Assembly (NCBI GenBank): GCA_951406725.2
Contig: OX597834.1
Location: 496,001 to 560,000, forward strand
Source of the DNA: Octopus vulgaris
Lineage: Eukaryota
Length of the DNA stretch: 64,000 nt
Direction: 5' to 3'
Part shown: positions 1-64,000 of the stretch, one piece after another
Position numbering within the stretch: position 1 is the first letter of the stretch
How the letters are laid out: every line of letters begins with the position of its first letter
Program-made: the position numbers and the translations under genes
The notes under the pieces: model-generated
The model's database searches: none
What the model saw: only the letters and a program-made list of their open reading frames with translations
Told to the model about the DNA's origin: nothing

Positions 1-596
1 GAAGAGGTATAAGGACTTATACCTCTGAAGGCTTCCTTAAGAGATGCTTGTATCTCTCCTGACACATGTGAAGGCATAGCTATTGATAGTAGCAGGTGGA
101 GAAGGATTGTGTACGAGGAGACAACCACTTTTGAGAAATCTCGAGTTGCACATGAGAAAGTAAGGAGGGATGTCAGGAAGAGCATCGCTGTTACACTTCC
201 AGAAGGGAAGGATCTTCCTTTGATGCTGACATGCAATGTCTGTGCAAGACCCTGTCTCAGTAAAGCTGGACTCAAGAGTCATCTTCGTAGTCATAAAGCG
301 AGACAGATGAGTGACAACCTGGCCACTGGTGGTGGTGTAACACACCATACTAATCATATCTGTCGGGCATGTGGAAGAGAGAGCGTAATTCGGCAGGAAG
401 ACTTAAACGACACGCAAAGGTACATGAAGCCCAGTTACAACTACAGCCGGCTTTTACCGGTGAAGGTTTTAGTTGCCAATTTTGTACAAGACATTGTAGA
501 TCTTTAGCTGGGCTAAAAAGTCACATTCGATCACAGCACCAGTAACAGTTAAGCTTTGTGCAATGGCTATACTTGATAACGAGGGGGCAGCCATAA
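1..596 (+). mobile_element. 3' end of RTE-clade LINE (frameshifted ORF C-terminus with three C2H2 zinc fingers, short 3' UTR)
   Basis: Translation KRYKD..LKASLRDACISPDTCEGIAIDSSRWRRIVYEETTTFEKSR matches the typical RTE C-terminus. It is followed by CNVCARPCLSKAGLKSHLRSH, a frameshifted CRAC...LKRHAKVH and CQFCTRHCRSLAGLKSHIRSQH, stop at 543-545, then an (ATGT)n tail. Confidence 0.8.
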
Positions 597-690
597 TGTA
601 TGTATGTATGTATGTATGTATGTATGTATGTATGTATGTATGTATGTATGTATGTATGTATGTGTGCATGTATGTATGTATATATATATA
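597..690. repeat. (ATGT)n microsatellite, probable RTE 3' tail
   Basis: Direct tandem repeat abutting the RTE 3' UTR. Confidence 0.9.
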
Positions 691-806
691 TGTGTTTGTA
701 TGTAAAGTAAATTGCTTCTTCAGCAAAACAAGTGCATTTGTTTATCAAACTGCTTTAAAAAGCTTTGTAACTAATAATAGCATGGATTGACTGCTACCCA
801 TACTAG

Positions 807-865
<59 letters not shown>

Positions 866-867
<2 letters not shown>

Positions 868-1269
868 CGCAGGAGTGGCTGTGTGGTAAGTAGCTTGTGT
901 ACCAACCACATGGTTCCGGGTTCAGTCCCACTGCGTGGCACCTTGGGCAAGTGTCTTCTACTATAGCCTCGGGCCGACCAAAGCCTTGTGAGTGGATTTG
1001 GTAGACGGAAACTGAAAGAAGCCCGTCGTATATATGTATATATATATATGTGTGTGTGTGTGTTTGTGTGTCTGTGTTTGTCCCTCTAGCATTGCTTGAC
1101 AACCGATGCTGGTGTGTTTATGTCCCCGTTACTTAGCGGTTCGGCAAAAGAGACCGATAGAATAAGTACTGGGCTTACAGAAGAATAAGTCCCGGGGTCG
1201 AGTTGCTCGATTGAAGGCGGTGCTCCAGCATGGCCGCAGTCAAATGACTGAAACAAGTAAAAGAGTAAA

Positions 1270-1272
<3 letters not shown>
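866..1272 (+). mobile_element. tRNA-derived SINE, family A, full length
   Basis: A-box-like TGGCTGTGTGG, B-box-like GGTTCAGTCC, CCTTGGGCAAGT core, internal (TA)/(TG) tract and (GTAAAAGA)n tail. Near-identical copies at 34170 and 40108. Confidence 0.9.
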
Positions 1273-1342
<70 letters not shown>

Positions 1343-1629
1343 ACATCCAGTGACACTACGTTTATTTGAAAATCTTATCTTTACAGTTTGGTCTAAAATG
1401 TACTTGAAATAGTTATCGTTGACTGAATCGTGTGCACACACGCACGTACACAAGTTCATGCATACACGTATACACATACATTTGCCCACATATACATTCA
1501 TACACATGCACACTCGAACATAACAGACTCATACCCAGAAGAAATAAGCCATCTACTCGCAAACAGATATCTTTTTCACAGATGGATGTATTATATCTGT
1601 ATACAAGCTCACGTAATTGCATACACACA

Positions 1630-1695
<66 letters not shown>

Positions 1696-1887
1696 CATAA
1701 ATAGCCTGTATAACGTTTATTTTTATGTCGTCAATAACATCATTTTCACAATTCAAAGATTTTCTCCAAAAGAATTCAGTTTAAAAAATCCGTTATTTTT
1801 GGACATTCAAAATACTTCGCATCTGTCTGTTGGAGAGGTTCTTTCGTGGAATCATAGAATATGCTGTTGTGATCAAATCATCATTAT

Positions 1888-1922
<35 letters not shown>

Positions 1923-1929
1923 CATCTAC

Positions 1930-1968
<39 letters not shown>

Positions 1969-2687
1969 TTTAAGTATATGCATCACACATACTCATATCG
2001 CAGTGTATATGTGTGTGTGTGTGTGTGTGTGCGCGTGTATCCTGAGTGCATGTGTGTGCATAGATATGTATGTATGCATAAAGAAATGTGTACGTCTGTA
2101 TATGGCTGGCAATGTGCGTGAATGTTTGCCCACATATGACGGTATGTGTGAATATATAGACGTGAGTGTGTGTATTTCTGTCTGAGTCTGTATGTGCTTT
2201 ACAGTGAATATCTCTCTATATATCTACAATCATGTGTGTGTGTGTGTGTGTGTATGCACACACACACATGCATCTATAGCAGTCTCTTGTGCTTCTGTTT
2301 TTGTTTGTTTTTTTCTTCTCTTGCATCACGCATCATTTACTTTTGACGTCATTATTCTGTAGAGATCTGAAGCAGAAGGAACAAAAGACAATGCTGTTAC
2401 CATGAGAACGAGCGATGCATCAGCCTCATTTTGTTCATCTCATTCCTGATTATTGTAAATCCATTGAAAAAATATTGCTCCTACACCCAAAGATGTTGTC
2501 GAAAGAGCAATGCAACTGATGTCTGCTTTTGTTAAAAGATTCGCTTAATATTACACCAACGACCTTATCAACACTCGCCACTGAACTTTCTTTTACATTT
2601 TACATTGAAAACTAAAATATCATTCCAATAAATCTCTACATGGAATTATCTGAAGCTGGTAAATAAAGAAAACCTATCAAGTTATCG

Positions 2688-2705
2688 TTATTATTATTAT
2701 TATTA

Positions 2706-2751
<46 letters not shown>

Positions 2752-2789
2752 CAATATTATTATTATCATTATTATCATTATTATTATTA

Positions 2790-2835
<46 letters not shown>
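2688..2835. repeat. (TTA)n microsatellite
   Basis: Direct tandem repeat. Confidence 0.95.
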
Positions 2836-3254
2836 GACACATCTCTCACAAACAGCAGGTTTAAAAAATAATTCACGTTATTAAAAACGTGACTATAGTT
2901 CACTGCAGTTTGAACCAAAAACACTTGGAGCATAGTAATTAGAGCATAGTAATTAAACGAGAAGAATTAATTTGGTAAAAGGAAGCTTTCGAATGTTGAT
3001 AAACTATAAAATATTTGTAGGCTTAACAAAACCAGAAAGAAACTATAAGATATCTGGGAAAGGAGAAGCTATACAAGAGAAATTATCTAACGAAGAAGTG
3101 AATTCTTGGTTCTTGTTGACATGCTTGGAAATACAATGAGTTCTGTAGTGAAATGTGTCAGTGTTTCTTATCTCTTGAAAAAATTTGAAGAGAGAAGGAA
3201 CTAGTGACGGCTTGCATTGAGAAAAGTTAATTCATTAAAGTTGAGAGAAGGTGT

Positions 3255-3352
<98 letters not shown>

Positions 3353-3394
3353 TGCATTAAATTCTTCTTTTTTCTTATATTCTCCTATACTAAA

Positions 3395-3674
3395 TGTGGG
3401 ATGACGTCAGCAGCTGGGTACGTTGACCGGAAGTTGGGGCAACCGGAAGGGGCAGCCGTGAGGCGTGCGTAGGGAGCGGGGATTTCGGCCTTTCTAACGA
3501 GGGTCGTCGAGGTGTTAAGACGTGTGAAGACGTTGCTAAGGTTGGGTGAAGCAGCTGCTATCTCTAGCGTTCGGGTCGGGGCTGTGACGAAGGATCCGTT
3601 ACCACTGAAGGGTCTCTATCAGAGCGAAGAGAAGGTAGGTGCCTTTATATATCGACTATCTCGCACACACCACA
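3395..3674 (+). mobile_element. 5' LTR of Ty3/Gypsy retrotransposon (280 bp)
   Basis: GC-rich block with a sharp boundary at 3395, termini TGTGG...CCACA (5-bp inverted repeat), 35 bp upstream of the gag ATG. No 3' LTR in the window to confirm the boundaries. Confidence 0.7.
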
Positions 3675-3686
3675 AGCTATTTCGGC
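3675..3686 (+). promoter_or_regulatory. Candidate atypical primer-binding site, complementary to nt 1-12 of tRNA-Phe(GAA)
   Basis: AGCTATTTCGGC directly follows the LTR end. Its reverse complement GCCGAAATAGCT is the 5' end of animal cytosolic tRNA-Phe. Confidence 0.6.
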
Positions 3687-3709
3687 GTTCCACGTAAGTC
3701 GTCACCACG

Positions 3710-4327
3710 ATGTCTGCGAAAATCAGGATCGCCAGCGACATCATCAGACCCTTTAATGGCGAAGGCGATGTAGTGGCCTGGATGCGTAAAATCAGGCTGG
3801 TGGCAAGACTGCAAGGTATAAGCGATGTGGCAAGTCTTATGGCGCTGTATTTAGAAGGGAGCGCGTTAACGCTATACCTTGAGATGGAGGATGAGGAACG
3901 CTTGAGCGAGGAAAAAATAGAGCAACGATTGCGGGATGCCTACACAGAATGTGAATACACAGCTTTTGCTAAGCTGGGTACGATTCGGTGGACAGGAGGA
4001 CAGGTGGACGAGTATGCGGCAGAAGTTAGAAGGTTAGTGACGCTGGCTGGGTTTACGGGAGAAGGGATGGAGAGAACGGCGCGGCTGGCGTTCGTAAATG
4101 GGTTCCCCGACGATGTAGGGATTCACCTACAACGATTGCCCGGGATTAAAAAGATGGCGCTGAGCGAACTGGTGACTCAAGCCCACGTGTTGACGCGACA
4201 CTCTGGGCGGAAGGCGATAGCGGTGGCGGTGACGGAGGTGCGTAAAGACGGACGACGACCGGAGAAAGACGTACAGAAGCGGCCGTTCACAGGTCGGTGT
4301 TTTAGATGCCAGGGGTCGCACTATGTC
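3710..4327 (+). pseudogene. gag: Ty3/Gypsy gag, truncated within the zinc knuckle
   Basis: Open frame with IRPFNGEGDVVAWMRKIRLVA...LYLEGSAL...FVNGFP and CFRCQGSH. The sequence switches abruptly to AT-rich unrelated DNA at ~4327, so the last ~19 codons of ORF 3710-4384 are read-through. Confidence 0.85.
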
Positions 4328-5316
4328 CATAAGGAACCTATTCGGTTCACCTTGATTATCTCACTTCCATTTCTTAATATATAATTAACCTAAGATATTT
4401 TTACCTAACTAATTAACCTTAATCTGCGGGTAATAAATATTATTTCCAACAGATCCTATATTTTAATTCATTAATAACAACTCACTATCAATGAAATCTG
4501 AATAATTTACTCTTCTAAATTACCTCTCTTCATATTATTAAATCACCTTCTACTAAACCTACGAATACCTTTCCTCTTTGATTTCTCCTCTTCCATTTTC
4601 CCTAGTACATATTTTGACTCCTAATATACTCACTTGATTAACAGGACTTTTCACCCCAGCTAATAAGTATTATGCCTACTCATAATAAGTGGTAGACTTT
4701 TCTCTAAATTGAATAAATTTTAGATCTATATTTTTTCCTTTAATCCAACGTGTCAAAGTACTCGGAACCTATAGGCTGATTGTTGTGTTGATGTGCATTG
4801 GTTTCATAAGGTCTCTGCATTCTCTGTGAGTGTCATTGTGACCACTTGACATTGACCTAGTTCTAATGCCAAATCTGTTCACCAAATAGTAGTAATTGGC
4901 ATTGTAGTGTGACAATTCTTTTCTCTACATAAATTTCTTTATATGGAACTCTGACATCTCTTTCACCCCATTTCTATAAATTGAAAATCTTTGTTGTCTT
5001 CTTTCATTTGTCCTTTCCTCTCAGAACCTTACTGTAGTTTGGAGCAACTGAATTTTTGTCAGTCAGTTGATAAGCTCCACTACCTCAAATGTTCTTAAAA
5101 TTTAAACCACACCTTTGTCTATATATCTACCTTCTCTATAATGTTACCACTTGATATGAAAATTATGTATTAATGGAAAACCTCTATTAATGGCTGATGA
5201 ATGCTCAGCATTTTAAAACTGTTGTAATACTTACAACATTTGATAAAATGATGTTGTGCGAAACGATCGTACCAAATTACCGGAGTTATTCTTGTTGCTT
5301 ATTTTGATTATATTAC

Positions 5317-5736
<420 letters not shown>

Positions 5737-5741
5737 ATATT

Positions 5742-6699
5742 TGGATCTTTTCTTTTTGAAGGCCAGATTTTCCTAGTTAACTAAAAAATTTGAAACTTCG
5801 TATACTGGTAGAATGTGTCAAAAGAAAACATTATTGTAAACAAAATTGAAAACAAAATTGTAATTCGTAACTTAAACGTAGTTTAATTTTAAGAATTTTA
5901 ACCAATGAAATCGCAGCATTCGAGCTCAAATTATTTACCTCTTCTTCTGTCTTCTACATGTGCTAGAAATAACAGCTATATCTCTTAAATCAATTAATTT
6001 CGTCGCCCAATAAAAATATTAACGATATCTTTTGAATATTTTCTTTATTTTTTTTTTACCGAAAAGGCTTCTCCCATGGTTTTGAAGGGCCAGAAACAAC
6101 AAAAACAAAACAATAATATGCCTAAATCGGTCTCGAGTTTGCGCGTGGAGTGTTAGTAGTATTGTAAAAATTTGCGAAATACTTTTTCATAAAAGGATGC
6201 CCCCAGCTTGTCGGAAGCTGTGATATAAATTGGGAAAAAAATCCTCGACACCAGTGCGTAATTGGTACTTAATTTATCGACCCCGAAACGATGAAACATT
6301 GACCACCCCTCTTCTGTGCAAATTTGTTGCGGCAAGTGGCAAAACACGAACGTGTATTTTTGCTTGTGTGCGTATGTGTGTGTATGTATATGTCCGTTTG
6401 ATTGTGTGTGTATGCTTATATATTAATTACTATGAGCTTGTGCAAATGTGCGTGTGTGTGTGTGTGAGTGTCGTGTGTGTCGTGTGTGTCGTGCGTCTGC
6501 TATATTTCTTTATCAATATCGATAACGCAGCAATGTTGGGATTTCATTGGTTAAAATTCGTAAAAATTAAACTACGTTTAAGTTACAAATTACAATTTTG
6601 TTTACAATAATGTTTTCTTTTGACACATTCTACCAGTATACGAAATTTCAAATTTTTTAATTTACTAGGAAAATCTGGCCTTCAAAAAGAAAAGATCCA
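5742..6699. mobile_element. Non-autonomous DNA transposon with ~170-bp terminal inverted repeats
   Basis: 5742-5920 (TGGATCTTTTCTTTTTGAAGGCCAGATTTTCCTAGT...) is the reverse complement of 6533-6699 (...ACTAGGAAAATCTGGCCTTCAAAAAGAAAAGATCCA). It sits in (TA)n and carries an old SINE fragment at ~6230-6340. Confidence 0.85.
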
Positions 6700-6910
6700 T
6701 GTATATATATATTATATATGTTTGTATATGTATATATATATTATATATGTTTATATATGTATATATATTATATATGTTTATATATGTATATATATTATAT
6801 ATATGTATATATAATATATATATGTATATATATATTATATATAATATATATATATAATATATATATATATATATGTATATATATTATATAATTTATATAT
6901 AATTTATATA

Positions 6911-6945
<35 letters not shown>

Positions 6946-8428
6946 TGTATGTATGTATGTATTATTGTGAGTTAGTTTGATATAGATGGTGGATGCTAGA
7001 AATTTAACTTTTAACGTTTCGAATATGAATCGTTTCTCTCTTTAGAGAGTAAAAACAGATTGTTGTATAAAGTTGTTTCTGTAGGGGAAAGAGGGAGGGC
7101 ACAGGTGAAAATTCAGAGGCTGTTGCCGTATGAGAGAGAGAGAGAGAGGGATAGGGAGAGAGAGAGGGATAGGGAGAGAGAGAGAGAGGGGGGAGATACA
7201 AAGAATATATTGCCAGATTGAGATTATAGGGGCTTTTACCATGGGCAGAGAGAATATAAAAGCCATCGCTATGGAGAAAGAGTTATTGAATGGGGAGGGG
7301 CGAGAAGGGAGGGGAGAGAGAGGGAGAGAAAGATGATAAGGGGCAGAAAATATAATGATAAGGGAGTGAATACCATGCGTAATGGAACGTCTTTGATTGT
7401 ATGTCTACTTAAACAGAGCCGACTTGCGGTTAAACATGAACAAAAAAGAAACAATTAATAATATCGATGTTATCGGCTTCGAAAGGGAACGTTTCGAGGA
7501 AGTGGTAATTGTTATTGTTTAGTCTTAAGCCAGCTTTGGTTTAGTAGACTAACAATCAAATATATTCCAGCCATGACTACCATGTCTTTTACTGAAGCAT
7601 CGTATAATCTAATGTTATCCAACACAAGCTAAGACATTGAAGGAGATTTAGTCGCAATTTCTAGCAAGTCATGCGTCCACATAAATGCTCCTTCTAAACC
7701 CAGTTAATCCTGTTCTTATCGTTTAGCCGGAGACTTTAAACGGTTTGAAGAGACAAGGACTGAAATAATAGTTATCGATTATCAACTAGATCAATTGATA
7801 TAATCGAAGTGGATAATTGATCAGAGGACAGCGCGAGGTGTAATAGCAGAAACTGAAGCGGGGGCAACGACGTTGCCCCCGCTTCATATCAAGTGGGGTA
7901 GATTATTACTTACAAGTAGTTACTTCATTAATGGTGTGGCCAGAGTGCGCTGCTCTCCCCTCCAGGGACCACTGCTCCTCTGCAAGCTTATGCAGCAAAT
8001 ATTAGAGGGTCGCTCTCCTCCATAAAAGCGTCGGCCGAGGTGGAGCGCCCTTGCCTCCTCCCAGTTACGTCATTGCACTTTACGTCAAAACGGGTGGATG
8101 CTTATGCACGGTTACCCACTTTACATCAAAGAGAAATTAATGGGACACAATTTGCGGAGATTTAATGAAACCTTAACTAAATGAAGAAGTTCGATTTGCA
8201 GAGGAAGACATTCAATTAGTAAATCTTGATCTGAAAATCTATCAAGATATCGATCACGCGGCAAAGAAAAATATTAAATCAATTACTGCAAGAGTAAATT
8301 TCATTTTTAAATAGAGAAGATTGCCTCATAAATAGATTAGACTTCATTTTCAAAACTGGTCTCACCTTTCTAAGTTTCATTTTCCTTTTACACATACGTA
8401 TATGCATGCATATATATTTTATATTTAC

Positions 8429-8463
<35 letters not shown>

Positions 8464-8487
8464 TATATATACATATACATATAATAT

Positions 8488-8567
<80 letters not shown>

Positions 8568-10034
8568 AAAAAAAAAATATTATACACCACCATGCACACA
8601 TGCAAGCATTCGTACATAAATATGTAGCATATATGTATGCCTAGCAGCTTGTGAGTTAATAAAACCGTGAGAATCTTCGGTAGAATGTCTTGCACTATTT
8701 CCCTTGGTTCCCACTTTCCTGGGTTCGAATAACGCCGTTGTCAACTTTGTCTTTTTATTCAAGGGGTTGATAAATCAAGTGCCAGTTAAGTGCTGTGACC
8801 ATATTTTATTTCCCCTTCTCTTTCACTCTGCCAGAAATCGGCTGAGTTTTGACCTAGAGCGGGACGGCGGCCATTTCCTGGTTCAAATGCTCAAGGCATA
8901 CTGTGTTTCATAAGGTCGTTCAAAAGTCTTTCCGAGACTGCTTAATCTTTTTGTGAAATAATAGAAAGCCAAATTGTTTGACAGGTGTAACAACACTTAG
9001 GAAGTGTTAAATTCTGGTCGTATGCCCTCGACTTGGTATAAAGCTTTCTATAGTTCTCTACCATATTAATTCAGTGACTTATTTCATAGATCAGCTGTCA
9101 TATGACTTTCTGTCAATCTTTCTATGTCACTCATTACTCCTTAGTCATATGTACATTTAGTACATTGACGTCACAGTTTATTGATTAAACATAACAGTTA
9201 ATTCTTTTACTCGCTGCTCTGGAGGAAGGGACAGGGCTCACAATCTTCAGTGACACCACATCTGATGACGTCATCAACGTTCTTCTTGAACTATAACAAA
9301 TGAACATTTGAAGGAAAGGTATGAGAGGAGGGTTTCCAGGGAGGAGATATTTTGGGAAAGTCGGACTAGGCGTTGTGATGGGTGCGGGCCTGGCGGTTGA
9401 ACGAAACATTCGGCTTATTGTCTACACTTATTTCCTTTGTTCTATGAAACAATCTTTCCTCCCCGCCACCCAGTTTTATAGAATTGTAAGGGTGTTCAGT
9501 CAAAAAGTCAACTCCCACAGTTGCTGAAAGTAATAGTCAATAATTGGCATTTCATTTTACATGTCATAATTATTTCTAATTAAAATATTTCAATTTTCCT
9601 ACTTTATCTATTAATTAACTAATTGTATATATACAGAACTGTTTGTTTCCTTATACTGTTATTTATCTAAATCATCTGAACACTCTTTTTTTCACTTCTG
9701 TGTTTTATCTCTCTCTCCCTTTGTTTCTCTCTCCCTCTGTCTATCTCTCTCTCCTTTTCCCTCTCTCCCCGTCTCTCTCTGTACCCACACCCACCACACA
9801 GACATTCAGAGATACTCGTGCGCACATACACGCACACTCACGCGATCTCCTGTTCTCATCCTTGACAAAGGGTATTTCCACCCGAAATTTCAATTTATTA
9901 ACATTTTTTTTGTACACGTTTAATCTTTATTTTTGTTTATATTTTACTTCCACTCATCTGCATTGCTGTGGATTTCGAAATCACCCGAACCCTGGGATTC
10001 CGCAATGCTTCAAGCAACCGAGAACAGTTACACA

Positions 10035-10094
<60 letters not shown>

Positions 10095-10177
10095 CGCGCA
10101 TGTACAAGTACTCAAGCACACTTTCATATCAGAATGTCTGCAAATACATATACGAATAACTGAATATATATATATAT

Positions 10178-10224
<47 letters not shown>

Positions 10225-10323
10225 AGAAAGTGTGTGTGTGTGTGTGCGTGTACATGTATGTATGTGTGTACGTACAAAGCAGACGTATTCTCACAAGTGT
10301 AAATCCATACAAATACAATTACA

Positions 10324-10395
<72 letters not shown>

Positions 10396-10574
10396 CACTG
10401 AGTTTGAAAGTGTGAAAAGCAGAGAGAGGGGCGAGAGGGATAGAAAGAGACGCAGACAAGGCGAGAGGCAGATAGATAAACAGACAGAGAGGGGGGAGAG
10501 AAAGAGAGAATTCTAATGAAAAAAATGGTATATGTGAATCATCACATTTACAGATTTCTTCCCCTCCCTCTCCA

Positions 10575-10617
<43 letters not shown>

Positions 10618-11964
10618 GACGGCAGATTTCTTTGAATGTTTCACTCTAAGTTCTAAGTTTTGGTGTCATAGCAAAACGGAACGAGGAAAGAACTCAAGAA
10701 AAAAACAGTAGCAAAGAGATTGAAAGTATTCGCAAATAATTCTAATGCAGTTCTGTTGTGTAAAAGATAATATGTAGAACATTTGAAGGAAGATGACAGT
10801 TATTGTTCGTAATATTGCTTTTTTGTTTTGTCTCTTTGTATAAAGATAGGTCTCTTTGATGAAGCCCCAACTGAAACGGCTCCTTTTTACACCCAGTCAC
10901 AGCCATTGAAGTCTCACTCTCTCATAAATGCTTTTACACCATCTTTGCTTTATAGCCTCACTTTCACTCTTCTTCGCACTGTATACACTCCGCCGCTTTT
11001 TCATGTTCCTCCTCTGATATATTAAAGCTATGTTGTTGTCCGGCCGTTCGTATCAATACATCAATATTGATTATCTTTTCAGTTTTACATTTTCCTTCCA
11101 TTACTATCCACCACGTCACAACATCAACAGCAGCGGCTACATCATCAGCAGCAGCAGCAACACCATCACCGCATACCACCGCGATTGTAGTTTGCAGTAT
11201 CACTAGCTATATTGCTGTTACACACACTAAACTAGCAGGCACGCGCCACTGATAATTGGTCGCCATTTTCTTTTACTACACAACTAGACATATATACCAG
11301 CATTCCTTCTGCTGCTACTACTGCGACTACTTCCGGTTCCAATGATATTCTAACAATGGTTAGCGCGCCAATCATCAATACTAGTTTTTATAGGAACCAA
11401 CAAAGGAGATTGTAGAAATAGCAGTCAATACTCTCTCAAATCATTCTCTATTACTGTTTGAAATAAATGGACACAATGTGGTCTTAGATATCTTAGAAAG
11501 GACGGGATGGCCATGGACGGATTATTTTCTTGATCAAGGCCGACCAGAAGTTAAACAGCAATATCAAGCTAATAAAACAGAAGCTAAATATCCCATAAAT
11601 GATACCCTAGTGCCTTAAATAAAGAAAGTACGAGATGCTGCTGCCCGGCAAAGACCGGATGGCGTTGGGTGATAAAAGATCTCTGAAATGAGCAGATTTG
11701 GCGGCGAAACAACAACGACGACGACGACTGCGACAACCAGTTTTTATTGGTAGAAATAATGCACGAGTTCTGCTGTTATCTTCTACTGAAGACGCAACAA
11801 CGATCAGAATTAAAAATGCACGTGCGTACACACACACGCACACACACGATATATATAATGCAGAGAGAGAGAAAGAGAGAGAGAGAGAGATATATATATA
11901 TATATATATATATCGTGTGTGTGCGTGTGTGTGTACGCACGTGCATCTTTAATTCTGATATATA

Positions 11965-12025
<61 letters not shown>

Positions 12026-12042
12026 GAAATATTAAAATAACT

Positions 12043-12160
12043 AAGTCATCTGACTGCGGCCATGCTAGAGTACCGCCTTTACTCGAATGAATCGACCCCA
12101 GGACTTATTCTATCGGTCTCTTTTGCCGAACCGCTAAGTTACGGGACGTAAACACACCAA
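12043..12160 (-). mobile_element. 3' fragment of SINE family A
   Basis: Reverse complement of the CTTAGCGGTTCGGCAAAAGAGACCGATAG...CATGGCCGCAGTCA segment of 866-1272. Confidence 0.8.
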
Positions 12161-13125
12161 CATATATATCTACTTTCCTTCGTTATCCCCCCTTTACCTT
12201 TCCACCCCCCTCTCTCTCTCTCTCTCTCTCTGCATTCCCTTCCCTAATTCTTCAAGCCCTCTGTCCCCTACTTCTCTCGTCTCCTTCCACGTGATCGGTG
12301 TTCGGCCAAGCATGATCTTTCTTCCTTGGCCCGACCGCCGTCCGTACAGCACCTCTCTATTTCCTGTCTCCTGACTTTCATCTATGTTTGTGCCCTAACA
12401 CTTTCGCTCCACACACGCCAGCTCAACTTGATTCGTCCTTATTAGTCGAAAGACACCTTTTGTTATTCTCTTATTGTTTGTATTTGTAATCGTGTAATAT
12501 TTTCTCCGTTTTCTCTTTTTTTATCGTTGTTGTTGTACACATTCGCTTGCTTTCTTCCAAAAATTTAATGCTCTTAGCTTAGATTTTGGGGCCAGCCAAT
12601 TTTGAATAGTCTCATGCCGAAACTGTAATGATAATTTGGAAAGTTGACTGATGACTAGAAGGCCACGAATGACCCGTCCTCGTTTTTTCTTGTCCATCTT
12701 TGTATCGTTTATCTGTCCGTATATATTTATGCAAATATATTTTTCAGGACAGCGTCCGGGGAAAGCCCTCTACACGAGTATTAAAGAACTTCGACTGTCC
12801 CAGACAACTCGCCCCAAAGTGATCGAAAATGGTAGATACCGATATTTCGCCATGATTGTGGCTTATCAATACAACTTAATTGAACGAAGTGAATCGCTTG
12901 CCTGGGACTTATGTGCAAGCAAAGTGAAATCTATTTTGATGTGCTGCGGCGTGGCACACGAGAAAGAAAATTAAATTACGAATTAAAAGCAGCAACGATC
13001 ATGCAAACATTATTGGTCGCATATACATTGTGTATGTGTTTTATCATACGCCAAATTTTTTGTAGGACAACGTCCAGGGAAAGCTCACTGCACACATATA
13101 TAACTATGTGTCTGTGTGCGTGTAA

Positions 13126-13173
<48 letters not shown>

Positions 13174-13629
13174 ATGTATATATAATGTTAAGAGTTGAAA
13201 CAGCGTCAAAGAATTTGAACCTTAAATATTAAAGAACTGACACTAAATACTGCATGGTGTTTTTTTTCGACGCACCGACGGTTCTGCCGATCCTAGTTAC
13301 GTTTTAAGTCTCCTTTGTTTCTCCTAAACAGAATCAAATCAATAGCAATAAATGTCAAATATAGTTGAACAGAAACATGACAATAGATACCAGTTATATA
13401 TACAGGTTCATACTATACATTGAGGGCTAACTGAGAGTTACTAGGGAGTTCGATAAAGTGCCTTGTGATAATTAGTTTGGCTTTTTGCTTCCAACAGTTT
13501 AAAACCCGTCGATGTCAACTTTATTGTAACTTCCTCAGATGAGGGCCGGATTGCAACATCTGTATCTGTGAAGCGGAGCTCATTCTCCTCCTCCTCCTGT
13601 GCACACAGTGCTAAGCACCTGACACTCCT

Positions 13630-14345
13630 GCATCTCCTCTAGGTATGTGGACAACATCCTAATGTTTACTTCCTCGCAGGAGGAAGCCATCGTCATGAAA
13701 GCAGCCGGTAGGAACCTGTATGTGCGCTACGAGTTCGGTCCTGCCGACCAGAGCCTAATTACACGTATAAGCAACAGATAAAAGTGAGGCAGCTGACGAA
13801 GCTGCCAATTCCAAATGGTTCCACAAGATCTTACTAAACAACGGCTCTCCCCCTATCCTTCGCCAAACAACATCATAGAAGCGATGTTAAAGTTAATAAA
13901 CGTTACAAGAAGGCTCATCCTCCCATAATTGGCTCGAGCTTCTCAAAACTACCCTAATTCGATGAGAGAGCCACTGCTGCAACCCATCTTTACACAGAAG
14001 GACTTAACATACAGATGATTCACTTCAGTCCATCCCTGATGAAATTCCAATCCAAAAATCGTACGACAAACAACATCGCGGAGTACTCACTGTCCTAGTG
14101 CCCCATCAAAAACTTTAAAATGTGCTCTTGGGCATATATGGTATATGAGGTAGTCTGCAGCAAATATGGTTCATCCTATATTGGGAACATCATAAGGAAA
14201 CATCACATCCACACCAAAGAAAATTTGTGCGCGAACACTGCAGCCCATAAACACTTGCATAAGTGCCAGTCCCAGGGCTTTATTGTATCCATCGGGGCGT
14301 AACACTGGCAATGTTCGAATAAAGGAGGCTATCCTATGTGTGGAC
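13630..14345 (+). pseudogene. Decayed Penelope-like element (RT C-terminal part plus GIY-YIG endonuclease)
   Basis: RYVDNILMF (RYVDD-like, ~13642), KILLNNGSP (L..NGYP-like), CPIKNFKMCSWAYMVYEVVCSKYGSSYIGNIIRKHHIHTKE (VY..C..YIG..R..KEH-like) and RIKEAIL, in the order expected for PLEs, with stops and frameshifts. Confidence 0.75.
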
Positions 14346-14689
14346 AATTCTATGCTTGATTTACTTTTCCCATTTAACATGAGACAAAAAGAGATTCTCC
14401 ACTGTGCCGTACGACATACTAGAAATAAGAATCAAGCCTTCCTCAAATCTCAGCCCTACACCTGTAAAGATTGGGAGAAGTCATGAACCATTACAGTCTC
14501 AGGTATACCATTAAATGAAAGGATAATCATTACTGGAACACCTTCGATTATTGGTTTGTTGAATCAAGCCGAATCTAAACTTAAAAAATGACCACCAGTG
14601 TCTATGACCTTTATAGGCCATCTTAGATCAGTGTGAGCAATATTATTAATGTTCGTCTTAAACCTTTGAACGTCACCGGTGGAACTGGC

Positions 14690-14745
<56 letters not shown>

Positions 14746-15181
14746 CAGTTTGTTAGATGACATCGTTGTTGGTGGCTGTTTCCATTATTACATTAGAGAT
14801 ATCGGGAGTGAGTGCAATAGGATTGCGATTGTTCAGAGAAGTTGTCTTTCTTGGAGAAGGGGCTCTTTACCATTCTCCAGTATCAAAACTGAAGTATTTT
14901 ACGTCTTGAGGCTACAAATTTTTCATTTTATTTCGTCTCACTTATTTTGGCCGAGATTAAAATAAAATTCATAGAAATATCAAATTGACAATTAAAGCCA
15001 AAATACGATGAGGCAATAACAAGGAATTTATTTGTATTGAGTTTCACGTAACCAATCGCGACAGCAAACCTTACAAGAGCATAAAATTATTATTTACTAT
15101 ATTTAACACATACACCTGCAATTTACATAAACACACACGGACACATCTCTCTCTCTCTCTCTCTCTCCCTCTCTATTTCAT

Positions 15182-15219
<38 letters not shown>

Positions 15220-15581
15220 TATATATATACACGCATGTATGTAAGCACATACAAAGGTTTGCATTTTCAATCAATGTCTTCTTGGTGAATGACCGGCCGC
15301 GACATAATTTTAGTTTTACTCGGTTTCCATTCGTCTCCTTCTCACCATGTCACATCTCTCTCTCTCTCTCTAAATATTTGTCTTCTCTCTCTCTCTTCGA
15401 CATCAAAGAGTTTATGGAGAAGAAGCCAGCCATTAATGCTAGAGTATGGTTCCTTAGCAACGATGACGTGATTCGCTTCCTCCTCACACATCCCATTCTA
15501 TTTACAATCACATGGCTCTAAACTAAACATTGCTATTGGAAATTACGGTTTGTTAAGTATATTAATATAATACACACTTCT

Positions 15582-15622
<41 letters not shown>

Positions 15623-15928
15623 CGAATTGGCTGAGTAAGAACGTAGGACAAATTGCGTCGCGATATTTGTTCCAGTTCTTTATATTGTGAATTCTGAGGT
15701 GGCAGACTTGATCCATCTTCCGAGAGAACATCATTGTTCCTGGGTACCTTAACCCGATTTCTCTATCTTGCCAGCATTTGAGTCGGGTCTCTACCTTAAA
15801 GACACCTTCCTACCTTCGTCACCCCGTCTCGAGCTTACAGGAAATAATGAAAAATTACGGGCAGTACGCGCGCACACACGGACGCTCGCGTATACTAATA
15901 ATATATATCATGGTGGATTCTTAGTATC

Positions 15929-16087
15929 CACTAACGTAGCTGGGGTGGGACAGTCTAATTCTGGGCGGCACTTTTGAAGGGGTGGCACTTTTGGGTCTGC
16001 TGTAGGCAATATGAGTTTTTTTGTGGGGTCTAAGGGCAGCAAACAGAAGGGCCTCCCCGGGCGGTACACACTCTAGCTACGCTAGGG
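15929..16087 (-). mobile_element. hAT-type MITE, degenerate copy
   Basis: Ends CACTAACGTAGCT...AGCTACGCTAGGG; flanks TTAGTATC/TTGGTATG (6/8 TSD); homologous in opposite orientation to 16290-16464. Confidence 0.6.
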
Positions 16088-16289
16088 TTGGTATGTAAAC
16101 CCGAGCATACAATGTTTAAAATGAAAACCATTTGTTGGAATCGGGTGCATCCAGCCTGGAGGTGTCCTGTTTCAAACTGAAAGATTTAAATTCAAATTAG
16201 AGCTCTCCTGGTCTCCATTAACAACACTCAAAAGTCCTTTTGCCATCCATCCCTCCATCTATGGATCCTTCACCAAACTTTACACAGTC

Positions 16290-16464
16290 CAGTGCCGTAG
16301 CTAAAGTGTGTGCTGTCCGGGGCAGCCCTTGAAATTGTCACCACCAACCCCGAGTCCGCACAACCTATACAAACTTATTCAACAGAACCAAAAAGTATCG
16401 TCCCCAAACAAGCATCGCCTGGGGACTCCTGCCCCTCACCTGTTCTCCGCAAACTACGCTACTG
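16290..16464 (+). mobile_element. hAT-type MITE
   Basis: TIRs CAGTGCCGTAG...CTACGCTACTG; 8-bp TSD ACACAGTC/ATACAGTC (7/8). Confidence 0.75.
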
Positions 16465-16568
16465 ATACAGTCCTTCTTCCCCGTTATATTACCTCTCTGG
16501 AATTATCTTCACCAATTACTGGCACACAACTCTTCTCTGTTGCTGATAGTTATATATATATATATATA

Positions 16569-16830
16569 TAATATAAGGGATATTAGCCAACCGAATATGG
16601 CTAGGGACAGGGCAGGGTGGTGGGGGTGTCACTGTTGCATTTAGCCCCAGGCGAACATCAACGTCACCAGATAGGCCGACGCCATCACGGCGTCCTCTAT
16701 CTTGCAAAGGGAGATCACTCACCAAGAAGCCGATACCACACACGGACCTAGGTTTCAAGGTGTGTTGCCTATTATCAACGTGTGGTAGGCATCGCTTCTC
16801 GATGAACGACCAACTTTGCAAGATACATAT
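16569..16830 (-). mobile_element. Hammerhead-bearing non-coding retroelement (retrozyme/pLTR-like), copy 1
   Basis: Imperfect long hairpin 16698-16825 (TATCTTGCAAAG...CTTTGCAAGATA) capped by a hammerhead fold. Same architecture and flanking motifs as 29306-29560. Confidence 0.7.
16739..16784 (-). ncRNA. Minimal type I hammerhead ribozyme, U3-A8 core variant, weak helix II
   Basis: Minus strand: CACACG-TTGATAA-TAGGC AACAC ACCTT-GAA-ACCTAGGT-C-CGTGTG. Confidence 0.6.
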
Positions 16831-16923
16831 AAGGATTTTCTAGTAAATACATTTACTGATTTCGAAAATCCGTTCGACAGCAATAATAATTCTCTAAATG
16901 AGTTATAGACAGTGACTGCTCCG

Positions 16924-17122
16924 AACACACCTTGAAACCTAGGTCCGTGTGTGGTATGGGCTTCTTGGTGAGTGATCTCCCTTTGCAAGATAAAGGACGT
17001 CGTGATGGCGTCAGGCCTATCTGGTGACGTTGATGTTCGCCTGGGGCTAAATGCAACAGTGACACCCCCACCACCCTGCCCTGTCCCTAGCCATATTCAG
17101 TTGGCTAATATCCCTTATATTA
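16924..17122 (+). repeat. Inverted duplicate of 16569-16766 (truncated in hammerhead loop II)
   Basis: About 198 bp near-identical reverse complement. In addition, 16879-16923 is inverted at 17123-17167. Confidence 0.95.
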
Positions 17123-17165
17123 CGGAGCAGTCACTGTCTATAACTCATTTAGAGAATTATTATTG

Positions 17166-17239
<74 letters not shown>

Positions 17240-17398
17240 GAGGAAGATATAATATACATGCGCGTGTGTATGAAAATGAAATGAAATTAAATACAGTAAA
17301 GGCGCAAGTTATGGTTTTGATATTTATTTCTGCATTGAATTATGTTGTTGACAAACAACAGTTCCACCTGATGCGTGTTTAGAAAAGTTTGCTCCGAA

Positions 17399-17463
<65 letters not shown>

Positions 17464-18235
17464 GATATATAATGTATATGATTGTGTGCATGCAATTATG
17501 TGTTCGCGTATGTGTGTGCGTTACTAAAAATGCTATGCCTGGAAAACATTTTAACCAGACAGAATTTGTTCTTCGGTTATTAATTCCGATATATTTTTAT
17601 GTCTGCTGAGAAATTTTCTACGTTTCTATAACATTTTAGTTTTAATATTTCACCTCGAAATTCTGAAATTTATCGACAAAACTAAATCTAAACATTTACG
17701 AAAAATGCAAAACAAAATTGAATATGTTTATCGATAAATTTAACGAAGCAAATGAATTAAAGTGATGCTTTTCAAATGCTGATCTTTCTGTACAGATGGC
17801 ACTAAAATGTCACCTGAATTGCCATTGACAAGCGAACTCTGATGCCAAGATGTGCTGTCCTTTCATTTAGGATATCTGTTTAAATGTTATATCAGCATAT
17901 GTTTATTTCCCAACAAAATTATTATCTGTGGATCTTTACAAGTTAAAGACGACCTAAACAAGACCAACTGGAACCATTGCTTTCATCTTCTTTTACTTTG
18001 CTCTCGTTCGTGTCTTCTAATATATATATGCAATGGCACACTTACTGCTTGTTACTCTATTAAGTGGGCAGGGAACATGCATAAAACATTCAAAGCTGAT
18101 CAAGTGCAGCGTGTATTGACTCGCTGCTCAGAAACTCGGAGTACTAAATGTTCGTGTTCCGTATCTGTGTCATTTAATAAATTTTATCATTTCCAATGAT
18201 ATTGAGGTTTACTTCGTTTGTTCTTACACTCGTAG

Positions 18236-18266
<31 letters not shown>

Positions 18267-18719
18267 ATATCTATATATATAGATATAGATATATATATCG
18301 TGTGTGTACAGTTAGATGTACGTCTACTACTGCAGGTACGAGTGCTACACTTCGATTTCACCGAGGAACATCGTGTTGCTTTCATATTTGCACTTATTCT
18401 TGCCTAATTTGGATTTGCTGAATTTACATCTGAAGTCAGGTTTTCTCTATCGGTTACAAATATTTTTTATAATTCAAAATTTTTATACTTTACGAAATTT
18501 CTACATCTTTGCATAAATCCATGTTCTACCTTAGGGCTATCTTAAATTTGGGCTTCAAATAACCATTTAAGCCCTTTTTATCCTAAAAGAGTTATTTATT
18601 CTTAACAAAATTCATCACAACACATACTAATGTCTGAAATAAAGTCAAGAAACGTCCAACGAAATAAAAAAAATTTTGAATTGTGAGAAGAAATTTTGTT
18701 TGTAGCTCTTGCATTTGTC

Positions 18720-19125
18720 GTCTTTCCATGTCTCTTCTGATTGGAGCTGAGGCGCTGCATACGCCTGACGCCTGATGGTTTGGATGTTGCTTGCTGTTCT
18801 GGAGCATCGGTTGTGTTACTTGGTCCGGTCAGCTCGAGGTCGTGGGGGCTAGTGTTCAGCCCATCAGGTCGGACTTGAGGTTGTCTTTATACTCTTTCCA
18901 TGGACGATTTTGGGCACGGCTGTCCCTCTTCAGTTCTCCGTAGAATAACCGTAGCAGTATCCTGAATTAATCCACGCGGATTACATGGCCGGGTCATCGA
19001 AGCTGAGCCTTTAAGATCTCGACCTCAATGCTTGCAGATGTAGTCCCGCCACCGGATTCGCAAAATTGATCGTAGAAGACGGTTGTGAAACTGTTCAAGC
19101 TATCTGGTATGTCTTCCCGACATGC
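18720..19125 (-). pseudogene. Decayed RTE-clade LINE ORF fragment
   Basis: Minus strand gives LEQFHNRLLRSILRIRW...SIEVEILKAQLR*PGHVIRVD*FRILLRLFYGELKRDSRAQNRPWKEYKDNLKSDL, the characteristic RTE post-RT region. Confidence 0.8.
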
Positions 19126-19284
19126 AGCCGTATCTGTGCGTCTGAATTCTCACCTGGTGGGATTTGAACTCACATCTTTATGGCAAGTAACTAAATATGA
19201 CAAAGTATTTGGTTCAATAATCTACCAATTTAACCATTTAATATTTATAGAAGCGTCATAGAGGTAGGTAGATTTTTCTAATCA

Positions 19285-19600
19285 AATGTAGTAGTAGTTG
19301 TAGGTTATTTAGCCCTCGGTTCAAAAATGAATCAGCCGTGACCATTCCGTCTTTTATTCAAACACAGTGTATCTAAGACCACATTATCTAACGTGATCTT
19401 TCTTTTTGTTGTTTAGCCCTAGGTCAGTCCTAATCCAGCAAAATTTGCTAAAAGATGTTCCGGTTGTGACCATCCCCTCTTTTATGCTCAGAGTGTGTTT
19501 AATACTACATTATCTAACGTGAGCACTTTTAAGATATCAGCAGGATTTGAAGGTTTAATTGCTACTTCTAGCACATCAATCAACCATGTAGAGGCTCCCT
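19285..19600. repeat. Old dispersed repeat family E (two tandem partial copies)
   Basis: Motif TTGTTTAGCCC(T/C)AGGTCAG...TTCC(A/G)G..GTGACCAT.CC.TCTTTT...ACATTATCTAA recurs at ~7510-7690, 11410-11560(-), 25225-25410, 32990-33165(-), 39750-39890, 50990-51150(-) and 57550-57700(-). Confidence 0.55.
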
Positions 19601-19611
19601 TTCTACATTTC

Positions 19612-19960
19612 AGTGAATGATCAGATTGGAGGCGTTGAGAGGCATACCGCGCGAACTAAGACCTAGGAGAACTATGTTGGTATATGCGGATGACATCGCC
19701 GTCTTAGTGTCGAACAATAGGCATATAGACCTGATCGGTATTGCTCTAAAAGAATACAAGACGGTGACAGGAGGAAAAAATGACCAAGAAAAGTCTGTGG
19801 GCCTGCTGCTTGGTGCCTGGAGAGGCTGGTCAGGCCATCCAATAACGTCGTCGGATACTAGAGAGAGGGACTGGTTAAATTGTTCGGGATCTGGTTTAGT
19901 CGGCATCTCCAGGTGGGGAAGAACTGGGACGAGATGGCGAGCAGGGTGGCCAATATCTTT
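19612..19960 (+). pseudogene. Tx1/L1-like RT fragment
   Basis: RLEALRGIPRELRPRRTMLVYADDIAVLVS...KEYKTVTGGKNDQEKSVGLLLGAWR aligns by eye with the element at 35310-37440. Confidence 0.85.
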
Positions 19961-19983
19961 CTGTCTCTCTTTGCCTCCGTCCG

Positions 19984-20014
<31 letters not shown>

Positions 20015-21339
20015 TTGTATTTCACCTGCCATACCGTAAAGAAATCACTCATCACCTCACATCCGACAAATAAAAGATCAGCGGAGGGCAAGGAATTGGC
20101 GTCAGACGCAATAACATGTAGCATCTGTTCCTGTTGTCTGTGTTCTGAGTTCTAATCCAATGCAAACCTGCATTACTGTGAACAGAGAGCCAAAAAAACA
20201 CAAAAGAGTTTATCTCTCTATTGCGCAGGGACAACCTAACGCCCCAAACTGCACAAAAGACGATGATGAAGAGGAGAAGAATGACAACGATGATGACGAC
20301 GACGATGATGACGATAATTACAAATGAAAAGAGAAAGAGCAGAAACGGAATCAAAGGGATTAATGGTTTCAAGAAAGAGTATTAGCGGAGCGTTGCTGTT
20401 TGGAAGAAGTGGTTACAGCTGTCCCCGGTCTGTGGTTGTGGTTGTATGATTGATGGAGGGAAAACACACACACACTACGACGTGGGACAAAACAACCTGA
20501 TTACATTTATTACTTGACACTGATGGAGAGTGTTGCACTGTGGGAAATCAGTGAAATCCCAAGTCAACAGTAGATGATGGCAATGTCCCTCAGTGCAACA
20601 TAAATGCATAAACATGGCGCCTGCGGCCCCTGATAGCAATGAGGTTAAACAAAATGGCGCAGTGTTCGTGATTTTCTAAAATTACATCGAAGTGAAAGAC
20701 TTGAAACTAAGGAATGGAAACCGTTTAAAAAGTTTTGATTATTTCGTGCTTAAGTTACTTCTTTCTTTCACCATACTATTAATATTCTATGTAACAGAAT
20801 ATACTTATAAGATCTGCCCTGGCTTCGAACTTTGTGTGTATTATTTTATGTTGCTATTTACTTCTCCCTGCAAAGCGGCGCTGACACGCTGAACACATGT
20901 CAGCCTGACAAGGGTATAATGTCCTGCATTAGTGACGGCGATTGTAGCTTTTGGTTTCGTTTTAAAGATGACCGCTTCATCATTTAGCTTAGAGAGAGGC
21001 ATTGATTAGTACAATGGTAGTCAAGAAACTAAAGCTTACCAACCGATTGCCATAGCAACCTCGATAATGACTCGCCGTTGAGGATCTTGTCTGCAGTACA
21101 TTAGTTTTCTTTAGTAAACGTATATACATACATACGTGTGTGTGTGTGTGTGTGTGTGTAATCGCGCGCGCGTGGTGGAATATTGACTTTCTGACTTGCC
21201 ATCTAATGCAGCTAACAAAACACATGGCCACGGAGAAAGGCAGAAAAGCCAGACAACATGAGCTGCAAAAAACGGCATACATAGACAAAACTGATATGTA
21301 AAACAGATACATACGCGAACACACACAGACAACATATGC

Positions 21340-21381
<42 letters not shown>

Positions 21382-24300
21382 GCATGCATAAATATATAGT
21401 AATCTCTCGCTATGCATATATATCATAAGTGGCGGTGGACGGCTGTCGTTCGATGATGAGGATTCAGTTTCTGGTTCAAGAGAGTTTTTCGCCCCTGAAC
21501 TAACGTATGTCTTTGCATTTCGCAGACATGTGAACCATTTAAGCAGGGACATCTTAGCAGCATTAAAGGCCTCCGGATAAATCAATGCATTGGGCCCTAT
21601 ATTATTCATTTATTGACAGAAATCTGCAGCATACGTAGATCAGAACCGGGTCCCAACACCCATGAGGTTCCGGGCAAGTCCCCAGTGTGGCCATACTCAA
21701 AGACAGCGCTGCCTTTGAGTAATTCTCAGATAGAATCAATGTGACACAGGGTATGAAAATGCCGCATCATTTGAAATAATGTACTATCCACCCGGCGCGC
21801 TTTCTACACAACTTACGTCAACACAATTTTACTCATAGACTATGGGAAATGGCATTTACTTAAGTTGTGATGCTGTAGATCGAACCCGGGAACTTGCAGC
21901 TATTATGCGCATACACGCTATATACACTACATACACACACGCACGCGCATACACTAATCTATACGTATAAACACAAACAGAAATATACACCACTCCCCCA
22001 CCATTTCCACAGAAGGTCATTACCACCCTTACAAATTCCCTTGACTAAATTCCGCTCCAAAAATTCTGATCGATCGTTGGTTATACTACAAGACGCTTTG
22101 CCCAAAGTGCTGTGCATTGGGATCGAACCGAAAAGCAAGTAATTACAAAACGAATTTCGTATCCATACAGCTATCAGTGGAAATGGCATGCTAGCCTTAA
22201 TGAAATTATATTTCAGCTGGCTACCATCTTCTTTCAGAGTAGGAAATTAATTCTAACCAGATAATGGTATTGAAATTCTACAGCTAGAATTGTCTTCACC
22301 ATTTTCTTTGCGTTTATGTAAAAAGGAAATGGTTACCGCAATTCCAGTGGGCGGACGAGATGTTGACGACTGAAAATGTTATTGAGATAGGATTTCTGAG
22401 GGTTTCAAAGTATTTCTTGAAAGAAAATACAATTTAAATTAAACCAGAATCATTCGTCGTCGCTATTTCTTAGTAAAACCTTGTCTGATTACGTAAAAGT
22501 AAAAACATCAGAAATTCAGTAGGCGGATGAAATTCTGACTGCAGAAGATGTTGTTGTGATATGAGGATTCAGGAAGCATTATTGGCTTAAAAAGAAGATA
22601 TTTGCATAACGATGACGTCACGACCGCCTCGTCTGTAGGCATTTTACTCCAATTGTTTGCCTAATACATTAAACACGGTTATTTATAAAACTCTTTTAAA
22701 TTTACTGCTTCATTTAGTTCACTGTAATGAAAACATAGTGACGTTTCATTGTGTCTCTAACGGAGTTGATCCGAGACATAACCATATCTACTTCGAAAAA
22801 GGCTCTCAAAGAGTCTACCAATAGAAAAAAACGAATGACGTTTACGTGGTTTAATGTCCAGGACGATGTCTTGCAGATTAGAGAACTAAAGAGTCACGTA
22901 TTCACCGAAGAGAGGTGACGAGAACGTCTTATGTTTGTAAAATTCTGTTTTTGGCGTAGATGCAGCTATGGTGAACGTACATGTTCTAGCTAGGTTTTCG
23001 ACGAAAACAAAATAACACTTTTTATTATAGGTTTCCGAGAACAAGATATCGCAGAAGGAATTACTTCTGAAATAGTTCTGAAACGATCAGAATCAGGACA
23101 TATTTCCCACCAAAGTTAGAATATTAGCAATGGCTTAAATAATTAATTGGTTTAAACAATCAGGGAACGATGGTAGGCGAGGCGGCGGCAGTGATGGTGG
23201 TGTACCTATTAAGTGACGATTTGAAAGTTTAAGAGATGAGGTTACATTAGAGATTGTGTGTTTGTGTGTGTGTGTGTTTCATTATAATAATTTGAGAGTT
23301 GTAAATCGTTTTTAAAATACATTTCACGTAGTTATGAACGCCATCTAACATAGAATCCAAATACGATGGGTAGAGTAGATAGATATGTTTAGTACATCAA
23401 AAGTTGGGCGTTTACTTAGAGTTGCGGTCTAGAGTAGGTTGCTCAGTCGTAAACAGCCCAGCCTGGGGCAAAATTCAGAGTGGACTATCGACTTTTAATA
23501 TTATTACAACACGTTACATACATATCTCTCTGTCTGTCTGTTTGCTCTATCTATAGATGCATACATACGTTCACACACACGCACACACACACACATACAC
23601 ACACACACATACACACATACAGACATACACACACACACATACACACAACGTAGTAAACTCTAATAAACGTATCCAAGGACCAGATAATGGTGTTAATGAG
23701 CAGCAACACAGTAGATTCTATCAGAGTTGCTTAAGGACCAGGTGTTCGAGAGTGGGGTGGTGAAGGGAGTAAGCATCATCAGACAGCATCCTGGCTCAAA
23801 TACTTGCAAAAGAGCGGATCCTGCTGCTAAAGGTACCCAAGGGACATGTGCTGATGTTAAACCAATCAACGAATTAAGTGTAACGCTGCAATCAGAAAAT
23901 AGCCGATGGACTTCCACACAGTCTCCATCTACTCAGTTTTATTCGCAAGGCATTACTCAATCCAAATCTGTGGTAAAAGACACTTTCTCAAGGTGCTGTA
24001 CAGCGGGAACGAACTCGAAACCAAAGTTATAAAGTCAACTTCTTACCCATACAACCATGCTTACGTATAAGCATGAACCTGTTATGGAATGAATACCTCC
24101 ATCTCCGTCATGATGTGTTTCTCTCCCAGCAGATATGGGGGAAAACCTGGTGAGGATCGAACTAGCTTATCTCAGCAATAAATAGAAAAAGTTTTTAAAA
24201 AACTGCTACAGTAACATAGAAATGTCGGAAAGAGTAATTATTGAATTTAAGAGAAAGACAGAAATAGAGAAATGTTTTTCTTTGTTCCAAAGACAAGAAT

Positions 24301-26758
24301 ATTTGCAGAAATAAAGAAGTAAAACATTCACAAAATATAGATTTTTAGTTTTGTAATCTGAGTTTTGGGAGGAGATTTGCTAATGAATCCAGAAGAAAAT
24401 AGGATTACTGTCATTCTAAGAAATATTCCACTCAATATTTGGCAGTTATCAATTTTCTTTTTCTCCGAGAAACGTTTATTTTAGAATAAAATTCCACAAA
24501 TAAAAGAGAAAAAGATGTTATTTTGGATTTTGTACTAAAAATATCGTCAAATATTTATTTTTACATATTTTAATTTTAGATCGCTGTAATAGATATTAGA
24601 TATGTCTAACATTAACAAAAAGAATAACGGTTAAGGATGAATAAAAACCTTGAATAATGAGTGAACAGGATTAATTAACCGATAAGTGGATTTACTTCCG
24701 ATTTTTGATTTTGTTTATTTTTTTTCTTTTCAAATCTATGTAATGAAAAATTGTATGGGGAATATTCAACTACAGCTGTGTGGTTAAGAAGTCTCTTTGC
24801 AGCTATATCTTTCAGAGTTCGAATTCACTGCACGGTACCTTGGGCAAATGTATTTTACAATAACCTTCTGGTCGTATAACTGAAATTTAGTTGACAGAAA
24901 CTGTGCCAAAGCCAGTTGGATTGACGGTTTCGGTCTGTCAGTGAAGTAGTCGAAGTCCAGAATGTGAAGAATGAGAAAGTGAATGGCGCAAGGCACCTGA
25001 TCCACAATGCTACCAATCCATCACCCTGGATGAAAGCAGAGTTGACCTCAAACTGTACCTGTAATTCAATCGGGACCAACCATGTCACACTTTTTTGAGC
25101 CGAGAACCAGATTAAAGTCTATAAATACCGACGGAATACTCATCCACTTACAACTTCTTTTAATGAATCTTTTGTTCAATTGACAGAAAACCCCAAATGT
25201 TGCTCGTCGAAACCGACAGATTGTCTATTATTTAACCCTGGGCATACCATGGTCTCGAGGTACGATAATCTAAGGTGCTCCATCTACGAAGTACCTCGCC
25301 TTATTTCGGACAGTATGTTTAGGACTACATCCCCCCATATGTCCTTCTTGTTTAAAACAGTCGGGCGTGATTTGAGGTAGATTTGATTGCTATTTCTGGT
25401 AGACCGAGTGACTCGGTGATCTCCCTTGTTCGTTCGTAGTATATTCAATGATCTTTGATGGTCTGCAAGAACGGTCATCTTTGGTGAGGCACACTGCCAT
25501 AGACTGTCGACTGTTGTCATGCCCAAAATTCAGAAAGAAATCGAAACTTTTCTTTCTGGTTGTTTAACGAAGAGTGTCATGGAGAGAGCAAGTCATGCGA
25601 ACATTGCAACATGGTCCACAGAGCAAGTTATCACCGTTAAGTTCATTAAACCGGCCATGCAGATCAGTTAATTCTAGGAATAAAAAACATTTTTGATATA
25701 AGTTCATTTGTTATCCTTGTCAACCGAGAATGTCATCCCGTGGTTTATTTAGGCAACGATAAATAAATTTCTTCAGTGAAAGAGCAGGTAATGTGAATGG
25801 GTCGAAAGTATTTTCGCCCTCAAAAGACAATGCACACTATCCAATTCGAGTATTATTAAAAGGGATGGTAAACAATTAACGAGAGTCTCTCTTTGACATA
25901 CATAAAGACATCAACAACCCGGTTTCTAGTGGAGATGGCGCAGAGACGGATACGTCAGACGCAGAGGGTGCTGCGGCTATTAAAGGACATTTTAACGCAG
26001 TAAAAAGAAAATCTTTCTAATGTCAGCAAAAGTATAAGACTCTTCTACCAAAACAGTTTTCTTAAGTTTATTTAGCTTTAAACATGATGAAATTTATTTG
26101 TATCAACGAGTTTAAATTAAGTTTGCTCGTCCCAACCGACACTTTGTTAAGCTTTTGTTTTTTCAAGGTGCTGCTCTAACATGGCCACAGAAGCTGAAAC
26201 TAATAAATAAGGATAAACACAGACTCCCTTCACATTATTATTTCCCCCAAATTATCGACCCTCGGGTTTAATATATTTCTTCAGTCACCATTCTTTTCTG
26301 ACCAGTAAAACTCATCTTTCACAGAAACATTGTCTTCTTTTCTGGTTCTGTAGAATAACTAACGAGCAACTAAGGAAATCAATCATACAGCGACGTCTCA
26401 GACCTTCTTATTGTGAGATTTTTAAAAATCTTCAGAACCGTGGAAAGATTTCGTCTCATCACCTTCTGTATTTGTTTTGTAAGTAGTTAACCTACAGCAG
26501 CCGTTCTGAAATCGGGACGGAATTCTTCCAGTTACAAAACCAGAAGTGACCCGAAGTTTATATTCCATTTCACTTGGAATCTTTGACTTTACAAAACCCA
26601 AGATTTTATAACTTAACGCTTCAAGTGGTTAAGTCACTCCAAACGCCACCGAAAAACAACCGCTTCAGAAACCTCTGCGAAGGTAAAACGCCTGGATTTT
26701 CGTGACAAAGCAGTTTCCAATTCAAACACACACACACACACACATTTATAGACAATAT

Positions 26759-26799
<41 letters not shown>

Positions 26800-27530
26800 T
26801 ATATATATGTGCATATATGTAGGTGTGAATGTTATATTCCATCTCTACTTTCTTCCTGTCTCTTCGACTCCATTCTTCCTCAGTCATGTGACCTCCCCAC
26901 CCATGCGCAACATTCCCCCCCTCCAACTTCATTCAATCTGCCAACACTCATTCTCTTCTATTCCGTCTCAAGAGACAATCGCTGGTGCCAAGCCTTATAA
27001 ACCTCGGTTTATTGGTTGGACCCAAACGCATTCAGTAATGTAAACCCAAGACAGGGAAGGTGCTGGGGCAGCGGTGAGCTCCTGCCCAGCTGAATCTGTG
27101 GACCGGTCGTCAGCTCCTTGTTGTTGTGGTTTCTCTTCGTTCAGTCGAGTCTCTGTGTTACTGTCACACCACTTCAGGAAGTCAAATATCACGTATTTAA
27201 CAGCCGAACACACGGACACAGAGACATAGAGAAATACAGACTTACACACACGTGTGTGTGTGTGTGTGTGTGTGCACAAATACATGCGCAGACACTTAAC
27301 ACAGCTAATACACATATATACATGAATGTAAAGACACACACACATATACAAACACATACGCATATAATACGCGCATACATACTTTCAGTGACGTAATTTA
27401 CACATACATCCTTACGCTTGTGCGTGCATGCAGACTCGCACACACGCGCACGTAAGCAATCAAACGCATACAACAGCAGACATACACACATAGGGAAGGA
27501 CATATACATAAACATACATGCTTACATACC

Positions 27531-27562
<32 letters not shown>

Positions 27563-28099
27563 CACTTACATGCACAAATCAATTTCACCTAAAACAAAAT
27601 TATCACGTGAATCAGTGATCACATGACATAGGGGATTGTGGGAAGACGGTGAGGGTTTCATAAAAGAAATTACTTTGTCAGTCAATGTGCGTGTGTGCAT
27701 GTATATATGTATGCATATGTGTATATATGTATATGTATGCGAGTGTATATGTGTATAAATGCGTGCATCTATAAATGTGCATTTATACATATTTATACAC
27801 ACCAATCTATATAAATGAGTGACTGCAGATGTGTGCAACTGTGAGTGCATGTGTTCGTGAGGATGCATGGCGTTTGTACCTATTTACCGAGACAGAAGCT
27901 GGCTGTCTATTGATCGTAACCTGTTCTTATACACACACACACACACACACACCATGCACCTCTTAGCATGTATGTGTAAGTACAACATTGACATACATAG
28001 ATACATACTCCTAAGCATAATTATGTGCGTGTATGTGTGTGTGTGTGTATATATATACAGGGAGAGAGAGAGAGCAAGAGAGTGAGGGAGTGAGAGAGT

Positions 28100-29305
<1,206 letters not shown>

Positions 29306-29307
<2 letters not shown>

Positions 29308-29825
29308 TGACGCATATTTGCCATTTGAATATGGCTAACCCCTAAGGGTGGATGCTACTGTAGTTTGTAGCCACAGGAAGATATCTCCTCCAGTTGGCTA
29401 TAGACACACTATGTGTCCTCTCAGTATTTGTGAAGGGGAGTCATCCTCCCCGTCTTCAACTCATGATACACACGGACTCGAGTTTCAAGGTGTTTACCTC
29501 TCATCAGCGTGTGACAATCATGGTTGTCGACGAGAAGTCAGCTCCCTTCACAAATACATATACTTTTTCCAGTGTCGATTGACACTGATATTGATATGTA
29601 TAATTACATATATCTACGAGCCAGATAAAAGTCCTGCAGTTCATTCTGCCCAACCCTCCTTACAGTTCTGCCAGGCCTTTGCCCTCGATTGCTTATTTTG
29701 TGTCGATCCCAGAACGATGACAAGTCAAGCTGATCTTAGGAGAATTTGAAACCAGGGTATAGAAGGTGAGAACAAATACAGCGAGGCATTCTAGGCAATT
29801 TTTAATGACCCTGGCTATTGGCTGT
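29306..29825 (-). mobile_element. Hammerhead-bearing non-coding retroelement (retrozyme/pLTR-like), copy 2
   Basis: About 520 bp of complex sequence between TA/TG tracts. Hairpin 29424-29557 (GTATTTGTGAAGGGGAG...CTCCCTTCACAAATAC) is capped by a hammerhead. No convincing ORF. Confidence 0.7.
29469..29513 (-). ncRNA. Minimal type I hammerhead ribozyme
   Basis: Minus strand: CACACG (helix I)-CTGATGA-GAGGT AAAC ACCTT (helix II)-GAA-ACTCGAGT (palindromic helix III)-C/CGTGTG. GUC cleavage triplet; predicted cut between 29475 and 29474. Confidence 0.88.
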
Positions 29826-30922
29826 GTGTATAATGTGTATAATGTGTTTGTGTATAAAGTATACAAATATCTTTTTATGTAATATATGTGTGTTGTATAT
29901 ATATATATATATATGTATATATATGTATGTATGTATCCAAGTGTGTATATAATATAATGTGTACATGTGAGTTTGTATGTGTGTAACACAGCAGTCTTTT
30001 AAATAGACCAGCTTGCTCTCCTTAAACTTGATCTACTTTCACGCGCCATGCTCTCTTTTCATTTCTTAATTCTAATATTATTAAACCCTAAATTCAGTTG
30101 ATGTACTGAGCGATAAACATTAAAAGGAAACCCTACCCACACACACATACGCGTATACACGCACACATACGCGTACACACGCACACGCACGCATGCACGC
30201 ACACATACATGCACGCGGATACAGAAGGAATGAAAGAGAAGATGGAGATGTGATAGAAGAAGTGAGAGAGGCAACTGAGACAATATCAATATATTTACAG
30301 TCCGTATTTTTAGTCAGAATCCAACATACGTTATCATCACAAATTTTTTAGGAATCACACAAAATCGTGTTATCGTTTATTAAAATCTGTTTTTTACACA
30401 AACCTCCATTTTCGAAATCTGCTGTCAAACCCTTCTATATTATATTATCATACCCCACTCATCACACATATTCTCTCCACCCCACACACCAAATTTACCT
30501 ATCCCCTACATTTCCCCTCTCTCTCTCTCTCTCTTCGCCATCATTCAACGATCGTTCATCGAATTCTCACCAATCAACGAAACTCTGCTTTCACTTTCAC
30601 TATCGTAACTCCAGCAGCAGACATCACAACTCATTTTTACTTCCATATTCAACCTTCAGTCACGATTCAGTTTACCACCAGCGATCAGCTGCAATACCAG
30701 CCCCTATTTTCACATTGATTACCTTCATCGTTATCTAAGAAACCTCTAGCCCCATTGATTTCCGACCCTAATCCCTACTACCATCCAACCCCAAATAACT
30801 CGATATATACGGAACCTCACACCAACACCAACTGTCATCAGGCACCAACACTTCACTTTACAAGAAACTACAATGCTGCATTATACAATCGAGTCGCCTC
30901 ACACAGCAGCAACCCTACCTAT

Positions 30923-30963
<41 letters not shown>

Positions 30964-31414
30964 CCCGTGTCTCCCACTCTCTGTTTGTTTGTCTGCCGCT
31001 TTCTCTTTTCTTTCTCTCTCCCCCTTCTGTCTTTCTGTCTCATCAAGAGGAGACAATCCCTACATTCAACAAGTGAGAGACGAGGGTAAACAAGTTATAC
31101 AGGGATGGAGAGCGGAAGATAGAAGAGTACATTATGAGAGAGAGAGAGAGAGAGAGAGAGAACGAGGGAAGAAAGAGAAAGAGAAAAAGAGAGTTGTCAC
31201 ATAAAGCAGTAGTAGTAGTATGTGTATGTAGGGGGAACGTATGGCAGTGGGTGGTGGGAGGTGGCGTAGGAATAGTTCTACTGACTCCACCTCGCTCGCT
31301 GTCATTCCACTCCCCTCCCCCCACTGGCATATTTCTTAGAATTGCAACATTAAAAATGCTATGATAACACTATACATGTATGTGTATGTATACATGCGTG
31401 TGTGTGTGTATACA

Positions 31415-31461
<47 letters not shown>

Positions 31462-31730
31462 GTGTTTGCGTGTGTGTGTGTGTGTGTGTTTGCGTGTTTG
31501 CGTGTGTGTGTGTGTGTGTTTGCGTGTACATAAATGTGACATTTGTACGTCGCTGTGTCGTGACTGTGCATAAATCGTCCGCCGTTGCGCTCGCAAACAC
31601 TCACACACTTCAACACAATACATACATTCGTATACACATACATACTCACGCGCACACACACACACCTATGTATATTTACAGACAGACACGTGCATTCGTG
31701 CATACATATAAGCACACTAATATATACATA

Positions 31731-31774
<44 letters not shown>

Positions 31775-31817
31775 GAGACACATACATATGCATATACACT
31801 CACATAAACATATACAT

Positions 31818-31874
<57 letters not shown>

Positions 31875-32277
31875 CACTCACATATGCATATACACTCACA
31901 TAAACATATACACACACACATATATATATATATATATGTATATATACACACACATATATATATATACACATACATATATGCACACATATACTGACATATA
32001 CACGCATAAACCTACACAGATATGTATACGCATGCATACACATATATACACACACATATGTTCACACACTCACCGCTACATATATAATGGCTGTACAAAA
32101 CACCTGAGTTAATAGCCCCTAACTCCAGAAGAAGCTCTCCCCTTTTCCGTCACACTCCACCATCTTTATAAAAGACCTGTTGTTGTCTCCTGCCTCTTGT
32201 ACCGCTACTAAGTTGGTCACTATTCCTCAAAGCTGACTGGTCCTACACCCCACCACTAACTTTCACTCAGACATCCC

Positions 32278-32317
<40 letters not shown>

Positions 32318-32619
32318 CATAAAGCCACCTCCCCCCATCTCAACCCACATTGCTTAATCGAATTTGGTATAAATGGCGAAATTGAATCAAGATCCTCCGA
32401 AATATGTTCAAAATTTACATTCCCCCGACCCTCACCCCTATTACCCTCGACATCTCTAAGGAATTCGGTTGAAATTGTTTGTTGCTGGTATTTCATATGG
32501 GATAAATGAAAACTGTTTAATTATTATTTCAATTGAAATGTCTGCGCACGCCGGGCAAGAGTTTATGGTTGGTGATGATGGTGGGGTTCTGTAAAATAGA
32601 AAGGGTTCGGTGATTTGGG

Positions 32620-32665
32620 GAAATTCTGATAATGGGTTCCACAGCATAAGTTTGGGAACCACTCA
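32620..32665. mobile_element. Possible hAT/Charlie-type terminus
   Basis: GGGTTCCACAGCATAAGTTTGGGAACCACT resembles the ...GTTTGGGAACCACTG end of Charlie-like MITEs; the partner end was not identified. Confidence 0.3.
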
Positions 32666-33189
32666 GACAATTAAGAGGGTTGAGTGATGCCGTGAGGAAA
32701 GCATCAGTTGCCAGAAAATCGGCTCTGCCAGGAGTTCGAATCCATTCTCCATTTAACAAACTCCAACCCCAAAATGATTTCCCGGAAACTAAAGAAAATA
32801 TCTAAAAAAAAAAGTAATAATAAATGGATAAATAAAGGTTTTAAAAGAATTTACTTCGGTTAAGTTTTTTTTTCTTCGTTTTTAATGGGATTGTTGCTAC
32901 TGTACATAAAGCCCGCGGTCGATATTTAACTTGTATATTTCACAAGACTGCTGGATCGAAGCTGACCTATGATTAAACAATAGCTATAAGATCGTCTGTT
33001 AAAGTGCTAACCAAGGAAGTTCTATGTGGAAGCTAGCGTGGCAAGAAATAGTAGCCAAATCTCCTTCATGAAGAAAGGATACATTGGACAAAGTAACTCT
33101 AGATCAATAAAAATAACCATGAGTGGAATGCCCACTTAGCACCTTTTGGAGTAAACAACAAAATCAAAGGCTGTTGATTAATTAGTTAT

Positions 33190-33218
33190 TATCATCATCA
33201 TCATCATCATCATTATTA

Positions 33219-33265
<47 letters not shown>

Positions 33266-33570
33266 GAGTGAGAGAGCAGCATACGCCATCAAAGTATTTT
33301 ATATAAAGCCTGATAAGGAGGGTTCACAAGGTACAAGCATTATAAACATATGTGAGCGACATGATGGCCTGATGTCAAGATAAACAGCGCATGACCTTGC
33401 AGGTAGGGGCCCCAGTAAGAATTGTTTTCATCCTGCTGAAAATGTCTCTGAATAAGGGTTGTTTAATGATGATGAACGAAGCACCAATGTTTCCAGGGAC
33501 GAAGTATTCAAACCCCAAAGAATCCCTCTCAGCACATGGCTGTGATGCTCCCCCACTACTCCTGTTCACA
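33190..33570 (-). mobile_element. Possible 3' UTR remnant of a non-LTR retrotransposon with (TAA)n tail
   Basis: A complex block abuts an (ATT)n tract at 33265. Family assignment is from resemblance only; no ORF motif. Confidence 0.3.
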
Positions 33571-34169
33571 ATTATTTTTTAGGAGATATAAAACAAAATT
33601 TCAAGAAATTGCTGCATAAATTGTCATGGCAACAATTATTGATCAAAGAAATAATTGAAGTGTTGGAGACTCTCCCACCACACAGACATTGGGTGAGGAC
33701 AAGAAAGTTGATTCAATGAATGACTGGTATTTTATTGTATCAACCCGAAAAATTTGAAAGGTGACTTCGGTGGGATTCGAACTAAGAACATAAAATACCA
33801 TGAGGCAATTTGTTCAACTTTTGACCAATTTCGACATTCTTCAGGAAAGACTCGAAACCGAATCGATGCCAGCTACAAAGAATTGATTGAACATGTGACT
33901 GAAGGTGAATCATCAAGTGGGAGTGAGAGGGAATAGAATAGAATAGAGAGGGAGATGGAGAGAGGGGGGAGAGGAAGAGTTAGTCTATGTAGAGAGAGAA
34001 GTGATACAGACATTAAGAGGGGGTGAACGAGAGTGAGAGAGAGAGGAGATAGAAAGACTAGCGAAAGTGGCAGGTGGAGGCTTGTGCAAATGAGAAATTT
34101 AAGTGAGGGCAGTAGTAAGAGTTACACACACACACACACACATACACACACACACACATATATAGATGC

Positions 34170-34329
34170 AAGCGTGGCTGTGTGGTCAGTAGCTTGCCTA
34201 CCGACCACATCGTTCTGGGTTCAGTCCCAATGCGTGGCACCTTGTGCAAGTGTCTACTACCATAGTCTCGGGCCGACCAAAGCCTTGTGAGTGGATTTGG
34301 TAGACGGAATCTGAAAGAAGCTAGTCGTA

Positions 34330-34375
<46 letters not shown>

Positions 34376-34692
34376 TATACATATATATACATATATATAT
34401 ATGTATATATATATGATGTATGTATGTATGTATGTATGTATGTATGTATGTATGTATGTATGTATGTGTGTCTGTGTGTCTGTATCTGTTCTCCCAACAT
34501 CGCTTGACAACCGGTATTGATGTGTTTACGTCCCCGTTATCTAGCAGTTCGGCAAAAGAGACCGATATAATCGGCGAAAGAGACCGATACAATACTAGGC
34601 TTACAAAGAATAATTCATGGGGTCGATTTTTTTTTACTATATAAGGTGCTCCAGCATGGCCGCAGTCAAATGACTGAAATGAATAAAAGAAT
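34170..34692 (+). mobile_element. SINE family A with expanded internal microsatellite
   Basis: Colinear with 866-1272; internal (TA)/(ATGT) tract ~150 bp; small internal duplication near 34550-34590. Confidence 0.88.
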
Positions 34693-34857
34693 ATATATAT
34701 ATATATATATTAGACGTGCGTATGTGAGAGGGGGGGAGAGGAGGGAGAAGTAAAGAGACGTAATTAATGGAAGTAGTAAGAGGGAAAAAGGGAAGAATTT
34801 AGTTCCAATTTTAAGTTTTGAGCGAAAAAATTAAGTTTTCGTACCATTTACAAATAA

Positions 34858-35035
34858 AGGTTTCAACTTTTGGCACAAGGCCAGCAATGTTTTGATATGG
34901 GAGGGTAAGTCAATTACATCGACCCCAGTGCTCAACTGGTACTTATTTTATCCACCCTGAATTTGAACTCAGAACATGTAGACAGACGAAATGCCGCTAA
35001 ACATTTTGTTGCGAGTGTTAACAATTCAGCCAGTG
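34858..35035 (-). mobile_element. SINE family D (Meta/Nin-domain-like core)
   Basis: Reverse complement of the ...ATAAAATAAGTACCAGTTGAGCACTGGGGTCGATGTAAT...GCTGGCCTTGTGCCAAAA segment seen at 59776-59985. Confidence 0.7.
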
Positions 35036-35093
35036 TCTTACGATGTGCGAAATGAGGCTCTCACATTACTGACGCTGTTACTGTTCTAGCAAT

Positions 35094-37558
<2,465 letters not shown>

Positions 37559-38179
37559 GAAACAGCAGCATTTGATTGTATTCTAGGAACAGACAATAAT
37601 AGTACTGTATTGTGGTAGAATGAAACAACTTGCAATTCGTTCCTCTGCTTGTTTTCTGTAATAAAACACTTCTTCATCCAATATTTTTTGTTAATGAGGT
37701 CCTTACTGATTGATTGTTCAGCATTTAATGAGCTTAACATGTCTTCTTTCACGCTATATTCCGCTTCTGGCCTGGTGGTTAGACAGACAGACAGACCAAG
37801 TTTTCGACTTTTGTAAGGAATATCTTTCTCTAGATATTTTCTCGTGGTGTTCGACTTTCAACACGTAAATCTAGTTTCCCCTCAATTTGGGTTCAAAAAG
37901 AAAAAGAAAAAAAACCCCCGCAGGGTTCGACTATTTCGACGATCATTAATGGGGTCAGATATCATTGCTTGTAACTCTATGGTTTCACGTTCGATCCGAT
38001 TGTACAACACTTTGAATATCTTCTATTCTTGCCTAGGGCTCAAAACATTGTCGGTAAAATTTAGCTGAAGTAAATCGTGTGACAGAACTCCCTCCCACCC
38101 CATCAGATAAATCGACATTTGGGTTGCAGTCGAGTAGGCCTAATCGATTGTCTTCTACAACACTACATAGGGCCCTTTT

Positions 38180-38600
38180 ACAGAATTCATTTAGGTCTTC
38201 GATCTTGGGTTTTCTTTCTCCCTCCACCCAAACACTCACAAAGACCCTAAAAAGTGTCGTCAGTTCTGTTATTTTCTCTCCAAGTAAAATAAAACAAGAA
38301 ATAGTTTCTCATCTGTCAGAAGTGAAAGATGCCTGTGAATTGATTGGAGTGACAACAGCTGGCTGCTTGACTTCACAGCCTCCCACCCCATCCTCTTCAT
38401 TATATGCTGAGTCATCAGTTTGATTTGATACTAACAAAGCTGCCAACTTGTTAGATCGATTTGAAGCTGAGATAGTAAGAGGAACAACACTAACTGAAAC
38501 ATTCCCCCACTTGCAGCTGCCCCGGTTCTCCATTGATGTTCCCTCTCTGGTTTCACTGCAATCAATGTCATTCCATTCAGCAGAGAAGAACCTTCTACAC
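38180..38600 (+). pseudogene. Possible highly decayed CR1/L2-like LINE C-terminal fragment
   Basis: Weak motifs SILGF and AANLLDRFEAEIVRGTTLTETFPHLQLPR..VPSL resemble the LLDR.Q...LT..L..L..RR.V.SL region; judged by eye only. Confidence 0.3.
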
Positions 38601-39923
38601 ATTGACTTTTATCGAACGCAACCGGGGTGGAGGGACGGGTGGAAGAGAAGACAGAGTCAGACATGGGCATGCGGTGAAGAAGCTCGCTTCTCCATTGCAT
38701 GGCCCGCGGTTTCCATCCCATTACGCTGTATATGGGTCAATTATCTTTTGGCAAAGTCTCGAGTAGACCATTACATTCGGGGTGGAATTTGGTTGACGGA
38801 GACTGCGCAGAAACTCGTCATATTGTACATATATAAACGATGTCTGATGTACTCTCAACACAAGATTGAAACCTAGTACACTGGATTCGTGTTTTTCTTT
38901 TGTCCATGAAGGTATTTTATTCATAGGTAAGGTGGTCACATCTGTGTGTGTCTGTGTGTCTATGTATGTACGCACACACACACATACACACTCACACATA
39001 CATTATGTTAGCTTTGTATAGACATCTGTCTATTTGTACAATGTCAGCTAAAAGTCAACAGTTGTATTCCGTATCACAATGCAGCACTGAAACATAAAAC
39101 GTTGACAAACCAGGAACTTATTGAAGAGAATAAAAAGATACAAAGGAGAGGTTGAGCCTCACAGATATTCTAAAACGAAAAAATGGGGTACTTCTGAAGT
39201 CGGTGTGGAGGAGGGGGACAAGAAGAATCCTGAATAAACGATTAGAGCGATTAACTGAGATACTTATTCAAAAAGTTTCTTTTTTTTTCAGTTTTGATTG
39301 AATTATGTAAATTAGATATGGAGTTTAATCTGTCGCAGAATATAGAAATGAGTTTAAAACATTGTTTTGTGGTTTTTGTTGTTGTTTTTTTTTTCACTGA
39401 ATATTGGAATAACCTGACATACATTTTGTCTTATGATCCAATAGGAAAAGAAATGGAAGGTACCATTATCCTTTGTAGGGCCTCCGACTTAATACTGATA
39501 ACGGATAGGCAGAGAGTAAGACTATGATAACTTCAGAGTGGGACCCTGGTCGGAATGTTTGTAAGACAATGGAATCTTGCGGTATCTAACGGTCAGCTGT
39601 GGTGATGGCCATGTTAAACCACGTGACATCTGGTCAGATGACCACAGATTTACAGCTGCTGCTTTCGAACCGGGGTTTATGGAATGCCTGCAACCGATTC
39701 TCTTCCTTCTCAAGGACAGAGACAGTATTTTGACGGCATTGTAGTTGCTGGTGGTGTTCTTGATAGCCCTGATCGAGTAGATTTATGTTTCAAAACATGC
39801 CAACCGTGACTCTATGGTATTTTATTTCTAAGCTAAGAAGAATCTGACCCAACATGTTCTTTCTCTAAAGTGGATACGTTGTTATTTGAGGGAAACTGGC
39901 CCACAGATGGGGGTGCTGGACGT

Positions 39924-40046
39924 CCTGTTCAAAAATATAAGGATACAGATATTGTGTCGTACAGCCAGCTAGAAACCGATGTTTCCTGGGGTTAAACAAC
40001 AGTAACAATCATCCTATCCAGGACAGCCACCTTATGTTGGCAAATA
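39924..40046 (+). mobile_element. Truncated 3' part of the hammerhead-element family, copy 3
   Basis: TTCAAAAATA..AGGATACAGATATTGTGTCGTACAGCCAGCT...TTCCTGGGGTTAAACAACAGTAACA...AGCCA...TGGCAAATA aligns with the reverse complement of 29312-29435. Confidence 0.6.
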
Positions 40047-40107
40047 GCCTTTACTTTAAAGAACTGTTACTGAATATCTCTGTTTGAGAGATTTAGATAA
40101 TAATAAT

Positions 40108-40274
40108 GTGGAGTGGCTGTGTGGTAAGTAGCTTGTTTACCAACCACATGGTTCTGGGTTCAGTCCCACTGTGTGGCATCTTGGGCAAGTGTCTTCTGCT
40201 ATAGCCCCGGGCCGACCAATGCCTTGTGAGTGGATTTGGTAGACGGAAACTGAAAGAAGCCAGTCGTATATATG

Positions 40275-40305
<31 letters not shown>

Positions 40306-40530
40306 GTATGTGTGTGTCTTTGTGTGTCTGTGTTTGTTCCCCTAGCATTGCTTGACAACTGATGCTGGTGTGTTTACGTCCCCGTCACTTAGCGGTTCGG
40401 CAAAAAGAGACCGATAGAATAAGTACTGGGCTTACAAAAGAATAAGTCCCGGGGTCGAGTTGCTCGACTAAAGGCGGTGCTCCAGCATGGCCGCAGTCAA
40501 ATGACTGAAACAAGTAAAAGAGTAAAAGAG
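40108..40530 (+). mobile_element. SINE family A, near full length
   Basis: Near-identical to 866-1272 including the GTAAAAGAGTAAAAGAG tail. Confidence 0.9.
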
Positions 40531-40842
40531 TATATATATATCGGTATAATCAACGGCTATGTCGATAAAATACCAGTGTTATATTAGGGATTGATCTGTT
40601 GACTACACCAGTTGACTTCGTTTCAAGTTTTTGTAACTATTTCCCTGTAATTAAGGGACACTGTTGCTGCGCGCGCTCAGATGTACGTATACCTTAAGTG
40701 ATGTAAGATACCTTAAGTGATTAATTATTCATAGCGTTTTTATCAAACTGACCAATTACAAATGCATAATTAATTAGTTGCTGAAATTCTAAATTAACTT
40801 TTCAACTTAATTTAATAATCGTTTATCGGTTTTTCTGGTAGA

Positions 40843-40880
40843 TCACGTGATTATTAATCACGTGAACTACGCATCACGTG
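40843..40880. promoter_or_regulatory. Cluster of three TCACGTG E-boxes (candidate enhancer)
   Basis: CACGTG at 40844, 40859 and 40875 in non-repeat DNA rich in TAATTA motifs. Confidence 0.4.
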
Positions 40881-42049
40881 GAAAACAAGAAGAATAAAAA
40901 CGATGACGGTCTGGTTCGGCTTTAAAGAACAATTCCGAATAATAATATCCAGGAGTTCCTGTATGAAAAGCTAACAGTAAAGTTGGTTGTAACGCAGTTA
41001 ATGTAATGAGTCGAAATCTAGAAAAACTAATTAAAATTATAGCAATAGCAATGGGGATAACATTATTATTCATGTGATTAATTTTGGTCAAGAAAATTAG
41101 GGGAGACAATTCTGTATTAAGAATTTTGTTTTTGTGGGTAATTTTGGAAGATTCTGGATGTGAAACTTATATTGTAATTTTGGAAGATTCTGGATGTGAA
41201 CTCATGCTGAAACTTATATTGTAATTTGAGTGAGACATTTTGCTAACGAAACACACACACAGGTTGTATTTCACTTTAGTTGTATTATAAATTAATTATG
41301 TAATTAGTAAATTTTTTTAAAGTATATTTTATATAATGGCCATTGACCTTCTCGATGACAATGTGCTCCTCATGGATCTTCTCTCCCTCAGCTAAAATCC
41401 CTGTATATTATCCTAATGACGAAGGCGGCTCGGTCTGCTAAAGGTAATAGTTAGACCTCATATCACACTCCAAACGAAAAGCAGGTCGCAGTAGCAATGC
41501 TATCCAGGAGAGAAAAATATATTAAGATACGGTCGCGGATGAGGCTGTTCTACTCAAGCAGATCTGACTCGGGGCGAAGCAGCAACAGAAGCTCGAAGCG
41601 ACTGCAGCGAACGGCCATCATTATTGTCCTCCTCCTGCTATCTCTGAAGGGAAAAGAAGCAGTGTGTGTGTATGTGTGTGTGTGTATGTATGTGTGTGTG
41701 CGTGTGTGCGTCTGCGTGCGTGTGTGTGTGTGCGCGTGTATTATATGTATATATATGGAGAGTGTTCTATATGCGACGGTGTGTGCGTGTTGGTGATGCA
41801 TATTTATGTAAATACACAGTGTGTCTATATAGACCGGAGTGTGTGGGTGTATGTGTGTGTATGACATGTGATATGTGTGTTTGAACTTAAGCTTTGTATA
41901 CGTGAGTGTGCGCTACGCAAGCAAAGAAACAAAAAAAATGTATGTGTGTGTGTGTGTGTGTGTGCTTGTGAATAGGTCGCAACATAATATAGATGTATAT
42001 GTGTATGTGTGAGGATATGTGCGCGGATGTCTTTATGTGTGTGTATAAC

Positions 42050-42183
42050 GATAGAATAGAATAGAATAGAATAGAATAGAATAGATAGATAGATAGATAG
42101 ATAAAATAGAATAGATAGATAGATAGATAGATAAAATAGAATAGATAGATAGATAGATAGATAGATAGATGGATGGATGGATG

Positions 42184-42237
<54 letters not shown>

Positions 42238-42242
42238 ATAAA

Positions 42243-42276
<34 letters not shown>

Positions 42277-42317
42277 GGATGGATGGATGGATGGATAGAT
42301 AGATAGATAGATAGATG

Positions 42318-42366
<49 letters not shown>
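42050..42366. repeat. Compound (ATAGA)n/(ATAG)n/(ATGG)n microsatellite
   Basis: Direct tandem repeat. Confidence 0.95.
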
Positions 42367-42367
<1 letters not shown>

Positions 42368-42554
42368 CAAACAGACAGATGTAGAAACACAGATATATAT
42401 AAATTGTGTGTGTGTGTATATAATGCGTACGTATGTAGGTTAAGGTGTAACAGTCCAGTGACAAGTGACTGCATGGTGGTAAACATCAGCAGGTGCGTGC
42501 AGGTTGACTGCGGGCCGTGTGCAAAATTACATGGCATCGATTGAATAAATTACA

Positions 42555-42583
42555 TGACGTCATCTAGCTAACCGACCAATCAG
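42555..42583 (+). promoter_or_regulatory. CRE palindrome plus CCAAT box (candidate regulatory module)
   Basis: TGACGTCA at 42555-42562 and CCAATCAG at 42576-42583; motif match only. Confidence 0.3.
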
Positions 42584-44081
42584 TTGCCCGCTTCACTGAA
42601 AAGTGTCATAGTCACTAAACACACACACACACGCACACACACGCACACATACGCGCGCGCTGCACACAGATAAACACATACACATGCATTCATTCTCACC
42701 CTTTCTCGCACACGCATATACTTGCATACAGACACTCACATACAGCTACACACTCTCTTGCTGGCTCAATAATGCACTCACATTTTCTATCACACACACG
42801 CACAGATACACTCACTAATGCATATATATGTATATATATATACACACAAACACACACACATTGTCACGTATACACAAACATGCTGAGTTTACAATACAAC
42901 CTAGGAGCAGTATTGTATGCTGAACCGGTCCTTCACCCTTTCCTCACCATTTTAAGTTGATGGATTCTGCTTGGGAGAACCAGCTGTTTCCAGTGAAACA
43001 CTATGTGCGTGCGTGCGTGTGTGTGTGTATGTGTGTGTGTGTGCGTGTGTGTGCGTGTGTGTGTGTGCATGCGTGAGGTTCTCGTACATTGCCTTCGCTT
43101 GTAGATTGTAGTGTCGTCGATTCCTACAAGCTAGGGTTCGTTCTTCGGGGGTCAATAAATAAAGTCCTATTCAAATACTGGGGTAGACCCTGCTCTGTCT
43201 CTCTCAGTCAGTTAGGGGGTCAATCACTAATTCCTCTCTCCAAGAAACGAAGAGAAGGGATCAACGATCATTTCTTACCTACAACACTCCAGAAACTGTC
43301 GAAATGAATCCACCAGGATCGTCATGGATGGAGGGTGCAGAATTGAGGTAGAGATTTCTCTTGGCGTAATTTCTATCTCACCAATTGGCTGAAAGTATCT
43401 TCTCGAAATCCTAGACATTAAAGACCTGATGCAGGGTTTTAAATGTGATGATGGCATCTTTTAAAGAATTGCGGCCAAAGATGCCTTTTATTGAACCGGC
43501 TGCAGACACATCGCTGGAGATGCTCCAGACACGCAGTGAGCACGTCTGGTTAACGTTTCTTCTCCAAGACCATTTCTGGCCAGCTACAAATGGTTCAAAG
43601 ACCAGTTTTAGGAGGGAAAATATCATCTCTTCAAGAGTTGAAGAAATTGCTATGCAATCAGTTCCAGTGTTGGAAAGGTATGGCAGATATGGAGAGGCGA
43701 TCTGAAGACTGTTTGGAGAAGCGAATAAAGAGGGGGTAGAGGAGGGCCCCATTTACATGTCTAGTCTTTAGCTGAAACTGAATCTCAAGAATTGCGAAGT
43801 CACAGATGGATGCACCAATGTAAAACCTTGGATCGTCATTGAATTCTAAGGATGTCAAGGAGACCGTACATAAGTATGAATATCTGCTTATGCGTGTATA
43901 AGTGTGTATGTGTACGTGTGTATATGTATGCGTGTCTATGTATATATGCATACATGTATATCTATAAATATGTATATGATGCTACATGCTGTACTGCTGT
44001 ACCCGTAATCATAAGAACATATACGTAGTTATGTGTATATGAATGCAAACACATTTGTGTGTGTATGTGTATGTGAGCAAG

Positions 44082-44171
<90 letters not shown>

Positions 44172-46859
44172 CATGTACAGGAGAGTTATAATCAAAAGTA
44201 AAGTAAAAGCATATGGTCGATCAATTGAATATTATGACTCATGTGTGTGATGGGTGGGGCGGAGGGAAATGGCGGTGTTGACTGTTCCCGTCCTTTTGTG
44301 GCATCAACCAATTTTGCAGCAGCCATAAACCTATCCCTGGGGCTGAGAAGAACATGGAATATCGAGGTTGGTCTTTATGGCATTAGGAAACGGTGGAGGG
44401 AAAAACGTTTGGAATCTAAAACATTGGTTGAGTGATGAGTAATGATCAAAGACGCGAAATGAACTTGTGACCATTAATCATCATCATAATCATCATCAAC
44501 ATCATGAACGCCGTCATCGTCACTACCACCATTAACAGCATCACCGTCAACACCATCATCGTCATCGCCATCGTCAACACCCCATCACTATCATCATCAT
44601 CATCATCATCATCAACGTTACCTGCATCGGTATGGAGGTGTGACTGCTCTGTTCAGAAGCTTGTTTCGCAACCCTGTATCACAAGTTCGATCCCGCTACC
44701 GGGCACTTCGGTCTTAAATTTCTCATTTCAGTCAAAATGCAGCGAGTGAAAGTTGGTAAACGGAAACTGTGAGGAAGCTCGCCGTCGAAGGAGCAGTTGC
44801 CGGCATGTTTATTCTGTCATCTTACTAAAAACCGCCACCACCCTTACCACCACCACCACCACCACAGCACTTTACACAAATCTGATGACAATTTTCTTTG
44901 ATTCATTTCTGTTGCTTTAAATCTCTCCTTCCCCACCTCTGCCGCTCTTCCTCCTCCTCTTACTCACTACTCCTTCCACACAGTTCTATATTCCTCTACT
45001 CCTCCCTTTACACATAGTCCATCCATTTTTCTCATCTCAAGTCATACACTCCCACTCTCTCTATTGCAGTCCTCCTACTAACTACCACTTGCCTCGGCCT
45101 CCACGCGGTCACTCCTCCCTCCACCTCTTTTCTCTGATTGTTTCCTTCTCTCAAAGACTGTTATACTCCTCCCCCTCTGCCTCAGCCTTCTTCCTCTCCT
45201 CATTTCCCTCTGTACCATGGTTCTCCCCCCCACCCACTTCTATCACAGTCTCTTCTATTCTTTTTATACCCACCACAATCTATTATATTACTAAACGTGA
45301 CACCAATCCCATCATGCCTGTTTGATGTATGATACGTCCGGTTAGATGCCGACAGCTAATTGCTTGCACACACACATTATCACTCACACAGCCAATCCTC
45401 TCTAAATAGTGTCAGCATTTCTATTTCACACATTTAGGTTCTCTGAAAATGATTTACTTCAAAAGGTGATTGTGAAAAATACCTTGGGACGCCCGCTGTA
45501 CGGAAAACCTTTTGTAAAGTTGGTACTAGCAGACTGTAGTAAAGATCACTCCATTCCTTGCTGTTTTGTCTCGCTTTCTACAATGTCCTCCGCCCGTTAA
45601 TGTAATCGAAATACTGTAGCATCAGCATTAGTAGGGTCCCGAAGGAGCTATTTTTCACGCCACATAAAGGCCAGAGATAGGAAGAGAATATTCAAATCGT
45701 GACACACAGATCCAAGACAATTGCATATAAAGAATCTCATCAGGTTTTCTAATTCCGTTCGCCTGCAAATTGTTTGCTGCAGTTTTACACATGGTTCAAA
45801 CCTGAACAATAGTTCATGCCTGTAAGATCGCCCCATGCATAAAACTACACACAGGTAGCCTAGGCGTGAAACTACTTAACACAAGCGTATGTATATTTAC
45901 ATATATTCATAAATACATATACACTTATATGTATGTATACATACATAAATACATATACATGTACATACATACAAACGCACGCACACACACATACACACAC
46001 ACTTGCAAAGATGTGATGTCCTCCCACAGTTTCTGTCGACCAAATTGTTTTCGCATCCTCAAGGACACCTGTGCAAAGTGTCACACTGTAGGATTGAACT
46101 CCCAGCTACATAATTGCGAAACGAATGTCTTCTCCACAGAGCCATGCACCGTGGCTTCGTACACGATGACGTCATAACTGTATTGAAAAGATCAATGCTT
46201 GATCAATTAGGTTAATCAATTGGACGAGTTTACTTGAAGCACAAAACATCAATTTCGGCTCCAATCCATTGCTGCAGTCACACAGCCCCTGGATTAAATT
46301 TACCGGAGAGGTTGTCCCCCTCACCCACACCATGAACAGCCCCTATCAATTCTGTAGGCACTAGTAACCCTATCATTACAACCACCGCAACAATCACCAC
46401 CACTGCCACCACCACCGTCTCCGTCGTGAAAGACAACGGTAGCTGATGGAGATGTTTTTCTCTTCATTCTCTCTCAGAATTGAGGCACCAGATTTATAAG
46501 AGTTGGAGAAACTATCAACTGTTCTTCCCCTTCCCTCCTTTCCTCCTCTCCTTCTCTCTCTCTCTTCTGTAATATTTCTGTCTTACTCCTCCTCCTCCTC
46601 CTCCTCCTCCTCCTCCAAGATATTTTAAGCATCTTGTCTTGTGATCTTTGTAAATGTAATTTCAATGATTATGGCGAGACCTAATGAGTTTGGTATTTAT
46701 ATTTCAAGTGTTAACAACTCTTCCCAGGTGGAGATAAGAGTGTACGGTGTGTGTGTGTGTGTTTGTGTGTCTACACATATACATAATGTGGGAATGTATT
46801 TGTATTAAATATATCGAAGCCTTGATTATTGATTATTTCTCCAGTCCAGTCGCTTTACA

Positions 46860-47062
46860 TACAGACATATATATATACACTGTGTGTATATATATATATA
46901 TATACTGTGTATATATATATACTCTGTGTGTATATATATACAGTATATATATATACACACACACATATATATATACATACACATATATATACATACACAT
47001 ATATATACATACATATATGTATATATATGTATATACATACATACATGTATATACATATATAC

Positions 47063-47093
<31 letters not shown>

Positions 47094-47095
47094 CA

Positions 47096-47145
<50 letters not shown>

Positions 47146-47146
47146 C

Positions 47147-47177
<31 letters not shown>

Positions 47178-47257
47178 CATATACATATTTATATATATAT
47201 GTATATATATATATATATATACATACATATATATATATACACACACATACAGATATA

Positions 47258-47340
<83 letters not shown>
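46860..47340. repeat. Compound (TA)/(CA)/(TACA) microsatellite
   Basis: Direct inspection. Confidence 0.95.
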
Positions 47341-47341
<1 letters not shown>

Positions 47342-47660
47342 TTTTACAAAAAGAAGGACGACAGTGACTTCGCAGTGGTTTGGCCTTCTAGCCTTCGTCG
47401 CACTATACAAAGAGAGGTAACAGGACCGATATTTCGAAGTCACACTCATCCCTCTTTTGTAAAAGTGTAATCTCTCTACTTTACTGAGTAATTCATTTGT
47501 AATGCGACATTTCTTCCGGTTCAAATTCTGCTGGGCTCGACTTGGCCCTTCATCCTTACGCGCTCCACTAAATAAGTAGCTGTCAACTACTGGGGTTCAT
47601 GTAATCGACAAGCCTTGGCCACAACTTTCAGAACTTGTGATTACATTTGAAAGGACTGCT

Positions 47661-47967
47661 GAGACCCCCTTCGGTCATGACTGACCATGGGATTGCACCT
47701 AGAAAGTTACCCTCCCTGGCACAAGTCCGGCCAAGCAGTCACTCATGCATACCAGCCTGCCCTCTCCACGCCACCAGTGTTATCCAAGGGAAAGGCAAAG
47801 GGGCCGATACAACTTGGCACCAGTGATGTCACAACTCATTTCTACAACTGAGTGAACTGGGGCAACGTGTAATAAAGTTTCTTGCTCAAGAACACAACAT
47901 GCAGCCCGGTCCAGGATTCGAACTCACAACTTCACAATCGTAAGCTCGACCCTCTAACCACTGAGCC
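47661..47967 (-). mobile_element. tRNA-derived SINE, family C
   Basis: Minus strand GGCTCAGTGGTTAGAG...GAGTTCGAATCC (A and B boxes), then TGTGTTCTTGAGCAAG...CAGTTCACTCAGTTGTAGAAATGAG core. A degraded relative lies at ~53130-53250. Confidence 0.8.
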
Positions 47968-47995
47968 TTCACTTTGAAAGGATTATAAATGACAT

Positions 47996-48032
<37 letters not shown>

Positions 48033-48457
48033 GTGTATGTGTGTGCACGAGCGTGCGTGCGCGCGTGTGTGTAAGTGTATGTATTTGGGTATATGTATCG
48101 TTTATCTAAGGTTTATCTTAAGCCCATATGATAAGCCCTGTTCACAGCAATCTATTTCCCCTATTTTCTTATCATAGTTTTTTTTTTATGTTTAGTTTCA
48201 AACAACGACGATCCTCAGGCGGTTACCATGTCCTGGCCTTCGGCTGCATCACCATAGCCAACCGACTATAATGTCATATTGCTGGCGAGGTTTCTATTTG
48301 GCAGCATCAGAACAGGGGAAAACTTTTACAATTCATAAAATTACTATTTTTTAAAATTTAAAATTGATTTGTAGTTTATTTGACACGAGCTACATCTATG
48401 TGTTGGTTTTCCTTTAAATTTTTGGAAATTAGAAAGTTTGTTTTTAATTTTCTGTGT

Positions 48458-48520
<63 letters not shown>

Positions 48521-48849
48521 TCCGAAGGGTTTGCTATAATGCAATACACTTTATATTTGGTAGAAAATTAACTGGAAAAAGCGTTGATAAAAAAAAAGAA
48601 GAAGCAAAAAGCTTTGAAGAAATTGCCCCCATAATGGCCAAAGCCAGTGACAGAAGCTACTGAAAAAGTAATTTCGTTCACATCAAAAAATGAAATGAAA
48701 TAAAACTTATAAATATATTTAATAAAGGGCGTTCAGTTTGTTTTTATAAATATCTTCAGTTCACTCTGTGTTTGATTGAGGAAGGTTGAACGTTAAGTAG
48801 AGAGAAGGAACATTGAAATACAATGGGTTAACAACAAGAACATTAATAA

Positions 48850-49185
48850 TGGTTTCGGATCTAGGCACAAGGCGAACCATTTCAGGGGAATTCAATAGCT
48901 AACTAGTATTTTATTTTATCGATTCCTGGAAGGATCAAAAACAAAGCTGACCTCAGTAGCATACTGCTACTTATAAAAACGGTTTCAAATTTTGGACAGG
49001 GTCAGGAGTCTTTAAGGGGAGGGGGCTGGTCGATTGCTTCGATTCAGGGCGCAACTTGTACTTATTTCATCGATCCCAAAAGGATAACAGGTAAAGTCGA
49101 CCCCGGCGGAATTTGGACTAAGAAATGCAATGACAATGAGATACTGCTAAGCTTCTTGCCCGGCGCGTTAATGATTCTGCCAGCT
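48850..49185 (-). mobile_element. Two adjacent SINE family D copies
   Basis: Reverse-complement matches to GAGCTGGCAGAATC.TTA.CGCGCCGGGC and GGTCGACTTT.CCT.TTATCCTTT.GG.ATCGAT.AAATAAGTAC. Confidence 0.7.
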
Positions 49186-49872
49186 CCACACACACACACA
49201 GACACATGCACATACACACACACATCCATATCGTGTAAGGGTTGGTATTGCTGTTAATTAAAATATAGATTTGTAGTGTTCCGTTGTAAATGATATTCTG
49301 GTTTGTGTGTGAGCGCGTGACCGTGTGTGTGGTAGGGAAAAAGAGAAATAGAGACAGATACATAATGTACAGGTTTGCATAAACACACACACAAACACAC
49401 ATACACACACATATATGTAAGATTTTATACACACCCATGTAAAGAGAAAGAGAGAGAAAGAAAAATACATATGTAAGGAGAGGGGAAGAGAGCGTGTTTG
49501 TGTCAGAATTTGTATGTTACTGTGTGACTGTATGTGTGTGCGCGCGCGCGCGTGTGTGTGCGCGTGTGTGTGCGTGCGCGCGTGCGATGCTATTGTTTCT
49601 GCCAGAATTGACTGAGCAGAGCTGCAGGAATCACGTGAAAGTTGAGTTGTTTCTGTTGTAAGTTGGAAACAACTGGATCCGGAGACCGAAGATAGAATCC
49701 CACCCCCATCCACCACCAGCTCCACTGACGCCCCCCCCCCATACAACAGCAACAGGAACAACAACAACAGCAGCAGAATGGAAATCAATCTTAACCAAAC
49801 AAACTAAACATAACCAATAATAAATTAACATCAATAATAATAATGACCATGATGATGATGATGATGATGATG

Positions 49873-49923
<51 letters not shown>

Positions 49924-50709
49924 TAATGGACTGAGTAAAGAAAAGAGTGTGGGCGGGAGGAAGAGTTTTGAAAAACAGAGATGAAGAGGAAGAAGAGAAG
50001 TGAGAATGTGTGAGTGTATGTGTGCATGTGCTTGTGTGTGTGTGTGTGTGTGAGTGTGTATTTGTGAATGTGTGTGTGAAAATACGATCAATCAGAATAT
50101 GGATAATTTAGTCTGGAACAGGATGCAGAGTTTTGGCAGCCTCCCAGACACTGCAGCCACCATGTTGGGAGATATTCCTCTCAACATTAAACGCCCACAT
50201 CAAATCGGAATTTTATTTACTTTTTCTTTTTATTTCCCTCATAAAGCGATTAAGAAGGACAAGTCGGTGACTGCGGCCGATTTGGATCTTATTTAATGTA
50301 ATAATATTTTATTTTATGTTTTAATGACTTACTCAAGAAAAGAAGAGCAGCACACAATGAGTTCATTAAGAGGGCATCGAGGAACTGGTTGTTTTTAGAC
50401 ACCTTTTTATCAAATGGCCCCTGGGAGGTAAAGGCTGGAGAAAACAGTTTTGTAGGAACCAAGTTAAAAGTCTGTTTCGTTCTCGTTTAACCTCCCTTGA
50501 CAACTCACTTATAGAATGTAATTATCACACACAAAAGTACGAAAGGGAACTCGATACACAATCAAGAAGAGTCTATATCCATATGCTTTTAACTGAAATT
50601 GCAGTAGCGACTCAAGGTCCTTGATTTTAATGCCAGAGCACTTACCAAAACAGTCTGGTAAATGCCTCTGCATTTGCTCCCGACTCTCTCCTGTATTAAC
50701 TTCGCATGT

Positions 50710-50825
<116 letters not shown>

Positions 50826-51550
50826 TTGTGTATTTGAAAAGTCAGGGATGGAAAGTATGGTTGTTATCGTCAAAGCGGTGACGTAATCTGATTATTCGTA
50901 ACAAGTCGGACTCTGCAAAAGACACCTAAAAACCAATTATGGGCCACAACTGTCTTGCTGTCCATCCCAGCCCTACGTTGTCACTGGATCGGCTAGAAAT
51001 ATATCCCATCTCTGTCTTTCTTCGGGAAGGACACACTGAATTATGTAGTAGTAGATTCCCCTAAGTAGACTGTTTCGTCATGGTTGGAACACTTCTCTTG
51101 GCTATTGGTCTTCTTCATGAGAACTGCTCTGGGGGCTAACTACTGTAACAACCACATTTTACTTTCGAGGCTACAGTAGAAGACATATTTGTTGAGGGTG
51201 CTTTGTGCTGTAAGATCGAACGCAAACCATGTTGTGAAGCGAACTTCTTATCAGCCATATTGACACCCATTCAACAGATCGAAGCAAAACTAAAACAGCT
51301 GGAACCTCAACAAGTGTTTCTCATTGCCAGTCTCATACCACCCACCCCTCCTAACAATGTTTACACTCTGCTTTTCCTGCTCGTTATTTGGACTAATTTT
51401 TGGTTTGGTCGATCATCTCGACTCGGAACGGAAAGAGTGATGGCCAATAGGCTTTACAGCAGCCGAAAATGGATGCAGCTATATTTGATTGGTGTTTCTT
51501 TGAGCTAGAAACGGAAACTAGAATAGCTGAAAGTAGATAGATCTTTAATT

Positions 51551-51613
<63 letters not shown>

Positions 51614-52149
51614 CTGTGGGTGTTGGATGAGTATGGAGTATGATTAAAAGAGGAGACGGATCTATTTGAAGAAGAGAATAAGCGAGCGATGCAAAATGAA
51701 GAGGCCTGGTTAGTGTGGTAATACCAGAGAGAAATATCTGAAGACGAAAATTGCAAACAATAAATATTGGCCTCTTTTTTGGGTGGAAAATAATTCACGA
51801 GGTTAGAAGAGATAGCAATGGAGGGGAAAAAAACGAAACAAGAGGGATGTTTGTTGTCTGCTATTAGAGGTGGCAGTGGAGAATGCAGTAAACCGTGATG
51901 AATGGTTTCTATGGGAGTGAAATGTTCACAGAAGAACTGTCGGCGAGTGTCCGTTGCAGTTATTATATTGAAAGCAGCATTCGGTGAAGAGTTTTGGCTG
52001 CAGTAACGCCCGGACACGCCCACAACCAGTTTTGGTGTTTAGCGTGGATTTTATGGCACAATTTATTGGAAAATAGTTTTGTTTCTCTCACAAACATTAA
52101 CTTGTTTATGTCGATAAATGAAGCAGTGGCTGTTGTTTTGAAGCCATCG

Positions 52150-52520
52150 ACATCATCATCATCATCATCATAAACACATTCCATCACCAACATCATCACC
52201 ACAATAATCACTATCACTACCATTAACAAAATTCCTATCACAAACACCACCACCATCACCACTACCGCTTCCACCACCAACACCACAATAAATTATCTGT
52301 TCCACCATTATCACATTCATCATCACCATCACGATCATTGATTTCATCACCATACACAACCATTTCTACCACCACCAAAACCACCACCACCACCACCACC
52401 ACCACTCTCACCACCCTCACCACCACTGTTGCCGTCCTCTTCAACAAATCAACCACCAGCATCACTAACATAACCGCCACCACTACCATCAGCATTATTG
52501 CCACTACCTCCACCACCAGT
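52150..52520. repeat. Degenerate (ATC)/(ACC)n low-complexity tract
   Basis: Direct inspection. Confidence 0.85.
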
Positions 52521-53328
52521 TGAGAAACTGGACTTCATAAAACCAGAAAGGATACACCTTCATCCTTCCCGGGGGTCATTTAAAGCGGTGCCAGTTAAAT
52601 ACTGGCACCAATTCTGCCCGTCCCCACTCAATATGATAAATCAATATCATAGAATATTCAACTAATTCAATATGGCGCCTGTGTCACGATAAGCGATTTC
52701 TCTGCGGACATGTGACTGCAAAAGATAAATATATCAACTTGGGTTTTTTTAAAGTCTTTGAATAATATTTGGTGTCGAAAGAATGTTTCTGAAGGGTTGG
52801 TCAACTGGTTTCTTACTAATTTTATTACAATGGAGCTTTCACATATTTCGTTATAGGTTCAGTTCTCATCTACCGTTCGTTAAAGTAGCTGAATATTTGT
52901 AAACACGGATTTCCAAAGGAAAGTGCAAGGTTTTCAGTGAATTTGACTGGTGCTTTATTCTATTGGTCCCGGAAAGAAGATCATTAAAGTTGACTTTGGT
53001 CAGATTAGAATGCAGAACGTCAAAGCTATAGGCCCATTGGATAGAAGTATGTGTTGGCGTTTAAACGACTGATGCTGTAAGATTCCTTTGTAAATGGAAC
53101 TTCGGTCCGTGGCATGTTTAGTCCTCAAATGCCAAGCGGACTGAAACAACGTGAAGTGAAAGATGTTACCAAAGGACACAATGCAGCAATGGGGCCATAA
53201 AGTGAACCCACGACCGAACTAGTGTGAAACCAACCTAACTACTTGCCCATTCAACAGCATCAGAACAGAAAGGGTGGCGACTAAATGTCGCAAAGCATTT
53301 TCGAATGACGCTCAAACGATTTTGTCAA

Positions 53329-53362
<34 letters not shown>

Positions 53363-53499
53363 CCTACTAGACAATAATTCTATAATATTGATCTCATTAT
53401 TAATTACCGAAAATCAATTAATAATCAAAAAGATTATGTATTAATAAATACAAGCTATGGAAGATGGAGCTGCGGTAATTTTCACTAATATTGAGTACA

Positions 53500-53586
<87 letters not shown>

Positions 53587-54184
53587 ACGTGTATGCATCT
53601 ATTCTTTGTGTGCGTCGGTATTTCCAGGTATACAAATATTTGGCCGATCCTCAACAACCTTCATTTTGTAGAAACTTGACCACTGAACCAGAATAATTAT
53701 CCACCTCCAAGATTTAATCACTCAGACAATATCAATTAAGACCTGTTGTTTGAACCAGTACAAAGGTCAACCCCAATAATTTAACCTTTTTCTAATAGTT
53801 TCAATTAAATCTATTGATTGGAAACAAGAAGAGAATTAATCATTGTCCTGACCCATTCATACTTACAACACACAATAACAATAACTTTGCATAACATTTC
53901 TAAGTCTTTAAATTAGTTTTGAGAGACATTTATTACGCCCCGCTCCTCACACACGCAGGCCTTTCCACTCGCCCTTAAGTTGTAAACAACATTTCCTAAT
54001 CCACAGTCCTGAACATCCCGACCCAGGGGCGAAAGTAAGTAGACTGTCTACATTTGATATCAAACATATCTGTCCCCTCTACTCAGCTTATTGAGTTTGA
54101 ACGACGTAAAATAGAGTTTCATATATTTTACAACTCTTACATTACATATACATACATACATACATACATACATACATACATACA

Positions 54185-54220
<36 letters not shown>

Positions 54221-54313
54221 TACACACACAAATACATATGCATAAATGTATGCATACATATGCTTGTGTGTATATGCACTCAATTACAGATACGTATCAT
54301 TCTGAACAAATAG

Positions 54314-54417
<104 letters not shown>

Positions 54418-56806
54418 TATATGTGCATATATATATATTATATACGCACACACTCACTCACACACACACAATATTTGATCTTTCACCACTACAAGTTGAA
54501 AGCAAACATCATATGACTATTGAAAAAATCATTAGCTGCTCTCCGTTTGCAGAACTTTATTTGACATGGGACAGAAGGGCATTTTAACCTAGACAACAAT
54601 GTTTTAATAATTATAATTGTCTGACTCGGTTATCTAATATCACAGACAATAGTATGGTTCATGTTACAGCCATATTACAGATAAAGCAGACATGCTGGAG
54701 AGTCATGCGAGGAGGATTAATTTCTCGCCAGAGTCCAGACATTTACAATAATCAGGTATGGCTTCAATCAAAATTAAATAATAAAGGAAAACCCCCCTAC
54801 CGCCTCGTTTGACTCCAGCCCCAACTCCCAACATTTCTTGAGTGACATCAAGAAAATGGTTAAGAACATAGTGTGTGATAAGTCATTGAAAGAATGTTGT
54901 AGAAACTACTACGAGAGAAGAGTACGCAATACTTGGTGAATTACATTCAGAGATTATCTGTAGGAAAAGTATATCACATGGGGCGGAAAGATGAGTCACT
55001 ATGAAATGAACTAATGGAGAAAACCTGTTGCTTGATGTCTTGTACAGGGGAAGCTAGATTTACATGAAGGCCATCACTGGAAATATTGTTGCGACAAAAG
55101 GAACAGAAACTATGAAGTTAACCGAGTGGCAATAAAAATACTTCGTCTCAGAGACTAAGTAATTATTTAGTAAATATTATTTTACGATCCTGCGAGAAAT
55201 ACCGCTTTAGAAGTCTTTAGAAATATCCAGTGGCTGGAACGTTCGCAGTTCTGTTACAATCAACGACCTATGATGTCTCACAGACTTAGCTTTCAATAAG
55301 TTAACCCAAACTCGCATTTAGGTTTGGTTTAAAGCTACAATAAACTTTAACAACTTTATTCTATTTTAATAACATTCATTTAAATTCTGCAATAGTTCAG
55401 ATTTACCCTATCAACTCTTACATTCGCTCGACCAAGCAGTGTGGGTCTCTGTAAGTGTCACATTAGTTTACGAAGCATACTTGAAATTTTCAACAAACAC
55501 TTTACTAGCCAGGAAGAAGTTTGTAAATCAATTGTTTCGCACAAACCTCGTCTTACAAAATCACATTTTTGTCTTTAAACCCAATGGTTTAAAGGTTCGA
55601 CAGAAATATGTAGCAGGAACACCCTAAAGCAGATTCTGTCGAGTTTATTCGCCACCTGTTTACGTAAAGAGTTTTGCATTTGAACCAAACAAATCAATAC
55701 GGCATTACATGAAACAAACACGAACTATTTATTAACAAATTTTCTTGTAGATTCATAGAAACAAACCAACAAACAAGGAAAGATTTCCACCAACGCCACC
55801 ATGTCTCATTGTGGCACAGAGCCACAGACTATAAAACAAATTTTGAGATAGTAGCCGCCATCTATCGGAGGATAACTGCATAACTTTTAGTGTCCATTCA
55901 ATATACAATGATGTACGTAAAGAAAAGTGTTCAACTTGGACTGAACGAAGGTGAAGTGGAACTGAACAGGTTGAAGACAAGAACTTTTGTCATGTCTTCA
56001 CACAAAACGCATGGAGTCGGTTGACCAATCCTTCTTCTAAAGACACATCCGTTTGGGACTCCCAAATCAAATCATATTCTCTCTACAACTACTTAAACGA
56101 TTTAAATGAAATATTATATAGCAATTTAAATGGAATATTATGCAAACTCGAAGACCCAGTTTACTCCACAGCTTAGAAGGACCTGTGAAAAGCTGTAGGC
56201 TGTTTCGCTTCACTAACTGAGTGTATATATAAAGTGAGTGGAGACGGATGCATTCTCTTTGATTTTCAATTCAAAATTAAGCAGGGATAAGGAACCCGTG
56301 TTATCGGGGTGATCCAGACCAACTTGTTCATCAAAATTATTTACATGTATCATATATTTTAAAGGCTTCATCGCGAGAGAATGTTAATACAAGGATGTCA
56401 TCCGCATTTCACATTTAAACAATATTACATTTGATGGTGAAATACAATTAAAGCAACACATGAATGGATGTAAGAAACCATATATCTCTACTCATACCCG
56501 TTCACACTCTTTCTATATTCGTCTTCATTGGAACAGAAGCGGAAAGATTGTCAGACATATTTCTTGGTATTACACGCATGGATTGGGTAGACGAGCATAT
56601 AAGTCTTGCACACACAAACGTGCAGCACACACACGCGCGCGCGTACGTACACACTAACACACACACACACACACACACACAGCATACATTCAATACAATA
56701 GAAAACTAAAACAAAATTCTGCACATATCCAAAACTCATTGAGTTGTGCTCAATTGTGCAGTGAAAGTAGACAAAAAAATAAGACTACGAACTAATAATA
56801 ATAATA

Positions 56807-56841
<35 letters not shown>

Positions 56842-56989
56842 AATAATAATGATAATGATAATAATAATAATAATGATAATAATAATCTATTGAAGCTATG
56901 GTTATGACCATTGCTGTAGTTCTGAGGAAGTTATGAAAACAATTTGGTGTTTGGTGTAGAATTAGGTCTTCTTCTGTCTTTGAAATGGT

Positions 56990-57215
56990 GAGTTGCGACA
57001 GGCTTCTGTGAATTCCCGGAGCAGCTGCATTCGCCGTGGCATCAAATCCGCCAGGAGGACGGTGGGACAGTCCTGGTGGAATTGTTGCCCACCACTCTTG
57101 CAGTGCTAGTTGTTGGTCAGCATTGTTTGGTCGCTTTACTGCCTTCCTGGGTCTTCAACGTGGTCTGGGATGTTTCCACGAACTCTTTGTCTTCCTGATT
57201 CCTCACCAGAACAGA
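56990..57215 (-). pseudogene. Possible Tc1-like transposase C-terminal remnant
   Basis: Minus strand, across a frameshift: QLALQEWWATIPP...DLMPRRMQLL, resembling the Tc1 LQEEW..IP...SMPRR motif. Confidence 0.4.
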
Positions 57216-57221
57216 TTTCAC

Positions 57222-57281
<60 letters not shown>

Positions 57282-57854
57282 GTACACATATGTATCTAAA
57301 CACGCACAGAAATAGAGACGTATATAGTATAGATATATAGACACAGACACACACACACTCTTATATACAGATATAGAGACATATTCTTATACAGACAGAT
57401 ACATATATATAGACATATAGATATGTAGAGACACATATTTACATACACACAGACGTATATAATTAAATACACACACACACACACACTGGTATAGAATTAA
57501 GGAAACATAATGTATAGAAAAGTATCGATGAGGATCGGGATTCAATATGTCTGACTGATTTCCTGGAAATAACAGTCGAATTTCTGTCTTTAAAAAAGGA
57601 CATTGTATAGACTGTGATAACCTTTTTGAATAAAAGACGTGGTGGGCATGTCTAGGCTCTCCTAGGTCTATCTGATCATTACTAACCTTGGGCTAAACAA
57701 CACTCTCATCAGCTCACATTTCTTGAGGTATTTTATATATATATTTAGTTTCTTCCTCTTATGGAAGACGTGATTGTTCTTCCGACGTTAAAGGTTACCA
57801 CAGCAGCTTCCTGTTGATATATAGGGATAGATAGATAGATAGATAGATAGATAT

Positions 57855-57895
<41 letters not shown>

Positions 57896-58057
57896 GAGAA
57901 GTGAGACACAGAGATAGAGGGACAGTAGAACGGAGGGAGATAGAAAGAGATTATATATATACACACCGAGAGAGAAAAATAATGGAGATTGTGAAGTGAA
58001 AGTGGAGAGACACTGCAGGAGAGGGGCGAGGAAGAAGTATTTGTGCGCGCGCGCGTG

Positions 58058-58097
<40 letters not shown>

Positions 58098-58509
58098 TAT
58101 ACAACAGACGTAGGAGAGGGAGACGGAAAGTATTGAGGTTAATAAGTGCATTTAATCTACCAACAATACAAACCTATTGCTCGACCTTATTTAACTCCAA
58201 CCCACCCTTTCCCTTCACTAGCGCCACCCTCCCTCTTGCCACCCCTCTCCCTCACTTTCCTCACCTTCCTTTTCGCTATCCTCTCCCTGTATAATCTGAA
58301 GCCAAATTTTAAATAAGAACATAGAATCATCGATACAGTGGCTGCTGTTGTTAAGATTTGCAGATCAAATGTTTGTGATGAGTGATGAGTGACAGAAACT
58401 AGATAATGACTGACACCAATCAAGATAATTACGAAAGAAGTTGTTTTTTTTAAAAAAAACAGCGGAAATTAAGACTTTTCCCTTTGAGGATGAGTAAAAG
58501 AGACAGTAA

Positions 58510-58569
<60 letters not shown>

Positions 58570-59074
58570 CAATGAGGGTTATCCGAGGCGTGGTTATTGC
58601 TAGTTGAAAATTATTATTATTATTATTATTTCGTTGCAGTTGCTTTTCGTTACAAGAAGCAGAAGAAGTCTTCCTGCTTTGCTGCTAGTTTTTCCTCTTT
58701 CGTCACTCATCCTCTGCCATTTTATGCTTTTTACTATTTGATCGGTTTATTTATTTGTAATCGACCGCAATTTTCGGATTGAAATAAATCAATTGAAATA
58801 AATAAAATTATAAAAAACGGGAAACTGAAATTAAATCGAAGTGATGTCCTTTATTTATTGAGGTTTTTGTTTGTGTCTTTGAAAATCACCGTCATTTTCA
58901 GCTGTATGTTATGCATCTCTCACCCCGCATCTGCCCTGCCCCACTTCACACTCCATCTATTCTCTCTAATTAATTCCAGTTTTACCGTCACCAACAAATA
59001 TTCAAAGAAATTTTTCTCATCGACTCACGGAAAATGCCTCCACTATTTAAAATATTTGCGACGTGAATCTTCGA

Positions 59075-60195
59075 ACGGTGGATCGGTAGAATCTTTGGAA
59101 CATCAGATAACATTTGGTAGAATCTTTGGAAGTATGGAGATAATGCCTTGCGGTATTTAGTTAGTGCCTGTTACATTCTGTGTTCTAACCATACCGAGAT
59201 CATGTTTATCTTTCGACTTGCCGGGGTCGATAAAATAAGGGACCAGTTAAAATATTGGCCTCGATTTAATCGGATAATACCCACGTCTCCTAGACTTCTC
59301 CATACAAGGGAGTAGGGTTGAGAATTTCGAACCAATATTTTTGTGCTGGTTGCATTTTAAGGGTCGATGAAGATGAAAACCTTTATGGCGTCAGTAATCC
59401 TGAGGAACAGCGACTTTCAGGTATTAAAGACCTTCAACGACATAACAGTGCAACAATGCCGCAGAAATCCTGTAATTAAGGAGACATGAGTTGCGTTCGT
59501 TATAAGGACCGGTACATGTATAATTAATGGTCGCTCGCATATGTGAATTAAACAAGTTGAATTGAAATAAACTTTGAGAATATAAAGTGACATTTTTTAA
59601 AAGCTCGCCCGTCGCTACGTTCTGCGTTCAAATTCCGCCGAGGTCGACTTTGCCTTTCATCCTTTCGGTGTCGATAAAATAAGCGCCAGTTACGTACTAG
59701 GGTCGATCTAATCGACTAATCCCTTCCCCTAAAAGGCCTTGTGTCTTTAATAGAGATGATTATCAGTATTATTGTAAGGTAGTGAATTGCCAGAATCGTT
59801 AGCACGCCGGGCGAAAAGCTTTGTGGAATTTCGTTCGTTCTTACTTTCTGACTTAAAATTCCGCCGAGCTCGACTTTGCCTTTCGTCCCTTCGGGATTGA
59901 TAAATACCAGCTGAGCACTGGGATCGATGTAATCGACTTACCAACTGCCTCGAAATTGCTGGCCTTGTGCCAAATTTGAAACCATTATTATTAGTAGTAA
60001 AGGTGGTGCGCTGGCAGAACCGTTAGCGCGTCGTACAAAATGCTTATCAGTATTTCTTCCGTTGTCATGTTCTGAGTTCAAATGGTCGAATTTACTTTTC
60101 ATCCTTTCGAGGTCGATGAGATAACTTCCTGTTAAGACCTGGGGTCGTTGTAATTGACTAGCCCCCTCTCCCAAATAATTCAGGCCTATTGTAGA
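59075..60195 (+). mobile_element. Cluster of four same-orientation SINE family D copies (~59075-59290, 59604-59745, 59776-59985, 59999-60195)
   Basis: Repeated AAGG.GG.G.GCTGGCAGAA.CGTTAGC head, GTTCAAATTCC B-box and GGTCGACTTTGCCTTTCATCCTTTCGG.GTCGATAAAATAAG core. Confidence 0.8.
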
Positions 60196-62246
60196 AATAA
60201 CTATTCTGTTTGACACGACATATGGCTAAGTGTTCCGCTTTTAACAACCTTAACTATAGAAAGAAATAGCCAACCACAATGAAACAAGTTCGAGTGTTAC
60301 CCTTTTAGTGATCTTAAGAATGGGACGATATAATCCAAATCTTTAACATAATGCAGTAAGTTTTTGGAAGGTCCATAAATCTAGACATAAAAAAAACAAA
60401 GACGGGAATATGTTTTGCGAGTTAAGTATAATTCCTTTGGTTCAATACCTTATCATTAAATAAATCATATAAAACAATTAACCGACTATCGATTTCCACA
60501 TTGGCACAAGGCCATGCAGTTTGAGAGAGCATGCAGTCGATTATATTGAACCTCTGAGGGAGGGAAGTCAACTTTATAAACGAAACAAATCTAACATAAG
60601 CATTGAACAGAGAATAGTTTTTAACTCCTTCGTATCATTAATCTATCAATTGATATATTTTATGTCAAACTGCAGTCACGCTGACTTTTTCAAAAGACAT
60701 CCACTAAATCAGGAACATCAATTTTTAATTCTACCATAAATCAGATAGACTACATACATTAAGGAAATCAGATCTAGAAAACATTTTGAGATTTTAGTTA
60801 CAATCAAACTTCAAGGCACAAACCTTGATTAATCAGAATTACTGATTTGTTGCCTTAAATTCTATTAAAATATTCTTAACGATTCTTCTAAACGATTCTT
60901 CTATCAGTTGGCTGTGAATAAGTTATCTTACACATACAAACAAAAAACTGATTAGCGCCAGGTGTAAAATAGTAGTATTAACTCGTAATACGATATCACC
61001 CGTTTTAAATAATAAAGATTCGTATCAACTCTGAACCAACGAATTTTGCCATCGTATAACTTAAATTTACGTAAATTGAGATCAATTTCTCCTATTTTGT
61101 GACACTTTTTCAGCGAATGCTACAAAGATTATACTATTCCAACCGATATTCTGCTGTACAGAGACACAGAAACGTACTTGTAATCTTGTAATAGACAGAA
61201 TGGGGAACTTTCTGCTTTCTTCTGACAGTTTATTGGTTTCTGCTAATCGTTAAACGGCGGGAAAAGGTTGCACGAACGAATGAAAAGGAAAAAATAAATT
61301 CTTGAGGGTAATTTTTATATTTATTATCACGTTAAATAAGTACAAAAACTACGAAAATGTTATTTGAATTTTCTTATGTTAACATAAAAGACAAAATGAC
61401 AATAAAATTATTTGAGCTTAAATTCATTTGAGATTTCTGCATTGTTGTTACCAAATGAATGTACAGATGGAGAAACATTGGTGCAGCTTTTCTATCCAGA
61501 GCTGGTTGAAGCATTACTTTGTTCCGTTGAGAGCATCATCATATACTTCATCTGATAATGAAGGAAAGTCAGAAAAACTTCTTCATTGCTGTACAAAAAA
61601 TATTCCATTTATGATTCGATTTCTCCCGTTGATAAGGGCCCCTTACGCTTAAGCGCATTTGACAGTTCGATGCTTGGGGTGTTAATCAATGCTGTCCAGC
61701 ATTGAAAGATTAATTAAGAAGAAGGTGAGTGGAAATGTGTTTCGAAAGAGAATTAACAACAACAGACATAAACGGAATTGGTTTTCGACTGGAGTCTTAA
61801 TACGCAAATAAATAACAACATTAAACATGGCAAGTTTGACATTAGTATCAACAGTTTCTCTGCTTTCTTATCGATTTGACTTTCAGTGAAATATGTTTTG
61901 CTGGGAATTTTCAGAGATGTCTATCTGCTTACAGATTACTCTTGTTTTTAGTAATGGATTATTCACTAAATTTCATCCATTGCTCTGTATTCTTTCAAAG
62001 TTTTCGTACATATTTCGTATTTGAAATGAAATAGGGCATCTTCTCTGTTAGATCCTAATTAAAGCTGGTTTATTTGTGTCAGTTGAGAAGGAAGGAATTG
62101 TCACCTCCAATTTATATCTGTTGCTTAATTTTAAGTAGCGATATTTATTTATGTCTTAGTAAGACTAAAACTAGCGCCAAACTAATAATATTTTGATAAA
62201 TGAATATCGAAAGTGTTTCAGAGTACTTCTAATGAAATATCAGCAT

Positions 62247-62410
62247 GCGTAGTCGACTGGTTAACGAGTTTGCCTCGCAAGTATTAGCACGCGTGGCCGA
62301 CTGGTTAACGAGTTTGCCTCGCAAGTATACAATTTCAGGTTCAATTCCACTACACATTACTTTAGGTATTCTACCATAGTCTCAGGACAATCAAAGTCTT
62401 ATGTGTGAAA
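62247..62410 (+). mobile_element. Degraded SINE family A-like head with tandem duplication
   Basis: CGACTGGTTAACGAGTTTGCCTCGCAAGTAT occurs twice, followed by GGTTCAATTCC. Other degraded A-like heads lie at ~22020-22170(-), 23905-24060(-), 24773-24910, 38660-38820, 44630-44785 and 46020-46150(-). Confidence 0.55.
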
Positions 62411-63791
62411 GTTATCAAAGTGCAGGCCATCAATAGAACTGTTCCTGTTCTTGGACGGTGACTTAATTCCTCACCTGTGCTTCGCCGCCGCACCTCCCAC
62501 CACCATCACCCTCTCGGATGCCTTTATGGAATCTACATGGTTTCAAACATTCAGGAGAAGCCTTTGGCTTGAAGTTTCTCGCACTAGTTTCAGTGGTCCC
62601 TAATACAGGACATGGGCGTTACCCCTTCTCCTCATTGAACCACTCTATTTACCCTATTTTATGGCACCGAGGGCGTTATTTTTCTGATAAAATAGATTTC
62701 GATTACTGAGCGTGTGTTTCCAACGTATCTCTCACCCATGACCTTATCTATATTAAACTTATTTTATATTTCTGTATTAAATCAGACTAAGAGATCGACG
62801 GCAGCTCACAGTGAACACAAACTTATTAACAAGAGACATTTTGGTACAATAGGGGGAAATGGTGGGACATTGTTTTAGGTTTGTTTTGGTTTCCAAATTT
62901 ACATGCCAAAGTTGGAGACGGGGGCATCTTCGAGATTGGAGCATCTCAAGGTGGTGCTCCAGCATGACAGTCCAATAAATGAAATTAGTAAAAGGATAAA
63001 AGGATCCTCATATATGGAAATGAAGTATACAGCAGTGTTTCTGATGATAGGGATCAGTACGGAGATCGGGACTTCGAAGTTTGAAAAATTGGGCGAAAAA
63101 TTTGCCATGTTTAATGAATTGAAACTATTATTGAATTTTTAAACTTTACGTCGCTTGGCAAAGAAAAAGAAATTACATGGATTTAAACTGTTTTATTTCT
63201 TATTAATAAAAAGAAAGTGTGCCAGTAGACAAAGGTCCTTAATATTTTAATGGTTGTTTCAGGGCCGCTGCTATGCAAGACAAAATTCTGTAAATTTATT
63301 TCCGCAATGAATAAAGCAAAATTTTCTGCCAAATAAAGATTAAGGTCAGTTATCCTAGAAATCCTGAGGATAGATTTTAATCTGGTTTCCATGGCAATAA
63401 AGGGACTGAGATAAGAACATTCCCCCACTGAACGATCACATTCGGCTAAATAAGCAATGTTTAAGATTTTTGTTTAAGCCGTATCTTAACGAAACCTTTC
63501 ATTGCATGAAAGATAGTTTCCATCGTAAACATTTCGCGGGGACATCGACAAATTCAGTTCTGGGTTAAGGGGTCAAATGAAGGATTTCACTTCGTGTTCG
63601 TATTAAAGTCTTTGGATAGTCATAAACACTGCAACCTTTACATTTACTAATATAACAACTTGTTTAGCGATCTCAGATGAATTAGATAGAAAAATACAAA
63701 AAACAAAACAAAAACAAAACAACAGTTTCGATTTCTGCTGAAGATTCAATAAAAGTTCCTCTCTAAGCATATTTCACAAATCAATATCAAT

Positions 63792-63829
<38 letters not shown>

Positions 63830-63835
63830 GCACGA

Positions 63836-63884
<49 letters not shown>

Positions 63885-64000
63885 TAAAGATAGAAAGGGA
63901 GCTATTAGTAGAGGACACCTTCAATACTACCAGCACAACCACCCCTGGCCACCACAACCCACCTCCACCACCCAAAAACTAAAGTGACATTGGGTGAATG

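Follow-up and report, generated by a model that had tools for sequence, protein, structure and literature searches.

Loosely kept pairing of hammerhead core positions 3 and 8 in a young Octopus vulgaris repeat family with Penelope-like insertion anatomy

The stretch of Octopus vulgaris DNA analysed here (64,000 nucleotides, referred to as the window) contains a hammerhead motif with U at core position 3 and A at position 8, and a second motif in the same window has C3 and G8. The locus thus raises the question of whether the two changes form a selected compensatory variant of the tertiary 3-8 pair, as a sequence-only reading of this DNA had proposed, or mark the decay of a dead copy, and what kind of element carries the motif.

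A descriptor scan of the 64-kb window gave exactly two hammerhead matches, with cores starting at 16778 and 29507 (Table 1). The former, on the minus strand, combines a U3-A8 core with an 8-nt palindromic helix III; it has the core nucleotides and the three helices in type I order, the deviations being the 3/8 variant and the unpaired 10.1/11.1. The features that the sequence-only reading had described between 16698 and 16825 are all present, on the minus strand, and these two positions are the ends of the enclosing long stem, whose folding energy was equalled by 0 of 200 shuffles. The palindromic helix III and the UUGAUAA core, as against CUGAUGA in the 29.5-kb copy, were likewise both seen in the scan. 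The two window elements, assigned to families A and B, agree in 164 of 279 aligned columns (59%). An Rfam scan of the window had no hammerhead among the 150 listed of its 266 matches, nearly all of them microsatellite-driven miRNA matches; a partial U4 snRNA match at 58551-58619 (+) scored 37 bits, under the Rfam gathering score. The U3-A8 hammerhead of the window is a known core variant, already published, and is not new in itself.

Table 1. Coordinates of the hammerhead parts and of the elements carrying them in the window
Feature	Position	Strand	Basis
Helix I, 5' strand CACACG	16784-16779	-	descriptor match
Helix I, 3' strand CGUGUG	16744-16739	-	descriptor match
Core UUGAUAA = U3-U4-G5-A6-U7-A8-A9 (U3 = 16778, A8 = 16773)	16778-16772	-	descriptor match
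Helix II and loop: 3 pairs AGG/CCU, flanked by U.U (10.1/11.1) and C.A	16757..16771	-	
GAAA (G12-A13-A14-A15.1)	16756-16753	-	descriptor match
Helix III, self-complementary ACCUAGGU	16753-16746	-	descriptor match
C17; predicted cut between 16745 and 16744	16745	-	standard hammerhead numbering on descriptor match
Long stem around hammerhead	16698..16825	-	-60.8 kcal/mol, z = -8.6
Full unit, non-coding retrozyme-like repeat, family A subfamily A1, 354 bp (family about 355)	16570..16923	-	copies on many contigs
Inverted 5'-truncated copy	16924..17122	+	97% identical inverted arm
45-bp PLE-type tail, repeating the unit's first 45 bases	17123..17167	+	100% match to 16879-16923
(TA)n target, left	16551..16569	.	
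(TA)n target, right	17167..17204	.	
Sister family B copy, 5'-truncated, C3-G8, core CUGAUGA from 29507, palindrome ACUCGAGU	29310..29594	-	

The unit around the hammerhead, with its inverted partial copy and tail, had not been mentioned in the sequence-only reading. There is no long ORF at the locus, and the small non-coding unit with its type I hammerhead occurs in head-to-tail repeats, the hammerhead-to-hammerhead spacing being 350-364 bp at 43 fetched loci (duplicates included), with 354-357 bp for A1 and a family B unit of 352 bp. Among the best 40 of 1474 candidates, A1 copies are 96-99% identical across many contigs of the 2.8-Gb genome, and family B is likewise repeated (best 40 of 2099 candidates scored). 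The usual number of units is 1-3; ten U3-A8 hammerheads are arrayed at about 355-bp spacing at G000:C4:13620930-13624168. Head-to-tail joints were also seen in contigs from runs merely guessed to be RNA and from one run of unknown kind, and genomic tandems yield an identical joint.

The insertions have the layout of Penelope-like elements (PLEs), namely partial tandems, an inverted 5'-truncated copy, a tail of 30-45 bp and microsatellite targets, and the 45-bp tail is present at most fetched loci. After removal of 7 duplicate loci, 99 inverted insertions were counted among the fetched loci: 77 have exactly one tailed end, 7 have none, one has both and 14 were unclassified, so that 77 of the 85 classifiable insertions follow a one-tail rule (p about 3e-15). 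The predicted cut site is not enriched for 5' truncations (9 of 203 lie within 5 nt of it, against 6.9 expected), and the template was therefore likely a circle or an uncut multimer. The inverted copy in the window begins inside loop II and so is without core positions 3-9, leaving one complete hammerhead at the locus; as read-through RNA would, in addition, form a 200-bp duplex in its 3' half, this copy is itself probably a poor source of new ones. The window element is a young copy of the family of about 355 bp, likely a mobile element, and carries a real hammerhead motif, predicted to be self-cutting, in a retrozyme-like unit that is probably a PLE passenger. Elsewhere in the window, at 19610-20044 (-), a short frame contains a reverse-transcriptase-like YADD stretch, which we take to be probably a LINE fragment.

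At the 30 loci closest to the window element by similarity every full-core copy has its U3-A8 core. Since the most similar copies are biased toward the query, degenerate patterns were used instead. A pattern that combined the family A flanks with N at both 3 and 8 found 212 copies, and the 100 listed first comprise, by hand count, 52 U3-A8 and 48 U3-G8 with no C3; the 100 listed first of the 168 matches to a second family A pattern are all U3. A C3 pattern gave 253 matches, and the 100 listed first are all C3-G8 with family B loops. The sequence-only reading would have been overturned by a subfamily consensus of CUGAUGA with U3 and A8 as private mutations, and the family A copies, U3 in all of the first 100 listed of 212, are of another kind.

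Under one broad pattern the genome contains 1903 related hammerheads, of which 1159 are C3-G8 (by subtraction), 364 U3-G8, 358 U3-A8 and 22 C3-A8; since the flanks and the other core bases were fixed in the pattern, these state counts are minimum values. The reversed-pattern control was 0 for the total and for each state-specific count. About 236 C3-A8 matches would be expected under independent sites. The 22 observed are scattered over many families, no two of them being one unit apart; 10 were fetched, and these, at 80-92% similarity to the closest relatives in the sample, are old. A decay control, G5A, gave 12 matches, a number of the same order, 10 of them on the C3 background; C3-A8 occurs at about twice this control rate on C3 copies (p = 0.049), slightly above plain decay, and CpG decay at positions 7-8 may be the cause of the excess. 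A8 thus spreads on the U3 background only, which fits selection for the 3-8 pair. The compensated pair of the sequence-only reading therefore survives insofar as the pair is kept, C3-A8 being just 22 of 1903, and fails in its strict form, in which spreading U3 lineages would have A8 and be without G8, since U3-G8 (364) is found along with U3-A8 (358). Tandem loci do not separate the two states (6 of 32 for U3-A8, 11 of 30 for U3-G8; p = 0.16). The 3-8 pair is kept and its compensation is loose, the U3.G8 wobble lineages being as common and as young as those with U3-A8.

Pairing was further followed in a structural sample of 34 representatives at <95% identity, in which the invariance of core columns is partly built in, as the search pattern fixed those positions. 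Positions 3 and 8 are pairable in all 34 (C-G 21, U-A 8, U.G 5). The helix I pairs are kept in 32-34 of 33-34 representatives, with double changes at two pairs, and the three pairs of helix II in 33, 32 and 30 of 33, with double changes at one inner pair; 10.1-11.1 is paired in 15 of 33 only. A short helix II is typical across entire lineages and is thus a lineage trait and not decay, which removes the ground for the earlier caveat that a helix II of about 3 bp might mark a dead copy. The central pair of the helix III palindrome is T-A, C-G, A-T or G-C and is pairable in 31 of 33 representatives, and a second palindrome, ACCAUGGU, arose within family A, where 21 of 147 copies with a hammerhead have it (duplicates kept). 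This change of the palindromes by double changes supports cleavage as a dimer. For helix III of the U3-A8 hammerhead in the window the predicted dimer duplex has -11.4 kcal/mol and the monomer hairpin +2.0, the representatives' dimer duplexes are predicted at -7 to -11 kcal/mol with unfavourable monomer hairpins, and in none of 36 copies is the monomer minimum-energy fold the active one; on predicted energies, the self-complementary helix III with an unstable monomer is that of dimeric PLE-type hammerheads. At ten loci (L065, L070-L074, L076, L081, L085 and L088), on the U3-G8 background only among the loci fetched, both central palindrome bases are exchanged together with self-complementarity kept. 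Many family B copies (L032-L060) owe the self-complementarity of helix III to G.U pairs alone, and 10.1 varies between A, U and G. The proposal that U3-A8 is a selected compensatory variant gains from the double changes in helices I, II and III across lineages, and it loses by U3-G8 subfamilies that are at least as young.

The history of the two positions was traced on copies from all 66 loci behind the first 100 broad-pattern matches (C3-G8 40, U3-A8 14, U3-G8 12) together with the family A loci. In a tree of 81 profile-aligned copies, built with positions 3 and 8 masked and three short rows dropped and rooted at the midpoint only, there are two changes at position 3 and six at position 8. 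By our own count on this tree, five of the changes at position 8 fall in the U3 clade, which makes up 39% of the tree length, and none in the C3 part, whereas the free position 7 changes four and six times, respectively. The tree-based odds, modest and post hoc, are 0.0033 for six changes and, by our own arithmetic, 0.009 for five and 0.02 without row L121, an odd C3-G8 row nested among U3-A8 rows that accounts for one of the five. U3-G8 rows do not form one clade (rejected by the AU test). A young U3-G8 clade of 13 rows (99/85) lies within a set of U3-A8 rows whose own sister group has U3-A8 too, which makes reversion from the compensated state probable; one U3-G8 lineage thus likely reverted from U3-A8, judging from the sequences, and recombination between subfamilies may be an alternative source of the nested clade. 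The median distance to the own majority sequence is 0.4-0.6% in the U3-G8 subfamilies, 0.8-1.1% in A1 and 0.8% in the window subgroup; U3-G8 occurs in tandem arrays and as identical copies at separate loci, and U3-A8 is fixed in A1 and in one older lineage. Because the copies are related and the sampled tree has only about two changes at position 3, the two-by-two table of states overstates the support. The tree supports a kept 3-8 pair, though from few independent events.

A candidate for the enzyme moving these units is present in the genome, which has an intact autonomous PLE with reverse transcriptase (RT) and GIY-YIG domains, with many 781-aa copies whose 3' ends are anchored in (TA)n. 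This PLE has a CX4CxxC linker, a kind tied to Neptune elements (Craig 2021, PMC8557442), and its own hammerhead-like motif, matched at 19 of 20 loci, is U3-A8 with a 6-nt palindrome and a weak helix I. Its young loci (L210-L229, e.g., G000:C17:42762400-42767900) have an upstream open region, perhaps a second ORF, and short tandem repeats after the ORF. The 355-bp unit gave no significant DNA match, beyond neighbouring insertions, to 20 fetched PLE loci and 30 GIY-YIG loci (best 150 of 6136 GIY-YIG candidates scored), and the ends of the 781-aa PLE have no significant DNA similarity to it; the PLE therefore remains a candidate partner only. A more distant relative of the unit at L198:25-180 (profile E 5e-8), which lies outside the reach of the search patterns, combines U3-A8 with the 6-nt palindrome seen in the motif of the autonomous PLE, and is a possible link between the two.

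The reading that we consider probable is that of a young family of about 355 bp, likely non-autonomous and moved by a Penelope-like RT. In this view the type I hammerhead is predicted to require a dimer for cutting, and every large lineage keeps positions 3 and 8 able to pair (C-G, U-A or U.G), likely via selection for a working but slow core. The reading starts from the observed repeat family, with its tandem units, (TA)n targets, inverted tailed copies, genome-wide counts and covariation. In tandem transcripts two hammerheads would pair through the palindromic helix III, and the RNA would be cut to unit length and circularise, a step from tandem RNA to circles that is proposed by analogy with mussel retrozymes; monomer RNA would fold into an inactive rod. 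The PLE protein would nick both (TA)n strands and copy circular or uncut multimeric RNA, with the RT starting at two internal sites about 45 nt apart, one per strand, so as to give inverted insertions with one tailed end. The change of C3 to U would have opened two tolerated states at position 8, and C3-A8, a mismatch, would arise by decay and not spread.

Decay of the window copy itself, with U3 and A8 as two private transitions in a dead hammerhead, can be given practically no credence: the short helix II speaks for it and nothing further, and the core is common to hundreds of copies (358 of the 1903 matches are U3-A8), is identical in every full-core copy of the 30 closest-match loci, and sits in a subgroup lying just 0.8% from its majority sequence. 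The chance decay that the sequence-only reading had allowed for is thereby refuted. Strict compensation, in which C3-G8 and U3-A8 would function and U3-G8 would be no more than a short-lived or dead intermediate, is very improbable. It could draw on the fixation of U3-A8 in A1 and in an older lineage, on the U3-A8 motif matched at 19 of 20 loci of the 781-aa PLE, and on published natural U3-A8 covariation (PMC3088659, PMC4209133), but is largely refuted by the 364 U3-G8 matches, and the tandem arrays and identical copies at separate loci, the AU test against a single U3-G8 clade and the young clade nested among U3-A8 rows are equally at odds with it.

A more serious challenge is that the U3 lineages may no longer need cleavage, the fold being retained as a signal for binding or packaging by the PLE protein, with position 8 drifting after the loss of C3 and copies spreading from uncut tandem transcripts. 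That position 8 flips repeatedly only once C3 had become U, that the U3-G8 subfamilies are the youngest, that truncations are not piled up at the cut site, that hammerhead mutants were without effect on PLE insertion in vitro (PMC11167929), and that hammerheads have been suggested to parasitize PLEs (Craig 2021, PMC8557442) would all agree with it. We nevertheless regard it as unlikely, as the rest of the core and the palindrome are preserved: among 268 full-core fetched copies G5 is kept in 267, A9 in 267, A6 in 268 and U4 in 265, and the palindrome is maintained by double changes within the U3 clade. Position 8 is only A or G in the 100 first listed of the 212 N-pattern matches, which transition bias would give as well, and in 268 of 268 full-core copies, mostly found by patterns requiring a purine.

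Returning to a slow but working core, the superfamily might be read further as a natural fitness map of the tertiary 3-8 pair, on which young spreading lineages toggle between U-A and U.G, even reverting, and C.A never spreads; we put this forward tentatively and with some doubt. If true, it would mean selection for a throttled, probably protein-assisted ribozyme and not a fast one, and the one-tail rule would show a PLE enzyme pair priming both strands from two constant positions in a circular passenger RNA. PLE and retrozyme hammerheads may or may not need to cut: they are only weakly active in vitro, and in the sole purified system insertion did not depend on cleavage. The useful part of the present data is the family history and not the U3-A8 variant: near-identical young subfamilies that differ only by U-A or U.G at 3-8, beside a C-G sister, are ready natural constructs.

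Natural U3-A8 covariation has been published (Perreault 2011, PMC3088659); the core covariation is alike, and the covariants described there are isolated examples without a family history. In PLE hammerheads, U3-A8 was reported for about 1,300 Schistosoma mansoni matches, with low activity even when dimeric (Cervera and de la Pena 2014, PMC4209133). Family A resembles them in its palindromic helix III, the dimer model and U3-A8, and the opposite-strand pairs 100-700 bp apart of that study are like the window layout; it differs in a longer, 8-nt palindrome, a shorter helix II and the lack of an ORF. One Saccoglossus row of their Fig. S3 has a U3-G8 core, for which reason U3-G8 is not claimed as new; no discussion of U3-G8 lineages was found in the accessible portions of that paper, and literature searches did not find the term, with an earlier description possible, e.g., Lunse 2017. 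In one mutational scan the 3-8 pair was rescued only by a G:C swap, which makes a simple functional interpretation harder.

In mussels, retrozymes of 350-390 bp give rise to circular RNAs and cleave themselves (Cervera and de la Pena 2020, PMC7229834). Like metazoan non-LTR retrozymes, family A has a non-coding unit of about 350 bp with a type I hammerhead, arranged head to tail and strongly self-paired, in a genome with autonomous PLEs; unlike the mussel elements, it consists mostly of dispersed (TA)n insertions of 1-3 units with PLE-type inversions and tails, is known here from sequence alone, and has a non-canonical core with U3 and no G10.1-C11.1 pair. Partial tandems, an inverted 5'-truncated copy, an often one-sided tail and a microsatellite bias have been described for PLEs (Craig 2021, PMC8557442), and the Anolis Poseidon PLE protein extends both target strands, with two internal start sites defining the tail, in a purified system in which hammerhead mutants had no effect on insertion (Frangieh 2024, PMC11167929). 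Family A shares with these the AT-rich targets, the inverted 5'-truncated copies and the often one-sided tail; it differs from Poseidon in being a non-coding passenger, in a one-tail rule that has been counted (77 of 85) and in a partner enzyme that is a candidate only. In a preprint, Li et al. (2026; 10.64898/2026.07.22.740005) argued that animal retrozymes are non-autonomous PLE derivatives; the conclusion agrees with ours, its basis there being co-occurrence and pLTR similarity, and the words 'tail' and 'core' are absent from its text. The tails and inversions of family A connect a retrozyme-like RNA to the Penelope machinery by insertion anatomy, beyond co-occurrence.
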